From: Candidatus Marinacidobacterales bacterium
GTDB taxonomy: Bacteria > Acidobacteriota > Vicinamibacteria > Marinacidobacterales > DATDRI01
Assembly (NCBI GenBank): GCA_965219415.1
Contig: CBDCNP010000002.1
Coordinates: forward strand, 5,024,001 to 5,088,000
DNA: 64,000 nt
Direction of reading: 5' to 3'
The position numbers were made by a program, and so were the translations under genes. The notes beneath the pieces were generated by a model. The model did no database searches. It had not been told where the DNA came from and worked only from the letters and a program-made list of their open reading frames with translations. This document shows, piece after piece, positions 1-64,000 of this stretch. How positions within the stretch are numbered: the stretch's first letter is position 1; each line of letters opens with the position of its first letter.

Positions 1-1086
1 AAGGGGAGGGGAGTCGGGATCGCTGCCTCGAGCTACATCAGTGGCGCGGGACTCCCTATTTACTGGAACCACCTCCCGCACAGCGGAGTTCAGCTGCAGT
101 TGGACCGCGGTGGAGGCGTCACCGCTTTTTGTGGCTCGACCGATATTGGCCAGGGATCGGACTCGGTGCTTGCCTACGTGGTTGCAGAAGAGCTCGGGGT
201 CGGGGTCTCGGACGTTCGCGTTGTGACGGCGGATACGGACCTGACCCCGGTGGATCTCGGGAGCTACTCCAGCCGCGTCACCCTAATGACCGGCAATGCT
301 GCGATCCAAGCGGCCCGACGGCTCAAACCACTCCTACTCGCCATGGTGTCTAAGGGGCTCGATGTTCCGCCCGAAAGGCTCCGGATGGCTCACCGTCGCG
401 TCTTCGACGCCGAGGATCCGGAGAAAGGAATGACCTTCGCCGAGGCGGTGGTGCTGACCGAGGCCGAGCATGGAACGTTGGGCTCGACGGGAAGCTACAA
501 GCCACCTCGCTCCGCGGCGCGCTATAAAGGGGCGGGCGTCGGTCCGAGTCCGACCTACAGTTATTCCGTCTGCGTCGTCGAGCTCCAAGTAGATGAGGAG
601 ACCGGGTGGGTCACCATCGACAAAATTTGGATCGCGCACGACATCGGAAAGGCCATCAATCCACTTCTCACTATCGGGCAGATCGAAGGGAGTGTTTACA
701 TGGGTCTCGGCGAGGCCCTGATGGAGGAGCAGGTCTTCCGGTTGGGGGTTCACAAGTTCCCCTCGCTGCTCGAGTACAAGAGCCCGACCTTCTTGGAAAT
801 GCCGCCGGTGGAGTCCATTCTCGTAGAAACCCTCGACCCGCAAGGGCCGTACGGCGCCAAGGAGTGCGGGCAAGGCCCACTACTCCCGGTCATCCCCGCA
901 CTCGTCAATGCCATCTACGATGCGGTAGGGGTTCGAGTGGACGAGGTTCCGGTAACGCCCGCCAAAATCCTCTTGGCCATGGACGGGCGTTTACGCTCAC
1001 CAGAGGTTCCTACTTTTGGTTTTCCCGAACCGCTCGAGGTGCCACCCTTGCCGGTATCCACCACGGGGGAGGAGCAGCCCGCATGA
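1..1086 (+). CDS. hcrA: Xanthine-dehydrogenase-family molybdopterin subunit, 4-hydroxybenzoyl-CoA reductase alpha-like (5' partial)
   Basis: Frame open from base 1. Moco-subunit motifs DIGQGS, DLGSYSSR, GQIEG, GPYGAKECGQG. Overlaps an HcrB-like gene. Confidence 0.75.
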   Translation, partial: KGRGVGIAASSYISGAGLPIYWNHLPHSGVQLQLDRGGGVTAFCGSTDIGQGSDSVLAYVVAEELGVGVSDVRVVTADTDLTPVDLGSYSSRVTLMTGNAAIQAARRLKPLLLAMVSKGLDVPPERLRMAHRRVFDAEDPEKGMTFAEAVVLTEAEHGTLGSTGSYKPPRSAARYKGAGVGPSPTYSYSVCVVELQVDEETGWVTIDKIWIAHDIGKAINPLLTIGQIEGSVYMGLGEALMEEQVFRLGVHKFPSLLEYKSPTFLEMPPVESILVETLDPQGPYGAKECGQGPLLPVIPALVNAIYDAVGVRVDEVPVTPAKILLAMDGRLRSPEVPTFGFPEPLEVPPLPVSTTGEEQPA

Positions 1087-2093
1087 TGCGGCTTCCGCCG
1101 TTTCGATATCTCGCTCCCAGCGAGGCGCGGGAAGCGGCGCGTATGCTTAAAGACCACGGTCCGGAAGCGGTGCCGGTTGCCGGTGGCACCGATCTATACC
1201 CCAACATGAAGCGACGACAGTTCGAACCGAGGGTCTTGGTCGGCCTTCGAGGAGTCCAAGGGCTCCGCGAACTAGAGGGAAGCCCCAAGAAGGGAATCGA
1301 GATCGGTGGGCTATTGACGCTCACCGAGCTCGCCGAATCCGACATGCTCCTTTCGGGGTACCCGGCGCTGGCTCGTTCTGCCGGTCTGGTCAGCTCGCCG
1401 ATCCTGCGAAACATGGGCACCATCGGTGGCAATCTTTGTATCGACACTCGTTGCAACTACTACAACCAGAACTTCGAGTGGCGGGAAGCCATCCATTTCT
1501 GCATGAAGAAAGACGGAGACATTTGCTGGGTGGCACCTGGCAGCAAGCGATGCTGGGCCATCGCCTCTTCGGATACTGCTCCGGTCTTCATTGCCCTCGA
1601 GGCCGAAGTGACTTTGGTGGGGCCGGAAGGTGAGCGCCGGATCCCAGTAGGGGACCTGTACAAACAGGACGGTATCGATTACACAGCGAAACGGTCGGAC
1701 GAAGTTCTGACCAAAATACATGTTCCCCCGGTCGATGGAACCCGCGCCACCTACTTGAAATTGAGACGTCGGGGAAGCATCGATTTCCCTATTGTGGGAG
1801 TGGCGGCCGCACTCAAGACCGGTTCCGACGGGACGGTGGAGAAAGCCCGCATCGTCCTGACGGCTGTGGAGTCGGCGCCTGTCGCAGCCACCAAGGCCGA
1901 GCAGATGTTCGTTGGCAAAAAGCTCTCGGCCGAGCTCATTCAGGAAGCCGCGGCCGCGGCCTACCGGCCGGCCCGGCCGCTCGACAATACGGATCTGACG
2001 CACGACTACCGCAAGAAAATGGCGCGGGTCTATGTGGCTCGCGCCCTGCAGGAGTTGTCGGAGCAAAATATTTTGCAGGGGAGGAACGCGTGA
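1083..2093 (+). CDS. hcrB: FAD-binding subunit with a four-Cys [4Fe-4S] insert, 4-hydroxybenzoyl-CoA reductase beta-like
   Basis: ATG 1083 overlaps the upstream stop (ATGA). Motifs AGGTDL, RNMGTIGGNL, Cys insert RCNYYNQ...FCMKKDGDICWV...RCWA. Confidence 0.75.
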   Translation: MMRLPPFRYLAPSEAREAARMLKDHGPEAVPVAGGTDLYPNMKRRQFEPRVLVGLRGVQGLRELEGSPKKGIEIGGLLTLTELAESDMLLSGYPALARSAGLVSSPILRNMGTIGGNLCIDTRCNYYNQNFEWREAIHFCMKKDGDICWVAPGSKRCWAIASSDTAPVFIALEAEVTLVGPEGERRIPVGDLYKQDGIDYTAKRSDEVLTKIHVPPVDGTRATYLKLRRRGSIDFPIVGVAAALKTGSDGTVEKARIVLTAVESAPVAATKAEQMFVGKKLSAELIQEAAAAAYRPARPLDNTDLTHDYRKKMARVYVARALQELSEQNILQGRNA

Positions 2094-2386
2094 ACGGTAC
2101 GGCCTCGACGCCCTAAAGTACTCTTGATATGTGGTTTACAACCGCACTAGTCGGCCCTGAGACCTTCATGGTAAACTAGTACCCGATCGGTCGTGAGCCT
2201 TTTCCAAGGCCTCACTCCGCAAGATACTTGAAATCTAATTAAAACAAGCCTAGTGTTCGGTCCCAGGGAGTCCCACAGTGCGTAGGAGCCACGTCCGCGG
2301 CGCCGGGGATCCCTTCCGATGAGGGGGAGTTCCATGCTACCATGTTGGTGGAGCTTTTTTTGGCCAGGAGAGGGGTAACGTTCGGG

Positions 2387-3316
2387 ATGCTAGAATCGAG
2401 CGTAGGTTTAGACAAAAACCGTTCGAGTGTCCGCGAGTTTCCGGCTGAGGCGAGGCGCATTCAATGGCGGAAGACCGTGCCTTTCGTCGGCGTACATCTG
2501 ATGGTATTCGGCGTCATTTGGGTCGGCTGGAGCCCGGTCGCGGTCGGCGTTGCCCTCGCCTTGTTCTGGTTGCGGATGTTCGCGGTCACGGGCTTCTACC
2601 ATCGCTACTTGTCTCACCGGAGTTACAAGACCTCTCGGTGGTTCCAATTCGCCTTCGCTCTGCTTGGCAGCTCCGCAACTCAGAAGGGGCCCTTGTGGTG
2701 GGCGTCTCACCACCGTACGCATCATCTGTATTCCGATCAGGAAGAGGACGTGCACTCTCCCACGCGTCACGGTTTCTTGTATAGCCACATTGGCTGGGTC
2801 TTTGCGCGGGTGAACGACACGACTAAGACGCGTTTGGTCCCGGACTTGGCGAAATTTCCCGAATTAAGATTTCTGGATCGGTTCGACGTGTTGGTGCCTA
2901 TCTTGCTCGGAACGGCGAGCTTCTTCTTGGGCGCCCTCCTTGCCAAGGTTAGTCCTCAACTCGGAACCAATGGCATGCAGATGCTTGTCTGGGGTTTCTT
3001 CATCTCGACGGTTGTACTCGCGCACGCCACTTACACCATCAATTCTCTGTCTCACGTTTTTGGGCGGCAGAGATTCGAGACCGACGATACGAGCAAGAAC
3101 AATTGGATGTTGGCCTTACTGACCATGGGCGAAGGTTGGCACAACAACCATCACCATTTTCCAACCGCAACCCGCCAAGGATTCTATTGGTACGAGGTCG
3201 ACCTTACCTACTACGGACTTTTTCTGCTGTCTAAGTTGGGCTTGATTTGGGATCTCAAATCGGTCCCCGAGCACATCTTGGAAACGGGTCGTGTATCGTC
3301 GCAAGCGGCTGCTTAG
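2387..3316 (+). CDS. Acyl-CoA (delta-9-type) fatty acid desaturase
   Basis: Three His boxes HRYLSH, HHRTHH, HNNHH with hydrophobic segments. Start uncertain (2342 or 2387). Confidence 0.9.
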   Translation: MLESSVGLDKNRSSVREFPAEARRIQWRKTVPFVGVHLMVFGVIWVGWSPVAVGVALALFWLRMFAVTGFYHRYLSHRSYKTSRWFQFAFALLGSSATQKGPLWWASHHRTHHLYSDQEEDVHSPTRHGFLYSHIGWVFARVNDTTKTRLVPDLAKFPELRFLDRFDVLVPILLGTASFFLGALLAKVSPQLGTNGMQMLVWGFFISTVVLAHATYTINSLSHVFGRQRFETDDTSKNNWMLALLTMGEGWHNNHHHFPTATRQGFYWYEVDLTYYGLFLLSKLGLIWDLKSVPEHILETGRVSSQAAA

Positions 3317-3975
3317 CCCAACTTCCGAATTCGTGAGGGTCGGTTTATCCTGACCGCGGCAAGCGCGAACGAACCTCGTCCTTCCAGGCAATACTTTTTC
3401 TCGAAGTCGGAGCCAACCAGCTCCCCCGCTGCCGCTGTGGAGGGTGGTTGGTACTCGCTCTGCAAGAGGGAAGAAGAACTCACAACCTCCACTATGTGAT
3501 CGAAATAGTCTTTATGGTCGGTCACCACCTGCAACCTGCCTCCAGGCGTCAGAACCCGTGCCACCAGTTGCAAGAACTTGGGTTGGATCAGGCGGCGCTT
3601 TTGATGACGCTTCTTCGGCCAGGGGTCGGGGAAGTGGACGTAGATGGCGCTCAGGAAGTCGTCGGGTACGAACTCGTCAAGAAAGTAGCCGGCGTCAACG
3701 AGAATCAACCGCACGTTCGAGCACCCGTGACGACGGACTCGATCGCTGGCGAGGCGCCAGTATCGTTTGGAACGCTCGATGCCGATGAAGTTGGCCGCCG
3801 GCCGGTTCTTCGCCGCTTCGTCGAGGAAGGCCCCCTTCCCAGCCCCAATTTCCATCTCCACCCGATGCTCGTTTCCGAATAGTCTCTTGACGGAGATGGG
3901 CTTAGGCAGGTTTCGTACTTCTAGGCCGATGGGCTCGATAACCCATTCGCGAACGGTGCTGCCACGAGATCTCAT
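3313..3975 (-). CDS. trmB: tRNA (guanine-N7)-methyltransferase
   Basis: EIGAGKG SAM motif, FPDPWPKKRHQKRR, TDHKDY. Start uncertain. Confidence 0.9.
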   Translation of the reverse strand: MRSRGSTVREWVIEPIGLEVRNLPKPISVKRLFGNEHRVEMEIGAGKGAFLDEAAKNRPAANFIGIERSKRYWRLASDRVRRHGCSNVRLILVDAGYFLDEFVPDDFLSAIYVHFPDPWPKKRHQKRRLIQPKFLQLVARVLTPGGRLQVVTDHKDYFDHIVEVVSSSSLLQSEYQPPSTAAAGELVGSDFEKKYCLEGRGSFALAAVRINRPSRIRKLG

Positions 3976-4167
3976 GGAAGTCTGGTATATATTAACTCCC
4001 TGGCGATAAAAGCCGTCTCGCACGGCGTTCCAATGGGCTGGATCTGTGAATGTCTGACGCGCCGTATCTGCGAACGAGTATAGTGTCCGGTGTCCCCGTG
4101 GGGCTCCTATGGCAATCGGGAAGGCTCATGTTGATGGTGATCCTTACCCTGATTCTACCGTCTGGGG

Positions 4168-5627
4168 GGGGATGTCCCGCCGGATGTTGAATTTGGGGTA
4201 GCGGCGGCTCCTTGGCCGGCCTAAGAATAGGTCTGCCAAACAACCGTCTCCAGAGGGGGACAAGGAGCCACCAATGCCTAGGAAATCAAAGAAGCCAGTA
4301 AGAAAGCAAACGCACTCGCCTACGGGCAAGGTAGTTGGCCAAGTCGGTCAGATACTGCTACCGATGATAGCTGGGATCGCGGCCACGAAGGCGGAACTGA
4401 CGGAATGGGTGTACGAGCAAGGACTGACAGCTCTGCACCTACTGCTCAGAGAGGACGCCGAGGAGATCGCGGGGCTCAAGGGCAAGCACGAGAAGGAGCG
4501 AACTCATAACCACTGGGGGAGCACGAACGGAGAGCTGAGCTTCGGTGGTCGTCGCATCCAAGTGTCGCGACCTCGAGTTCGCTCGAAGTCGGGCGAGGAG
4601 GCGTCGCTTCCACACTTCGAAGCCTTCCGCGAAGAAGACCCGCTTCCAGAGCGAGTGTTGAATCAGATCTTGGTGGGGGTATCGACCCGAAATTACGAAT
4701 CGAGTCTGAACAAACCCGCGGCCAAGTTGAAGTCTCGTGGCACGAGTAAGAGTGCCGCCAGCCGTCACCTCGTGAGCCAGACGACTAAGAAGCTCGAGGA
4801 ATACCTGTCTCGGCGGCTAGAGGAGTTCGAGCTTGCGGCACTGATGCTGGATGGCCTTGAGGTGGCCGGACAGACCGTCGTCGTAACTCTAGGTATCACA
4901 ATAGATGGAACGAAGGTGCCCCTGGGTATATGGCTGGGCTCGACGGAGAACTCTCGGGTGTGCACCGCGATGTTGCAGGACCTTCTCGAGCGGGGCTTGC
5001 GCGTCGATGAGTCGATTCTCTGCGTAGTGGACGGAGGCAAAGGCATCCGCAAGGCACTCGTCGACGTTTTGGGGGACCTCGCGGTCATCCAAAGGTGCCA
5101 GATCCATAAACTCCGGAATCTTCGCTCGTACCTTCCCAAGTCTCGTCACGCCTACGTACTCCAGACGATGAAGGAAGCCTACAAGTGCAAGAGTGCCGAC
5201 AAGGCGCGCAAGCGACTTCAGGCATTGGTGTCGTGGCTCGAGCGAAACGGCTACGACGAAGCTGCCGGAAGCCTTCGTGAAGGGATGGAAGAGACACTCA
5301 CGGTCGTGAAGCTCGCGCTGCCCGCCTTACTTCGCCAGTCTCTTGCCACGACGAACGCCATTGAGAATCTCAACGGAACCATTCGCAGAGTATCGAGAAA
5401 CCTCAAGCGTTGGAAGAGTCCTTCCATGGTTCGCCGATGGACCGCTCTTGGCGTCGTCACCGCGCAGAAAAAGTTCCGGCGTATCAAAGGCTATCGCCAT
5501 ATGGGCGCTTTCGTTCACGCGCTTAGAAGCAAACAGAAATCTCTTGACAGCGATGAGTTTGCTGCCTAAGAGTATTCACAGGTGCCGCCGCTACCCGACC
5601 AAATTCAACAGCGGCCGGGACATCCCC
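4168..5627 (+). mobile_element. IS256-family insertion sequence
   Basis: Imperfect ~42-bp terminal IRs (GGGGATGTCCCGCCGGATGTTGAATTTGG.. / ..CCAAATTCAACAGCGGCCGGGACATCCCC) around a transposase gene. Confidence 0.9.
4274..5569 (+). CDS. IS256-family (Mutator-type) DDE transposase
   Basis: GVSTR, LMLDG, VVDGGKG, QRCQIHKLRN, TTNAIE motifs. Confidence 0.93.
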   Translation: MPRKSKKPVRKQTHSPTGKVVGQVGQILLPMIAGIAATKAELTEWVYEQGLTALHLLLREDAEEIAGLKGKHEKERTHNHWGSTNGELSFGGRRIQVSRPRVRSKSGEEASLPHFEAFREEDPLPERVLNQILVGVSTRNYESSLNKPAAKLKSRGTSKSAASRHLVSQTTKKLEEYLSRRLEEFELAALMLDGLEVAGQTVVVTLGITIDGTKVPLGIWLGSTENSRVCTAMLQDLLERGLRVDESILCVVDGGKGIRKALVDVLGDLAVIQRCQIHKLRNLRSYLPKSRHAYVLQTMKEAYKCKSADKARKRLQALVSWLERNGYDEAAGSLREGMEETLTVVKLALPALLRQSLATTNAIENLNGTIRRVSRNLKRWKSPSMVRRWTALGVVTAQKKFRRIKGYRHMGAFVHALRSKQKSLDSDEFAA

Positions 5628-6941
5628 ACCTTTGGGGCGTCGGCTAGACAGAACCCTTGGCAGAACCAAGGGGGTCAAGAAACCACGAGCGGCGACGAGG
5701 ACAAGGAACAGGAGAAGGAGCAGGAAACATCCGACACGTCCGACGCCGGTCCGACCGAGCCAGAAGACAGTGAAGAAGAGGAAGAGCACGCCTCATGGCA
5801 CGAGTACCTGTACTGGGCCAACGGGCTTTACCTCGATACGACCTGGAACAATCTAAGGATCAAATTCGCGGGTGATGTCCAGAACGACACCGCCGGATTC
5901 TCCAACACCGACTCCGCAGAGGAAGCTCTCGGCGTTCCCATCGAAGACGGCGTCGAGTGGCGTCGCGCGCGGATCTATGCGGATGGGACGTTTGGAGTCC
6001 ATTTCCGTTTCCGCTGGGAACTTCACTGCCGCGAATCCGCCCAATCTTCAAGATGCCTACTTTGGACTGCGCGAGCTTCCCATCCCGACGCTTCAGATCA
6101 TCGCGTCTCCATGAACGTCGTACTATCGGCGGCGGTGTATCCTTCCAAGCCCAGAAGTGCCCGGAAACGGCCGAGAAGCCTCACCAGTGCCTTCCTCCCA
6201 TCCCGCAACTCGGGCTTGTTGTTCTACGGAGCGGCGCCGCGCAAAAAGATAAGATGGGCGATTGGAATCCTTCAGCCGGAAAGCGAAGATATTAATTTGA
6301 AAAACACGGACAACATCGGTACGTTGGGTCGCTTCGCGGGTGCCTTTCATCCCAGAGGGGGAAAGACGCTGGTGCACCTCGGAATCGACTTGTGGCGACG
6401 AAACGTCGACCCCACGATCGAGTTCTCCTCTCAGCCCGAGTCCAACCTCGCCCCGAACTTTGTGGAGACGGGCGAGTTTCCGTCCACCCATGTGAACATC
6501 GCCGTCGTCGAGAATGCGGTGCAACGAGGCCGCTGGTCGTTTCAGGGGGAGTTCGTGCCGGCCACTGTGGAGACAGACAACCAAGGCGATTTCTTCTTCT
6601 ACGCTTTTTACGTCATGGGAAGCTATTTCCTCACCGGCGAAGCCCGCCCCTACCTGGCGGGCGAGGGCAGGTTCGGACGACCTCAGCCCAAGCACGAGTT
6701 GCGGGACGGCGCGGGAGGTCGTGGCGCTTTCGAGGTCGCCTTTCGCTTCTCTCGCATCGATCTGACCGACAAAATCGTCACCGGAGGTGAGCTCAACGAC
6801 CTAACCGCCGCCTTCAATTGGTATCCTACCTACTCCACCCGGGTGGCCTTCAACGTGATCCGGGCCAAGCTCAAGTCCGCCGATCCGGTGTGGGTTTTCC
6901 AAGGACGGCTTCAGGTGTCTTTCTAGGCTTGGCTCTGGCCG

Positions 6942-6970
6942 AAAAAAAAGGCGGCCGATCCGCGGCCGCC
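6942..6970 (-). terminator. Rho-independent terminator
   Basis: Stem GGCGGCCG/CGGCCGCC with a T8 tract on the minus strand, between convergent genes. Confidence 0.75.
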
Positions 6971-6994
6971 CCGTTTGACCTCGAGTGCGCCTTA

Positions 6995-7631
6995 CTAGAA
7001 CGCGATGATCACCCCGCCAGTCAGATCTCCCTGAAAGATATACTGGCTGCCGGTCACCAGACCGCACGTGATGTAACCGCAAACCCACCCGGTTTGCGTG
7101 AGATTGGTGTTCGTGGAGTAGCCTCGGAACTCCAGTCGCGCTCCAAAGTGGTCACTCGCCATGAACTTCACGCCGCCGCCGAATCCGAACGAGAACCTCG
7201 TCGTGCTATCCAGGCCCTCGACATCGGGATTGAAGTTAGTAGCGCCGAGTGAGAACACCACAAAGGGGCGGACCGGCTCGTCATACTCGTTGAAATGGAA
7301 TAGCACACCACCATGGTAGTAATCGGTGTTGACGTCGTCCAATGGTGTGCTCGGGCCGAAGAGTCCACCCCTGGCCTTGAGCAGGGCCTTCTGATGGCCG
7401 TAGAGAAACTCTACCGCTCTACGGTTTCGGTCACGTTGACGTCGACGGTGAAGCCCCAGCTCACGTTGCTGTCGAGGTTCAAGTCGGTGTTGATAGCCTC
7501 CAGTGTAACGCCGCCCGCGAATCGATATCCGATAAACGGCGCGATTTCCACCTTGGGCTGTGCCCAAGCCGAGGAAGAACCGAGCGCAAATAGCACAGGC
7601 AGTGCGATGCGATGATCAACTTTCGAAGCAT
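6995..7631 (-). pseudogene. Outer-membrane beta-barrel protein (two apparent frameshifts)
   Basis: AAGGAG RBS. MLRKLIIA, then ..SAWAQPKVEIAPFIGYRF, then ..FGFGGGVKF..GARLEFRG..GGVIIAF are split across three ORF segments; terminal Phe. Confidence 0.7.
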
Positions 7632-7902
7632 TCTTGCATTCTCCTTGTAGCTTAGCTTGTTGAGTGGGGGCCTTCCTTGTTCGCCAGCCGTACGGTCTAT
7701 TACTTTGCTTCCGTTGGCGGGTAGTCGATCGTCAACTTGCCGCTCGAGCAACTTGTTGCCACGATAGCAAGCAGGAAAACGAAGAGCGAATTGAATCGAA
7801 TCATTGGTTTCCACATTTCGATTGCTGGCCCGCGGTTGGCGGTCCGCAACCTCCCTTGGAACGAAGCACTGCGATCTTAACCAACGCCGAGCCCTCGCTG
7901 CA

Positions 7903-7920
7903 ATCCGTAAAATTACGGAT
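7903..7920. promoter_or_regulatory. Palindromic operator candidate ATCCGTAA-AA-TTACGGAT
   Basis: Perfect 8-bp inverted repeat; near-copy at 9449-9464. Confidence 0.55.
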
Positions 7921-7962
7921 ATTCTGAAGTAGGAAGAATTCCGGCAACCCCGTGAGAGGGCT

Positions 7963-8368
7963 TCAAGACGTCTCTACGCGGAGGAGTGGAGAAATGTAAT
8001 GGTGTCCGTGGAGAGCCTCATCGATGGCGGGCAACAAATCTTCGCCGGCAGATGACTTGAGGACGTATGCCATGCCACCCGCCTGGAAAGCGATTTCGAC
8101 GAGGGCCGGGTCCTTGTGAACGGTCAGAAATATAATTCTGGAGACGATGCCGTCCTGCCGAAGCCTTCGCGCCGCCTCGATTCCGCTAACGTTGGGCATC
8201 GAAATGTCCACCACGAGAACGTCCGGTGTGAGGCGCCTGGCAGCCTCCAGCAGGGCCTCGCCATCCCCGACCTCCCCCAACCACATCGAACTTGGGCTCG
8301 AGTAGGGCACGTACCTCATCGAGCAGGGCGTCACTGTCGTCGGCTAGCAGGACTTGCGGGCGCTCCAC
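7963..8368 (-). CDS. Receiver-only NarL-type response regulator (one frameshift near 8275)
   Basis: AGGAG RBS + GTG 8368. VLLADD, VVDISMP, FLTVH, YVLK. No HTH. Confidence 0.75.
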
Positions 8369-8384
8369 GGTATCTCTCCTCGGC

Positions 8385-8416
8385 AAAACGCGGGGGGGCG
8401 GGACCGCCCCCCCGCG
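8385..8416 (-). terminator. 12-bp GC hairpin followed by TTTT, directly upstream of the receiver gene RBS
   Basis: CGCGGGGGGGCG / CGCCCCCCCGCG stem with a 4-nt loop. Confidence 0.55.
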
Positions 8417-8695
8417 GGGGCGAGCCCGCCTCTGAACTAAGGGGAACGAGGGCCAGCCTATGAGTGCTTTCACCCCTCGCGTATGGGGAGAGGCTATCAA
8501 CTCCTGGGGGTATGGTGTCATCAGGAGAAATGCGGATTTTTCGGGGAAAAATTGCGGAGAAAAAGGTGCGGAGATTACTGGGCTACTGGACGCCCGGCGT
8601 CCTGCCTGCGTTCGACTCGAGGCACCCACCGACTACTGAACGCCCAGCAAGATCTACGAGCCTGAGCTGTCCTCAAGCCCGAACTGCCGGCGCGA

Positions 8696-9221
8696 TTAGC
8701 TCGACTTCGGTGGGTATTTGTCGAAAATCTTCTCGACGACCTTGTGGATTTTCTTGATGTTCTTGTCCGGCTTGTCGCTGATAGTATCGGTTCCCGAGCC
8801 TCGAAAAAGAAGCTGCTTCCCGTCTGCGCTCCAGAGGTCGATGACGATGGTGCTTTTCTCGTATTGAATAAGCGCGGGTCGTGGATGTGCCCATGCCACC
8901 GCCCCAACGGGCGCCGTAGCCGTATCCAAAGTTATCTGTTACGTACTGCTTGTTCTCTTTGGCGGACGCATGGTACGTCACGTACATATCGGGGTCCGAG
9001 TCGACCTTCTTGATGCCCTCTTTTTCCAGCGCCGCCTCTATCGCGTCGACCACCCGCTGGTCCATGAGCGGATCCTCGACTGGCGTTCCTTTGGCATAGG
9101 CGTAGGTTTTGAACTTCGTAAAATCCGCGCCGCGATCCCAATCGGTTGTGATTTTCTGCGCGAATCCGGTCGCCGCGATCAGGATGATGGCAAGACAAAG
9201 TGCCGTTGGTAAGCCTTTCAT
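8696..9221 (-). CDS. DUF4136-like secreted protein (frameshifted near 8860-8890)
   Basis: Signal peptide, DFTKFKTYAY, GYGYG, TIVIDLW..LLFRG, C-terminal KYPP. Confidence 0.75.
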
Positions 9222-9448
9222 GGTCTCTCCTTCCGCATCGTTTTCGTGGGTTGCAAGAATATATCCGAAAAGCGTTGCGATCAAAAACGACGAGAACTGG
9301 GGGACATCTCTCAGAAAAGAAAGGAGGTCAGGGGCGGCGGCCCGCCCCTCGGGGCCAGGTCGTCTTAGGAAGTAATGAGGGCTGCACTGCTCTGCTACGC
9401 CCCCCCTGCAAGCGGCGATCTTGCCGTAACCAAAGGGGCCGAATCTAC

Positions 9449-9464
9449 CCGTAAAACTACGGAT
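9449..9464. promoter_or_regulatory. Operator candidate CCGTA-AAAC-TACGGAT
   Basis: Second copy of the 7903 palindrome. Confidence 0.5.
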
Positions 9465-9517
9465 TCTGTCAGGAATTATTACGGGGAAACAGCGAAGTTT
9501 CGACGACTAAAAAGCGG

Positions 9518-10159
9518 TTACAGGGAAACGACCCCACGCTTGATGGCGTACTGGATCAGCTCGGCGGTTGTCTGGAGGCCCAGTTTCTCCATTAGATCGT
9601 ACTTGTGGGATTCCACCGTACGTGTCGATACGCTCAGGGCGGACGCGATCTCCTTCATGGTGTGGCCTTCGGCGACCAGCTGGAGAACTTCTCGCTGGCG
9701 TGCCGTCAATTCCACCGAGGCCTTTTCGGGCTCGCCCCCGGCCTTCATGAAGGCTTCCAACACCTCCTGCTGAATGAGCGGAGTCAGGTAAACCCGACCC
9801 TTCAGCACAGTGTGGATGGCGGTGATGAGCTCCTCGCCCGCCGACTGCTTGAGAAGGTAACCAGAGGCACCGGCCCGAAACGCTTCCGTTGCGAGGTCGG
9901 CGTCCGAGTGCATGGTCAGGAAGACGACTTTTGCTTTCTCGTTTTTCTTTTTCAGCTGCCGAACGGCATCGAGCCCGTTCAAGGATGGCATCGTGATGTC
10001 GGCAACAATCACGTCCGGTTGAAGCTCTTCGGCGGCGAGCAGCATGGCGCGGCCGTCTTCCACCGTTCCGACGAGCTCGAACTCCGGGTCCAGGATGCTC
10101 TTCAGGCCCTCGGTGACGATGGTGTGGTCATCCGCCAGCAGCACTCGAGGGCGCGTCAC
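9518..10159 (-). CDS. NarL/FixJ-family response regulator (REC + LuxR HTH)
   Basis: LLADDH, DITMP, LTARQREVLQLVAEG..KEIA..STRTVESHK. Confidence 0.95.
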   Translation of the reverse strand: MTRPRVLLADDHTIVTEGLKSILDPEFELVGTVEDGRAMLLAAEELQPDVIVADITMPSLNGLDAVRQLKKKNEKAKVVFLTMHSDADLATEAFRAGASGYLLKQSAGEELITAIHTVLKGRVYLTPLIQQEVLEAFMKAGGEPEKASVELTARQREVLQLVAEGHTMKEIASALSVSTRTVESHKYDLMEKLGLQTTAELIQYAIKRGVVSL

Positions 10160-11999
10160 GCGAGCTCCTCGGCCGGGGGCGCCGGCACTCTCACCTCGAG
10201 GTCGGTTCCCGTTCCGGGGCGAGACTTCAATAGCAAGGTCCCACCCACCAGGCGGACCCGCTCCTCCATACTGACCAATCCTAGGCCCCTCTTAGAGCCT
10301 TGGACGTCGAAGCCGACCCCGGAGTCGGAGACGAGTAAACAGAGTTCGTCATCGGCTTCGGTGAGCGTTACGCACGCTTCCCGAGCCTCCGAATGTTTGT
10401 TGATATTTTGGAGTGATTCTTGCGGCACCCGATACAGACACAGAGAGACATCAGCAGACACCGACCGCAAATCATCCGGAAGGTTCATCTGGATCGGGAT
10501 TCCTTGCATTACTGGTGAATTGAGTGCAGTAGGACCTCAGGGCCGCCACCAAACCAACGTGCTCCATGGTCGCCGGGTGTAACCGGTGAGATTGGCCGTC
10601 GCACGTCGTCGGTCAACTCGGCAGTTCGTCCCTGAAGCTCTGTCACCTGACCGTGAATGTCCTCTGATGGGTCGAGCCCTTGTTTCATTTTACTAAGAGT
10701 GATAGCGAGTGCGGCCAACTTTTGATTGACATCATCGTGGAGCTCACGAGTGACGCGCTTTCGTTCTTCCTCTTGGGCGACGATCAGTTCGCCAGCGAGG
10801 TGCTGGATCTGTGCGTGGCTATGCCGAAGCGCGTCTTCGGCCCGTTTGCGCTCAGTGATATCGACCATGAAGCCGCGGAGTGTTGCCGGGCTGCCATTTT
10901 CGTGTTCCACACTTACCAGATCGTGGAGCCAAATGACCGAACCCGTCGACGAGATCATGCGATATTCGAACTCGTACTCTTTGGACACTTGTGAAGAAGC
11001 CGCGCAGAATTCGAGGGCGCTCCGCCGGTCTTCGGGATAGATATGCTCGGTCCAGAAGTCGGTTTCATACCATCGGTCGATGGGGTACCCGAGGATCTTG
11101 ACCGCTTGAGGTCCCACATAGGTGAACTGCCAAGTCTTTCCGTCCGCCTCCCACGGAATGACCTTGGTCGACTCGAGGAGTTGGCGCAGTCGTTCCTCGC
11201 TTTTGGCGAGTGCGACTTCTGTGCGCTTGCGGGCCGTGATGTTGTGAGCCAAGACGTAGAAGCCCTGTACCGGGCCGCCACCCGGGGCGTCCGGCACGAG
11301 CGTGGCCTCTAGAACACCGGGATGCCCGCCGGGGCGCGGGACCTCCACCTCGAGTGTCGTGCCCTGGCCCGAGAGCGCGGCTTCCACGTGAGGTCGCACC
11401 TTCTCGTACATGCTCTTTCCGAGGACGTCTTGGATGAAATGTCCTCGGGACTCCTCTCGGGAGACGCCATACCAGTTTTCGTAAGCGGCGTTCATGAATC
11501 GATAACGTTGCTCGGAGTCGACGTAGGCGAAGATCTCCGGCAATGTGTCCGCCATGATGCGGAGGCGCTCCTCGCTATCCCGCACTTTCTGTTCGGCGCG
11601 CTTGCGCTCGTTTATGTCTTGCACGACCGCGCTGATGCCAAGGACAGCTCCGTCCTCGGACAAAAGCGGGTAATGGCTTGCCAGCCAGTCCTTCTCCACA
11701 TCGGGTTCCGCCGGAGTCGTCCCATGGACGTCGATATTCAACATCGGCTGTCCGGTCTCGAGAATCCGCCGATGCATCGGCATGAGGGTCGGAGCTAGCG
11801 CCGGAAGGACCTCCTGGACCGAGCGGCCGATGTGCTCGGCCACCGATTTGCCGTGGATCTCAGCCAGCAGCTGGTTGATCCGGAGGTAGCGGAGGTTTCG
11901 GTCCAGCAGGCAGAGCCCTACAGGGGCCGTCTGATACAGATGGTCGAGCTCCAAGGCCTGGTTGTGGAAGGTTTCTCTCTCGGTTTTGGTTGGGCCCAT
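10156..11999 (-). CDS. Triple-PAS sensor histidine kinase, HisKA_3 type (frameshift near 10510-10600)
   Basis: Three PAS/PAC repeats and EERKRVTRELHDD; HATPase (YRVPQESLQN, DSGVGF, GLGL) lies in the next ORF. Confidence 0.85.
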
Positions 12000-12247
12000 G
12001 TCTGAATGGCTCCCTTGGACCGCGCTCGGCCACGGACTCGCCGTCGCCGCGGCCTGTCTCTTGCCAACGGGGGCCCCTATTCTAGATCAAAAGGGGCGCA
12101 ATTTGGGAGCGACAGGGGTCACTGCTCACACTGCCTTGATCGACAAAGTAGCGAGTCTCCAGCCGGCATCGTCCTTCCCGCCTATCCTCAGGCTTTCGGA
12201 CCACGATCCGCTGAGCTACGATTAGGCTTCCGACCTTGGTGACCGCC

Positions 12248-12736
12248 ATGTTATCTCAGACGTTCACAATCGCGACAATTTGCCTCTTGGTGGGATGCAC
12301 ACAGGCAAGCGTCGAGGAGCAGGCGGAACGGGTCGCGCTGGAAGCGATACTTCAAGATCAACGAAGAGCCCATCTCGAACTGGACGCCGATCGGCTAGTT
12401 GAGCATGTCGCGGAGCAATTAGTGAGTATCGATAGCGGGACCATCATGGTTCAGCCCCGGGATGAGGTTCGCAAGATGTTTGCCGCGTACTTCGATGGAG
12501 CGTCCTACTCTGCCTGGAAGGATCTGGAACCGCCGTTGATCAAGATTTCCCCAGGGGGATCGATGGCCTGGGTCGTCCGCCGGGTCGAGGTGGATCGCGA
12601 GGAGCCGGATGGCGCAGGGGGGCGCCGCCGTCGCCGATTCATTTCGGCCTTCACGTCGACGTTCGGGAAAGTGGAAGGCGAGTGGCGGATGACGACAGTC
12701 ACGTCGACCCTTGTGCCCCCGGAGACGGTCGAGTGA
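12248..12736 (+). CDS. SnoaL/NTF2-like putative lipoprotein
   Basis: Lipobox LVGC; C-terminal KVEGEWRM strand typical of the NTF2 fold. Confidence 0.6.
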   Translation: MLSQTFTIATICLLVGCTQASVEEQAERVALEAILQDQRRAHLELDADRLVEHVAEQLVSIDSGTIMVQPRDEVRKMFAAYFDGASYSAWKDLEPPLIKISPGGSMAWVVRRVEVDREEPDGAGGRRRRRFISAFTSTFGKVEGEWRMTTVTSTLVPPETVE

Positions 12737-13485
12737 TGGGGACCAACGCGTCCGCAGACCGGAGCTGGTTGACCCCCGTCTCCGCCGCGCTATTCACAAT
12801 GGCAGCGGCAGCCTGGGCCCTTACCGGGCACCACCTGCGCTCGATGGAGGAGATGTCCGGAGTCAAGGACACGTCTCTTCTTTCCTTCATTGCCATGTGG
12901 TCGGTGATGATGGCGGCGATGATGTTACCGTCCGTGGCCCCACTCGCCTCCAGGTATACGAGGATGATTCGTTCGCAAAGATGGTTCGGACTGGCGTCTT
13001 TCGCGACCGGCTATCTCGCCGTCTGGGGCGTGAGCGGAGGGATGGCGTTCTTGCTGGGCTGGTCAGTGGTCGAGCTAGGCGTGCTCAACGGTGTTGGCGC
13101 CGCCAAGTTGGCGGCCGTGATGACCTTCGCAATCTGCGGCATCTACCAGCTAAGCTCTCTTAAGCATCGGTGCCTTGCCAAGTGCCGCACTCCGTTTTCT
13201 TTGCTTCTGGAATATGCGTCGTGGCGGGGCCCGCTTCGCCACTTTCGGGTGGGCGCTCACCACGGGGCCTACTGTTTGGGATGTTGTTGGGCGCTAATGG
13301 TTCTGATGTTTGTCTTCGGTGTCATGAACATTGGTGCGATGTTGATTCTGAGTGTGGTGATCGCGATCGAAAAGACGTGGACCACCAACGAGATGTTTCC
13401 TCGCGCCGTAGGCTTTGGGTGTTTAGCCTTAGCGGTTGCGGTGCTTTGGTTTCCGGCTCTTTACCCCGGCCTGGATATGAAATGA
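12736..13485 (+). CDS. DUF2182 predicted metal-binding membrane protein
   Basis: MWSVMMAAMMLPS, YQLSSLKHRCLAKCRTP, YCLGCCWALM motifs. Confidence 0.85.
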   Translation: MGTNASADRSWLTPVSAALFTMAAAAWALTGHHLRSMEEMSGVKDTSLLSFIAMWSVMMAAMMLPSVAPLASRYTRMIRSQRWFGLASFATGYLAVWGVSGGMAFLLGWSVVELGVLNGVGAAKLAAVMTFAICGIYQLSSLKHRCLAKCRTPFSLLLEYASWRGPLRHFRVGAHHGAYCLGCCWALMVLMFVFGVMNIGAMLILSVVIAIEKTWTTNEMFPRAVGFGCLALAVAVLWFPALYPGLDMK

Positions 13486-13506
13486 CAATGACGCGGAGCG
13501 TGTGAG

Positions 13507-13665
13507 ATGGGGGATCGGTGGCATCTTTCGTGGACGTACTATGAAGTATGCAATTGCGAGGCGGTGTGCCCGTGCCGGGTCCATCGGGACCTCCGCCGTG
13601 CGTCGTATGACACCTGCGACTTGTTTCTTCCGAGACCCGGATGGGCACCTCCTCGAGATCAGTGA
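13507..13665 (+). pseudogene. Truncated DUF1326-like gene joined to a VOC/glyoxalase 3' remnant
   Basis: MGDRWHLSWTYYEVCNCEAVCPCR..YDTC; another frame from ~13622 reads FFRDPDGHLLEISE. Confidence 0.6.
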
Positions 13666-13806
13666 AGCGAAGTGATTCTGGTCGCCAACTACGATATGTC
13701 TAGGGGCAGGCTCTGGCCTTTGGTGTTGTTGGTGCAGTTGGTGGGACCGTACGTGGTGGTGCTAAGACAACTTTGATAACCGTCGCTCTCCGGCGGGGGA
13801 GATTCC

Positions 13807-14478
13807 ATGAAACGTGACTTCAGCACTCAGGTAACAGGGTCGGCCTTCCTAGCCGCGGGTTTGCTACTGTGGTTCGGCTGGATGCTCCTCCCAACCCACA
13901 TCGGGACGTTCTTCCAAGTCGGGGATTTCGCCGCGGTCGGCGAGAGCCTGACGTTCTGGATATGGATGTATCGGATTCATTTCTTCGGTATTGTCGTATC
14001 GGTCATGGCGCTGGTTGCGCTGGGGGCGTTGCTGACCGACGCGGAAGCGCGGATTCTGATTTGGCCCGGGGTGGGAGTCGCGGCCGCGGGTCTTATGGTG
14101 GGAGCGGCGGGTGCGGCGTTCTACTATCATTTCGGTGCATGGGGCGCTCTCGAGATGGTAGGAAAGTCGGAGGCAGAAATTCGCGGATACGTCGACTCGT
14201 TGCGAAACGATACTGAATACATCACTTGTCTCGTTCGCTTCGGGCGTGTCTTTTCGGGCTTTGGGCTGCTGGTCATGGCGGCGGGCCTCTTGAAGTGGAA
14301 GATACTACCGGTGTGGCTCGGGGTCTTCCCCGCGATTATCGGGCTGGGTGCGATGGCGGTGACCATGGGTTTCCCCGATGACATGCATTTCTATTTGCCC
14401 ATTTTTCACGTATGGGCCTTGTGGCTGGCAGCCACCGGGATCGTGACGCTTCGCTCCGGTATACGGGTGGCGAGTTGA
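13807..14478 (+). CDS. Hypothetical multi-pass membrane protein
   Basis: GGGGGAG RBS; about six hydrophobic segments. Confidence 0.75.
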   Translation: MKRDFSTQVTGSAFLAAGLLLWFGWMLLPTHIGTFFQVGDFAAVGESLTFWIWMYRIHFFGIVVSVMALVALGALLTDAEARILIWPGVGVAAAGLMVGAAGAAFYYHFGAWGALEMVGKSEAEIRGYVDSLRNDTEYITCLVRFGRVFSGFGLLVMAAGLLKWKILPVWLGVFPAIIGLGAMAVTMGFPDDMHFYLPIFHVWALWLAATGIVTLRSGIRVAS

Positions 14479-14511
14479 TTCGGGCCGTTGTCGCGTGGAG
14501 ATGAGCACGAA

Positions 14512-15975
14512 ATGAACACTTCCATCGGTTTGAGCCCGGAAGACGCTCGAGCCCTCTGGTTCTTCGGATTCAAGCTTTTTTTGGGAGGGCTCTTGGCGCT
14601 CTTCATTGGAGCGCTCTACAAACGATTCGGAACCACGGCCTCCGACCGGGAAGAGTTCGCAAGGATGTTTCCTCTCTTCACCATGACCACTATCGTCGTC
14701 ATCGCGGTTGTTCAGGCGTCGCTTGCTCTTTCGCTGGGTCTCATCGGAGCCCTTACGATCATCCGGTTCCGAGGTCCCATCAAGAGCCCGGAGGAGATCG
14801 TCTATCTGTTGTTTTGCGTCTCGATGGGATTGGCGCTAGGCGCAGGTCAGCTTGCTCTCGCCCTCGTCGCCGCCGCGATTGTGGCCGCTTTCGCCATCTT
14901 CCACCAAATCGGGAATCGTCCAGCCTATGAGAGGACCCTGCTCCTGAAAGTTGCCGGCGACGCGCAGCATTTTTTCCCAAATGATGGTTTGTCCGGTCTG
15001 CAGCGCTTGAGCAAATTCAAGCCGGTTACGTTTCAACGGCTCGACCGGGATGGCGACCGGGTGGAGCTCCGCGCCATTTTGACCGTAGAAGCAACCGAGG
15101 AAACGGATAACGTCTTGAAGGAGCTCCGCGAGGAGCTCCCCCAACTCAAGGTATCGTCGGTCGCTATTGACGTTCAAGCAGGCGGTGGCCAGGCGCCTTC
15201 TGAGCGAGCCGATAAGGCGACCGTCGCATCGTCAGCCAAACTGGAGCTGGTCGAGGAGCCGCGAGAAGCAACAGGAGTCGATCTGTCGCGTCGAGAAGTG
15301 AAGTTTGCCCTGCCCAATGCCGATGCAGAGAAAGTGCGTTCGATACTCGAGGTCAATTGTCAGCGCATCATACACAACGGTCCTAGTTCGGTGGTCAGCA
15401 CCATCTATTACGACGACGTTCGATTGAGCGGCTGCCAAGAGAACCTGGACGGCGTGCCGCGAAGGGCGAAGGTCAGGCTTCGTTGGTACGATGACGATGA
15501 CCGGCGTGGGCGCCTCTTCTTCGAAATCAAAAGGCGGGTCGACTCGATGGTTCACAAAGAACGCATCGAGCTCCGCGCACATCAGCCGTTGGGAGATATG
15601 ACCTATCGTGAACTCTTGGCGGAGCTGCAGAAGATCCTACCGGCTCCTGCCGCAGAAATGCTGCTGGCCCGTCCAGAAGCCATATTGATGACAGAGTATC
15701 GACGCGAGTACTTTCGTGCGTCAGCAAGCCCGGCGCGCATCACGTTGGATGAGGACATCGTCAGTTACTCTCAGAGGGGGTTGAACCGTCCCCGAAAGGA
15801 GTTCGGTACCAAGGGGTCGGACCTCGTGATCCTGGAGGCCAAGATTCCGACCGCTGCGGGAGACGAGCTGCGGGAGCTGCTCCACCCACTCGAGCCCTAT
15901 GTCACGAAATCTTCCAAGTATGTGCAAGGTTGCCTGCGCCTAGGCTTACTCGAAGGTTCTTCGGCAACCGAGTGA
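14512..15975 (+). CDS. DUF4956 membrane domain fused to a VTC (CYTH-like polyphosphate polymerase) domain
   Basis: SLALSLGLIGALTIIRFRGPIKSPEE, then RREVKF, IYYDD, RAKVRLRWY, FFEIK, YRREYF, RITLD, ILEAK, SKY. Confidence 0.8.
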   Translation: MNTSIGLSPEDARALWFFGFKLFLGGLLALFIGALYKRFGTTASDREEFARMFPLFTMTTIVVIAVVQASLALSLGLIGALTIIRFRGPIKSPEEIVYLLFCVSMGLALGAGQLALALVAAAIVAAFAIFHQIGNRPAYERTLLLKVAGDAQHFFPNDGLSGLQRLSKFKPVTFQRLDRDGDRVELRAILTVEATEETDNVLKELREELPQLKVSSVAIDVQAGGGQAPSERADKATVASSAKLELVEEPREATGVDLSRREVKFALPNADAEKVRSILEVNCQRIIHNGPSSVVSTIYYDDVRLSGCQENLDGVPRRAKVRLRWYDDDDRRGRLFFEIKRRVDSMVHKERIELRAHQPLGDMTYRELLAELQKILPAPAAEMLLARPEAILMTEYRREYFRASASPARITLDEDIVSYSQRGLNRPRKEFGTKGSDLVILEAKIPTAAGDELRELLHPLEPYVTKSSKYVQGCLRLGLLEGSSATE

Positions 15976-15999
15976 CGGTAGTTCCAAGCTGAAAGTCCA

Positions 16000-17256
16000 A
16001 TGCCTTTTCGGCGTGCCTCACCTTGGCTCTTTTTCCCGCTAATCCTGGTAACGGTTGGCACTCTTGCGGTCATCGGCTTCCCGGGTCCCAGCAAGGGGAA
16101 CGATGACATCACCCTCCTCGAGGATAGCAAGCTGCGGCGCATCTTTGCGGAGCGCCGAATCGATCGGCCAAGTTTCCGAATCGACCTCATTATGCCGGAA
16201 AACGTTGTCCGGGACTTCCAGAAGCGCCTCAAATATCAAGCACAAGTGAACATCTCGTTTGCTCGCGGACCGCACCGGCCGGCGATGCTGCGCATTCGAG
16301 GGGCGACCACCAGGAGGTCGGACCGCAAGAGCTTCTTGGTAACGCTGTTCGATGCACAGAGATTCAGCGAAATCAAGCTTGGCAAGTTCCTACTACTGAA
16401 CATGCTCTTCGACCCAAGCGCTTTCGAGATGTATGTCAGCTACCGCCTCCTTGCAGAGCTCGGCCTTTTTCCGAGCTACTTTCAATACGCGAGTGTTTTC
16501 ATTAACGGAATTCCTCAGGGGCTCTACCTATTGGTGGAGCGCCCCGAAGACGCCATACGCCGAAACTCATCCACGGTCGTTTCCGTGATACGACCGAACG
16601 GTCGGAGAGCAAGAGTAAAGTACTCCGTCAAATACTCAATCCCTCAGTCCGATCCATTGCGCCTCGTGCATTCGATACGACGCGCGACGAGGAAGAAGAG
16701 TGGTAAGGGGTTGGAGGACGAACTAAATCGCAAGTTGAACCTCGACCAATACCTACTCTGGCTGGCGTTCAATAGCCTCTTCGAGAACGGAGATTCTCGC
16801 AACGAGCTCTACCTCTTCGAAGAGCGAGCCGCAGACGTTGAGTGGGGACGACTCGGTATGGTGGCTTGGGATTTCGATGACGTCCAGGAGGAACCCATTC
16901 GCAGGGCAGAAACTCTTCGCGACCCTCTCCTCTACGGGTGCGAAATGGATCTAGATTTCGTAATTAGCAGGGACCTTCAGCTCTATTCCCGATACAAGCA
17001 CGTGCTCCGCAATCTCTTGGAAGAACTTCTGACGGAAGAGAAGCTAATCGCGGAGCTGCAAAACGTCGAAGAGACAGTGCTGGGGATCGACAGCGGACTT
17101 CCCCAGGAAACGCAGATTGCCGCTGGTAACGATCGGACAAGAAGAATGCTCGATTTCCAACAACGTCTCTTGTCCCGGCCGCACCACACTCCTGACACTC
17201 CTGGCAGGCCTCGACCCACCTTGAGCGAGCGGAACGCTGGGCTCGTCCGGCCCTAG
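16000..17256 (+). CDS. CotH-family kinase with N-terminal anchor
   Basis: IRGATTR..RKSF, VFING..QGLYLLVE, NGD..N, AWDFD. Confidence 0.8.
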   Translation: MPFRRASPWLFFPLILVTVGTLAVIGFPGPSKGNDDITLLEDSKLRRIFAERRIDRPSFRIDLIMPENVVRDFQKRLKYQAQVNISFARGPHRPAMLRIRGATTRRSDRKSFLVTLFDAQRFSEIKLGKFLLLNMLFDPSAFEMYVSYRLLAELGLFPSYFQYASVFINGIPQGLYLLVERPEDAIRRNSSTVVSVIRPNGRRARVKYSVKYSIPQSDPLRLVHSIRRATRKKSGKGLEDELNRKLNLDQYLLWLAFNSLFENGDSRNELYLFEERAADVEWGRLGMVAWDFDDVQEEPIRRAETLRDPLLYGCEMDLDFVISRDLQLYSRYKHVLRNLLEELLTEEKLIAELQNVEETVLGIDSGLPQETQIAAGNDRTRRMLDFQQRLLSRPHHTPDTPGRPRPTLSERNAGLVRP

Positions 17257-17939
17257 AGAAGCGAGTCCAAATTCACGTAGGAAACTTGCAGCTGTGGAAG
17301 CTTGGTCTGCAGGGCCGACATGAGGGCGGTGGTTTCATCTGGACTCTGCAGGGAGACGTTGGCGCGGAACTGAACCTGACCCTCTTCGAGGTCGAAGCGC
17401 TGAATCGTGAGGCCCTTGGTGGTTTCCTTGAGAATGTCCAACACATTGTCTCCTGACTTTTGGAAGAAGCGATCCGCGTCACCGGTGACGGTAAGAAGGA
17501 GGTTGTGCTGACGGGCCCTCTTGTTAAGAAAGCGGCGGCTCAGGATAAAGGCGGAAACGACGAGGACCGCGACGAAGGTCAGCAACCGATGTTCTGCTCC
17601 AAGAGCGAGCCCAACTCCGATACAGAAAAACAAATAGACCAGCTCCTCCGGGGTCTTGATGGCAGTTCGGAAGCGAACGATGGAAAGTGCTCCTACCAGT
17701 CCCAGAGACAACGCTAAAGACGATTTGACCACGAAAATGATCACTACCGTCACCGCGGTGAGCACAGGAAAGATATTCGCGAAGTTCTCCCGATTCGAAA
17801 GGGAAGTGCTGCAGCGCTTGTAGAGCTCTCGGACGTAGATGCCAATGGCGCCACCGATGAGCATATTGATCGTACAGCGAACGACCATGTTCGCTTCGGG
17901 GCTCAGGTTGTTATACCAGTCGGTTAAGCTTGGCAGCAC
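17253..17939 (-). CDS. DUF4956 membrane protein
   Basis: GAGGG RBS + GTG. KSSLALSLGLVGALSIVRFRTAIKTPEELVYLF; ACT-like C-terminus. Confidence 0.8.
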   Translation of the reverse strand: MLPSLTDWYNNLSPEANMVVRCTINMLIGGAIGIYVRELYKRCSTSLSNRENFANIFPVLTAVTVVIIFVVKSSLALSLGLVGALSIVRFRTAIKTPEELVYLFFCIGVGLALGAEHRLLTFVAVLVVSAFILSRRFLNKRARQHNLLLTVTGDADRFFQKSGDNVLDILKETTKGLTIQRFDLEEGQVQFRANVSLQSPDETTALMSALQTKLPQLQVSYVNLDSLL

Positions 17940-17979
17940 GTCGTCCCTCTTATGTGGCGGAGATGATACTCCAGTCAAA

Positions 17980-20088
17980 CTAATGACGCAATGGATGTGG
18001 ATCTCTGAACAACAGATGTGCGTGCCGGGGAGGTGAAGAGTTCGCTCCAACCTCGGCGAGAAAGCCGGGCGTCGCTTCAGCGAGGGCACTCCATTCGCCT
18101 TCGGGCCCCTCGGTTTTGACACGAGCCTCCAACGGGGTAGACAGTCCCAGCGCAATTTGTTTCCCGGTGCCGCCGCGCAAGGCGTTCGGCGATAGTCCGC
18201 CGCCGGGCGAGCGAGGATCCTCGCCGGTCAACGTGTAATAGATGGTGCCGTTGTCGCCGTTGGGCCGGTTAAGCCTGTTGAGATTGCTCAACTCTACGAC
18301 CTTCCCGCCGGTCAAGGTCGTGGAATACCCTAGCTCGGGGGGATCGAGCGTAGGGTAATAGCCTTCTTGACGTAAGGCCTGAATCAACTTCTCGACGTTC
18401 CCGCGCATCCGCTCCGCGACGCGTTCCACTTCCGGAAAGAACGTATTTTCTCGAGTTCGCCTCGTCGCGCCTACTTCTTCGCGCGCGTCCCCCCACCGAG
18501 CAGATTCGGCAAGGAGAGCGTCCTTGACGAACTGATTGAGAGATCGCCAACGCGCCGTGGCGTTGGCTTCGGTCAGGGCTCCCTCGTTAAAGCAGTGACG
18601 ATACACGCGATCCGCAAATAGAATCATGAAGTTACGGTTCTTTCTGAGTGCGTGCCATAAGCCCACCATGTTGGGCTCTGTGCCATCGTGGTCGGCGCGA
18701 AAGCGAGGATGTACCCAAGCTGCTGCTGCCGGGCCGGTCTCCCAGCTGAGCTCCGCATCCCATACAAAGAACACCATGGCAGAGGTCGGGTTGACGCGAT
18801 GTCCGGCGAACCAGTTGTAGTCCGGCCAATCCCAATCGTGCATGTACCAGCAAAGGATCAGGTAGTCCGCAAACCGTGTGACGTCCAAGTACTCCTGGAG
18901 CTCTTCATAATGGGAGGGTTCTCGCATGTCCTTGTCTTTGAGGTCGCGCCTCAGATAATTCCACCGCGCCGGGTCTCCATGAAGGGGTCCATCTTCGTTC
19001 ACCGCGAACCAGTCCTGCATCGAACCGCCCAGATGAGCTGCCAGGAACCAAGCGTCCGGCCGTTCGCACGCGTTATAGACGCCCCAATAGAGTCCGTTGA
19101 GGTACAGATGTACGAACGTCCCGTGCGAGCCTAGCCCCGACATCGCGATTTGAGTATCCCTCGCCCACTGATCGCGCGTATAGGCGGTGCGCTCGGGATA
19201 CCAATTTGTAGCCCAGGAGCGGTTCTTACCTGAACGGAGCACGATCCGGTCGTAAACGCCGGCCGCTGTCTCGCCATTTAGTGGGGCGTCTCGGAAGATG
19301 GAAGATTCGAATTTTCCCGAACCGTACTCCTTCTTGAACACGAGCCGGAGCGCGCGTTTGACCAGCCGCCAACTATGCCCCTCGACGGCAGCGTCTACCT
19401 GCGTGTTCTTGGCAGGTCGATGAGGGTATAGGAGCTCGACCGAGGCGGGACGCGTGCTTCCCTCCCGACTTCCGAAACGGCTTCCCTCCATGCTCCCTCC
19501 CCAATAAACCCCGCTGCCGAGAACATCAGTCCGGTCGCTACCCGGTAGGGTGACTCGTCGGAAGAGGTCGTCTTTGTCCATGACGATGGAGAGAGTGGGG
19601 ATGGATTCGAGGCCCCGACGTATCGCAAACCTGTCGTGCCGATCGCGCACGACTCGTGGGTCCATTTCGTAGTCGAGCGTCACCGTCTCACGGATACCGC
19701 TCGGCAGCTTGGGGTTCGGATAACCTGGAACCAGCGCCGGCTGCTCGACGACATCTCTCAAGAAGATGTAGGTTTGAGTGTCGACATTGCTGGGAAGCAT
19801 CCCCTTCTTGAAGGCGATGGCTCTCAATGTCGTGGTTCGGTCTATGTCCACGGTCAGGGGGTTTCGGTCACCCCGACCGTGATTAGGCGTAGGGGCGCTT
19901 CCGTCGAGTGTGTAGCGTATGCGTGCCCCCTCGGTACTGGAGTAGATGAGGACGTTGATACTTGAAGCATAGAACCCGCGCTTGTAGTTGAAGCGTGTGT
20001 CCTTGACCTGATTGAGCGCTTGCGGAGGTTCGGCAGCTAGGAACGGCGCAAAGATCAGTAAGACGCAGACGGAGCGAACAAGGTCCAT
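17980..20088 (-). CDS. Secreted CotH-family kinase with FN3-associated/chitobiase-like domains
   Basis: Signal peptide, IRYTLDGSAP, FVHLYLNGLYWGVYN..ERPD, DWP..NW, WDAE, ESARWGD. Confidence 0.8.
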   Translation of the reverse strand: MDLVRSVCVLLIFAPFLAAEPPQALNQVKDTRFNYKRGFYASSINVLIYSSTEGARIRYTLDGSAPTPNHGRGDRNPLTVDIDRTTTLRAIAFKKGMLPSNVDTQTYIFLRDVVEQPALVPGYPNPKLPSGIRETVTLDYEMDPRVVRDRHDRFAIRRGLESIPTLSIVMDKDDLFRRVTLPGSDRTDVLGSGVYWGGSMEGSRFGSREGSTRPASVELLYPHRPAKNTQVDAAVEGHSWRLVKRALRLVFKKEYGSGKFESSIFRDAPLNGETAAGVYDRIVLRSGKNRSWATNWYPERTAYTRDQWARDTQIAMSGLGSHGTFVHLYLNGLYWGVYNACERPDAWFLAAHLGGSMQDWFAVNEDGPLHGDPARWNYLRRDLKDKDMREPSHYEELQEYLDVTRFADYLILCWYMHDWDWPDYNWFAGHRVNPTSAMVFFVWDAELSWETGPAAAAWVHPRFRADHDGTEPNMVGLWHALRKNRNFMILFADRVYRHCFNEGALTEANATARWRSLNQFVKDALLAESARWGDAREEVGATRRTRENTFFPEVERVAERMRGNVEKLIQALRQEGYYPTLDPPELGYSTTLTGGKVVELSNLNRLNRPNGDNGTIYYTLTGEDPRSPGGGLSPNALRGGTGKQIALGLSTPLEARVKTEGPEGEWSALAEATPGFLAEVGANSSPPRHAHLLFRDPHPLRH

Positions 20089-20259
20089 ACTGGCTCAGCC
20101 TGCTTCGGTTAGCGGGGTGGGCAGGAAGCAGGGTGCCAAGAGATTCACTGCACCCTGCGCGAGCGGAGCGAGCCCGGGCCGAGTGGGCCGATAACAGGAA
20201 GCCGAGCGAGGAGTGAGGCGCCAAGCGCGCGAACGAAGAGTGAGCGCGCACTGGACCAT

Positions 20260-21591
20260 TTAATGCCCAGAGGTGTTCGTATACTGGGTCGAAATTTCGC
20301 ATCTGCGCACTCTGCCACGAAGCTTGGTCAGCAAGTCCATGGCATGGGAACGACTCTCGACCGCAATCTGAGCTCGAAAGAACACTTCTTCCTGCTGATA
20401 GTCGAGTCTATCCACGGTCATGCCATTCGTCATGTGCTGCACGACGTCGACGACGCTCGGGCCGTCGCTCGAGAAAAAACGGCTCGCATCTCCGGTCACG
20501 GTGAGAACCAAGCGGTCCGGCCTGCCAGCTGCACCCCACCCTTTCAACCATATGACGAAGGGCGTTACGACACACACCGTCGCGACGCCGAGCATCAGAT
20601 GGTTCCCTCCCAATGCCACGCCGAGGCCAATGCAAACGAGGAGATACACGAGCTCTTCGGGACTCGCGATCGAGGTTCTGAACCTGATAATGGACAAGGC
20701 ACCGATGAGACCTAAGGCAAGCGCGGGCGAGTACTGTACGACCGAGATGACGACGATCGTGCTGAGTGTGAAGAGCGGGAGCACGTCAGCGAAAGGCTCC
20801 CGATTGACGACCGTTGAAGAGCAACGTCGGTAGAGCTCGCGAATTGCCAGCGCCAACAAACCGCCTACCAGGAGGTTGACGACGAAGCGCATCGTCGTGA
20901 CTTGGTCGTCCGGCCCGATACCGGAGTAGTCGAATTGTTCCCCCAACCAATCGGAGGAGTCGGCGGGGAGCCGTTCGATGGTATCGGCTAATCTTCGCCA
21001 TGGCCGTTCGGCAAGAATCGGAGCTCCCCACACAGTCTGGATACGCTCGGCCCACAGCACGTTTTCGCGTGGCGGGACCGCCTGGGTCGAAAACGTCAAG
21101 ACGATGGTCTGGCCTTCCCAGGATGATAAATCGACCCGGCGTTCGTGCCACCGGTTGGCTTCACTGGCTCTGAATGTCTCCCGGTAGATGCTGGTCGCTT
21201 CTTCCCCATCTGGCCCCTCCGGTCCCACCAGAGTGATTCGATACTCGACTCGGGCGCGGCGAACGCTTTGCGCCATGACCAATGCCGGCGAAAACTCGAG
21301 AAAGCCTGCGGGAGGCACCGCGACCTCGAAACTCACGGTGGATGGAAACGGAGGTGTCAACGATTCAATCTCCCTCCCGCCGATTTCCACCGGGCCGGAG
21401 GCGCTCGGCTCGTTGACGAAATCGGGATAGCGACCGTCTCCGAAACGCGTGGCGGCTTCGGGGACGCCGTCCACCAGCTCACTGTCCCGCGAAGAGGGAC
21501 CGCAGGCCCAAGAGATCGTGGTCAAGATTGCCAGGGTCGCGAGTGCGAGGTACCGCCGTAGACCTTTGAGAGAAGTCTTGGTCCGGGGCAT
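20260..21591 (-). CDS. Extracytoplasmic beta-sandwich domain fused to a C-terminal DUF4956 domain
   Basis: Signal/lipobox-like SWAC, WHERRVDLSSWEGQTIVLTF, then ALGLIGALSIIRFRT..PEELVYLL. Confidence 0.75.
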   Translation of the reverse strand: MPRTKTSLKGLRRYLALATLAILTTISWACGPSSRDSELVDGVPEAATRFGDGRYPDFVNEPSASGPVEIGGREIESLTPPFPSTVSFEVAVPPAGFLEFSPALVMAQSVRRARVEYRITLVGPEGPDGEEATSIYRETFRASEANRWHERRVDLSSWEGQTIVLTFSTQAVPPRENVLWAERIQTVWGAPILAERPWRRLADTIERLPADSSDWLGEQFDYSGIGPDDQVTTMRFVVNLLVGGLLALAIRELYRRCSSTVVNREPFADVLPLFTLSTIVVISVVQYSPALALGLIGALSIIRFRTSIASPEELVYLLVCIGLGVALGGNHLMLGVATVCVVTPFVIWLKGWGAAGRPDRLVLTVTGDASRFFSSDGPSVVDVVQHMTNGMTVDRLDYQQEEVFFRAQIAVESRSHAMDLLTKLRGRVRRCEISTQYTNTSGH

Positions 21592-21640
21592 AGACATCGA
21601 GTCGAGCGATGTTAGTCTAGTCGCCTCCAACGGGCAAGCC

Positions 21641-22732
21641 GCTGCCTTGGTGCACAACTCGCGATCTCGGTCCACAATTGTCCTGTACTCGCGGATACGA
21701 GGTTCCCCATGAGCATTTTCAAACGCACTCAGCGGGAAGTATGTGAAGAAGGCCTATCGCGTGAGGAATTGGCGTGAATATGAGGCGGGTCTACGCAACC
21801 GCGGGAGCCTGACCGTCTGGATCTCGCTCACCGCCGGCAAGCTTGTGAACTGGGACGCGCCCCGGCCAAGGAGGAGGAAACCGGGCCGTCAACGCAAGTA
21901 CTCGAACCACGCCATCGAGACGGCTGTCACCCTGGGCATGGTGTTTCATCTGTCATCTAGGCAGAGCGAGGGATTGCTGCGGTCGTTGTTCGCTCTGATG
22001 AAGCTAGACAGTGATGTGCCCGATCACACCACGATCTCGAGGCGCAAGCCGAAGCTGGGTAAGGTCCCCTTCTACCAAGTCAAGCAGAAGACGCCGTTGC
22101 ACATCTTGTTCGACAGCAGCGGTCTCGCTGTCCACGCCGGCCAGCTGCGCAGAGCACAAAAGAGCAGGGACTATCGCAAGCTCCATCTGTGTGTCGACGA
22201 GCAGAGTGGCGAAGTCGTCGCCGGCGAGCTGACGAGCAAAAGAGCCCGCGATTCATCGCGGGTTGCATCGCTTGTCGGACAGATCGACAGTCCCATCTCA
22301 TCGGCCAGAGCTGACACCGCATACGACGCCGGCGGCGTCTATGAGGCAATCGAGAATCACAGCGCTCATCGCTCGCCGAGGGTGCTGATACCGCCGCGCA
22401 AGGGCGCCCTGCTCGCATCGGGGCCGGCGAGCAGCCGACAGCGCAATCGCAACATTGCAGCACAAGCTCGGCTCGGCAAACGAAAGTGGCACACAGAATC
22501 GGGCTACAGCAAACGGAGCAAAGTCGAGACAACGTTCCATCGCTACAAGGCTATCGTGGGCTCAGCGATGCGAGCGAGAGGGTTGGCGGCACAGAGAGGT
22601 GAGGCAAGGATCGGGTGCAAGATTCTCAACACCATGACGGCGCTCGGGATGCCTGATAGCGAGATGATCGGATGATGGGAGTCGGGGCCAAGCGAGCTCT
22701 CGGCCTCTATCGGAGTTGTGCACCAAGGCAGC
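21641..22732 (+). mobile_element. IS5-family (IS903-like) insertion sequence
   Basis: Perfect 20-bp IR GCTGCCTTGGTGCACAACTC at 21641-21660 and 22713-22732. Confidence 0.88.
21743..22675 (+). CDS. IS5-family transposase
   Basis: YRVRNWREY..RGSLTVW, PDHTTISRR, DSSG, ADTAYD, GYSKRSKVET. Confidence 0.92.
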   Translation: MKKAYRVRNWREYEAGLRNRGSLTVWISLTAGKLVNWDAPRPRRRKPGRQRKYSNHAIETAVTLGMVFHLSSRQSEGLLRSLFALMKLDSDVPDHTTISRRKPKLGKVPFYQVKQKTPLHILFDSSGLAVHAGQLRRAQKSRDYRKLHLCVDEQSGEVVAGELTSKRARDSSRVASLVGQIDSPISSARADTAYDAGGVYEAIENHSAHRSPRVLIPPRKGALLASGPASSRQRNRNIAAQARLGKRKWHTESGYSKRSKVETTFHRYKAIVGSAMRARGLAAQRGEARIGCKILNTMTALGMPDSEMIG

Positions 22733-23021
22733 CTTTCGGCACGTACGTATGGTTGGTCCGTGAGGAGGTCGTAGGCTATCACTTATAGGCCGGCTGCAGG
22801 CATCTATTAATGGACTGGGGCCCACCGCCGCCTGGCTATCTCCGGCTCAAGCAACCACGTATTTTGACGGCCGACAAGCTGCTCCGCATGAGCTTGCTCG
22901 CGCCTCCGCGACAGCTGAGGGCTCTCCTGGCCGGCGGGCCTCCCGGGCCTCCCGGCCCGTTGTGCGCTCCTTGTCGGTCGAGCATGCATCTGGTATCATG
23001 AGCAACATATGGAGTTAGAGG

Positions 23022-23342
23022 TTGCCGGTGGAAGGTGAAGACAAACTAAGACCGATGGTTCGTGACCTCGAGAAGAGTATCGAGCGAGCGATCTCGAGTT
23101 CGCCACAGGTGGAAGAGTGTTTGTCTCGTGTTCGCGATGCGGGGTACGAAGTTTCGCTCGTGCTCCAAGCGACTCTGGTGTTCGCGCCTACCGGCCAGCT
23201 GGACGAAACGGCGGCCGAGACCCTTGCCGGAATTTCGGGGGAGAAGGGGGCTTCTTTTCGGATTAGCCCGCTGGACAAGAAATTTCTGCGCTCTCTCAAA
23301 ATCGCCGTCGATGCCACAGAAGACGACAAAACCCGCTCTTAG
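23022..23342 (+). CDS. Small hypothetical protein
   Basis: GGAG RBS; protein-like composition. Start uncertain. Confidence 0.6.
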   Translation: MPVEGEDKLRPMVRDLEKSIERAISSSPQVEECLSRVRDAGYEVSLVLQATLVFAPTGQLDETAAETLAGISGEKGASFRISPLDKKFLRSLKIAVDATEDDKTRS

Positions 23343-23377
23343 CATGTTTTTCGGGCGGCGACCGCCCTCCTGCCAAC

Positions 23378-26921
<3,544 letters not shown>

Positions 26922-26959
26922 GCCGTTTCACCGGAAAGCCAGAAATAAGAAAAGAGCGC

Positions 26960-26987
26960 GCCACCCGAGATTCGGGTGGCTTTTTTT
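26960..26987 (+). terminator. Rho-independent terminator
   Basis: GCCACCCGA-GAT-TCGGGTGGC followed by T7. Confidence 0.9.
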
Positions 26988-27207
26988 GCCCGCCGCCTGG
27001 TAGGTCGATTCCCAGCCTCTTGGCGCCCAACAGGATCTGAAGGCCGCTCGGGTTTGGAATATCCCTCTCTGTCACAAGCCATTAGATGGATCCGAAGAGA
27101 TGGATCGAGAATCCGAAGAAATGGATCCAAAATCGTCCCAGAGGGTCGGTTCCGGAACTAACCCACCTTTTGAAAAGGGTTTAGGGGAGTGAAGCGGGAG
27201 CAGCTAA

Positions 27208-27223
27208 TGGTACGGAAATTGCT
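27208..27223 (+). promoter_or_regulatory. Sigma-54 -24/-12 promoter
   Basis: TGGTACGGAAATTGCT (GG-N10-GC), 50 bp upstream of an operon encoding a sigma-54 activator. Confidence 0.7.
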
Positions 27224-27272
27224 CGTAGCTCCTTGGGTAATTAGGTCTTAGATAGAATGTCATGAGGCACAT

Positions 27273-30194
27273 GTGAAACTGACCCCCAAAGCGCGATCCT
27301 TGAAAGTCCTGCTAGTCCTAACGACTACCGGGACGCTTCTCGTTCTGGGGCTCAACAACATCCTGCTCAAGGCCAGCTTCCACCTTCTGGATGATGGTGT
27401 TTTCTGGGAGGCCAAGGAAGCACAAGTGGTGGCCAAGCGGATGGATCCGGAGGGCCCAGCGGCGCAAGCGGGGCTTCGAAAGGGCGACGTACTGGTGGCC
27501 ATCGGTGATCATGCGGTCGATGCGCCGATTGACGTGCGAGAGGTTCTCGATCGCTCCTCCGAAGGTCAAACGCTCACCTACCAGGTGATTCGAGTCGATG
27601 AGCGCCGCGCGTTTTCGATTCCGGTTGAGCCTCTGCCGCGAGGAAACGTTGGCCTTTACTACTTCCTGGCAGCGGTGGGGATCTTCTCGCTGGTGGTGGG
27701 CACCGTGGTCTATGTCCGCCGGCGAGGGGTCGTGGGAACAGCGCACTTCTATCTTCTCTGCGTGTTCTGGTTTTTGGCCTGGGGTATCACTTTCACCGGC
27801 AAGCTGAACGTTTGGGACTCTGCCTTTTATTGGATGGACGTGGTCGGGGTGCTTTTCTTCCCACCGGTGTTCTTACATTTCGCGCTCGGTTTCCCGGAAA
27901 GAAAACCGTTTGTAGAAACGCACCGATGGGTCTTCCCGCTTCTTTACGTCCCCTCCCTTCTGTTGATCTATGTGATCCTCCTTGGGAAGCTTTTCTTTTT
28001 TGCCAAAGTTCCGTGGGGAGACGAGTTCTTCGTTCAATCGAATCAGGTGCTCGACCGCTTGCTACCGTTTTACGTGGCGGTCATGTCCCTCGCGGCCTTT
28101 GCCGGCTTCGTCGATTCCTACCACAGGGCGCGAACCATTACCGTCAAGAAGCAGACGAAGTGGATCGTTTGGGGAACCGGTTTCGGAATCGCACCTTTCG
28201 CGCTCTTTTATGCACTCCCGTACTTGCTCGGTTTCCAGCCTAGTCTGGCACTGGAGCTCTCGGCCGTGCCGCTTGCGTTGATACCGTTGTCGTTTGCTTA
28301 CGCAATCGTCAAGTACCGGCTGATGGATGTCGAGGTTCTCTTCAAACGCGGCGTGGTCTACACCTTGGCTTCGGCCACCGTGGTCGGGCTCTATCTGGCG
28401 ATCTTTTTTCTCGGAACGCATTACTTGGTTGCCGACCCTCACAGCACGGTCATCGCACTCCTCGCCACGATGGTGGTGGTGCTGGTGTTCACGCCTTTGA
28501 AGAGCCGTATTCAAGTCGAGATCGACCGTCTGTTTTATCGGGAACGGTACAACTACCGAAATGCCCTGTTAGCGTTCTCGAGAGATTTAAACGGCTATCT
28601 AGATCTTGACCACCTTTCCCAAAGACTGGTCGAACGCATCCGCGATACTTTCGAAGTCGAAAAGGTTTCATTGCTGGTTCCCAACGGAGACGGTTACTTT
28701 TCGGTATTGGCTGGTTTGGGTCTATCGGAAACCGAATGGCGCACCGTTCGCATCGAGCCGGAGTCGACGCTGTTGAGCCGATTGGCTCAGGGCGCACCGG
28801 TGTACTACGACGGAGCGGAAGCCCGGGAAGGCGGGGAGTTGCCAGAGCTTGACGAGTTCATGACGCATGGGTTGCCTTACGCGATCCCGTGCCTAGCTCA
28901 GGGCAAAGTCGTCGGCGTGATCCTGCTCGGCCGTCGTTGGGACCAAAGCGCGCTCTCCAGCGAAGACGTGGAACTTCTCCAGGCGCTGTCGGGCCAGGCG
29001 GCGACGGCTTTAGAGAACGCCCGTCTGTATCGCTCTTTGGAGCTCAAAGCGGAACAATTCGAGCGGCTGAAAGAACACAGCGAGAACACCATCGAGTCTC
29101 TCGAGGCCGGTATCTTGGTGCTCAATCTGGACGGCGAGGTCGTCCGCTGGAACCGTTCCCTCGAGCGACTGTACGGGGTCTCGCGAGAAGAAGCTTTGGG
29201 GCGCACCATCGAAGAGCTGTTTCCAGTCTCCTTCCAAGAGGTCTTGGTGGCTCGTATGGGAGAGGCCTGGTGGACAAAGGCCGAGGCCAGTGGCGTGTCC
29301 CGCTTGAACCTTCATAACCAGCGTGACGAGACCAAGGTGGTCACGCTTCGCGTGGCTCCTTTCGTTTCCGGCACCGGAGAGACTCAAGGGACGATCGTCA
29401 TCTTCGAAGACGTTTCGGAACGGGTCGGACTCGAGACGCAGCTTCGACTCCGCGAGAAGATGGCCTCGCTAGGCCTCCTCGCTGCGGGAGTCGCACACGA
29501 GGTCAATACTCCATTGACCGGCATCAGCAGCTTCACACAAATGCTGATAAACCGAACGGCGCGGGACGATCCCCGCGCCAAGCTCTTGGAGAAGGTGGAG
29601 CGTCAGACCGAGCGCGCTTCCAAGATCGTCAACAACCTTCTCAACTTCGCGCGCCAAGGTCGTTCGAGCTTCGTCCCGGTGGACGTCAATGAGCAGATTC
29701 AAGATGTGCTGTCCCTACTAGAGCACCAACTGACACGTGCCCGGGTCCAAGTCCGGCTCGAGCTGAGCGAGGATTTGCCAAAAGTTCTGGGCGACGAGAA
29801 CAAACTCCAACAGGTGTTCTTGAATCTGATCCTGAACGCGCAAGACGCGATGCCATCCGGTGGATGGCTCACCATCAAGACGCTCGCACAAACCACCAGT
29901 GTAACGGTGGAAGTTGCCGATACCGGTCAGGGCATCAGCAAGGATGATGTCAAGAGGATTTACGACCCGTTCTTTACGACTAAGCGCGCCGGACGGAGCG
30001 GCACCGGCTTGGGCCTTTCGATCAGCTACGGAATTGTTCAAGAACACTCCGGACACATTTCGGTGGAAAGCGCGGTGGGCAAGGGAACGCGTTTTCAGAT
30101 CAAATTGCCCCCCCTGGAGAGGGTGGCGGCCTCCTCGGCGGCCAAGAGTTCCGTGGCCGGATCCGGCGGGCTGGGGAAGGCGAAAGGGAGCTAG
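27273..30194 (+). CDS. Membrane sensor histidine kinase (PDZ, multi-TM, GAF, PAS, HisKA, HATPase)
   Basis: GPAAQAGLRKGD (PDZ), AHEVNTPL, NAQDA, DTGQG, FFTTK, GTGLGL. Confidence 0.92.
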   Translation: MKLTPKARSLKVLLVLTTTGTLLVLGLNNILLKASFHLLDDGVFWEAKEAQVVAKRMDPEGPAAQAGLRKGDVLVAIGDHAVDAPIDVREVLDRSSEGQTLTYQVIRVDERRAFSIPVEPLPRGNVGLYYFLAAVGIFSLVVGTVVYVRRRGVVGTAHFYLLCVFWFLAWGITFTGKLNVWDSAFYWMDVVGVLFFPPVFLHFALGFPERKPFVETHRWVFPLLYVPSLLLIYVILLGKLFFFAKVPWGDEFFVQSNQVLDRLLPFYVAVMSLAAFAGFVDSYHRARTITVKKQTKWIVWGTGFGIAPFALFYALPYLLGFQPSLALELSAVPLALIPLSFAYAIVKYRLMDVEVLFKRGVVYTLASATVVGLYLAIFFLGTHYLVADPHSTVIALLATMVVVLVFTPLKSRIQVEIDRLFYRERYNYRNALLAFSRDLNGYLDLDHLSQRLVERIRDTFEVEKVSLLVPNGDGYFSVLAGLGLSETEWRTVRIEPESTLLSRLAQGAPVYYDGAEAREGGELPELDEFMTHGLPYAIPCLAQGKVVGVILLGRRWDQSALSSEDVELLQALSGQAATALENARLYRSLELKAEQFERLKEHSENTIESLEAGILVLNLDGEVVRWNRSLERLYGVSREEALGRTIEELFPVSFQEVLVARMGEAWWTKAEASGVSRLNLHNQRDETKVVTLRVAPFVSGTGETQGTIVIFEDVSERVGLETQLRLREKMASLGLLAAGVAHEVNTPLTGISSFTQMLINRTARDDPRAKLLEKVERQTERASKIVNNLLNFARQGRSSFVPVDVNEQIQDVLSLLEHQLTRARVQVRLELSEDLPKVLGDENKLQQVFLNLILNAQDAMPSGGWLTIKTLAQTTSVTVEVADTGQGISKDDVKRIYDPFFTTKRAGRSGTGLGLSISYGIVQEHSGHISVESAVGKGTRFQIKLPPLERVAASSAAKSSVAGSGGLGKAKGS

Positions 30195-30367
30195 GAACGC
30201 CGTCCGACGCTTCTGAAGTCGCAAGATGCTTTTTGAAGTGTTCGAGCGTCGTCGCTATGTCGCGCGTTTTCCGTCGCCCGGCCAGAGGAGCTGGAAGAAG
30301 AAGACGAGCAAGTTCGAACCCGCACATTTGGTCATCCCCGGAAGCCGAGCCAGAATAGAGATCGCAC

Positions 30368-31768
30368 ATGAGTGACAAAGGAACCGTTCTCGTCGTTGAC
30401 GACGAGGAGGTTATGCGCGAGATCTTGGACTCGTTGCTGACTAGGGAAGATTACCGCGTAAAGTTGGCGGCGACTGGCGAGGCCGGGCTCGACCTAGCCC
30501 GCCGCGAGCCGATCGATTTGGCAATCGTCGACGTCATGCTCCCCGACATGTCGGGCATCGAAGTGCTCGAGGCGCTCAAGAAGGCGGATCCGGAAATGGT
30601 GGTGATGATGATTACCGCCTTCGCCTCAGTAGAAACGGCCATCACCGCGATGAAGATGGGTGCCTTTGACTATATCGCCAAGCCTTTCAAGAATGATGAG
30701 GTGCTGGCGGTAGTGGCCAACGGAGCCCACCAGCGTCATCTTGTCACCGAGAACCGCACGCTCAAACAGGCTCTCTCCAGCCACCAGCGCTACGATGTCC
30801 TGGTGGGCAAGGCGCCCAAGATGCAGGAAGTTTACAGCTTGATCCAGCAGGTAGCGCCTTCCCGAAGCACCGTCCTGATCTCTGGCGAAAGTGGTACCGG
30901 GAAGGAGTTGGCGGCCAAAGCCATTCACAACAACAGCGCGCGTCGCGAGAAGCCTTTCGTCACCGTGAATTCGGGGAGCCTACCGCCGGACTTGCTCGAG
31001 AGCAATCTGTTCGGGCACGTCAAAGGAGCCTTCACCGGAGCGGTCAGCCCCAAGAAGGGTCTCTTCGAAGTCGCTAGTGGTGGAAGCATCTTTTTTGACG
31101 AAATCGGGACCGTTCATATAGAGACACAAGCCAAGCTCCTTCGCGTCATTCAGGAGAAGGAGTTCATGCGTCTGGGAGGCGTCGACAACATTAGGGTCGA
31201 TGTCCGCATCATTGCGGCGACTAACACCGATCTCAAACAGCTCGTGGATCAAGGCGGCTTCCGAGAGGATCTCTACTATCGTCTGAATGTCATCAACGTC
31301 ACGCTGCCCGCGCTGCGGCTTCGAAAAGAGGATATCCCTCTGTTGGTGAATCACTTTCTCACTAAATACGGTGAAGAGAACGAACGTCCCCACCTCGAGC
31401 TGGAAAAGGAGGCTCTGCAGGCACTCGTTGAGTACGACTGGCCGGGCAACGTGCGGGAGCTCGAGAACGTCATCGAGCGGGCGGTGGTGCTGACGGAAGG
31501 CATCTCTATCGATCGCCAGCTCATCCCCGAGCACGTCCGTTCCGGCCCTTCCTTCAGCGTGCCGCAGGTGGTCGTTCCCGAGGAAGGGATCTCTTTCCGC
31601 GAGGTCATCACCGATTTCGAAAAAAAACTCATCGAGTCATCGCTCGAAACATCCGGAGGAGTACAAAAGAAGGCAGCGCAACTTCTCGGACTCAAGCCCA
31701 CGACCCTGAACGAGATGATCAAACGCTACAATATCCAGTTGGAGAGGAAAGAAACGTCGACTCGTTAG
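30368..31768 (+). CDS. NtrC-family sigma-54-dependent response regulator
   Basis: REC domain, GESGTGKE, GAFTGA, WPGNVRELEN, Fis HTH. Confidence 0.95.
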   Translation: MSDKGTVLVVDDEEVMREILDSLLTREDYRVKLAATGEAGLDLARREPIDLAIVDVMLPDMSGIEVLEALKKADPEMVVMMITAFASVETAITAMKMGAFDYIAKPFKNDEVLAVVANGAHQRHLVTENRTLKQALSSHQRYDVLVGKAPKMQEVYSLIQQVAPSRSTVLISGESGTGKELAAKAIHNNSARREKPFVTVNSGSLPPDLLESNLFGHVKGAFTGAVSPKKGLFEVASGGSIFFDEIGTVHIETQAKLLRVIQEKEFMRLGGVDNIRVDVRIIAATNTDLKQLVDQGGFREDLYYRLNVINVTLPALRLRKEDIPLLVNHFLTKYGEENERPHLELEKEALQALVEYDWPGNVRELENVIERAVVLTEGISIDRQLIPEHVRSGPSFSVPQVVVPEEGISFREVITDFEKKLIESSLETSGGVQKKAAQLLGLKPTTLNEMIKRYNIQLERKETSTR

Positions 31769-31794
31769 TACCGATAACGACGGACGGTTGAAAA

Positions 31795-33888
31795 ATGAGG
31801 CGAATCATTCTCAACGTTTTCCTGGGAATCCTTTTCTTGGCGGTGACTCCGTTACCGAGTCTCGCGGAAGATGATCGCCTCGAAAAGCTAGGTCCCCAGC
31901 ACCGCAAATGGCTGGAGGAGGAGGTCGTCTACATCATCCTCGACCGTGAGCGTGAAGTCTTCCTCACTCTTGAGACCATGGACGATCGCAATCGATTCAT
32001 CGAGGCATTCTGGCGAAAGCGAGACCCCAATCGGGCGACGCCAGAGAACGAGTTCAAGGTAGAGCACTATGAGCGCATAGACCACGCCAATAAATTCCTG
32101 GGGCGGGAAACGTCTCGCAAGGGATGGCGAACCGATCGCGGAAGAATGCACATCATTCTGGGAGAGCCGCTAGAAATCCAGACGTTCGACGGCTATCAAA
32201 ACCTCGTGAGCCAGCACCTTTGGTTTTACAGCGGCGAGCCGGCCAAGGCATTGCCGCCTTTCTTCTATCTCCTGTTTTACAAACGTCAGGACACTGGCGA
32301 GTTCAGGCTCTACAGTCCGCTCGGCGACGGGCCGGCTCGGCTGACCATAGGATTGATTGGCGGTAGCAACGATCCGATTGAAGCCATCTCCCTCCTCCGA
32401 GACGCCTCGCCGGAGCTAGCGCGGGCCTCCCTCTCGCTGGACGCGGGCGATACGGTGGACATGCGGAATGGCCGTCCTTCCTTGGGCAGCGAAATCGTGA
32501 TGGCGAGGATCTATGAGTCTCCCAAGCGCGCCGTCCGTCCCGACTATGCCGATGCCTGGATGACCTATCGCGATCGGGTCTCCGCCGAATACTCCTTCAA
32601 CTACGTACCTAACCGGAGCTATTTCGCCGTGCTCAATGGGCCGGATGAGACGCCTTTCGTGAGCTATGCCGTCGAGCTCGATCCGCAGAACTTCAGCATG
32701 GAGACCGATGAGGACGAAACAAAGTTCTACACGACGCTCGACGTCAGTGTAGAGGCTCGGAGCAAGGATGGGGTTGTCGTTCTCGCCAACGACAAGGAGG
32801 ACTATCTCGAGTTGAGACCAGGACAGTTTCAGAACGCCCGAGCCACTCCATTGTCCTATCAATCCAATTTCCCTTTGCTCCCGGGCGAGTATGACGTGAG
32901 TATCATTCTGAGAAATCGCGTCGGGAAGCGGTACACCGTCGCCGAAACCGAGCTGACCGTGCGTTCGCCTTCCGCCGACGAGCCCGCGCTCAGCGATGCG
33001 ATTCTGGGTTACACGGTCGATGAGCTTCAAAAGACCGGTGCTGCGCCCGGCGAGATTCGCACCTTCCAACTCGGCAACTCCCGAGTGCAGCCCGCCGCGG
33101 ACGGCATCTTTTCGTTAGGTGAAACCATCCACGTGTTCCTCCGGGTCGACGGGGCTAGCAACGACTCTCAGCTTCACTTCGCGCTGATGAACGGAGAGGA
33201 AGTGGTACAGGAGAAAACGACGGCCCTGAGCATCTACCTGGGAGGCCCAGTCATCGAACGGTTTCCGCTTCGGGGTATGGTGGGGGGGCGTTACACCGTG
33301 CGGGTTCGTCTCCTGGATGCATCGGGCGCGGTGCTGGCGGAGCGCAACGCCCGCGCCCAAGTATCTCCTCGGGAGAACATCATCCGACCCTGGGTACGAC
33401 GAATCAGTTTCAACACAACGACCCCCGGGTTACTCGCCGTCGCGCGGGGGCAACAACTCCATGCCTACCGGCGAATCCCCGAAGCGAAAGTCGAGTTCGA
33501 AAAGGCGATCGCGGCCGACGAAAGCGGCGATCTTCCGATGGCGCGTATGCGCTTGGCTTGGATCTCGTTACAGACCGGTGATTCAACGCGCGGGCTCGAG
33601 CTTTTGGCTCCGATGGAGGAGAAGTTTCCCAACCGATACGAGGTGGTCGCGGGGCTGGGCCTTGGCTACGGTCTTCAGGGCGATTGCTCGAAGAGCGTTC
33701 AGTACCTCGAACGTGCCATGACGATTCGCAAGCCCGACACCGCGGTGCTGAACATCGCGGGCGACTGCTATATGCGAATGGGAGACAGGGAAAGAGCCAT
33801 ACAGGCGTTTGAGCGTTCACTGGATTTGAACGCCGAGCAGGCCAAGGTCAAAGAAGTGTTGACTTCCCTTCAAGGCAACGACGACTGA
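31795..33888 (+). CDS. GWxTD-domain protein with C-terminal TPRs
   Basis: Signal peptide, FWRKRDP..ENEF, GWRTDRG, TPR helices. Confidence 0.88.
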   Translation: MRRIILNVFLGILFLAVTPLPSLAEDDRLEKLGPQHRKWLEEEVVYIILDREREVFLTLETMDDRNRFIEAFWRKRDPNRATPENEFKVEHYERIDHANKFLGRETSRKGWRTDRGRMHIILGEPLEIQTFDGYQNLVSQHLWFYSGEPAKALPPFFYLLFYKRQDTGEFRLYSPLGDGPARLTIGLIGGSNDPIEAISLLRDASPELARASLSLDAGDTVDMRNGRPSLGSEIVMARIYESPKRAVRPDYADAWMTYRDRVSAEYSFNYVPNRSYFAVLNGPDETPFVSYAVELDPQNFSMETDEDETKFYTTLDVSVEARSKDGVVVLANDKEDYLELRPGQFQNARATPLSYQSNFPLLPGEYDVSIILRNRVGKRYTVAETELTVRSPSADEPALSDAILGYTVDELQKTGAAPGEIRTFQLGNSRVQPAADGIFSLGETIHVFLRVDGASNDSQLHFALMNGEEVVQEKTTALSIYLGGPVIERFPLRGMVGGRYTVRVRLLDASGAVLAERNARAQVSPRENIIRPWVRRISFNTTTPGLLAVARGQQLHAYRRIPEAKVEFEKAIAADESGDLPMARMRLAWISLQTGDSTRGLELLAPMEEKFPNRYEVVAGLGLGYGLQGDCSKSVQYLERAMTIRKPDTAVLNIAGDCYMRMGDRERAIQAFERSLDLNAEQAKVKEVLTSLQGNDD

Positions 33889-33927
33889 TCCCGGGTCGCC
33901 CCACGATTCTATCCCGACTTCGAGGCG

Positions 33928-34350
33928 ATGGCCTTTACGAGCGTTCAGAAGATCCGATTCGATGACGTCGACGGCGCCGGCATCGTTTACTACCCACAGT
34001 TTTTTCACATCTGCCACGCCGCCTTCGAGGACTTTTTCGATACCGCAGCTCCCGTTTCCTATCCCGAGCTCGTGCGCCAACGGCGTCTAGGGTTTCCTAC
34101 CGTGGCCATCGAGAGTAGCTTCTCGGCGCCGCTCGTCTACGGTGACGTGGCGGTGGTAGAGCTGAGCGTCGAGCGAATCGGTCAGACCTCGGTCACCTTC
34201 GGCTATGTGATTCGTCGCAAGAGCGACGGAGCGCTGTGCTTTCGAGCCAGCATCACGACGGTGTTGGTGGGCATGGACAGCATGAAGCCCGTTCCGCTGG
34301 GCGACGAATACCGCTCCATCTTCGAACGCCTCCTTTCCTCGAAAGAATAG
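33928..34350 (+). CDS. Acyl-CoA thioesterase (4HBT/YbgC hot-dog family)
   Basis: RFDDVDGAGIVYY motif. Confidence 0.88.
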   Translation: MAFTSVQKIRFDDVDGAGIVYYPQFFHICHAAFEDFFDTAAPVSYPELVRQRRLGFPTVAIESSFSAPLVYGDVAVVELSVERIGQTSVTFGYVIRRKSDGALCFRASITTVLVGMDSMKPVPLGDEYRSIFERLLSSKE

Positions 34351-34563
34351 AGCCGACGTCCGGAGCCACGAAACTATTCGGGCTCCATCCTCGTATATCT
34401 GAGTGAAGACGGCGGGACTCAAACATGAGGGGATACCAGTTAACACCTTTGAATAGCCCAGTTATGGCAGGGATCCTCCCAACACCTGAGTTCCACGCCG
34501 TCGGACCGGGGCTTTTGGGGGGCAGCCCGGCGCAAAGAAAGACTATTCCAATGGAGTTGAACG

Positions 34564-35382
34564 ATGCCCAATGCGCTCATCCTTAGTCTCTCCCTAGCCG
34601 CCGCTCTCGTAGCGGCATCACCCGACCGGCAACCCTTTGGGCTCCCGCTCCAAGGAGAGGCGGCGGAACAATTTCTCGCGACCGCCCGCATTGTCCGTAT
34701 GAAGCCAGTGGGGGTCGGGATCACCAATCCTTACAAGGTGTACCTGACGGACGGAAGCCGGACGATCAAGGCTATCTGGAAGACGGTAGACGAGCACCGC
34801 CAGGAGCTCTCGCGGTCCGAGAAGGGCGGCTTTCAGTTCGGTTTTTGCGATTCTTACAAATACGAGATCGCCGCGTACGAATTGGACAAGCTTCTGGGTC
34901 TCGACCTAGTCCCTCCCACCGTGGAGCGGACCATCGACAACAAGACCGGTTCTCTTCAGCTTTGGGTGGAAGGGGCCTTCACCGAGCTCGACCGTAGAAA
35001 GCAGAAACTGCTTCCCAAGGACGGTGGCCGATGGGGGACCGAGATGTACAAAGTAAATCTTCTGAACCAGCTCATCTACAACACGGATACGAAAAACGCG
35101 CGGAACATTCTCTTCGATCCCGATTTTCGAGTCTACGCTATCGACAACTCCCGGAGCTTCCGTCTCTATAAGGAGCTTCCGGCGGCCGAAGAGCTCCGCC
35201 GCATTTCCCGCTCGGTGATTGCACGACTCCGGGAGCTGGATCAGGAAACAACGGAAAGCCGTCTCGGGCGTTGGCTCCAAGACAGCGAGATATCCGCCCT
35301 GTTGAAGCGGTGCACCTTGGTTTTGGAGCACGCCGATAGTTTGATCGCAGAGCAAGGAGAGGCGGTGGTTCTCTACGAGTGA
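34564..35382 (+). CDS. Secreted atypical kinase-like protein (Fam20/PI3-4-kinase-like fold)
   Basis: Signal peptide, KAIWK, EIAAYELDKLLGL..VPPTVER, NTD..N.L, AIDNSRSF. Confidence 0.65.
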   Translation: MPNALILSLSLAAALVAASPDRQPFGLPLQGEAAEQFLATARIVRMKPVGVGITNPYKVYLTDGSRTIKAIWKTVDEHRQELSRSEKGGFQFGFCDSYKYEIAAYELDKLLGLDLVPPTVERTIDNKTGSLQLWVEGAFTELDRRKQKLLPKDGGRWGTEMYKVNLLNQLIYNTDTKNARNILFDPDFRVYAIDNSRSFRLYKELPAAEELRRISRSVIARLRELDQETTESRLGRWLQDSEISALLKRCTLVLEHADSLIAEQGEAVVLYE

Positions 35383-35387
35383 GGCTT

Positions 35388-36305
35388 CTATTTCCCCAGC
35401 TGGTCGAGAACCCCTTGGGCCTGCTGCGCCTCTTGGCTGCCCGGCGCAACCTCGATGACTTTCCTCAACTGCACAGCCGCCTCGTCTAACTTCCCGAGGT
35501 TCAGGTAGGCGAAACCGATCTTCATGTAGGGCTCCGGCCAATCGGGTTTTACGTCGGCGGCCTTCTGGTAAAACGTGATCGCCTTATCTGTCTGGCCGTT
35601 ATTGAAACACAGCTCGGCCACGTTGTAAGGCAAGGTTTCATCCTCCGGGCTTAGCTCCACTGCCTGCTCGAAGTAAGGGGTGGCTTCATCGAACTTCCCT
35701 TGTTTGGCTAGAGCGTCGCCGGCGTTCACCAAGGACACCACGTGTACCGGGTCTTCGTCCAACACGATCTGATACTCGGCCAACGCTTCTTCGAACTTGT
35801 CCTGACGTTTGTACACGTTTCCGATGTTGGCGTGGATTTGATAGAGGCCCGGGTCCTCCTCCAGAATCTGTAGGTACATCGCTAGGGCCTCGTCGTAGCT
35901 CTCCTGATGATAGAGCTCGTTGGCCTCGGTCAAGAGGTCGCCGGTCTTGTCGCTGCGAGCGGCTCCTCTCCGCATCTTCTCCAGCGTTATCGTGATGGGT
36001 GGGTTCTTGGAAATTCCCTTGACCGACAGCGTGTCGGCCTGTGGCACATACCCTTCGGCGGTCACGGTGAACGTCCACCCTCCGCCACGGAAACCCATCA
36101 TGGCGAATTCACCGTCTTCATCGGCGGTGGCTTCGATTTGATGGCCACTGCCTTTGGTGGTGGCCACGATGAGTGCGCCGGGTATCGGATTGCCATCCAG
36201 GTCCGTGACCATGCCGGTGACTCGGCCGGTACCCATCTGCAAGGCTTCGCTGGTCCCGACGAAGGCCAAGCAAAGACACGCTACGAAGAGAATTCGTTTC
36301 TTCAT
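35388..36305 (-). CDS. Secreted carboxypeptidase-regulatory-like + TPR protein
   Basis: Signal peptide, GMVTDLDGNPIPGA, multiple TPRs. Confidence 0.85.
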   Translation of the reverse strand: MKKRILFVACLCLAFVGTSEALQMGTGRVTGMVTDLDGNPIPGALIVATTKGSGHQIEATADEDGEFAMMGFRGGGWTFTVTAEGYVPQADTLSVKGISKNPPITITLEKMRRGAARSDKTGDLLTEANELYHQESYDEALAMYLQILEEDPGLYQIHANIGNVYKRQDKFEEALAEYQIVLDEDPVHVVSLVNAGDALAKQGKFDEATPYFEQAVELSPEDETLPYNVAELCFNNGQTDKAITFYQKAADVKPDWPEPYMKIGFAYLNLGKLDEAAVQLRKVIEVAPGSQEAQQAQGVLDQLGK

Positions 36306-36540
36306 TTTGTCATCCCTCGATATTTCCTGGTCCGGCTCGATTATAGACCACAAGGTTTGCTAGGGCCATACCCCACCGCAAGTCCGAGGGGCGCCGGGAG
36401 GGCCTCGGGCTCGGCCGAACCAGGCGGCAGGCCGGAAGGTCTTGACAGGCCAGCACTTGCCGTGATAGCGTCGCCCCGAACGCAAAGTCGGCGCAAGCCC
36501 AACCGAACGGCCGCAACAAACCCGAGAGCGCTATCCGCGG

Positions 36541-37098
36541 ATGGATTTTCAGGGATCCCTGACCGAGTTCCAGCTGCCCGACATCGTCCAGTTCCTCAGC
36601 GGTGCTCGCAAGACCGGCGCCCTTAGGTTGGTGGAGGGCGACGAGACCGGAGAGATATATCTCGACAAGGGACGTATCGTTCACGCTCTACTTGGAGAGC
36701 AGGTGGGTGAGGAAGCGGTCTACGCCTTGGTGCTATGGAAGAGCGGCGAGTTCCTGTTCGAGCCGGGGATCGCGACTGACAAGACCACCGTCAACAAAGG
36801 CAACACCAATTTGTTGATCGAAGCCGCTCGCCGGAGAGACGAATGGGCGGTGATCTCCAAACAGATTCCTTCCGTGGATTGGATTCCCGAGTTCGTCGTT
36901 CCGGACGAGAATGAAACGGGAGGACAGATCAACCTGAACACCAGCGAATGGATCCTCCTTTCCAAGATCGACGGAACGCGTAGTTTGAAGGCGATAGCCG
37001 CGGCAGCGGACCTTTCGATCTTCCACACCGGCCGCTTACTTTACGGTCTCGTCTCTACCAAGCTTATCCGCCTCCGTAAGCCCGAAGAAAAGGCCTGA
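36541..37098 (+). CDS. DUF4388 (PATAN-like) domain protein
   Basis: FQGSLTEFQLPDIVQFL..RKTG.L, G.IVHA, LLIEAARRRDE. Confidence 0.85.
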   Translation: MDFQGSLTEFQLPDIVQFLSGARKTGALRLVEGDETGEIYLDKGRIVHALLGEQVGEEAVYALVLWKSGEFLFEPGIATDKTTVNKGNTNLLIEAARRRDEWAVISKQIPSVDWIPEFVVPDENETGGQINLNTSEWILLSKIDGTRSLKAIAAAADLSIFHTGRLLYGLVSTKLIRLRKPEEKA

Positions 37099-37163
37099 AT
37101 CCGCTCTCGTTGTGGGGTTTCGGGGAGTGGTGAGGTGCAGGAGATCTTGAATAGAATGGTGCA

Positions 37164-38057
37164 ATGGCCGACCGAAAGAAACGACTCGCGGGAAACGTCG
37201 TCGGCCCTTGGTTTGTCGATTCTTCGTGCATCGACTGCGACGCTTGCCGGCAGTTGGCACCTGAAGTGTTCTCCGACGGACCCGGACATGCCTTAGTCGC
37301 GCGACAGCCCGTCGTCGCCGACGCCCCCAATGCGCCCATCGCGCCCATCCCTCATGACCGGCTCGGTGCCCTCCGCGCGATGATTGCGTGCCCGGTAGGC
37401 GCCATCGGAGGAGACGCATCCAGCCCGATGCCTTCCGGGCTGTTCCCGATGCTCCTCGAAGACGGTGTCTTCTATTGCGGCTACAACTCGGAGGACTCCT
37501 ACGGAGCCAATAGTTTCTTCGTCGAGCGCCCCGAAGGGAACATCCTCGTCGACTCACCGCGATGGGCGAAGCTCCTAGTTCGTGAGATCGAAAAACGAGG
37601 CGGCATCTCAGACATCTTGCTAACCCATCAAGACGACGTGGCAGACGCCGAGCGCTACCACGAGCATTTCGAAGCCCGGGTGTGGATTCACGAGGCGGAG
37701 CGCCGCGCCGCACCTTACGCGACCCACCTACTCGAGGGTGAAGCGCCGAAGGAGATCCGGCCGGGTCTATTTGCAATCCCGGTTCCCGGTCACACGCGGG
37801 GAAGCACCATGTTTCTCTTGGAGGAGAAGTTTCTCTTCAGCGGCGACTCACTCTATTGGAGCAGAAAGCGGGGCGGCTTGGCTGCTTCGAAGAACTACTG
37901 TTGGTATTCGTGGGACAAGCAAGTGGAATCGCTGATCCGGCTGGCAGACTATCGCTTCGAGTGGGTGCTCGCCGGGCACGGAGAACGCATTCGTTTATCG
38001 CCCGATGAGGCGCGCCAGGGCCTGCTGGCCCTAACGAGTCAGTTCTCTCGCGCATGA
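37164..38057 (+). CDS. Ferredoxin-MBL-fold hydrolase fusion
   Basis: CIDCDAC..CPVGAI; THQDDVAD, GHTRG, GD, GHG. Confidence 0.88.
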   Translation: MADRKKRLAGNVVGPWFVDSSCIDCDACRQLAPEVFSDGPGHALVARQPVVADAPNAPIAPIPHDRLGALRAMIACPVGAIGGDASSPMPSGLFPMLLEDGVFYCGYNSEDSYGANSFFVERPEGNILVDSPRWAKLLVREIEKRGGISDILLTHQDDVADAERYHEHFEARVWIHEAERRAAPYATHLLEGEAPKEIRPGLFAIPVPGHTRGSTMFLLEEKFLFSGDSLYWSRKRGGLAASKNYCWYSWDKQVESLIRLADYRFEWVLAGHGERIRLSPDEARQGLLALTSQFSRA

Positions 38058-39229
38058 ATTTTCGCGCTCTATTCGCTCTTGCCACCGCTCACTTTCTTGG
38101 AGATTCCTACGCCAGTTTCCTGGCCCCTCTGCTCCCGGCGCTGATCATTCGACACGGCCTGGATCTAAGGGGGGCGGGGCTTCTGGTCGCGGTTTTGTCG
38201 ACGGCCGGACATCTGATGCAGCCCGCTTGGGGGGTTCTCGCGGACCGTTGGCCGGGTCGCCGCTTCGCGATCGCGGGGCCGCTCTTGATGGCGATCTGCA
38301 TCAGTACCATTGGCCTGGCTCCGAACTTGACGATTCTCGTTCTGGCGCTGGCCGTTGGTGGTAGTGGGATGGCGGCCTTTCATCCCGAAGCCGCATCCTT
38401 GGCCCGCCAGTCGAGCGGCTCCCGCCCGGCGCTCGGCATGTCGCTCTTTATTTCGGGAGGGAACCTGGGCTTCGCTCTGGGCCCGGTGGTCGTAACCGGT
38501 TTGGTCGCCGCCTTTGGTCTAGGCGGAACCATCTGGGGGATGATACCGGGCGTGGTCGGCGCCCTTGTTTTGCTCAAGCTCGTGCCGGCTCCCAAGAAGG
38601 CCGTGGCGAAACCCATCGCCGACGCGATTCCCGCGACGCCTTCTCCTCTCACGATGAGACCACTCGTGAACCTCGTGAACCTCTGGGCGATTTCCATCTT
38701 GCGCGGCCTCGTTACGGTGAGCTTCCTGACGTTCTTGCCGATTCTCTTTGCGGGTAGGGGATTGAGCCTGACTCTCGGCGGACAGCTGGTCACGCTGTTC
38801 CTCCTTGCGGGAGCGATCGGAGGCGTGCTGGGAGGATTTGCCGCCGAGCGCTTCGGAAGCAAACGCATGATGGGCACGACTCTCGCGCTGGTAACGCCGG
38901 TTCTCCTATATGCGATCTGGACAAGCGGCGTCGTGCAAGGAGCGGCCCTGCTGGTGGGCGGCATTTTGTTGGTCGCTTCCCATCCGGTGAACGTCAGTTT
39001 CGCTCAGTCCCTCGCTCCTCATCGAGCCGGCACGGCGGCGGCGTTCATGATCGGTGTGGCGATGGGGGTTTCAGGCCTTCTCATGCCGGTGGTCGGGGCT
39101 GCCGCAGACGTGTACGGCGTCGAAGAGGCTCTTACGGTTTTGGCGTTCGGTCCGTTTTTCGGCTCCATCCTCGTCCTACCGCTTCCCTCGGCGGTGCTTC
39201 GGAAAACCAGCATATCGGCGCTTCCGTAG
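38054..39229 (+). CDS. MFS transporter (Fsr-like)
   Basis: About 12 TM; GVLADRW, AFHP, GGNLGFALGP. Confidence 0.88.
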   Translation: MNFRALFALATAHFLGDSYASFLAPLLPALIIRHGLDLRGAGLLVAVLSTAGHLMQPAWGVLADRWPGRRFAIAGPLLMAICISTIGLAPNLTILVLALAVGGSGMAAFHPEAASLARQSSGSRPALGMSLFISGGNLGFALGPVVVTGLVAAFGLGGTIWGMIPGVVGALVLLKLVPAPKKAVAKPIADAIPATPSPLTMRPLVNLVNLWAISILRGLVTVSFLTFLPILFAGRGLSLTLGGQLVTLFLLAGAIGGVLGGFAAERFGSKRMMGTTLALVTPVLLYAIWTSGVVQGAALLVGGILLVASHPVNVSFAQSLAPHRAGTAAAFMIGVAMGVSGLLMPVVGAAADVYGVEEALTVLAFGPFFGSILVLPLPSAVLRKTSISALP

Positions 39230-39263
39230 TTGGCTTGAGATATGATCTGTTTCGGGAGGTAAA

Positions 39264-40301
39264 GTGAATAACCGATTTATCGATGCGTGCCGGCGCCTGC
39301 CGGTGGATGCAACGCCGGTATGGTACATGAGGCAAGCCGGACGCTACATGGCGGAGTACCGGGAACTCCGTACCAAGCACGCGCTTCTCGAAATCTGTCA
39401 CACCCCGGAGCTCGCGGTAACCGTCACGCTGCAGCCCTTGGCCCGCCTGAACGTGGATGCGGCGATCTTGTTCTCCGATCTTCTCATTCCTCTCAAACCA
39501 ATGGGCATCGATTTCGACTTCGTGAAAGGTGAGGGACCTCAGATCGATAATCCGATACGGGGTAGGGAAGACGTGGACAGGCTTCGTGAGTTCGAGCCAC
39601 GAGAGGAGCTCGGGTTTACGATGGACGCGATTCGCATGCTCCGTCAAGAGCTCGACGGAAAAGTCCCACTGATCGGATTCGCCGGCGCTCCCTTTACGCT
39701 GGCCTCCTACTTAATAGAAGGAAGCTCTTCTCGCAATTTCGAGAAGACCAAGTCGCTGATGTACTCCGATCCCGAAAGCTGGCATGCGTTGGCTTCGAAG
39801 TTGGCCTCCATGGTTCAGAACTATCTCCTCGCACAGATCGAGGCGGGGGCCCAAGCCGTGCAAGTATTCGATTCCTGGGCCGGCGCCTTGTCACCCGAGG
39901 ACTATCGCGAGTTCGTGCTTCCCCACAGCAAGGCGGTCATAAACGGTCTAAAAAACGAGGAAGGACCGTCCGTCCCGGTGCTTCACTTCGCAACCGGGAG
40001 CACGGGATTGCTCCGCGTTCTTCGCCAGGCCGGCGGAGACGTCATCGGCCTAGACTGGAGGGTCGATCTCGACATGGGTTGGGACATCGTGGGGAGCGAT
40101 GTTGCGGTGCAAGGCAACCTAGATCCGGCGGTTCTCCTCGGTCCACCCGAGCTCGCCTTTCGGCGAGCCGATGACATCCTAGCCCGCGCTGGCTCACGCC
40201 CCGGCCACATCTTCAATCTCGGCCACGGAATTCTTCCCTCCACACCCGTCGAAACGGCGGCGGCGCTGATTGAACATGTTCATCAGAAGACCGCACGATG
40301 A
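39264..40301 (+). CDS. hemE: Uroporphyrinogen decarboxylase
   Basis: PVWYMRQAGRY, IGFAGAPFTLASY, FNLGHG. Confidence 0.97.
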   Translation: MNNRFIDACRRLPVDATPVWYMRQAGRYMAEYRELRTKHALLEICHTPELAVTVTLQPLARLNVDAAILFSDLLIPLKPMGIDFDFVKGEGPQIDNPIRGREDVDRLREFEPREELGFTMDAIRMLRQELDGKVPLIGFAGAPFTLASYLIEGSSSRNFEKTKSLMYSDPESWHALASKLASMVQNYLLAQIEAGAQAVQVFDSWAGALSPEDYREFVLPHSKAVINGLKNEEGPSVPVLHFATGSTGLLRVLRQAGGDVIGLDWRVDLDMGWDIVGSDVAVQGNLDPAVLLGPPELAFRRADDILARAGSRPGHIFNLGHGILPSTPVETAAALIEHVHQKTAR

Positions 40302-41194
40302 TCGCGGTCCTGATGATGGCGCATGGGACGCCGGAGTCGCTCGATCAGATGGAAGCGTATCTGACGCGTGTTCGAGGTGGCCGTCCACCATCCGCCGAGC
40401 TCTTGGAAGAAATGATCGGCAACTACGCCGCAATCGGGGGTCGGTCTCCGCTGACCGAGCTGACCCAAGCGCAGGCTCGAGCCGTCGAGTCGAAGCTGGG
40501 CGAACCGTTTCGCGTCTTCGTGGGAATGCGCAACTGGCGTCCCTATATTGAGGATGCGGCAAGGGAGATCGCTACCCAAGAGGCGGAGAAGTGCATCGGT
40601 ATACCCATGGCCCCTCAGTACTCGGAGTTGAGTGTCAAGAAGTACTTGGACGAGGCAAGACGGTTCGTCCCCGCCGAGGTTCCTCTGGAGCTGGTTCAGT
40701 CTTGGTACGACCATCCGGGCCTGCTGGACGCGTTCGCCGAGAAAGTGAATGTAGTGCAAGAAAGCTGGGGCGTCTCGGAGGAAGTGATCTTCACCGCGCA
40801 TAGTCTCCCCGAGCGAGTAAGAGATGTCCCGGGACCGGCGAGTCCGTCGTATCCCGTGCAGTTTCAGGAAACGGCCGAAGGGATCGCGCAACGGGTCGGG
40901 CTGAACCGCTTTCGCATCGCCTACCAGAGCGCGGGTCGGACTCCCGAGCCCTGGCTGGATCCGGAGCTATCACAAGTCCTGCAGGAGCTGGCCGAGCAGG
41001 GCACGAAGCGCGTGCTAGTTGTGCCCGTCGGTTTCGTGTGCGATCACACCGAGATCCTTTTCGATATCGATCAACGAGCCAAGGCATCGGCCGAGGAGCT
41101 GGGAATAGAGCTCGCGCGCACCGAGTCACTCAATACCTCCCCGCTTTTCATCGAGGCGGTGGCCGATATCATCCGCTCTCGTGTCGAGACGTGA
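40298..41194 (+). CDS. hemH: Ferrochelatase
   Basis: IGGRSPL, FTAHSLP, YQSAG, GFVCDHTEILFDID. Confidence 0.95.
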   Translation: MIAVLMMAHGTPESLDQMEAYLTRVRGGRPPSAELLEEMIGNYAAIGGRSPLTELTQAQARAVESKLGEPFRVFVGMRNWRPYIEDAAREIATQEAEKCIGIPMAPQYSELSVKKYLDEARRFVPAEVPLELVQSWYDHPGLLDAFAEKVNVVQESWGVSEEVIFTAHSLPERVRDVPGPASPSYPVQFQETAEGIAQRVGLNRFRIAYQSAGRTPEPWLDPELSQVLQELAEQGTKRVLVVPVGFVCDHTEILFDIDQRAKASAEELGIELARTESLNTSPLFIEAVADIIRSRVET

Positions 41195-42612
41195 AACGCA
41201 CCTCGGTCGCGGTTGTTGGAGGAGGAATCACCGGTCTCGCTGCGGCCCATACCCTCGCCCGCAAGTCGATTGATTTCCTACTCATAGAAAAAGAACAAAG
41301 ACTCGGCGGGACGATCCGTACCGAGCACGAGGCCGGGTTCTTGCTCGATACGGGTCCGGACGCCTTCCTCGCTCAAAAACCCGACGGTGTTGCCCTGTGC
41401 CGTGAGCTCGGCATCGAGAAACGTTTGATTCCAACCAATCCCGCCGAACGAGCGGTCTTCGTGCTACACGGCGGTCGTCTGCACCCGCTTCCCGAAGGAA
41501 TGGTGTTGACGGTGCCCACCCGGATTTTCCCTCTCGCGTCGTCGAGTTTATTTTCCATCACCGGAAAAATGAGGATGGCACTCGAGTTCTTGATACCGGC
41601 GCGGCAAGAACCGGATGAATCCATCGCCTCTTTCGTGAGGCGCAGGCTAGGGAAGGAGGCTCTCGAACGATTGGCCGAGCCTCTTCTCGCAGGAATCCAT
41701 TCCGGCGACGCGGAGCGGCTTTCGATGAGTTTCCTTTTTCCACGTTTCGTGGAGCTCGAAAAGAAGCACGGGAGTCTCATTCGAGGAATGCGCAAGGCGG
41801 TGCCTCGACGACATCCCGACAAGAAAGGTGGCAAGGCACCCTCGATCTTTCTGTCGCTCGAGGGTGGGCTCGGCGAGTTGGTGGATGCGATTTCCGAGAG
41901 ACTACCCGAGGGTACGGTGCTTAGAGGAGAAGGGGTCCGCGCAATTCGGATGGAAGGGAAGCGTTACTGTTTGCGGCTCGATTCAGGCGAGGAAGTCTCT
42001 GCCTCCGCGTGTGTGCTGGCGGTTCCGCTGCGAGCGGCGGAACGGTTGGTCGAAGGCGTCTCCACCGACGTCGCCGACTTGCTCGTCGGCATTCCAGCGG
42101 TTTCCACCGCGGTCTGCTTCTTGGGCTTTCCCCGCGAACAGGTGCGCCACCCCCTCAACGGGTATGGCTTTGTTGTACCGCGCACCGAGGGGCGCCGGAT
42201 CTTGGCCGCAACGTTCGTGTCTTCGAAATTCGCGAACCGCGCCCCAAGCTCCCAGGTGCTTCTGCGGGCCTTTTTGGGTGGAGCGAGAGATCCAGATGTG
42301 CTCGGACTCTCGGACGTGGCACTCTCCGAGCTCGCGAGGCGCGAGCTCGGAGAGATTCTAGGCTTGCTCGGAGAGCCATCTTTCTCGAGAGTGCACCGCT
42401 GGCAAGACGGCACGCCTCAAGTAGAAGTGGGTCATGCGGATCGCCTCGCGGCCATCGAAGCCCGGCTCCGGGAAACGCCGGGATTGGAGTTGGCGGGGAA
42501 CGGCGTCCGTGGTGTTGGTATTCCCGACTGCATTGCGGATGGGCGCCGGAGAGCCGAAGCGGCTGTGGAATTTCTGGAAAGCGGGGCGGCCGAGTCAACG
42601 GCGGGGATTTGA
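41191..42612 (+). CDS. hemY: HemY-type proto/coproporphyrinogen oxidase
   Basis: GTG overlaps the hemH stop. GGGITGL, GPDAF, GVGIPDCI. Confidence 0.92.
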   Translation: MKRTSVAVVGGGITGLAAAHTLARKSIDFLLIEKEQRLGGTIRTEHEAGFLLDTGPDAFLAQKPDGVALCRELGIEKRLIPTNPAERAVFVLHGGRLHPLPEGMVLTVPTRIFPLASSSLFSITGKMRMALEFLIPARQEPDESIASFVRRRLGKEALERLAEPLLAGIHSGDAERLSMSFLFPRFVELEKKHGSLIRGMRKAVPRRHPDKKGGKAPSIFLSLEGGLGELVDAISERLPEGTVLRGEGVRAIRMEGKRYCLRLDSGEEVSASACVLAVPLRAAERLVEGVSTDVADLLVGIPAVSTAVCFLGFPREQVRHPLNGYGFVVPRTEGRRILAATFVSSKFANRAPSSQVLLRAFLGGARDPDVLGLSDVALSELARRELGEILGLLGEPSFSRVHRWQDGTPQVEVGHADRLAAIEARLRETPGLELAGNGVRGVGIPDCIADGRRRAEAAVEFLESGAAESTAGI

Positions 42613-42626
42613 ATTCAGCCCAAATG

Positions 42627-42700
42627 TGGCTGGGAAGCAGGGATTCGAACCCCGATTCCGTGGTCCAGAGCCACGTGTCCTACCATTGGACGACTTCCCA
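42627..42700 (-). tRNA. tRNA-Gln (anticodon CTG)
   Basis: TGGGAAG..CTTCCCA acceptor stem, CGTGG-CTCTGGA-CCACG anticodon arm, GGTTCGAATC, encoded CCA. Confidence 0.96.
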
Positions 42701-42718
42701 AACAGCTGAGGCGTGTCC

Positions 42719-42748
42719 AGCATAGCGGCGGCGAGGCAAATTTGTCAA
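42719..42748 (-). promoter_or_regulatory. Sigma-70 promoter of tRNA-Gln
   Basis: TTGACA-18 bp-TATGCT on the minus strand just upstream of the tRNA. Confidence 0.7.
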
Positions 42749-43410
42749 CGGAAGCGTGATCCGGAGCAGCCGCCCGTCAGAAGCTCAAGATGAAGATCTC
42801 AAGGCCATGGGATTTCGTCTAAACGCTTTTTTTATAGGCAATTACAGGAATGTTAATGGCGGATGGTGCAGTTCGGAGCTATCCGGTCTCGGTAAAAGGT
42901 ATTTATAGAGTTTATAGAGTGTTACGTCGCGCTTTCGCCGCGCGCGTGGTGGGGCAATGTAGCGAAAACTCAGAGAAGCCCTGGTGCCCACGTCGTTCTA
43001 TCCTCTTGTCCTGCAGTGATTTAAAGCCATCCGTTACGTGCTGGTCCCCGCACGCCTCATCGACGGGTGGTCGTTCGAGCTTATTTGCGAATTGACATTT
43101 AATTTGATTTTCTATACGGCAATCTCAACCTCCTTGACGCCCGTAAGAGGGTCGTGTTGTAAACCCTCCGACGGAGGCTCCGCTCGTAAATCATTGTAGT
43201 GAAAAGCTATTACGCCTCATCGATGGACGCGTCGTCGACGGGAACACCTTTCCGACTATCGCAGTCGTAAGGTTCAAGTGGGGGCAAGTGGAGCTATTCG
43301 GGTCTTGGCAGCAAACAAGCAGTAACGGTGCAAAACAGGTCATAAAAATGCAATTGGAGGCCATTTCGGGGCCTAATCGAGCGCTAATCGCTCAGCTAAT
43401 GGGAAAACGC

Positions 43411-43444
43411 CGTCGTGTCCAAAAACACAAACGAACTCAAGACC
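43411..43444 (+). repeat. Transposon-end repeat type A (CGTCGTGTCCAAAAACACAAACGAACTCAAGACC)
   Basis: Copies at 47976-48009 (minus), 57590 and, degenerate, 58427. Confidence 0.8.
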
Positions 43445-44110
43445 CGCACGCCGCCGATGTCATCATCAGTAAGGGGCGATGCCGTTCGCCGACTGATGGA
43501 GATCAAGAGCGAGCGTGGCCGCGGCCGCAGGTTGGCTTACAACGTGACCTGCCTCACAGCGTTGCGACGAGGGCACGCTGCTCCTCCCAATCGTCGGGAA
43601 GCGGATGATGGAGGAGGTAGCTCGAGGTCAGCCCAACGGGCTGGCGACCGTCCACAATGGCGCGGACGATGTCGGGGGCCATGAATGCATAACGGATTGC
43701 CTTGCGCACGCGGTCCGTTGGGATGGCGTCTTCGGTGGCAATCTGCTCATAGGTTTTGCCTGCTTTGATTCGGTCGAGCCAGGAGAGGGCGTTGGCGATA
43801 TTGCGCAGGAGTGTGCGGTCGACGGATTTCGTGGGGTTGCCCCAGAACGAGCTTGGTCTCGACGCCGCGTCGACGCAAGCGGAACGGTGCGTGGATGCGG
43901 AGTGCATCCTCGCGAATGCGGTCGGGTCCCATAGACAGGCAATCAGCGAACGTATTGCGATCGAGCAGGATGGACACAGAGCCTGGGCTGATATCGACCC
44001 GCCGGATGAAACGGAGCAGGCTGGCTGCCGAGGCACTATCATTATTGCTACCGGAACACAGCCCGTCTAAAAAGCGACGTGGGCTTGATCCGGTTTCGTA
44101 GACGGTTTAG

Positions 44111-44977
44111 TTAAGCTGGCGAAGTCCTCATCCGTCGTTCAAACTCGGCCGGACTGACCTGGCCGAGGGTCGAGTGTCGTCGTCTCTGGTTGTAGAATAC
44201 CTCGATGAAGTCGAAGAGGGCCATCTTGGCCTCGCCGCAACTGAGGAAATGCTCCCCAAGCTCGTGCTTGACCGTGGAGAACCAGCTCTCGATGACGGCG
44301 TTGTCGTAGCAGTTGCCCCGTCGGCTCATGCTCCCGGTCATGCCATGCGTCTCAAGGAGACGTTGGTAGTCTTTGCTGGCATACGGACTGCCCTGATCGG
44401 AGTGATGCAAGAGCCCCGCGGCCGGTTGGCGACGTTTCAGTGCCATCCGCAACGCCTTGATAACCAGGTGACGGTCGTTAATAGCACTTACGGCCCACCC
44501 AACGAGGAATCGCGAGTAGAGGTCGAGGAGCGCCGCGAGATAAAGCTTCCCGCCGCTGCCGATCACGAACTCGGTCGTGTCCCCGACCCACCGTTGGTTC
44601 GGCGCATCGGCGACGAAGTCTTGCCCGAGCACATTGGCCGCGACGGGCTGGCCATGACCGCTTACCGTCGTGCGCTTGAAGCGTTTGCGTACTCGAGCAA
44701 TGAGGCCTTCTGCCTGTTTCAACCGAATCACCCGCTTCCGACTCACTCGATACCCCTGCTCGTGCAGGTCGTGATAAATCCGCGGACTCCCATAGGTGCG
44801 GCGACTCGCCTCATGGGAGGCACGAATCAACACGCGCAACTGGCGGTCCCGGCGCGCGTGGGCCGACGGCGGCCGACGTACCCAGGCATAAAAGCCACTC
44901 CGAGAGACGTTGAGAATCTGACACAGGTGAACGACCGGTACGGTGGCCTTCTCCGCCTGGATGAACGCGAATCTTAC
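44111..44977 (-). CDS. IS3 OrfB DDE transposase
   Basis: YGSPRI, WVGDTT, HHSDQGSPY, GNCYDNAVIE, YNQRRRHSTLG. Confidence 0.92.
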   Translation of the reverse strand, partial: VRFAFIQAEKATVPVVHLCQILNVSRSGFYAWVRRPPSAHARRDRQLRVLIRASHEASRRTYGSPRIYHDLHEQGYRVSRKRVIRLKQAEGLIARVRKRFKRTTVSGHGQPVAANVLGQDFVADAPNQRWVGDTTEFVIGSGGKLYLAALLDLYSRFLVGWAVSAINDRHLVIKALRMALKRRQPAAGLLHHSDQGSPYASKDYQRLLETHGMTGSMSRRGNCYDNAVIESWFSTVKHELGEHFLSCGEAKMALFDFIEVFYNQRRRHSTLGQVSPAEFERRMRTSPA

Positions 44978-45291
44978 TCGCTCTCCTTCGCGAAGAAGGC
45001 CGCGGCTTTTTTTAAAACGTCGCGCTCCACCCGCAACCGCCGATTCTCTTTGCGGAGCCGCCGAAGCTCCTCGCGTTCCACGCCCGTCAAGCCCGTCCGG
45101 CCCTTCGTCCGATCGGCCCGGGCCTGACGGACCCAGTTGCGAAACGCCGATTCGGTGAGGTCAAGCTCCCGGGCCACCCGACCCACGCTCTGGCCCTCAT
45201 CAAGCACCAGCCGGACCGCGCCTGCCTTAAACTCGTCATCAAACTCCCGGCGGGGTCGCCGGGGCTGCGTTGTCTTTGCCATTGTGGACAT
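44974..45291 (-). CDS. IS3 OrfA
   Basis: FK..AVRLV, VARELD, ERDVLKKAAAFFA. Confidence 0.92.
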   Translation of the reverse strand: MSTMAKTTQPRRPRREFDDEFKAGAVRLVLDEGQSVGRVARELDLTESAFRNWVRQARADRTKGRTGLTGVEREELRRLRKENRRLRVERDVLKKAAAFFAKESE

Positions 45292-46149
45292 CGTATCCGC
45301 CTTTCAGAAAGTGTCCACGAAACTGGATCAAGCCCAACGCACCGAGGCGAGCTCTTGCATCGTCGGAGTGACGAGGCCGAGAAGGTCGTGGCATCCACAT
45401 GCTGTCGGATGAGATGCACGACGGTCTGTTCCAGCATCGGGGCGGGCAGTCGCCAGCCGGAGAGGTCCTTTTGGCCACTGTGCTGGATGAGGCGCCGGGA
45501 GACGTAGTAGCGGAGCCGTTGCCCGTTTTTCTTTTTGGTGTGGCTCGGCGTCAGCCGGTCCCCGGTCTCATCGAAGAGCTTGCCTGCCAGTGGGGAACGG
45601 GTTGCATGGCCCTTCGTCGTGCGTCTCCTTGGTTTGGCAGCCCCTGCCTGCAGCTGCGTTTGGACCGCGTCCCAGAGCTCCGGAGCGATGATCGATGGAT
45701 GCTGGCCCTCGTAGACACGCCTCTGGTGCCGGATGCGGCCGGCGTAGAGAGGATTGGTCAGCAGGCAGTGGAGGTGTCCGCGACGGAACGGCAGCCCGCC
45801 CGTTAGGGTTCCATCCGCGGCGAAGCGTCGCTTGGTGCGCAGTCCCAGACGGTCCGCGTCGGCCTTCACCTGCCGGAGCGTTCCGTGCTGCCGGTACAGC
45901 GCATAGAGCGTCCGGACCGTTTCGGCCTCAGCCTCGTTGATGCGCAGCGTGCGCTCGTCCTTCTCATAGCCGAGCGGTACGCGGCCGCCCATCCATAGTC
46001 CCTTGCGCTTGGAGGCAGCGACCTTATCGCGGATCCGCTCGGCCGTGACTTCTCGCTCGAATTGTGCGAAGGACAGCAGCATATGCAGCGTCAGTCGTCC
46101 CATGCTGGTCGCGGTGTTGAAGGACTGAGTCACCGAGACGAAAACCGCG

Positions 46150-46341
46150 CCGGGTTGCGGCCGAATGCCCGCCATAGGTCCGGCACTGGCGTTCGTACGC
46201 GAGAACGCGGCACAGGAAAGCGCGTGAGAACGAACTTGGCGGAGCAGCCTCGAAGGTCTGCTCCCAGACCCGCCGCAGGCTAGGAAGGTCCAAACCGTCC
46301 AGAACGACCCTCCGGCCAGCTCTTGTATCCTGCGGCATCAC
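46150..46341 (-). pseudogene. DUF2924-like N-terminal fragment
   Basis: LRRVW..F...PP..SR.FL.R.LAYE.Q..YGG; usual upstream partner of this recombinase type. Confidence 0.6.
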
Positions 46342-46399
46342 CGGACGTTCGCTCTTTTGCGCCGTAAAGTCCAGTCCAATGGGCGCTTCCGCGGGTGCG

Positions 46400-46606
46400 C
46401 AGTTCGCGGCCTGCAGCTCGTCCTGCAGCCGATTTGAGCCAGCCAGCCGTGCGTACCCCAGTGGGCCTGTCGCCCGCCACCCGCAGCCCAGGGGTCGGAA
46501 GCCAGCCCTGCGGCTCGAAATACTCTGGATTCTGCACGGATTCCAAGGGCGTCTAAGCTGCTGATTTGTGGTCTATTGCAAAAGGGCCGAGTTTTGGCAC
46601 AGGACG
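46400..46606 (+). repeat. ~200-bp imperfect direct repeat (copy 1) ending in transposon-end type B
   Basis: Aligns with ~47425-47632; ends CTAAGCTGCTGATTT..GGGCCGAGTTTTGGCACAGGACG. Confidence 0.85.
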
Positions 46607-46702
46607 GGAAGGCCGGGTTGGCATCCAGCTCCTCGCCCGACACGACGAGCCGCGCTTGGAGTTGGTAGAGGCCGGTCGCCCTTGGAGCTTCGACGGCGAT
46701 GG

Positions 46703-46800
46703 GGCTGTGCCCTCTATTTATTCATCCGTGCGCGCCGAACTTGATCGGTCTCCGGTCTCCCGGGACCATGCCTGCATGATCTCGTCGTTTGTTCGCGCTC
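46703..46800 (+). repeat. ~100-bp imperfect inverted repeat with 47816-47913
   Basis: GGCTGTGCCCTCTATTTATTCA..GTTTGTTCGCGCTC versus its reverse complement. Confidence 0.8.
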
Positions 46801-46882
46801 GGCCTTGGCACGGCCGCAAACACAAACACTAAGTTGCTGATTTATGGGCTATTTCAAAAGGGCCGAGCTTTGGCACAGGACG
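46801..46882 (+). repeat. Transposon-end repeat type B
   Basis: Other copies end at 46606, 47632, 47931, 57881 and 59518 (degenerate); minus-strand copies start at 48085 and 51466. Confidence 0.85.
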
Positions 46883-46941
46883 GCGTGGGCCTAGTTGTCC
46901 CCGTCGCCGTGCGCCATCTTGATTGCGAAGGTTGGATTACC

Positions 46942-47259
46942 TCAAGCTTTGCGCAGCCGCTTCACCGCAAGCACCACCAGAACCAGCGCCAGGATCAAAA
47001 GACCGAACATGAGCCCGGGGCTCATCCCGGTCTCCGCTGCCGTCGCCTCATCCGTTTCAGCGGTGGACTCTGCCATTTCTTCTACCGATTCGGCAGCCGA
47101 GTCCGCCATCTCGCCAGCAGCCTCAGCGGCTTCCCCAGCGGCGTCGGTTACCGCTTCCGATTCCTGCACGGCCTCCGATTCCTGCGCGGCGATGGCGTGG
47201 GTGAAACCCACTATCAACATAAGAGTTGCGATCGCAGCGAAACCAAAGATTCTCTTCAT
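46942..47259 (-). CDS. Small secreted acidic protein with C-terminal TM anchor and basic tail
   Basis: AGGAGGG RBS, signal peptide, E/A-rich linker, TM helix, KRLRKA. Confidence 0.8.
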   Translation of the reverse strand: MKRIFGFAAIATLMLIVGFTHAIAAQESEAVQESEAVTDAAGEAAEAAGEMADSAAESVEEMAESTAETDEATAAETGMSPGLMFGLLILALVLVVLAVKRLRKA

Positions 47260-47424
47260 CGCTCCCTCCTAATAGAACCCAACAATGCCATATATACAAA
47301 ATGTGAGAACGATGCAAGCGAAAGAAAGCCAGAGACGTTTGCCCCGAAGCCCACCACTCCTTAGGCCCGCCCAGGAGGATGCCGCGGAAGCGCAGGCGGC
47401 CGGTCCTCATGATCGGCGGACGGG

Positions 47425-47632
47425 TGCGAAGTCCGCTACCCGCAGCTCGCCCGGCAGCCGATTTGAGCCAGCCGTGCGCACGCCCGGTGGGCCTGTCGCT
47501 CGCCACCCGCAGCCCAGGGGGCAGAAGCCAGCCCTGCGGCGCGAAATACCCTCGATTCTGCGCGGATTCCAAGGGCGTCTAAGCTGCTGATTTGTGGTCT
47601 ATTTCTAAAGGGCCGAGTTTTGGCACAGGACG
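47425..47632 (+). repeat. ~200-bp imperfect direct repeat (copy 2)
   Basis: See 46400-46606. Confidence 0.85.
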
Positions 47633-47936
47633 GGGTCGGAGGCGATGTCGGCGATTCGAGTTCCCCGTACGCGCAGGGAAAACACAGTCCAGCAAGGGGA
47701 TGCCACGCTCCCGAGCGGAAACCTGGGTCCAGGCCCGGGCCGCACTTGGACCAGAACGTGCTAGCCCGCTGCGCCGCGGTAGCCCCGGCCTCGATTCTAG
47801 GTCCTCTAGAGACGAGAGCGCGAACAAACGACGAAATCATGCCGGCACGGTCCCGGCAGACCGGAGACTAATCAAGTTCGGTGCGCACGGGTGAATAAAT
47901 AGAAGGCACAGCCGAGTTTTGGCACAGGACGGGCTG

Positions 47937-47964
47937 GCCGCCAACACTTAATTGCGGAAGCACC
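47937..47964 (-). repeat. Orphan IS1-like terminal IR (unoccupied)
   Basis: Reverse complement GGTGCTTCCGCAATTAAGTGTTGGCGGC. Confidence 0.65.
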
Positions 47965-48443
47965 GCACAGGACGCGGTCTTGAGTTCGTTTGTGTTTTTG
48001 GACACGACGCGTTGGGCCCACGGACCAGGATCTCTCCATCCTTCGCGATCCTGACCTCGACTCCCTCGACGGGCTGTCCTACCGCGTCCTGTGCCAAAAC
48101 TCGGCCCTTTTGAAATAGGCCATAAATCAGCAGCTTAGTGTCTGTGTTTGCGACCGGGCCAAGGGCCGTGGGCTTTACAATCGTCTTGGGCGGGCGGGTC
48201 GTCACCATGCAGATGACCAGGTGCTTCCGCCATAAACTGTTGGCAGCCGAGCTCTAACCCGTGTATGTGGTAGAGTTTGAGCTTGAATTTGAGAGACGCA
48301 GTTCTTTCTGCGATGCCGGCTGGGCTGACCACACGGTGGCTGACGTCCAGGGACATCTTCGTGTTCACGCCGACATTCTTATTTATGGTGTTTGCCGACG
48401 CAGGCAGGCCAACTGACACTAGCATTCAAACGCGGCGTAGCAA

Positions 48444-49890
48444 CATATCTGGACTCCTCTAGTCAAGCCCCTTTCTTTCTAGTCACGCCCCTTTCTTAAT
48501 AAATCTTCCATCGAAGCTGCGCATCCATCGCGTCGTGACGAGTGGGTCAGACTGCAAACGTATCTTCGGCCTCAGTGAGGAGCGTCTTGGGTGCTCCGGG
48601 CCATGATGGAAAATCCGCGCGCGAGGAGCCAATCACTTTGAACGACCTCTTAGGGCCAGTGTTGCTATTGGCTTGACCCCGCGCCGGTCCGACCGGTACG
48701 CCATCAGTTGGATGGGTATCGTCGCAGCCTCTTTTGGAAGGGAAAAAGGAAAACACGAAAGTGGAGCCTCTAAATCTAAGCGGCCACCGGCGACTGGAAT
48801 TCACTCTCGCGGGTGGAGACGGCCCAGACGATCCGGGCGAGTTTGTTGGCGACAGCAATCACGGCCTTGTTGTGTCCCCGCGAGCGGTGGACCTTCCGAG
48901 CCCAGGCGCGGAGCTTGTCGGGCGGGCTCTTGCTGACGTTCGCCGCGCGGAGCACGGCGCGCCCGCCCTGGGTGAGGAGCATACGGAGGTAGGAGTCGCC
49001 ACGCTTGGTGATGCGTCCGAGGCGGCGAATGTCGCCACTGGAGTTTTCCTTGGGAACTAGGCCGAGGTAGCTCGAGAAGCGGCGCCCCGATGGGAAGCGG
49101 CGAAGATCGCCGACGAAGCCCACGATGGCGGTCGCGGCCAGAAGTCCGATGCCGGGAATGGCGAGAAGTCGTTGGACTTCAGGAAGCTGCTTGGTGAGCG
49201 CCTTGAGCTCGTGCTCGATGCTAGCGCACTTGTCCTTGAGTTCTCGAATCTCGGAGCAGGCATCACGGAGATGCGAACGGAGCACGTCGGGCAAATCAGA
49301 ATCAGCGTCTTCGACGAGTTCGAAGAGGGCGGGCACGACGAAGTGAGCGCCCTTTGGGATGATGAATCCGAGTTCGCGCAGGAGCCCGCGTACGGCATTG
49401 ATGCGTGCGGTCCGTGTGGAGAGCCATCCTGAGCGCAGGCGATGGAGCGCAGCGAGGGTGTGCTGGTGCACGGACTTGATGGGTACGGGAAGAAGCTCCT
49501 CGTTCCTGTAGGCCTCGAGCAACGCCTTCGTGTCGGCGCGGTCGTTCTTGCTCCCGCGTCGATACGGCCTCACGAGGTGAGGTGGGAGCAGGACGACGTC
49601 GTGTCCCAACCTTCGGAACGTCCTTGCCCAGAAGTGAGCCGAGCCGCAGGCTTCGAGAAGCACGGTGGCAGCGCTCTGTTTGGCAAAGAACGACACCAAT
49701 TTGGGTCGACTCACACGGAGTTGCTTGGACACCTTCCCCGCTTCTCCCGAGATGGCAATCTCGAAGACGTTCTTTGCAAGATCCACAGCGATTGTCGTAT
49801 CTTTCATTCGGACTCCTCCTTTTCGATGCGTATTCGACTGACTTTGGCACATCGATGCCGTCTATGTCAGTGGAGGAGTCCATTCCATCA
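48444..49890 (-). mobile_element. IS110-family, IS1111-type element, copy 1
   Basis: 1447 bp including both TG cores; sub-terminal IR TGGACTCCTC/GAGGAGTCCA; inverted copy of 51520-52966. Confidence 0.92.
48776..49807 (-). CDS. IS110-family DEDD recombinase
   Basis: AVDLAK, LEAC, KNDRAD, YLGLVPKENSSG, AVANKLARI. Confidence 0.95.
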   Translation of the reverse strand: MKDTTIAVDLAKNVFEIAISGEAGKVSKQLRVSRPKLVSFFAKQSAATVLLEACGSAHFWARTFRRLGHDVVLLPPHLVRPYRRGSKNDRADTKALLEAYRNEELLPVPIKSVHQHTLAALHRLRSGWLSTRTARINAVRGLLRELGFIIPKGAHFVVPALFELVEDADSDLPDVLRSHLRDACSEIRELKDKCASIEHELKALTKQLPEVQRLLAIPGIGLLAATAIVGFVGDLRRFPSGRRFSSYLGLVPKENSSGDIRRLGRITKRGDSYLRMLLTQGGRAVLRAANVSKSPPDKLRAWARKVHRSRGHNKAVIAVANKLARIVWAVSTRESEFQSPVAA

Positions 49891-50004
49891 CTTGATGGCG
49901 GAAGCACCCCCGGAGTGTAACGGAACTGCATGCTGGACCGAGATGGCGCGGATCAGGATAGGATAGCGGGCAGGACCGGCAACGGCTTTCAGGAGAGGAC
50001 CGCC

Positions 50005-51423
50005 ATGGCGAGTAAAGAGAAATTGCAGGCGTTTGTTGACGGATTTTGGGACGACGAGATCCTTCCCACCATCCAGGACTACATTCGCGTTCCCAACGTA
50101 TCTCCGGTGTTCGATCCCGACTGGGAACAAAACGGGCACATGGAGAAGGCGCACGAGCTTGCAAAGCGCTGGGTGGAGACGCATAAACCCGAAGGCTCGA
50201 CGCTCCACGTGGGGCGGTTGCCCGGTCGCACCCCGCTGCTGCTGTTAGAAGTGCCCGGAAAGAGCGATCGGACGGTTGTCATGTACGGGCATCTGGATAA
50301 ACAGCCGGAAATGACGGGGTGGCGTGATGGGCTCGGCCCTTGGGAGCCGGTAATGGAGGGCGAGAAACTCTATGGTCGTGGCGGGGCCGATGACGGCTAC
50401 GCAGTTTTCGCCTCGGTCTGTGCCCTACACGCGCTTCGTGCCCAGAATCTGGACCACGCGCGGGTGGTTGCCATCATCGAGTTCTCTGAGGAGAGCGGCT
50501 CTCCGGACCTTCCTGCTTACGTGGATCATTTCGAGGAACTGCTCGGCCAGCCCGAGCTCGTCGTTTGCCTGGATTCGGGAGCCGGCAATTACGATCAGTT
50601 CTGGTCTACGATCTCGCTGCGTGGGCTAGTGGGCGGCAAATTGAAGGTGCAGGTGCTTCAGGAAGGCGTCCATTCCGGCGATGCGAGCGGTATCGTCCCA
50701 TCCTCCTTCCGACTGTTTCGACCGTTGCTGGATCGTTTGGAAGATGCCGCGACGGGCCGGGTTCTGCCCGACGCCCTTCGTGTCGACATCCCCGCGCAGC
50801 GGGTCGAACAAGCGCGCCGGGTCGCCGAAGTTCTGAAAGACGGAGTGTACAGCAAGTTTCCGTGGATGAGTGGGATGAGGCCGGTCGAAGAAGATCCGAC
50901 CGAGCTCATCTTGAATCGCACTTGGCGACCCCAACTCGAGATCACCGGCCAGGACGGAATTCCCCCCGTGCAAAAGGCCGGCAATGTGCTGAGGCCCTAC
51001 ACGACCCTCAATCTGTCGCTACGGCTCCCGCCCACTCTCGCAACCGAGAAGGCGAAAGCCGTGGTGAAGGAACTTCTGGAAAAGGATCCGCCATACGGAG
51101 CCCATGTATCCGTCGAGTTCAACGAGCCGGCACAAGGTTGGAGCGCACCCGAGCTTTCTCCATGGCTCGGTCAGGCGATCGGGGAGGCCTCGGAGACTTT
51201 TTACGGAAAACCCGCCATGCACATGGGCGAGGGAGGCTCGATACCTTTCATGGGGATGTTGGGCGAGAAGTTCCCCAGCGCCCAGTTCGTGATCACCGGT
51301 GTACTGGGCCCCCAAAGCAACGCCCACGGACCCAACGAGTTCTTACACGTCGGGTACGCCAAGAAGCTCACCGCGTGTACGGCGCATATTCTGGGGAAAC
51401 ACCTGGAGAGCTCGGGGCGCTAG
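50005..51423 (+). CDS. M20-family metallopeptidase
   Basis: AGGAGAGG RBS. YGHLDKQP, YGRGGADDG, EESGS, HSG, GGSIP, AHGPNE. Confidence 0.92.
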   Translation: MASKEKLQAFVDGFWDDEILPTIQDYIRVPNVSPVFDPDWEQNGHMEKAHELAKRWVETHKPEGSTLHVGRLPGRTPLLLLEVPGKSDRTVVMYGHLDKQPEMTGWRDGLGPWEPVMEGEKLYGRGGADDGYAVFASVCALHALRAQNLDHARVVAIIEFSEESGSPDLPAYVDHFEELLGQPELVVCLDSGAGNYDQFWSTISLRGLVGGKLKVQVLQEGVHSGDASGIVPSSFRLFRPLLDRLEDAATGRVLPDALRVDIPAQRVEQARRVAEVLKDGVYSKFPWMSGMRPVEEDPTELILNRTWRPQLEITGQDGIPPVQKAGNVLRPYTTLNLSLRLPPTLATEKAKAVVKELLEKDPPYGAHVSVEFNEPAQGWSAPELSPWLGQAIGEASETFYGKPAMHMGEGGSIPFMGMLGEKFPSAQFVITGVLGPQSNAHGPNEFLHVGYAKKLTACTAHILGKHLESSGR

Positions 51424-51602
51424 ACGGACACCCGCCGCGGTAGCCCCAGCCTCGATTCTGGACCCCGTCCTGTGCCAAAACTCAGCCCTTTTGAATAGGC
51501 CGGTGCTTCCGCCATCAAGTGATGGAATGGACTCCTCCACTGACATAGACGGCATCGATGTGCCAAAGTCAGTCGAATACGCATCGAAAAGGAGGAGTCC
51601 GA

Positions 51603-52634
51603 ATGAAAGATACGACAATCGCTGTGGATCTTGCAAAGAACGTCTTCGAGATTGCCATCTCGGGAGAAGCGGGGAAGGTGTCCAAGCAACTCCGTGTGAG
51701 TCGACCCAAATTGGTGTCGTTCTTTGCCAAACAGAGCGCTGCCACCGTGCTTCTCGAAGCCTGCGGCTCGGCTCACTTCTGGGCAAGGACGTTCCGAAGG
51801 TTGGGACACGACGTCGTCCTGCTCCCACCTCACCTCGTGAGGCCGTATCGACGCGGGAGCAAGAACGACCGCGCCGACACGAAGGCGTTGCTCGAGGCCT
51901 ACAGGAACGAGGAGCTTCTTCCCGTACCCATCAAGTCCGTGCACCAGCACACCCTCGCTGCGCTCCATCGCCTGCGCTCAGGATGGCTCTCCACACGGAC
52001 CGCACGCATCAATGCCGTACGCGGGCTCCTGCGCGAACTCGGATTCATCATCCCAAAGGGCGCTCACTTCGTCGTGCCCGCCCTCTTCGAACTCGTCGAA
52101 GACGCTGATTCTGATTTGCCCGACGTGCTCCGTTCGCATCTCCGTGATGCCTGCTCCGAGATTCGAGAACTCAAGGACAAGTGCGCTAGCATCGAGCACG
52201 AGCTCAAGGCGCTCACCAAGCAGCTTCCTGAAGTCCAACGACTTCTCGCCATTCCCGGCATCGGACTTCTGGCCGCGACCGCCATCGTGGGCTTCGTCGG
52301 CGATCTTCGCCGCTTCCCATCGGGGCGCCGCTTCTCGAGCTACCTCGGCCTAGTTCCCAAGGAAAACTCCAGTGGCGACATTCGCCGCCTCGGACGCATC
52401 ACCAAGCGTGGCGACTCCTACCTCCGTATGCTCCTCACCCAGGGCGGGCGCGCCGTGCTCCGCGCGGCGAACGTCAGCAAGAGCCCGCCCGACAAGCTCC
52501 GCGCCTGGGCTCGGAAGGTCCACCGCTCGCGGGGACACAACAAGGCCGTGATTGCTGTCGCCAACAAACTCGCCCGGATCGTCTGGGCCGTCTCCACCCG
52601 CGAGAGTGAATTCCAGTCGCCGGTGGCCGCTTAG
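51603..52634 (+). CDS. IS110-family DEDD recombinase
   Basis: GGAGGAG RBS; protein identical to 48776-49807. Confidence 0.95.
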   Translation: MKDTTIAVDLAKNVFEIAISGEAGKVSKQLRVSRPKLVSFFAKQSAATVLLEACGSAHFWARTFRRLGHDVVLLPPHLVRPYRRGSKNDRADTKALLEAYRNEELLPVPIKSVHQHTLAALHRLRSGWLSTRTARINAVRGLLRELGFIIPKGAHFVVPALFELVEDADSDLPDVLRSHLRDACSEIRELKDKCASIEHELKALTKQLPEVQRLLAIPGIGLLAATAIVGFVGDLRRFPSGRRFSSYLGLVPKENSSGDIRRLGRITKRGDSYLRMLLTQGGRAVLRAANVSKSPPDKLRAWARKVHRSRGHNKAVIAVANKLARIVWAVSTRESEFQSPVAA

Positions 52635-52699
52635 ATTTAGAGGCTCCACTTTCGTGTTTTCCTTTTTCCCTTCCAAAAGAGGCTGCGACGATACCCATC

Positions 52700-52865
52700 C
52701 AACTGATGGCGTACCGGTCGGACCGGCGCGGGGTCAAGCCAATAGCAACACTGGCCCTAAGAGGTCGTTCAAAGTGATTGGCTCCTCGCGCGCGGATTTT
52801 CCATCATGGCCCGGAGCACCCAAGACGCTCCTCACTGAGGCCGAAGATACGTTTGCAGTCTGACC
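52700..52865 (+). ncRNA. Predicted bridge/seek RNA of the IS1111-type element (second copy ~48545-48710, minus)
   Basis: Two stem/internal-loop units whose loops match the reconstructed target and the donor junction. Ends approximate. Confidence 0.7.
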
Positions 52866-52969
52866 CACTCGTCACGACGCGATGGATGCGCAGCTTCGAT
52901 GGAAGATTTATTAAGAAAGGGGCGTGACTAGAAAGAAAGGGGCTTGACTAGAGGAGTCCAGATATGTTG

Positions 52970-53814
52970 CTACGCGGCTGTGGGCAGTGGTACAGGTGCG
53001 GAAGAGACCGGGTTGCGCGCCCTACTGAGCACGAAAACCTCGATCCGCGACCACAAAGGAATCGTCGTCGCCAAGAAGATGTCTCGAAAGGTGAGCCGTC
53101 GCGTGGTCAGACCAGCCTGCATAGCCGGAGTTCGGATCTCACGTCCGAACTTCAGAGCTCCGTGCGGTCGGACGAAGTTGTAATAGCAACGGAGCAACTC
53201 CAGGTGCTCATCGAGCCTCTCCGTCGAGCGAGTGTGGGAAAGCGTTCGTCTCGAAAGGTATGCCGAGCTTTGCCGGATGGTCAGATTTAACCGCTCGATG
53301 AACGACGTGTTCAATGTCGAAGAGTCCTCGGAGTTATTGAGCGCGTCATCAAATCGCCACGCAGCTCCGTGCAGCGCTCTGCGTTCGACCTTGATGATGC
53401 GATCGTTCCTGCGCGTCTTGAGGACCTGGCCATAAAGACACGCCGGACCGAAGAAGCGACGGATGACTTTCTGGTAGAATTCGAATCCATCCGTGACGAT
53501 CAAGGGAAGACGCTCGAAATTCATCCGTCTCGAAAGGTCGCGAAACAGAGCGTGAGTGTTCCGGTAGCTTCGCCTTCCCGTCGCCGTCGATGGCCAGAGC
53601 CGAGACCAGACTTCGATTGTAACGAAGACCCAACTCGGTGTCTTCTTGTTGCCCGCGAACGTGCGAATCTCGTCGGCTTGAAGCTCTTCGGCGGCGAAGC
53701 CAGCGATCCTTCTGTGATTGAATCGACGACACACTTGGGCTGCCTTCTCGAGCCAGCGGGCGACGGTGTTCCAGGCAATCCCTTTGATCCGGGAAATCGA
53801 GGAAATGCTGACAC
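52970..53814 (-). pseudogene. IS1-like DDE transposase, 5'-truncated
   Basis: LQADE, VTDG, TSFIERLNLTIR, YYNFVRPH..TPAM.AGL; stop is followed by an IS1-like IR split by IS110. Confidence 0.8.
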
Positions 53815-55098
53815 TGTGCATCGTCAAAACTGCTCCGCCCACGAAATCAAGGACTTACGCTCCGCTTGAATTCCGGGCCGAAGACGGCGAAACTCCGCCG
53901 CTATGCTCAACGTTGTTGTCTTCCTCGTCTCACTTGGGGTCCGTGCCATTCGGGCGATGTGTCGGCGCCGCGCCGACCTGGTGTTGGAGAACGTCGCTTT
54001 GCGGCAGCAAGTGACGGCGCTGAAGAAAGAGCGCCCACGGCCCACCGCTCGACGACACGGAACGGGCTTTCTGGGTTGCCCTTCGAGGTTCGTGGCCCGT
54101 GTGGGCGAGCCGCCTGCTCATCGTCCACGCGGACACCGTAGCCCGTTGGCATCGCGACCGATTCCGACGGTACTGGGCAAAGATCTCGCAGCGCCGCCAT
54201 CCCGGTCGGCCTCGGATTGATGCCGAGATTCGTCGCCTCGTCCGCACGATGGCGCAAGACGGCTGGGGGGCGCCACGCATCCATGCTGAGCTCACCAAGC
54301 TCGGTTTCATCATCTCCGAGAGCACGGTGTCGCGATACCTGCCGCGGCGTCCCGCGGAGCCCGACCAGCTGAAACGATGGATGGCTTTCTTGCGCAACCA
54401 TAAAGACGATATCGCCGCCATGGATCTGTTCACCGTGCCCACCGCGTCGCTCCGGCTGCTGTACGGCTTCTTCGTCATCGAGCACGGTCGCCGGCACATC
54501 GTTCACTTCAACGCCACGTTCCACCCGACGTCTGCTTGGGTTATTCAGCAACTGCGTGAGGCGTTTCCCTACGACACCGCTCCGAGATATCTCATCTTCG
54601 ATCGCGACTTCATCTTTAACGCTGCGGTCATCGAGTTCATCAAGGCAACGGGCACAAAACCCGTTCGCACTTCGTTTCGCAGCCCATGGCAAAACGGAAC
54701 CGCGGAGCGGTGGGTCGGCAGCTGCCGTCGCGAGCTCCTTGAGCACGTCGTGGTTCTCGGCGCATGTCATCTCATCCGGCTCGTGCGAGCTTACATCAGC
54801 TACTATCACGAGGACCGTTGCCACTTGGGGCTGAACAAGGACACACCGAGCTTGAGAACGGTCACGCACCGACCGTCTCCTACGGCGAAAGTAGTCGCAC
54901 TGCCGCGAGTCGGTGGACTGCACCATCGATACGAGTGGCGAGAGGCAGCCTGAGTCAGCTTGGTCGCTCGCGTTACTCGGCTGGTCGCCGAGAAGTTCGT
55001 CCTCAGCACCTTCCCTCGCGCGCTGACCACGCTCTCCAGCATGTGCTCGAGGGCGGTCCGGGCCCTAGAGTCCAGTCCCGGATTAATGATGATGGACA
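53815..55098 (+). mobile_element. rve-integrase-domain element with TGT..ACA ends (IS481-like)
   Basis: Ends TGTGCATCGTCA / TGATGATGGACA; truncates neighbours on both sides. Confidence 0.7.
53903..54953 (+). pseudogene. rve-domain transposase (frameshifted at ~54030-54100)
   Basis: LENVALRQQ, WGAPRIHAEL, AMDLFTV, DRD, SPWQNG.AER, GGLHHRY. Confidence 0.85.
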
Positions 55099-55697
55099 GG
55101 CGCGGTTTCAAGTCATGGTGCGAAAACGCTGCTCTCGAGTACCGCTCACACTTGGGATTAAACTGCGACGACCCGCTTGATCCCCGCGACCTTGCTCGTC
55201 ACCTCGGCGTCTTGGTCTGGACTCCGCGCGAGGTGCCCGACGTCTCAGAGCAGAGCATCGAACAGCTGACGGAAGTCGACCCAAGCAGTTGGTCAGCCGT
55301 CACGGTCACCATTGGCGAACAGAACCTCGTCATCTTCAACACCGCACATGCGCAGACCCGCCAACGCAATAGCCTGGCACACGAACTTGCGCACGTAATA
55401 CTGAACCATCATCCTACCGCGACCAGCATCTCTGAGGAAGGGTTTTTATTCAGGGACCGTTTCGACACCGAACAGGAAGAGGAGGCTGACTGGCTCGCCG
55501 GTTCGTTGCTGTTGCCGCGGGACGGGCTACTAAGCGTGTATCAGAGGACTTCATCAACCGCAGGCATTGCCAGGACGTTTGGTGTCAGCACCCAATTGGT
55601 CGAGTGGCGTCTGCGGATGACTGGCATCATCAGGCAGACCGAACGCGCATCCCGAAAATGGCGGCGACCTGCTCCTCGAAAACTGGTTCAAAACTGA
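55086..55697 (+). CDS. ImmA/IrrE-family metallo-endopeptidase
   Basis: RQRNSLAHELAH, EQEEEADWLAGSLLLP, C-terminal HTH-like FGVS..V.WR. Confidence 0.88.
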   Translation: MMMDRRGFKSWCENAALEYRSHLGLNCDDPLDPRDLARHLGVLVWTPREVPDVSEQSIEQLTEVDPSSWSAVTVTIGEQNLVIFNTAHAQTRQRNSLAHELAHVILNHHPTATSISEEGFLFRDRFDTEQEEEADWLAGSLLLPRDGLLSVYQRTSSTAGIARTFGVSTQLVEWRLRMTGIIRQTERASRKWRRPAPRKLVQN

Positions 55698-56034
55698 GTT
55701 GAACTGGAGGTGAGAGGCGCGGTCACGAAGCGAAAATAGAATAGTTCAATCGCTGGATTCGGACTAGAGACACGTCCGTTAAGAAGCGAATTCTAGAAGA
55801 TAGTGAAGATGACTGTGCTGCCACGGGAAGATGGAGTGAAACTAATTTAGCTTGCGAGCCAATCCCCCAGCGTTCCGTTCGCGTTTTCGGATACGACGGG
55901 GTCAACTCCAATGTAATAGCCGTCTTGAGTTGGATACTTTTAACGGAACTCGGAGTATGATCAGAAGAGCGGGAGGGGTGGTCTACTACGATGGCTGAAG
56001 ATTCCGTCGAAGACTATGAGGGTTGACGTCTGCT

Positions 56035-56784
56035 ATGGGGAAGAAGACTTGGCTCAACCTCTTTGCCTTGAGCGACGAGTACGATCGTTGCGCTCGTCTA
56101 GCGCCCGCGCTCACGTCGCTGTTGCCGCTACTTCCACTGACGATCACACTCGGCGGAAGCCGTGTGGAGTGGGGCGCTGTTCTCGGCGGGACAACGGGGG
56201 TCTTCGCTCTTGGTTGGCTTGCACTCGCCAATCTTGCATCAGTGTTCGGTAACCGTTTGCAGAAGCAGCTGTGGCCCAACTGGCCGTTCGACGCACCGAC
56301 AAATGTCCGCCTCATGCCGGACAATCCCGATACTTCGCCGCAGCAACGATCCAGATGGTACGGGCAGATCAAGAAGATCACGGGCCTCGATTTGCAGGCC
56401 GAAGCGGAGCAAAGAAATACTGTAGTGGTCCGCGCCACGGTCAACGATGCGGTCGAACGACTCCGCAACCATTACAGACGTGGGAAGAGTCGTTCTCGCT
56501 ACGAGCAGGAAAACATCCGATATGGATACGCCCGCAATCTTGTCGGCCTGCGTCCCGTGTGGCTTGCCTTGTCTGCCTTTGGTTGCCTTGGATCTTGGGC
56601 AGCGCATCTTTGGGCCCATGGTGATTTCTCCTGGGCGATGATTTCGACGGTCGCTCTTGTCGTCCTAGCGCTAATTGCGCGTATCTTGCCAGCTTATGTT
56701 CGAACGCGCGCGCGGTACTACACGGAGGTCTTCTTTCAACTCCTAGACGAGGAGGCCTCGCGGCGCGGTGACGATGCGGTTTGA
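56035..56784 (+). CDS. Uncharacterised 4-TM membrane protein
   Basis: Two N-terminal and two C-terminal TM helices around a soluble domain ending ENIRYGYARNL; overlaps the next gene. Confidence 0.75.
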   Translation: MGKKTWLNLFALSDEYDRCARLAPALTSLLPLLPLTITLGGSRVEWGAVLGGTTGVFALGWLALANLASVFGNRLQKQLWPNWPFDAPTNVRLMPDNPDTSPQQRSRWYGQIKKITGLDLQAEAEQRNTVVVRATVNDAVERLRNHYRRGKSRSRYEQENIRYGYARNLVGLRPVWLALSAFGCLGSWAAHLWAHGDFSWAMISTVALVVLALIARILPAYVRTRARYYTEVFFQLLDEEASRRGDDAV

Positions 56785-57553
56785 AATCCTCAACGTCGAC
56801 CACGGATTCTGTGCTTACGCCCAAGGCTCGGATGGGCGAGTACTTCTGTTTGATTGCGGGCATTCCGACAACATCCGTCCGTCGCAGTATCTTCCAGCCC
56901 GAGGGATTAATGTTGTCCAGCGTTTCTTCGTGATGAACTACGACGAGGACCATATCAGCGATCTGCTTGCAGTGCGTCGCAACCTCGACATTCGCATCCT
57001 TACGCGCAACTCAAGTCTCACATCGTCGCAGATTCGGTCTCTGAAGACACTGCCGATCAGTCCCTCCATGAAAGAACTCCTCGGCATGGTCGACACGTTC
57101 ACCGCTGAAATTGAGGCGTGGGATCTGGAGCCAGCGGGCCTTCAGGTGAGGTTTTTCTACAACAATTACCCCGTGTTCACTGATACCAACAATCTCAGCT
57201 TACTTGTTTTCCTGGACGTTGGAAGCGTTTCGTTTGCTCTGGCCGGTGACCTTGAGCGAGCTGGTTGGCTTGAACTCCTCGAGAATCCGGGTGTACGCAC
57301 TCTACTTGGGTCCGTCAACGTCTTTGTGGCCTCACACCACGGACGCGAAAACGGGTATTGCAAGGAGGTATTCGATTTTTGTTCTCCTTCGCTTATCGTG
57401 ATGTCTGATGGAACCATCCAATACGATACTCAGAAGATGGCTACCACCTACGCGCAACACGCGAGCGGCGAGTATTTCGTCTCCGGGGGGACCCGGGAAT
57501 TCCGCAAGGTCGTCACAACTCGAAAAGACGGGAACATATTCTGGGAAATCTAA
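56774..57553 (+). CDS. ComEC/Rec2-like metallo-beta-lactamase-fold hydrolase
   Basis: NVDHG, FDCG, NYDEDH, NNLS, AGD, ASHHG. Confidence 0.82.
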   Translation: MRFEILNVDHGFCAYAQGSDGRVLLFDCGHSDNIRPSQYLPARGINVVQRFFVMNYDEDHISDLLAVRRNLDIRILTRNSSLTSSQIRSLKTLPISPSMKELLGMVDTFTAEIEAWDLEPAGLQVRFFYNNYPVFTDTNNLSLLVFLDVGSVSFALAGDLERAGWLELLENPGVRTLLGSVNVFVASHHGRENGYCKEVFDFCSPSLIVMSDGTIQYDTQKMATTYAQHASGEYFVSGGTREFRKVVTTRKDGNIFWEI

Positions 57554-57589
57554 GTGTGGCCAGCAGCCTCGATGAAGGTGACCTGACCC

Positions 57590-57780
57590 CGTCGTGTCCA
57601 AAAACACAAACGAACTCAAGACCGGTGCGCCGGGGCGTTTCGGATGAGAGGTGTCTAGGGTTGGTTGGCAATGGGAGCTAGAATGAGAGGTCTGCTCGGG
57701 AGCGCCTATCGCAGAGCCAATGCCGCGTCGGCTGGTCTCTGCGAATTTCGAGAACGCCGTTCGGGTTTTCGGACACGACG
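57590..57780 (+). mobile_element. 191-bp MITE
   Basis: Terminal IR CGTCGTGTCCAAAAAC / GTTTTCGGACACGACG; no coding capacity. Confidence 0.75.
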
Positions 57781-57852
57781 CCATTGAGCAGAGCTACCCT
57801 CCTTGGCCCGGTCGCAAACACAGTCACTAAGCTGCTGATTTGATGGTGAAAT

Positions 57853-58290
57853 TCAAGAGGGCCGAGTTTTGGCACAGGACGGGGTCGCGGCTGGAACTGA
57901 TTGGCTTGCCGGCGCCGTTTCTTCCCGGACTGCTAGTGCTTCCGCTAGTGCTGTGTCTAGTACTGCATTGGCTGCATCTTGGTCTGCCCATGCTGCGTCC
58001 AGCATCGCATCGGTAGCGGCGGAAAGCGCTGTTTGCACCTCTTCCTTCGTTCTTCCGGCAGCGCGTTGTCGGGCTGCCCAGGCTGTCGCTGACTTTAGCC
58101 AAGTGCTCTGTGGTTCCGTACTTTCTGCGGGGAGTGGATCGATCAAATCCGCGCTTTTAGTTTGCTCTATGCGTTGGTCGGCGCTTTCTGATGCCGCGCT
58201 GGAAGGGGCTGTCTCATTCTCTGGAGCAGGCACCAGCAAGGCGATCAATAGCAGTAGACCAATTCCGATGAGCACTGTCTTCGTCGTCAT
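57853..58290 (-). CDS. Membrane-anchored hypothetical protein; 3' end runs into a transposon end
   Basis: N-terminal TM, Ala-rich helices; last codons come from the type-B repeat ending at 57881. Confidence 0.6.
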   Translation of the reverse strand: MTTKTVLIGIGLLLLIALLVPAPENETAPSSAASESADQRIEQTKSADLIDPLPAESTEPQSTWLKSATAWAARQRAAGRTKEEVQTALSAATDAMLDAAWADQDAANAVLDTALAEALAVREETAPASQSVPAATPSCAKTRPS

Positions 58291-58426
58291 CGAGCCGCAC
58301 TCTCAACGAGCGTTCTGCGCCAGCATCCTGGAGCCGCTTCACCGCTGCGTGCCCGGGCGTCACCGAAATTCGGGATGGAGGTCTGTGATGCTAACTGAAC
58401 TAGGAAGACAATTTTCGCATTATACC

Positions 58427-59518
58427 CATCGTGTCCAAGAACACCAACGGACACAAGACCGGCGCGCCGAGACGTTTCGGATTAAACATGAGCACGTCGG
58501 TCCAGCCCTTCACATGGTTGGTGGTCTCCATCGCTGGTTGGACCAGCGTGACCAACGGACTGCTATCGTCTACTGGCTCGAGGAGAACAGAGTCCTCGTA
58601 TGCCCAGCCGGTGGACGCCACCACGCGGGACGCGCCGGTGATCGAGCCGCTGCGGACCGTAATCGCGGCCAATCCAAAGATGCCGGGAATTTACTGATGG
58701 ACAATCACTTCATCCAGGGAGCAGATTGGTCAAGCAGGTCAATCGTGAGAATATTGGACCGAGCATGAAGAAACGTTCCCTCCGATACGCTGGCGACCAG
58801 GCCGTTCGCACTCTATTGGAACGTTATGCGTGCCCGACGTCATTCCATGTCGTCCGCACACGACTCCTCGGCAACATCGCGACGCCCAAGCTCGACGCAT
58901 CGCCACTCCGAGCTATAGAGAGCTGTTGGGAAGGTGAGTTGCCGGGGTTCGACAATGTCGGCGCAGCCAGTGAGCTATTCGAGTCCCTGATGGGGCTTTG
59001 GAACGAACTGGCAAGGCATCAATCGGCAACCAAGCCGTTCCGTTTGACACGGATGGAGGCCAAGCCGGATACGGATGACATTCGCCGCTTGTGCCGGACC
59101 CGCACCGAGGAGCTTGAAGGCTTCATCGACGGACTGTTCGGTGACGCGGAGTCCATGGAGCTGCCCGAACGGGCCAACGAGGCTCTGGACAACCTCGGCC
59201 AGATCTATGCCATGACCCGCGGTATCATCGATCTCCTGAAGAGAGAGTCGGCATCAGAGGGGGACCTTAGGGGAATTCTCAAGGACATTGGGGAGCTCTC
59301 ACACATCGCAGAGAAAGAACTGCACGCAGTGATGCTTGCCTGCAATCGCGCCCGCCAACAGACCCTTTCCACTATCGCCGTGGGCAAACCCACCGTCCAT
59401 TGAAGGGAAGTGTCACAAACAGCCGGAAGTAGTTCTCACCAGGGCGATGTCCCGGGAGTGGCGTCGCTCAGATGCCGACTTGTAACGTTGCCAGTGGATC
59501 AAGTTTTGGCACAGGGCG
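58427..59518 (+). mobile_element. Putative non-autonomous element with passenger gene
   Basis: Type-A end, decayed transposase start (..SIAGW..EENRVL), cargo ORF, end GTTTTGGCACAGGGCG. Confidence 0.5.
58765..59403 (+). CDS. Hypothetical alpha-helical protein
   Basis: 212-aa ORF with protein-like composition. Confidence 0.7.
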   Translation: MKKRSLRYAGDQAVRTLLERYACPTSFHVVRTRLLGNIATPKLDASPLRAIESCWEGELPGFDNVGAASELFESLMGLWNELARHQSATKPFRLTRMEAKPDTDDIRRLCRTRTEELEGFIDGLFGDAESMELPERANEALDNLGQIYAMTRGIIDLLKRESASEGDLRGILKDIGELSHIAEKELHAVMLACNRARQQTLSTIAVGKPTVH

Positions 59519-59525
59519 GGGTGAA

Positions 59526-61508
59526 CTAACTTTCCTGCGCGCCATACTGGGGACCGGCAAAGAGAGCAATAAGGAATCCGGCCGCCAAGCGGATCTCTCG
59601 CAGCATATTGAGACCGATACGATCCACTCTGAGCAGCACCCATACCCGTCCATGGCGTAGTCGCTCGTGGAAACTTGCCCAATAATTCTCGAGATCCCGC
59701 CGGGTCTCTCGGAGTCGACTCACACGAAGCACGGAAAGCTTCTCCCGCGCCAGGCTCAGACGCGAAGGGACCTCCAGTGATGGCGTACGGGTACGGGTGC
59801 GAGCGAAGGCCGTCTGGAGCTCCGACACGCGGAGGCTACGCCGGAGCTCGTTGCGCATCCGGCCCAGCTCTTCCACCACTCGATTCTCCGTCTCACTTCG
59901 CCGGCGCGTTTGGAGCCAGAGCTCTTCCATCTCCAAGGTCAGGCGGATGGTGTCGCGACAGTACCGATAGATCTCGGGAGCGCGCCGAAAAGCGTGAGCC
60001 AGCCAACCCTCGCGGGTGTATCCGGGGCGTCTCGTCCTTCGATCCTTGAGACGGAAAAACCCTGCGATCATGGGATGCGTTCCTTCATTCAAGGCCGAGT
60101 TCTTGTACCAATAGAAATTCCGCAGGATGCCCCAGTAGTTCTTGGGATCGGCGTTCGACAAGATCTCCCTCATGTTGTCGAACGAATAGAACGTCCGCCA
60201 TGCTTTCTTGTACGCGCGCGTCCAGGCGCCGTTCTTCATGAGTGGGTGCGGCAAACTTTCGTGGAAAGAATCGTAGGTGTTGAAGTCGGGATCGAGCTTT
60301 GTCCCCGCCTCCACCATCGCCTTATGGTCCCTGGAACCCGGCAGGGGCGTCATCATGAAAAACGAAGCCCGCTGCGGTCGAACTTCCGACATCAGCCCGA
60401 CAACATCCTCATGGATGCTCTCCTCGGTATCCTTCGGGAAACCAATGATGTAGCCGACGTGGGTGCTCACCTTTGCCGCGTGCCAGGCGTCTATCAGCTC
60501 GCGGTACTGTTTCACGTGGTTCTGCGTCTTCCCCACATCTTTGAGATTGCGAGGATTGATACTTTCCATCCCGATGAACACGTTGCTACAACCTGCACAG
60601 GCCGCTTTTTCCACGAATCGTGGAATCTTGTAAGAGAGGGTATCCACCTGGATCATAAACGTGACCGGAACTCCCTCCTCTTCCTTGAGCTTGATCAGAC
60701 GATCGAACACCTCCTCCCACGACGGGTTTCGAGCGAAATCGTCGTCGGTGAAGAAATAGAAATCGATACCATGCTCCAAGTAGTTCTGACGTAGCGTCTC
60801 GGCGATGCATTCGGGAGAGCGGTGACGGCTCTTTCGGCCCTGCACGTTGATGATGGTACAAAAAGAACAATTGAAGGGGCAGCCGCGACTGCAGTCTACA
60901 GTACCAAAATTGGAGGAAAGGAACTTTCGTAGGTAAGCCGTGTTGATGAGAGGCCGCGGGGCCTCGAAGAGATCAGGGAGGTCGTTCAAGAATCGATAGA
61001 TCGGTTGCAACTCGTCGATGAACGCATCTCGCAGCAACTGATCCCAGCGATGTTCCACTTCTCCGGCGACCACGGTGACGCCGGCGTCCAACAGGCGCTG
61101 TATCTCCGGGGAGATTTCTGGGAAAAGAGCCATGACACCGCTCACGTGGAAGCCACCGATGAGCACTTGAACTCCGTCCTTGCGCAACTCCAACGCGATG
61201 TCGGATGCACGGCAGAACTGGTTGCTCTGCACTCCGACCAGACAAACCACCACCTTTTCGTTCTTGCGGCGGTTTATTCGTGCGATCTTACCGAGCGGGA
61301 GCTTGTCCACCGCCTCATCGAAGGTCTGAACGCGTAGATCCACCATCCTCAGGAGGCGCCGGCGCCTCACCTCCTCGGTCAGGCCGTGCAAGCAGGCCAG
61401 CGTATTGCTTGGAAGAACCCCTCGCCAATGCCGCATCACGTAGCCTTGGTCGTCGTACTTGGACGGCTTTATGAGAAAAACACGGAAGATTGACGGCTGG
61501 GAGCTCAT
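59526..61508 (-). CDS. Radical SAM protein with N-terminal cobalamin-binding-like domain
   Basis: IGGFHVS, GEVE, SRGCPFNCSFC, FTDD, IGMES, TPLPGS. Confidence 0.88.
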   Translation of the reverse strand: MSSQPSIFRVFLIKPSKYDDQGYVMRHWRGVLPSNTLACLHGLTEEVRRRRLLRMVDLRVQTFDEAVDKLPLGKIARINRRKNEKVVVCLVGVQSNQFCRASDIALELRKDGVQVLIGGFHVSGVMALFPEISPEIQRLLDAGVTVVAGEVEHRWDQLLRDAFIDELQPIYRFLNDLPDLFEAPRPLINTAYLRKFLSSNFGTVDCSRGCPFNCSFCTIINVQGRKSRHRSPECIAETLRQNYLEHGIDFYFFTDDDFARNPSWEEVFDRLIKLKEEEGVPVTFMIQVDTLSYKIPRFVEKAACAGCSNVFIGMESINPRNLKDVGKTQNHVKQYRELIDAWHAAKVSTHVGYIIGFPKDTEESIHEDVVGLMSEVRPQRASFFMMTPLPGSRDHKAMVEAGTKLDPDFNTYDSFHESLPHPLMKNGAWTRAYKKAWRTFYSFDNMREILSNADPKNYWGILRNFYWYKNSALNEGTHPMIAGFFRLKDRRTRRPGYTREGWLAHAFRRAPEIYRYCRDTIRLTLEMEELWLQTRRRSETENRVVEELGRMRNELRRSLRVSELQTAFARTRTRTPSLEVPSRLSLAREKLSVLRVSRLRETRRDLENYWASFHERLRHGRVWVLLRVDRIGLNMLREIRLAAGFLIALFAGPQYGAQES

Positions 61509-61660
61509 CGGGGAACCTCCGCTGCACCATAGACCAGGAGCTTCGCTTCGTCAATAGGTGGGGAGCGTGTCGCGCCCGTCAAGCTGCCCGCACGCGACCC
61601 GGGCCAAGGGTCGTAGGCTTTACAATCGTCTGGCCCGAGGGTGTTATCTTCGAATCCATC

Positions 61661-61985
61661 ATGACGTACCATGTGCAATCCTTCCTGTTCGTTCTGGCTG
61701 GTTGGGTCAACCGACAGCAGCAGGATGTGATTGACTACCTGCGAGAGGAGAACCGTGTGCTCCGAGCCCGGGCTTCGGGGCAAACGTCTCAAGCTCTCGG
61801 ACGACGACCGGCGCAGGCTCGCCGTCAAGGCCCAGACTTTGGGCCGCGAGGTGCTGGCCGAGATTGCGTCCGTTGCCACACCCGCTACGCTTCTGCGCTG
61901 GTACCGCTGCCTCATCGCAGCCAAGTACGATGCACCAAGAAACCGAAGTCCAGGCCGACCTCCGACGGCGAAGGACATCCGTGTG
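61661..61985 (+). pseudogene. rve-family transposase N-terminal fragment, cut by IS21
   Basis: LAGWVNRQQQDVIDYLREENRVL, then (shifted) DRRRLAVKA..TPATLLRWYR.LIA.KYD..PGRP. Confidence 0.8.
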
Positions 61986-62086
61986 TGTTTGCTACTCTGT
62001 TTTGGCCCATATTGATCGTCTGATTTGGCCCACCCGTATCGAACCGTTAGTCTTCCCGGGGCGAAGTCCCGGGAAGGAGGTGTCGG

Positions 62087-63641
62087 TTGGAAAGGGGTGC
62101 CAAAGTGCGACTGTTCGAGCAGATGAGGCGAGAGTACGAACGCGGAGTTGGAACGATTCAAGGAGTTGCAACGAAGTACGGTGTTCACCGACGAATGGTG
62201 CGACAGGCCCTGGAGAAGGCTGTGCCACGGGAGCGTAAATGTCCAGAACGGGCGTCACCGAAACTGGGTCCAGTGGTCGAGTTCATCGACGGGATTCTGG
62301 AAGGAGACAAGCGAGCCCCGCGCAAACAGCGTCACACGGCTCATCGAATCTGGAGTCGTGTGATTGAGGAGTATCCGGGACATGAGATAGCGGAACCAAC
62401 GATACGTCGCTACGTAGGTCGTCGGAGGCGAGAGCTGGGGTTGAAGGACGCCGAAGTGTTCGTGCCCCAGAGTTACGAGTGGGGCGGTGAAGGCCAAGTG
62501 GACTGGTACGAGGCTCACTCACGGATCGGAGGGCGAGAGCAGAAGGTCTACGTGCTGGTGGTTCGGAGCATGGCAAGCGGAGGGGCGTTGCATCGAGGGT
62601 ATCCGCGTCCGACGCAGCAAGCGTTTTTCGAAGCGCACGAGAAGGCGTTCGAGTTTTTCGGCGGGGTGTTCCACCGGCTGCGTTACGACAACCTATCGCT
62701 GGCGGTGAGGAAGATCCTTCGGGGTCACCAACGTGAGCAAACAGAACGGTTCATCATGTTTCGCTCGCATTGGAGTTTTGAGTCGGAATTTTGCAATCCG
62801 AGCCGTGGAAACGAGAAAGGCGGTGTGGAAAGCGAGGTCGGCTACTTCCGCCGCAATCACTGGACGCCGGTCCCTGAGTTCACGGATTGGGAAGAGCTGA
62901 ACGACTACCTGCTGACGTGTTGCCGCAAGGAGGAGAAACGTCACATCTCCGGCAAAGCACATACGGTTGGTGTTGGGATGGAGTACGAACGCGAGCACCT
63001 GTTGCCACTGGCGACGCAGGGTTTCGAGCTCGAAGAAAGACGAATCGGTCTGGTGGATAAGAAGGGTTGCGTCCGTGCGGGCACGAACTGGTACTCGACG
63101 CCGCTCAAGCGCGGCCAACGTGCGGTGGCCAAGCTGATGCCGCTTGAAGTTGAGGTCTGGCACGAGGGACGCCGGGTGGCGCGTCACGAACGCTGCTACG
63201 ACCGCATGAAACAAGTACTAGATCTTGAACACTACTTGGACGTCCTCGAGCGCAAACCCGGAGCCTTAGCCGGGTCGACGCCTCTGGCGCAGTGGCGCGA
63301 GCAAGGACGGTGGCCAGCGAGCTACGATGAAGTGTGGAAGCGATTGAATCGTCGTCACGGGCAAGCAAGAAGGCACGCGTCAGATGATCGAACTCGTGCA
63401 GCTTGGACGCCGACACGGTTACGACCAGCTAAGAGATACGTTGCGTGTGGCGCTTGAGATCGGCTGTATCGATGCAGACGCGATTCGGCACCTTGTCGAG
63501 TCTCCATCGCTTTCGCGCGCGGCATCGTCAGAGCTAGTCCAATCTCAACTCGGTGAGCTGGCGCGCTACGAACGTCCTCTACCTCACGTGGGTCACTACG
63601 ACCGACTCGTGGATGAGCAGGCACACGAGGTAAGTCGATGA
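62087..63641 (+). CDS. istA: IS21 transposase IstA (frameshift near 63370)
   Basis: [35 protein letters not shown]. Confidence 0.88.
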
Positions 63642-64000
63642 GACAACCCGTCGAGATTCAGACGATCCAGCAGCATTGCAAGACGCTTCGGATGCCAACG
63701 GTGTCAGCTCAGTTCCACAAGCTCGCAGAACAAGCTAGCCGCGAAAAACAAACCCACGTGGGTTATCTGGAGGTTCTGCTCAGCTCTGAAGTCGAAGAGC
63801 GAGAACACCGAACGGTTCAGAGACGGCTGAAGGAAGCACAGCTGCCGAGAGCGAAGACGCTCGACGAGTTCGACTTCTCGCTGTCACCGAAGCTGTCCGC
63901 TCAGCGAATCCGCCAACTCACTGAGGGTAGATACCTCGAGCGGGCAGAGCCGGTGATTTTTTCTCGGCGATGCCGGCACTGGCAAAACCCATCTCGCCAC
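63638..64000 (+). CDS. istB: IS21 helper ATPase IstB (3' partial)
   Basis: MRQPVE..KTLDEFDF; Walker A GDAGTGKTHLA follows one extra T in a T-run at ~63960. Confidence 0.88.
   Translation, partial: MRQPVEIQTIQQHCKTLRMPTVSAQFHKLAEQASREKQTHVGYLEVLLSSEVEEREHRTVQRRLKEAQLPRAKTLDEFDFSLSPKLSAQRIRQLTEGRYLERAEPVIFSRRCRHWQNPSRH

What the first reader, a model, noticed from the sequence alone, without database searches (positions are those of the whole stretch)
48435..52975. IS1111-type IS110 element that targets the terminal inverted repeat of IS1-like elements
Seen: both 1447-bp copies have the same flanks. Removing either restores GGTGCTTCCGCCATCAAG-TG-TTGCTACGC, which directly abuts the stop codon of an IS1-like transposase (52970) or its remnant (48277-48440) and resembles IS1-type IRs. 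The two host elements diverge beyond the IR, so these look like independent insertions at the same TG. Known: IS4321/IS5075 target Tn21-family IRs and other IS1111 members target attC or REP sites. I do not know of an IS1-IR-targeting member. Inference: an RNA-guided hyperparasite that disables or hitch-hikes on IS1-like elements.
Basis: partly seen in the sequence, partly recalled or inferred. Interest (0 to 1): 0.85.

Follow-up and report, generated by a model that had tools for sequence, protein, structure and literature searches.

The report
RNA-guided IS that invades IS1-like ends
A small jumping gene of the known IS1111/IS110 kind carries its own guide RNA and uses it to insert, again and again, at one exact spot in the end of a second, IS1-like jumping gene; this is a clear new example of a known mechanism, not a new one.

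Summary
Its own genome holds 26 full, 4 near-full and 5 fragmentary copies. All 33 left junctions abut GGTGCTTC(C/T)GC(C/T)ATCAAGTG with unique DNA beyond. Of 30 right junctions, 28 start TTGCTA. Many uninterrupted copies of the site exist, so the flanks are target, not element ends.

The target is the stop-codon-side inverted repeat of a 1200-bp IS1-like element and of its MITE-like relatives. The IS copies are at least 99.0% alike, whereas their host elements differ widely, so the insertions were independent.

The element fits the IS1111 group, and its 3' non-coding region has two guide loops. The 10-nt loop TAGCAACACT pairs with target AGTGTTGCTA. Across seven related lineages with different targets, the homologous loop matches its own target (9-13 nt in 12 of 13 cells) and not the others (7 nt at most in 68 cells).

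It is a new member of a known kind; IS4321/IS5075 target Tn21-family ends. "Disables" is inferred and "hitch-hikes" is not supported. This scan has already followed up IS1111 elements aimed at other IS or MITE elements on other DNA.

The parts
51522..52966 (+). IS1111-type IS110-family element, copy 2 (1445 bp, counting the TG at its right end)
   Evidence: Junctions read. Part of the 1477-nt perfect inverted repeat. One of 26 full-length copies in the genome.
48444..49888 (-). IS1111-type IS110-family element, copy 1 (1445 bp)
   Evidence: genome place C3:5072444-5073888.
51603..52634 (+). Transposase/recombinase gene, 343 aa, DEDD RuvC-like N-terminal domain plus PF02371 C-terminal domain, GLVPKENSSG motif
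   Evidence: NCBIfam NF033542 'IS110 family RNA-guided transposase' 302.9 bits (cutoff 140). Pfam PF01548 45.7 bits and PF02371 85.5 bits. Motif seen in the alignment. Best named plasmid relative is an ISPa25-family transposase, 45.9% identity.
51529..51537 (+). Left subterminal inverted repeat GGACTCCTC (pairs with 52951-52959)
   Evidence: Read. The rc match GAGGAGTCCA is reported. Conserved in the relatives.
52951..52959 (+). Right subterminal inverted repeat GAGGAGTCC
52726..52856 (+). Candidate seekRNA/bridge RNA: two stem-closed internal loops in the 332-nt 3' non-coding region (52635-52966)
   Evidence: Folds. Stems conserved in 5 related sequences: 97.0% of 168 cells paired against 38-46% when the partners are slid. 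The scaffold is shared with lineages that have other targets.
52743..52752 (+). Target guide T (TAGCAACACT), which pairs with target top strand AGTGTTGCTA (2 nt left of core, core TG, 6 nt right of core)
   Evidence: 10/10 match. 0.05 matches expected per window. The homologous loop matches its own target in the related lineages.
52772..52776 (+). Target guide B (AAGTG, within TTCAAAGTG at 52768-52776), same sense as the left target plus core (CAAG-TG)
   Evidence: Only 5 nt exact, which is not above the cross-lineage background. This is the weak part of the reading.
52799..52807 (+). Donor guide T (TTCCATCAT), which pairs with the predicted circle junction ATG|ATGGAA (core plus left end)
   Evidence: 9/9 match. 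In G008 the loop reads TCCCAT and the left end ATGGGA, a change on both sides.
52845..52851 (+). Donor guide B (AGATACG), same sense as right end plus core (AGATA-TG), with one mismatch at the first core base
   Evidence: Read. The 92-93% relatives read AGATATG, or CAGATATG in one of them, an exact match.
52944..52949 (+). TTGACT, candidate -35 box of a promoter completed only in the circular form (17-18 nt from TGGAAT/ATGGAA in the left end)
   Evidence: Read. TTGACA sits at the same place in lineages T1, T2 and Th. Junction promoters of this family are described in PMC11187229 (Introduction). Inference only.
51502..51521 (+). Outer 20 nt of the host inverted repeat (GGTGCTTCCGCCATCAAGTG), split off by copy 2
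52967..53814 (-). Host IS1-like element, class A: inner part of the repeat, stop codon at 52970-52972, transposase gene. It is cut at 53814 by a third IS.
   Evidence: Full 1200-bp copies lie elsewhere, e.g. L031. NF033558 IS1 family, 85.3 bits, E 5.2e-24, below the cutoff of 100.
48220..48443 (-). Host MITE-like element, class B (244 bp together with 49889-49908), interrupted by copy 1
   Evidence: One search listed 32 copies with this end: by their printed upstream flanks 12 abut the IS, 17 are labelled empty as canonical repeats and 3 more are empty but diverged. The copies are only about 82-86% like the window's copy.
49889..49908 (-). Outer 20 nt of the MITE's inverted repeat, split off by copy 1

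Best explanation
This is an autonomous IS1111-group (IS110-family) insertion sequence. Its DEDD recombinase is directed by an RNA encoded in its own 3' non-coding region. One internal loop of that RNA pairs with both strands of the sequence ...CAAG-TG-TTGCTA. That sequence lies 18-26 nt inside the stop-codon-side terminal inverted repeat of an IS1-like element family. A second loop pairs with the element's own joined ends in the circular form. Recombination at the TG places the element 20 nt from the tip of the host repeat, always in one orientation with its recombinase gene reading into the host element. Shown here: the site, the orientation, the many independent insertions, the family assignment, and the guide-target matches and their co-variation across lineages. 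Inferred: the RNA is made and bound, a circular intermediate exists, and splitting the repeat immobilises the host copy.
For: Family. NF033542 scores 302.9 bits against a cutoff of 140. Pfam PF01548 and PF02371 are both above threshold. The protein is 343 aa, the 3' non-coding region is 332 nt against 81 nt upstream, subterminal repeats are present, and the GL-P----SG motif is present. These are the traits PMC11187229 gives for IS1111 (sections read). The nearest named plasmid relative is an ISPa25-family transposase at 45.9%.

Target. 33 of 33 left junctions and 28 of 30 right junctions are the same. Empty sites are abundant. A census of 1040 termini starting GGTGCTTCCGC (one mismatch allowed) found the element only where the next 9 nt are CATCAAGTG (32 of 157) or TATCAAGTG (1 of 6). 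It was at 0 of 127 CATTAAGTG sites and 0 of 51 AATTAAGTG sites, the latter being the host's other end. Among CATCAAGTG sites, 28 occupied against 72 empty have TTGCTA on the right, and 1 against 44 have TTGG.. (Fisher p = 1e-4).

Independence. 26 full copies are 99.0-100% alike (median 99.9%). Their inner host flanks have median identity 56% and none exceeds 99%. Only 1 of 325 pairs shares the outer flank. The 7 IS-bearing copies among 42 class A hosts need 7 changes on the host tree.

Guides. There is a 10/10 match to the target and a 9/9 match to the predicted circle junction. In the cross-lineage matrix of 9 guide sets over 7 targets, same-target matches were 9-13 nt in 12 of 13 cells and other-target matches were at most 7 nt (mean 5.1) in 68 cells. 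A 94%-identical sister (L085) has a changed loop and sits in a correspondingly changed site. Relatives at 91-97% nucleotide identity in other genera of the same order use the same site.
Against: There is no direct evidence of the RNA, of the circle, or of present-day activity. The runs laid were contigs only, and RNA-library contigs covered parts of the gene without showing transcription. The B target guide is only 5 nt exact (7 with a 1-nt bulge), no better than the cross-lineage background of 3-6 nt. The donor B guide has a mismatch at the first core base. The 146-nt candidate RNA does not fold better than shuffles (z = -0.66; 49 of 200 shuffles fold as well), although the whole 332-nt region does (z = -3.32; 0 of 100). 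None of the 34 stem pairs changes on both sides in the 5-sequence alignment. One lineage (T2) gave only a 6-nt T match. The host's IS1 assignment is below the curated cut-offs. In related genomes a minority of copies lie outside recognisable repeats (7 of the 33 loci printed, by my reading of the flanks), so the repeat as such is not required.
Confidence: 0.85

Rival explanations
1. The shared flanks are part of the element. On this reading it is a 1477-bp (or longer) IS whose own ends read GGTGCTTCC... and ...TTGCTACGC, and it inserts without site preference.
For: The two window copies are identical over 1477 nt, not 1445. Most genome copies match over 1474-1477 nt.
Against: The two flanks occur joined, without the element, as GGTGCTTCCGCCATCAAGTGTTGCTA at 72 places. 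There they form the terminus of 1200-bp and 244-bp elements with unique DNA outside. Inside the right flank the sequence falls into four unrelated classes rather than being unique.
Confidence: 0.01
2. Hitch-hiking. One or a few original insertions occurred, and the composite of host IS or MITE plus IS110 was then spread by the host element's own transposase.
For: The outer 20 nt of the host repeat and the host's other end stay in place, so a composite with both tips exists. Three of the intact-IS-bearing class A hosts are full length.
Against: Host parts next to the IS differ far more than the IS copies do. The IS copies are at least 99.0% alike, while the inner flanks have median identity 56% and none exceeds 99%. 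MITE hosts are only 82-86% like the window's. IS-bearing class A hosts are scattered on the tree, needing 7 changes for 7 copies, though the tree is poorly resolved and its starred branches force only 2. The one pair with the same outer flank is a segmental duplication.
Confidence: 0.05
3. Protein-only site recognition. The recombinase recognises the repeat directly, and the matches in the 3' region are chance or serve another purpose.
For: The short B guide and the weak folding statistics of the 146-nt piece.
Against: The homologous loop changes together with the target in lineages whose recombinases are 55-94% identical. The mechanism has been shown experimentally for four IS1111 members and one IS110 member (PMC11187229, abstract and sections). 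Off-site copies in relatives keep only the guide-read centre TCAAGTG|TTGCT (L087, L088).
Confidence: 0.07

Closest known systems
IS4321 / IS5075 (IS1111 group)
   Same: IS1111-type elements with subterminal repeats that insert at one position, in one orientation, inside the terminal inverted repeat of another transposon. I know this from the title of Partridge & Hall 2003 as cited; the paper itself was not held. PMC11187229 reports nearly 900 insertions for the IS4321 target logo.
   Different: Their target is the 38-bp repeat of Tn21-family (Tn3-type) transposons in Proteobacteria. Here it is the repeat of an IS1-like insertion sequence and its MITEs in marine Acidobacteriota-type genomes. 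I did not measure protein identity to IS4321/IS5075. The best named plasmid hit was ISPa25-family at 45.9%.
ISEc11, ISKpn4, ISPst6, ISPa11, ISPa25 (IS1111 members with a demonstrated or predicted seekRNA; Siddiquee et al. 2024, PMC11187229)
   Same: The non-coding region lies downstream of the gene. The RNA has a segment complementary to the top strand that precedes one complementary to the bottom strand, and the two matches overlap at the insertion point. Here TAGCAACACT (top) precedes AAGTG (bottom), and they overlap on AGTG.
   Different: Their targets are a linear site, attC sites and REP sequences. No RNA has been observed for the present element.
IS621 bridge RNA (IS110 group; Durrant et al. 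2024, PMC11208160)
   Same: Two internal loops, one for the target and one for the donor. Each reads both strands and includes the core dinucleotide (passages).
   Different: In IS621 the RNA is at the left end and the bottom-strand guide comes first, with core CT. Here it is at the right end with the opposite order, and the core is TG (CG in sister lineages).
IS1111 of Coxiella burnetii in QMITE2 (Wachter et al. 2018, PMC5896051)
   Same: An IS1111-family element whose copies sit in a miniature transposable element: 20 of 21 copies are associated with QMITE2 (passages).
   Different: There the site is a REP palindrome inside the MITE, not the terminal repeat shared with an autonomous IS.

Membership tests
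IS110 family (DEDD RNA-guided transposases) | Protein matches the curated family model above its cut-off; N-terminal DEDD/RuvC-like domain plus PF02371 C-terminal domain | tested here: met
   NF033542 302.9 bits against cutoff 140. PF01548 45.7 bits against 29 and PF02371 85.5 bits against 21.3.
IS1111 group | The longer non-coding region lies downstream of the transposase gene | tested here: met
   332 nt downstream (52635-52966) against 81 nt upstream (51522-51602). Criterion from PMC11187229.
IS1111 group | Subterminal inverted repeats, usually 11-13 bp, with short asymmetric terminal extensions (7 left and 3 right, or 6 and 3) | tested here: inconclusive
   Repeats are present: GGACTCCTC/GAGGAGTCC, 9-10 bp perfect, or 11 of 13. 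The extensions are 6 and 6 nt (or 8 and 4, depending on which TG is counted), not 7 and 3. Criterion.
IS1111 group | Transposase of about 330-350 aa with a GL-P----S(T)G motif in the C-terminal domain | tested here: met
   343 aa with GLVPKENSSG. Criterion.
IS1111 group | One specific target site, one orientation, no target duplication beyond the shared core | tested here: met
   33 of 33 left junctions are the same, the orientation relative to the host repeat is always the same, and only TG is shared.
IS1111 group | seekRNA with the top-strand match 5' of the bottom-strand match; RNA co-purifies with the transposase and is required for movement | not testable with these tools
   The sequence order fits. 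RNA production, binding and requirement cannot be tested here, and laid contigs show no transcript ends.
IS1 family (the host element) | Transposase matches the IS1 family model above its cut-off | tested here: not met
   IS1 is the best family but below threshold: NF033558 85.3 bits against cutoff 100 (E 5.2e-24), next best ISL3 at 37.6 bits. Pfam DDE_Tnp_IS1 scores 22 bits against 24.1. Hence 'IS1-like', not a confirmed member.
IS1 family (the host element) | N-terminal zinc-binding motif followed by helix-turn-helix | tested here: inconclusive
   The CxxC...CxxC pattern is visible in the protein. NF050000 IS1/IS1595 Zn domain scores 20 bits against cutoff 28. HTH_23 scores 19.6 bits against 24.6.
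IS1 family (the host element) | Terminal inverted repeats starting GGT.. and 8-9-bp target duplications (features recalled from ISfinder descriptions, not from a call) | tested here: inconclusive
   The repeats GGTGCTTCCGCCATCAAGTGTTGCT and GGTGCTTCCGCAATTAAGTGTTGGC are present. I saw no direct repeat in the flanks of the 28 full copies listed.

The most novel reading that the evidence does not exclude
The element may work as a transposon-specific suppressor. It splits the repeat 20 nt from its tip while leaving the host transposase gene whole. That would immobilise each IS1-like or MITE copy it enters, and 28 of 100 matching ends are already occupied. Its guide can be re-aimed by a few substitutions, as in sister L085. 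A bacterial lineage could therefore carry an evolving, RNA-programmed brake on a runaway IS family of about a thousand related termini in this genome. Convergent read-through from the IS into the host transposase gene might add antisense silencing.
Probability: 0.15. Interest if true: 0.7.

Novelty: new member of a known kind. Interest (0 to 1): 0.42.

Why it matters
It adds an IS1-like terminal repeat to the known targets of IS1111-type elements (Tn21-family ends, attC sites, REP sequences and a REP inside a MITE). It also comes with an unusually rich natural data set: about 1000 related termini in one genome, of which only one sequence class is used; off-site events in relatives; and sister lineages with the same RNA scaffold but other guides. 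That amounts to a ready-made specificity table for an RNA-guided recombinase with a TG (or CG) core. It could inform rules for guide length and mismatch tolerance in the less studied IS1111 branch. It also shows how layered parasitism among mobile elements shapes an IS-laden genome. The mechanism itself is not new.

Tried and rejected
Rfam. A search of 51400-53100 at E up to 1 gave only a chance miRNA hit (22.5 bits against a gathering score of 70). No bridge or seek RNA family was reported.

Reads. All runs offered were Logan contigs. I laid X17, X16, X1 and X15. RNA-library contigs at 90-99% identity cover parts of the recombinase gene and short pieces of the non-coding region, but they do not show transcription, ends or a circle junction. 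One X16 contig has the joint 51521 to 52966, which is simply the empty-site form that also exists in the genome. I draw no conclusion from this on expression, excision or habitat.

G008 empty site. My first two guesses for the G008 lineage found nothing. Homologous uninterrupted hairpins were then found by searching with the flank. They showed that the loop reads TCCGGA-CG, which matches the B guide GTCCGGACG.

The 8-nt match TGATGGCG. This match (52704-52711) to target positions 9-16 lies in a hairpin stem. About 0.3 such matches are expected by my own rough estimate, so I do not count it as a guide.

Stem co-variation. With 5 sequences there are no double-sided changes, so this gives no support beyond conservation.

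Literature. I found no paper describing an IS1111 or IS110 member that targets an IS1-family repeat. I searched: 'IS110 family / inverted repeat / inserted into the / IS1 family / target site'; 'IS1111 / IS4321 / IS5075 / terminal inverted repeats'; 'IS110 / inserted / inverted repeat of IS / nested / bridge RNA'; and 'IS110 / IS1111 / targets the inverted repeat / hyperparasit / transposon IR / insertion sequence targeting'. I also searched for passages in 10.64898/2026.08.14.744561. ISfinder, TnPedia and Partridge & Hall 2003 (not held) could not be consulted. Supplementary tables of PMC11187229 and PMC11208160, which list targets of more than 300 IS, were not seen and may hold such a case.

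Not done. I did not search for homologues of the host transposase in the large protein collections, and I made no structure prediction.

Full report
WHAT IS THERE. Window positions 48432-49908 and 51502-52978 form a perfect 1477-nt inverted repeat. Each arm holds a 343-aa gene (51603-52634 in the + copy). It matches the curated model 'IS110 family RNA-guided transposase' (NF033542, 302.9 bits, cutoff 140) and both Pfam domains of the family. The junctions read GGTGCTTCCGCCATCAAG-TG-ATGGAATGGACTCC...GGAGTCCAGATA-TG-TTGCTACGC. The mobile unit is therefore 1443 bp plus one TG, not 1447. The two copies flank an M20-family peptidase gene (49930-51423). I see no sign that this gene belongs to the element.

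ARE THE FLANKS TARGET OR ELEMENT? The window is part of an 8.05-Mb genome in three contigs. That genome holds 26 full-length copies, 4 near-full copies and 5 fragments. All 33 left junctions read GGTGCTTC(C/T)GC(C/T)ATCAAGTG, and the DNA beyond them is unique. Of 30 right junctions, 28 begin TTGCTA, one begins TTGGCG, and one runs into another copy of the element. The same two halves occur joined, without the element, as the tip of many repeated elements whose outer flanks are all different.

THE HOSTS. Past TTGCTA the right flanks fall into four classes.
- Class A (16 copies) is a 1200-bp insertion sequence. Its terminal repeats are GGTGCTTCCGCCATCAAGTGTTGCT and GGTGCTTCCGCAATTAAGTGTTGGC, and it has one 355-aa gene.
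- Class B (10 copies) is a 244-bp MITE-like element. The window's left host, 48220-48443 plus 49889-49908, belongs to this class.
- Classes C (2 copies) and D (1 copy) are further relatives.
The class A protein is closest to the IS1 family model but below its cut-off (NF033558, 85.3 bits against 100, E 5.2e-24; the next family, ISL3, scores 37.6 bits). Pfam's IS1 domain is also just below threshold. 'IS1-like' is fair; 'IS1 family member' is not shown. The host stop codon (CTA at 52970-52972 on the + strand) lies inside the part of the repeat that the guide reads, 3 nt from the insertion point. The host gene therefore stays whole while its repeat is split 20 nt from the tip. In the window the class A host is also cut at 53814 by a third, IS481/IS3-like element.

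INDEPENDENT INSERTIONS. The 26 full copies are 99.0-100% identical (median 99.9%). The 200 nt of host next to them have a median pairwise identity of 56%, and no pair exceeds 99%. Only 1 of 325 pairs shares the outer flank, and that pair is a segmental duplication. MITE hosts are only 82-86% like the window's MITE. On a tree of 42 class A copies, the 7 that carry the element need 7 gains. The tree is weakly resolved, though, and its well-supported branches force only 2. A recent burst of separate insertions into hosts that had already diverged fits these data. Spread of a host-plus-IS composite does not.

NATURAL SPECIFICITY. The genome holds 1040 termini that begin GGTGCTTCCGC, allowing one mismatch.
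- The element sits only where the next nine bases are CATCAAGTG (32 of 157) or TATCAAGTG (1 of 6).
- It was at none of 127 CATTAAGTG sites and none of 51 AATTAAGTG sites, the latter being the other end of the same host IS.
- Among CATCAAGTG sites, those followed by TTGCTA are occupied 28 times and empty 72 times. Those followed by TTGG.. are occupied once and empty 44 times (p = 1e-4).
Both halves of the site matter.

THE GUIDE RNA. The 332-nt region after the gene folds better than shuffles (z = -3.32). It contains two stem-closed internal loops.
- In the first loop, the 5' strand TAGCAACACT is the exact reverse complement of target AGTGTTGCTA (0.05 such matches expected per window). The 3' strand holds AAGTG, the left target plus core.
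- In the second loop, TTCCATCAT is the exact complement of the predicted circle junction ATG|ATGGAA. AGATACG repeats the right end plus core with one mismatch.
The order, with the top-strand complement first, is the one reported for IS1111 seekRNAs (PMC11187229). The two-loop logic is that of the IS621 bridge RNA (PMC11208160).

CO-VARIATION. The same element, at 91-97% nucleotide identity, occurs in five other genomes of the same order but a different family, at the same site. A protein-based scan of public genomes returned 80 loci. Records titled Candidatus Marinacidobacterales MAGs carry 92-98% identical proteins. More distant lineages, at 46-62%, come from Terriglobia, Thermoanaerobaculia and others. 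I compared nine guide sets that cover seven different targets: this element, its 93% variant, sister L085, G008, T1, T2, L116, and two Thermoanaerobaculia forms. The longest match between a lineage's first loop and the reverse complement of a target was 9-13 nt in 12 of 13 same-target cells; T2 gave 6. It was at most 7 nt (mean 5.1) in all 68 other-target cells. L085 is 94% identical in protein. It reads GATAACAATCG where this element reads ATAGCAACACT, and it sits at ...CCAG-TG-ATTGTTATCC. In G008 the donor loop reads TCCCAT and the left end reads ATGGGA, against TTCCAT and ATGGAA here, which is a change on both sides. G008's B guide GTCCGGACG matches uninterrupted homologues of its target hairpin. 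This comparative pattern is the main support for RNA guidance.

WEAK POINTS. The B target guide is short and not above background. The 146-nt piece alone folds no better than shuffles. The stems are conserved (97.0% of 168 cells paired against 38-46% when slid), but no pair changes on both sides. No transcript, circle or present activity is shown. In relatives, about 7 of the 33 loci printed lie outside recognisable repeats, by my reading of the flanks. Two of them (L087, L088) keep only TCAAGTG|TTGCT, and several others are insertions into other copies of the element itself. This fits a guide that reads 12-16 nt. It also means the repeat is the abundant carrier of the site, not a requirement.

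COMPARISON AND NOVELTY. The element meets the tested IS1111 criteria, except that its terminal extensions are 6 and 6 nt rather than 7 and 3. The nearest named relative on plasmids is an ISPa25-family transposase at 45.9%. PMC11187229 lists ISPa25 among the attC-targeting IS1111 members. Targeting another transposon's terminal repeat is the known habit of IS4321/IS5075, and IS1111 itself lands in a MITE. Four literature searches and one passage search found no report of an IS1-type repeat as target. ISfinder and the papers' supplements could not be seen. Earlier follow-ups in this scan, on other genomes, already describe IS1111-type elements aimed at IS1 coding sequence, at IS leaders and at MITE ends. 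First-stage notes on this same genome saw the same guides. I therefore file it as a new member of a known kind.

FUNCTION FOR THE HOST ELEMENT. Splitting the repeat most likely stops the occupied copy from transposing, but this is inference. I found nothing that supports hitch-hiking.

Noticed in passing
whole genome; window examples 47941-47965, 48220-48243, 49885-49908, 51502-51525: About 1040 termini start with GGTGCTTCCGC (one mismatch allowed). They fall into several classes by their next 9 nt, so a large superfamily of IS1-like elements and MITEs shares the outer 11 nt of its inverted repeat. The genome is extremely IS-rich.
   Followed up: partly
window 46553-46613, 46829-46889, 47579-47639, 48078-48138 (reverse), 51461-51501 (partial): An abundant REP-like repeat of about 60 nt (..GGGCCGAGTTTTGGCACAGGACG..), with more than 100 short hits in the genome. 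Several IS1-like ends abut it at the same position (..ATAG(A/G)CC|GGTGCTTCC), so the host elements may themselves prefer a site in this repeat. That would be a third layer of nesting.
   Followed up: no
window 53814-55099: A third insertion sequence of about 1285 bp, with more than 60 copies. Its rve-type transposase gene is at 54099-54953 (+): IS481 model 81.6 bits and IS3 model 78.2 bits, both below cut-off. It interrupts the IS1-like host copy.
   Followed up: partly
L085 (public record OZ250169.1), element about 1416-2839 of the locus: A sister element, 94% identical in protein, has a naturally re-programmed target loop (GATAACAATCG). It is inserted at ..CTCCAG-TG-ATTGTTATCC and not in the IS1-like repeat.
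   Followed up: partly
L038/L047 (G008), L101-L109 (T1), L110-L115 (T2): In three sister lineages the left junction core reads TG and the right junction core reads CG, while the bottom-strand guides read CG. This is a consistent C/T difference at the first core base between donor and target. Here both junctions read TG, but the donor B guide still reads CG.
   Followed up: no
L069, L077, L082, L093 (public MAG records); own genome C3:3315401-3316873: Copies of the element inserted into other copies of itself, at GTG or AGTG-containing sites in the recombinase gene or the 3' region. These look like partial-match off-target events or tandem arrangements.
   Followed up: no
L070, L071, L079 left flanks; own genome C3:4834018: A partial tandem duplication of the outer repeat (GGTGCTTCCGCCATCAAGTG followed by CTTCCGCCATCAAGTG, or GGTGCTTCCGC doubled) next to some sites. 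Its origin is unexplained.
   Followed up: no
window 45087-46175 (-): A large serine recombinase gene (Pfam Recombinase and Resolvase domains). It lies beside a 1-kb direct repeat of 152-nt and 53-nt segments at 46392-47634.
   Followed up: no
window 52914-52953: The window's variant carries a 20-nt tandem duplication (AAAGGGGC(G/T)TGACTAGA..) in the right end. It is absent from the 97% relatives and from two copies in the own genome.
   Followed up: no

Follow-up and report, generated by a model that had tools for sequence, protein, structure and literature searches.

IS1111-type elements are reported to make a small RNA, the seekRNA, downstream of their recombinase gene, with the match to the top strand placed first (Siddiquee et al., PMC11187229). 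For ISEc11 the same source describes an 82-nt RNA, carrying the target matches only, as sufficient for transposition. It further reports that, for both ISKpn4 and ISPst6, seekRNA was recovered together with the transposase on purification, that the non-coding region of ISPa25 matches the purified ISKpn4 seekRNA, and that IS1111-type proteins have the motif GL-P----S(t)G (PMC11187229). Durrant et al. (PMC11208160) give 7-17 bp for the sub-terminal inverted repeats of the IS1111 group, and predict that 93% of IS1111 elements have a bridge RNA in their right end.

The window, i.e. the whole 64,000 nt stretch of DNA analysed here, contains two inverted copies of an element that, judged on sequence, is an intact insertion sequence of the IS110 family, IS1111 group. 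Its main parts are as follows.

51520..52964, + strand: insertion sequence copy A, 1445 bp, TG+ATGGAAT...CCAGATA
48446..49890, - strand: insertion sequence copy B, in the opposite orientation to copy A, with an identical ORF (coordinates mirrored from copy A)
51603..52634, + strand: recombinase gene, 343 aa, with an N-terminal DEDD/RuvC-like domain and a C-terminal Transposase_20 domain containing GLVPKENSSG
51528..51537, + strand: left sub-terminal inverted repeat TGGACTCCTC, 10 bp, 6 nt inside the left end and kept in relatives
52951..52960, + strand: right sub-terminal inverted repeat GAGGAGTCCA, 10 bp, reverse complement of the left repeat and followed by the terminal AGATA

Copy A may equivalently be written as 51522-52966, since TG flanks it on both sides. 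The two copies have 1477 nt in common, forming an inverted repeat (I1) with arms at 48432-49908 and 51502-52978. The recombinase matches Pfam families PF01548 (E 6.9e-12) and PF02371 (E 3.2e-24), and scores 302.9 bits against the NCBIfam model NF033542, "IS110 family RNA-guided transposase" (cut-off 140). Its GLVPKENSSG fits the IS1111-type motif, and the SG therein aligns with the SG of GLTPRRYESG in IS621. The sub-terminal inverted repeats are set in 6 nt (left) and 4-5 nt (right) from the element ends. The non-coding ends measure 81 nt upstream (51522-51602) and approximately 330 nt downstream (52635-52964) of the recombinase gene. In brief, the domains, the motif, the sub-terminal repeats, the longer non-coding region downstream and the use of one site in one orientation are those of the IS1111 group. 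A preliminary description of this DNA had proposed an IS110/IS1111 recombinase with its RNA encoded downstream; NF033542, both Pfam domains, the downstream non-coding region and the 10-bp repeats all agree with it. A direct duplication of about 20 nt (AAGAAAGGGGCGTGACTAG / AAAGAAAGGGGCTTGACTAG) lies at 52917-52957, just inside the right end, and is absent from the aligned copies of close relatives.

The source genome, 8.05 Mb in 3 contigs, has 30 full-length copies of the element (the alignment covering 1468 or more of the 1477 nt), 5 fragments and 28 intact recombinase ORFs. The RNA region discussed below is found in 31 copies, 28 of them identical and 3 carrying T52765C. All 29 left junctions read ...CATCAAGTG|ATGGAATGG, 30 of 32 right ends read CCAGATA|TGTTGCTA, and the uninterrupted target CATCAAGTGTTGCTA occurs 76 times as an exact match. 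From these 29 left ends, 32 right ends and 76 empty sites, the inserted segment is 1445 bp with TG on either side. The element boundaries assumed in the preliminary description are thus right, and its suggestion of possible recent activity is supported by the 28 identical copies.

We suggest that a bispecific guide RNA, termed a bridge RNA or long seekRNA, is encoded in the 3' non-coding region with the same orientation as the recombinase gene, and we give this reading a probability of roughly 85%. The predicted features are listed here.

52704..52870, + strand: predicted bridge/seekRNA; approximate limits, from the block conserved in relatives, with the strand from conserved G-U pairs
~48540-48706, - strand: RNA region of copy B, mirrored from copy A
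52714..52790, + strand: predicted module 1, around the target-binding loop, with stems P0, P1, P2 and P3
52714-17 with 52723-26, + strand: hairpin P0 (module 1)
52727-32 with 52785-90, + strand: stem P1 (module 1)
52737-42 with 52778-83, + strand: stem P2 (module 1)
52752-56 with 52763-67, + strand: inner hairpin P3 (module 1)
52743..52752, + strand: right target guide TAGCAACACT, complementary to the target top strand AG-TG-TTGCTA
52772..52776, + strand: left target guide AAGTG, equal to left target plus core
52792..52856, + strand: predicted module 2, around the donor-binding loop, from the RNAalifold consensus
52792-94 (GCG) with 52854-56 (TGC), + strand: weak closing helix (module 2)
52807-11 (TGGCC) with 52839-43 (GGCCG), + strand: stem P5 (module 2)
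52813-17 (GGAGC) with 52827-31 (GCTCC), + strand: inner hairpin P6 (module 2)
52799..52807, + strand: right donor guide TTCCATCAT, complementary to A-TG-ATGGAA of the predicted circle junction (core plus left end)
52845..52851, + strand: left donor guide AGATACG, equal to the right end AGATA plus a C/T-G core

The RNA would fold into two stem-enclosed internal loops. The 5' strand of loop 1 (52743-52752) would base-pair to the top strand at the core and right target (TG-TTGCTA). The 3' strand (52772-52776), AAG-TG, would base-pair to the target's bottom strand, since it is equal to the left target plus core. In loop 2, the 5' strand (52799-52807) would pair with the core and the left end of the circularised element (TG-ATGGAA), and the 3' strand (52845-52851) would represent the right end and core (AGATA-YG). 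By analogy with IS621 and ISEc11, the element would be excised as a circle, and the DEDD/serine recombinase, loaded with the RNA, would bring together circle junction and target and exchange strands at the TG core. The guide order in the window is top-strand match 5' of bottom-strand match. The left target guide has 5 nt only; its match grows to TCAA(A)GTG if one A is bulged.

Direct reading of the window located every string quoted in the preliminary description, among them AGCCAAT (52737-52743), ATTGGCT (52777-52783), GCGGAT (52792-52797) and GTTTGC (52851-52856). The GGCC/GGCC pairing placed inside loop 2 is present at 52808-52811 and 52839-52842, within P5.

Relatives were gathered from 71 loci of named genomes; among 301 genomes of the phylum searched, 17 had a match at E <=1e-40, the source genome counted. 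We aligned 16 non-coding regions from elements with recombinases 46-98% identical to that of the window, including ISPa25, taken from a plasmid record. Both modules show compensatory changes in their stems across relatives with 34-62% identical recombinases and ISPa25. In module 1, 90.1% of the cells in the 16 sequences are paired and 12 of 21 pairs have compensatory changes; none of 500 shuffles reached as high, and slid controls gave 28-42%. Module 2 was counted on 15 sequences, leaving out L079, where the 3' part is missing. P5 is 100% paired here and P6 has compensatory changes in 4 of 5 pairs. RNAalifold recovered the same helices independently, with compensatory changes in 11 of 26 pairs. 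Consensus folding and covariation across homologs, the latter proposed earlier as a check, recover both modules. The single-sequence fold of the whole non-coding region (z = -3.3) recovers module 1 and misses the comparative fold of module 2, and it was therefore kept out of the evidence for loop 2.

Loop 2 had been described as closed by GCGGAT/GTTTGC. The outer two of these six pairs are conserved, whereas pair 5 is open in 10 of the 15 sequences and pair 6 in 8. On this count, a 6-bp closure was rejected beyond the outer two pairs. The closing helix has no covariation support, as its 2-3 conserved pairs never vary. Other registers (e.g. CGGA with UCUG) fit, by eye, some relatives and not others.

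If the loops hold guides, these should follow the flanks and ends of each element. For the right target guide we compared the 9 nt before P3 with the right flank of each of 11 elements, leaving out L001 and L019, which have the target of the window, L079, which has no right end, and L080 and L083, where the contig ends at the right end. It should be noted that the relatives are kin and independent changes few, and that the permutation figures consequently overstate independence and significance: the right target guide scored 7.91/9 against cognate and 4.93/9 against non-cognate flanks (0 of 20000 permutations as high), and the left target guide, in 9 elements, 3.78/5 against 1.75 (permutation p ~1e-4). 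The right target guides of L075, L077 and L094 match at 9/9, and those of L046, L093 and L076 at 8, the odd position of L076 being a G-T wobble. Two of the 11 relatives, L078 (7/9) and L082 (6/9), fit their flanks poorly, within the non-cognate range.

Locus L018 has a recombinase approximately 94% identical to that of the window and occupies another site, CCAGTG|..|TGATTGTTA, with ...CTCCAGTG on the left and TGATTGTTATCC on the right. Its loop 1 is rewritten to TAACAATCG + GCAGCG, compared with TAGCAACAC + AAAGTG in the window, and its loop 2 is unchanged. L018 is present as a single copy in its genome, and a search for its empty site in the source genome and the collected relative loci gave none. 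We regard this single copy as an apparent natural analogue of retargeting, by means of a rewritten loop 1. Two sister-lineage copies, L016 and L017, lie outside the usual repeat target; the left flank ends in ..GAAAGTG at L016 and in ..CTCGAGTG at L017. For the left target guide, CAAAGTG, the L016 flank is a closer match than the usual target.

The donor strands bear on the question of whether loop 2 is a guide at all. An alternative is that loop 1 guides the choice of target and the protein recognises the element ends via the sub-terminal inverted repeats, with the complementarity of loop 2 being dispensable or serving another role, such as regulation or excision. However, loop 2 is conserved as much as loop 1 across the relatives with 34-62% identical recombinases, and its strands track both ends. 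The left donor guide scored 4.89/5 against cognate and 3.97 against non-cognate right ends (18 elements, 0 of 20000 permutations as high), and each of the right-end variants AGATA, ATATA and ATACA is paired with its own left donor guide. The right donor guide scored 5.0/6 against cognate and 4.36 against non-cognate left ends (14 elements, 18 of 20000 permutations as high), and the left-end variants ATGGAA, ATGAGA and ATGAA each come with their own right donor guide, except for a mismatch in L077. The donor covariation nevertheless rests on few independent changes, because the donor strands vary little, which counts for a role of the target loop only. The weak closing helix of loop 2 and the systematic core mismatches in the donor guides speak in the same direction. 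The 82-nt seekRNA of ISEc11, with two target matches only, is reported to have moved a mini-element at 42%, above the 154-nt form (PMC11187229), and as this RNA is sufficient, loop 2 may be unneeded. On the other hand, the IS1111 members inspected by Durrant et al. (PMC11208160) have target and donor loops. We consider a role of loop 1 alone unlikely. Support for the predicted donor loop is weaker than for the target loop, given the few independent changes and the core mismatches.

The core mismatches have a regular form. TG had been proposed as the core, and it is indeed found at both junctions of the window element. Most relatives have TG at the left junction and CG at the right, and their left donor guide reads ..ACG there. 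In the window, the left donor guide mismatches the core, with C against the T of the junction. The preliminary description matched AGATACG to the donor AGATATG at 6/7. Since the right junctions of most relatives read CG, AGATACG is the inherited form and not a degraded copy: it is found in nearly all relatives, with right junctions AGATA|CG. The sister lineage L019 has AGATATG. In five relatives (L080, L083, L093, L046 and ISPa25), the right donor guide has a G opposite the core G. The point of strand exchange within the pyrimidine-G pair is not readable from the sequence.

The predicted circle junction, CAGATATGATGGAA, had no matches in the genome assembly, as expected for a transient form. 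Joining the ends (52944-52964 with 51520-51528) gives TTGACT, 18 nt and TGGAAT; the core TG would lie one base upstream of this latter hexamer. This arrangement, at 9/12 on a junction built in a script, hints at a possible junction promoter and is too weak to claim as one. A junction promoter is named in the title of an ISEc11 paper cited in PMC11187229.

Returning to the bispecific guide RNA, the matches could instead be features of the DNA, either protein-binding sites or captured fragments of target and ends. They are short, and a scan of 51450-53000 for promoters and terminators gave no sigma-70-like promoter and two terminator-like sites, both on the wrong strand, which counts against the guide RNA and for a role of the DNA. 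Assembled contigs from four RNA-library runs, which bear on transcription, RNA ends or circles in neither direction, match portions of the gene and small stretches of the non-coding region. Two of these contigs have the conserved flanks 52713-52733 and 52825/52837-52863 with differing letters in between, and thus derive from relatives. A scan of 47000-54000 against Rfam (E <=1) gave two chance microRNA matches only, and no bridge-RNA family, a further point against the guide RNA. We nevertheless regard a role at the DNA level as very unlikely. The conserved G-U pairs fit the + strand only, which sets the strand of the predicted RNA, and together the compensatory and G-U changes make sense only for a + strand RNA. 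The T52765C change in the three variant copies of the source genome turns a G-U pair into G-C. Moreover, the matches lie at fixed positions of the fold and vary with the flanks in the relatives, which captured fragments would not do.

That the matches arose by chance in a GC-rich non-coding region has next to no probability. We shuffled the 315-nt region 5000 times with its dinucleotides preserved: 12 shuffles had an antisense match to the empty target as long as the observed 10 nt, 11 had one to the circle junction as long as the observed 9 nt, and none had both. The pattern also recurs in relatives with other sequences. The same-sense matches AAGTG (5 nt) and AGATACG (6/7), taken singly, are non-significant; what gives them meaning is where they lie in the fold and how they compare with relatives. 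The complementarities of target and donor loop put forward in the preliminary description are thereby borne out, by the shuffles and by the relatives.

The bispecific guide RNA would direct the element to one particular kind of site, the terminal repeat of an IS1-like element. At copy A this site is laid out as follows.

51502..51521, + strand: left target half, the outer 20 nt of the interrupted IS1-like terminal inverted repeat, ending in the core TG; identical at 29/29 left junctions
52965-52975: right target half TG-TTGCTACGC, from the right-end junctions
52965..53842, no strand assigned: remainder of the interrupted IS1-like element, from the junctions and the ORF list
52970-53842, - strand: transposase-like ORF of the interrupted IS1-like element, with a weak match to the IS1 family

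The 20 nt upstream of every copy are GGTGCTTCCGCCATCAAGTG, and the sequence farther out is unrelated between copies. The ORF at 52970-53842 scores 57 bits against the IS1 family transposase model NF033558, under the cut-off of 100. The genome has approximately 480-500 termini of the target repeat family, with the sequence GGTGCTTCCGCCAT(C/T)AAGTGTTG.., found in the window at 47945-47964, 48220-48239, 49889-49908 and 51502-51521. Inverted pairs of termini are spaced at a fixed 1200 bp (25 pairs, classes a and e) or at about 245 bp (13 pairs, classes b and d). From the fixed spacing, a 1.2-kb element and its miniature derivatives have these termini as their terminal inverted repeats, and the IS1-like element has undergone a very large expansion in this 8-Mb genome. 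Insertion is 20 nt into one of the terminal inverted repeats of the IS1-like element or its miniatures, always in one orientation. The target is thus not arbitrary; it belongs to the terminal inverted repeat of a different insertion sequence.

Several further observations concern the surroundings. Copies A and B (48446-52964) flank a 497-aa ORF at 49930-51423. The outer 20-nt repeat tips each face this ORF, which therefore sits between two IS1-like elements with both near ends interrupted. A repeat of about 35-60 nt (..GTCCTGTGCCAAAACTCGGCCCTTTTGAA..) is found many times, in both orientations, at 46392-48164 and 51461-51495 of the window, and also immediately before several IS1-like termini elsewhere in the genome. 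A transposase-like ORF at 54099-54953 (284 aa), with an integrase core domain (rve_3, E 1e-8), adjoins the interrupted IS1-like element.

Occupied and empty sites in the genome differ between variants of the repeat. ATCAAG|TGTTGCTA sites are occupied in 30 cases and empty in 77, whereas ATCAAG|TGTTGG.. sites are occupied once and empty in 61 (Fisher p 6e-6), and ATTAAG|TGTTGG.. sites are never occupied, with approximately 190 empty. Thirty of 31 insertions are thus in the TTGCTA variant that matches the guide, with the 77 such sites and several hundred near-variants left empty. The base that discriminates TTGCTA from the TTGG variants faces G52745 of the right target guide.

The right end AGATA is fused directly to internal sequence of the element at 8 related loci (L002, L010, L011, L014, L015, L016, L017 and L027; 13 joints), and once in the source genome, on contig C3 beyond the window. 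The joints create tandem extra copies of the RNA region and right end, joined to the 3' part of the recombinase gene or to the non-coding region. The two bases following the 13 joints are TG in 10, CG in 2 and AG in 1, and GG in the source genome case, so that a core-like TG or CG comes next in 12 of 14. These joints resemble traces left by recombination at look-alike sites within the element. We speculate that the recombinase also acts on such sites in its own element, and that the joints reflect a regular self-directed reaction and not debris. Combined with the specialisation on the terminal repeat of an IS1-like host that has approximately 480-500 termini in the genome, this would turn the element into a hyperparasite able to spread in two ways; we hold this to be doubtful. 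If true, self-directed joints could raise the dosage of the guide RNA, or spawn units of RNA plus end without a recombinase.

Mechanistically, the element adds nothing new; it is a clear natural instance of an already known kind of RNA-guided mobile element. With 28 copies identical, 30 sites occupied, and 77 matching sites and several hundred near-variants empty, the genome holds a record of the specificity of an IS1111-type guide RNA. The series of relatives, with a close relative having a rewritten target loop, shows which loop positions track the target, the left end and the right end. This could aid the design or choice of IS1111-type recombinases, which are less studied than IS621. The locus is in addition an example, from an uncultured acidobacterial lineage, of an insertion sequence that specialises on another one's end; the order name, Marinacidobacterales, was not found in the papers from a limited literature search.

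In every feature testable here, the element fits the IS1111 pattern. Like IS621, it has a predicted bispecific RNA with target and donor loops, each pairing with both strands around the core dinucleotide, and a recombinase with a DEDD domain and a serine-bearing C-terminal domain, which gives a weak sequence match to PDB 8wt6. The core of IS621 is CT, whereas the core here is TG. The sub-terminal repeats, given as 2-3 bp for IS621 (PMC11208160), are 10 bp here. Unlike in IS621, for which the opposite strand order is reported (PMC11208160), the RNA is encoded downstream and the 5' sides of its loops would pair with the top strand. The likeness to ISEc11 lies in the IS1111 type, the downstream non-coding region and the top-strand match 5' of the bottom-strand match. 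A natural retargeting of ISEc11 is reported in its close relative ISXne4 (PMC11187229), analogous to L018 here.

The closest named relative found is ISPa25, with 45.9% protein identity. Shared with ISPa25 are the left end ATGGAAT-GGACTCC and the two-module RNA scaffold downstream of the gene; its right end reads GGAGTCC-ATATA. ISPa25, ISKpn4 and ISPst6 form the IS1111-attC group, described as inserting in attC of integron cassettes (PMC11187229). The ISPa25 copy examined here sits between cassette genes. In contrast to that group, the present element targets an IS1-like terminal repeat, has other loop 1 strands and resides in an acidobacterial genome. The right flanks of relatives (..GTTAGG.., ..GTTAGCC..) resemble what we take to be attC sites.

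IS4321 and IS5075, also of the IS1111 family, insert at one position and in one orientation in Tn21-family transposons with 38-bp repeats. Likened by description, retargeting onto the terminal repeat of another element is a parallel between these and the element described here, the hosts in the present case being 1.2-kb IS1-like elements and their miniature derivatives of approximately 245 bp.
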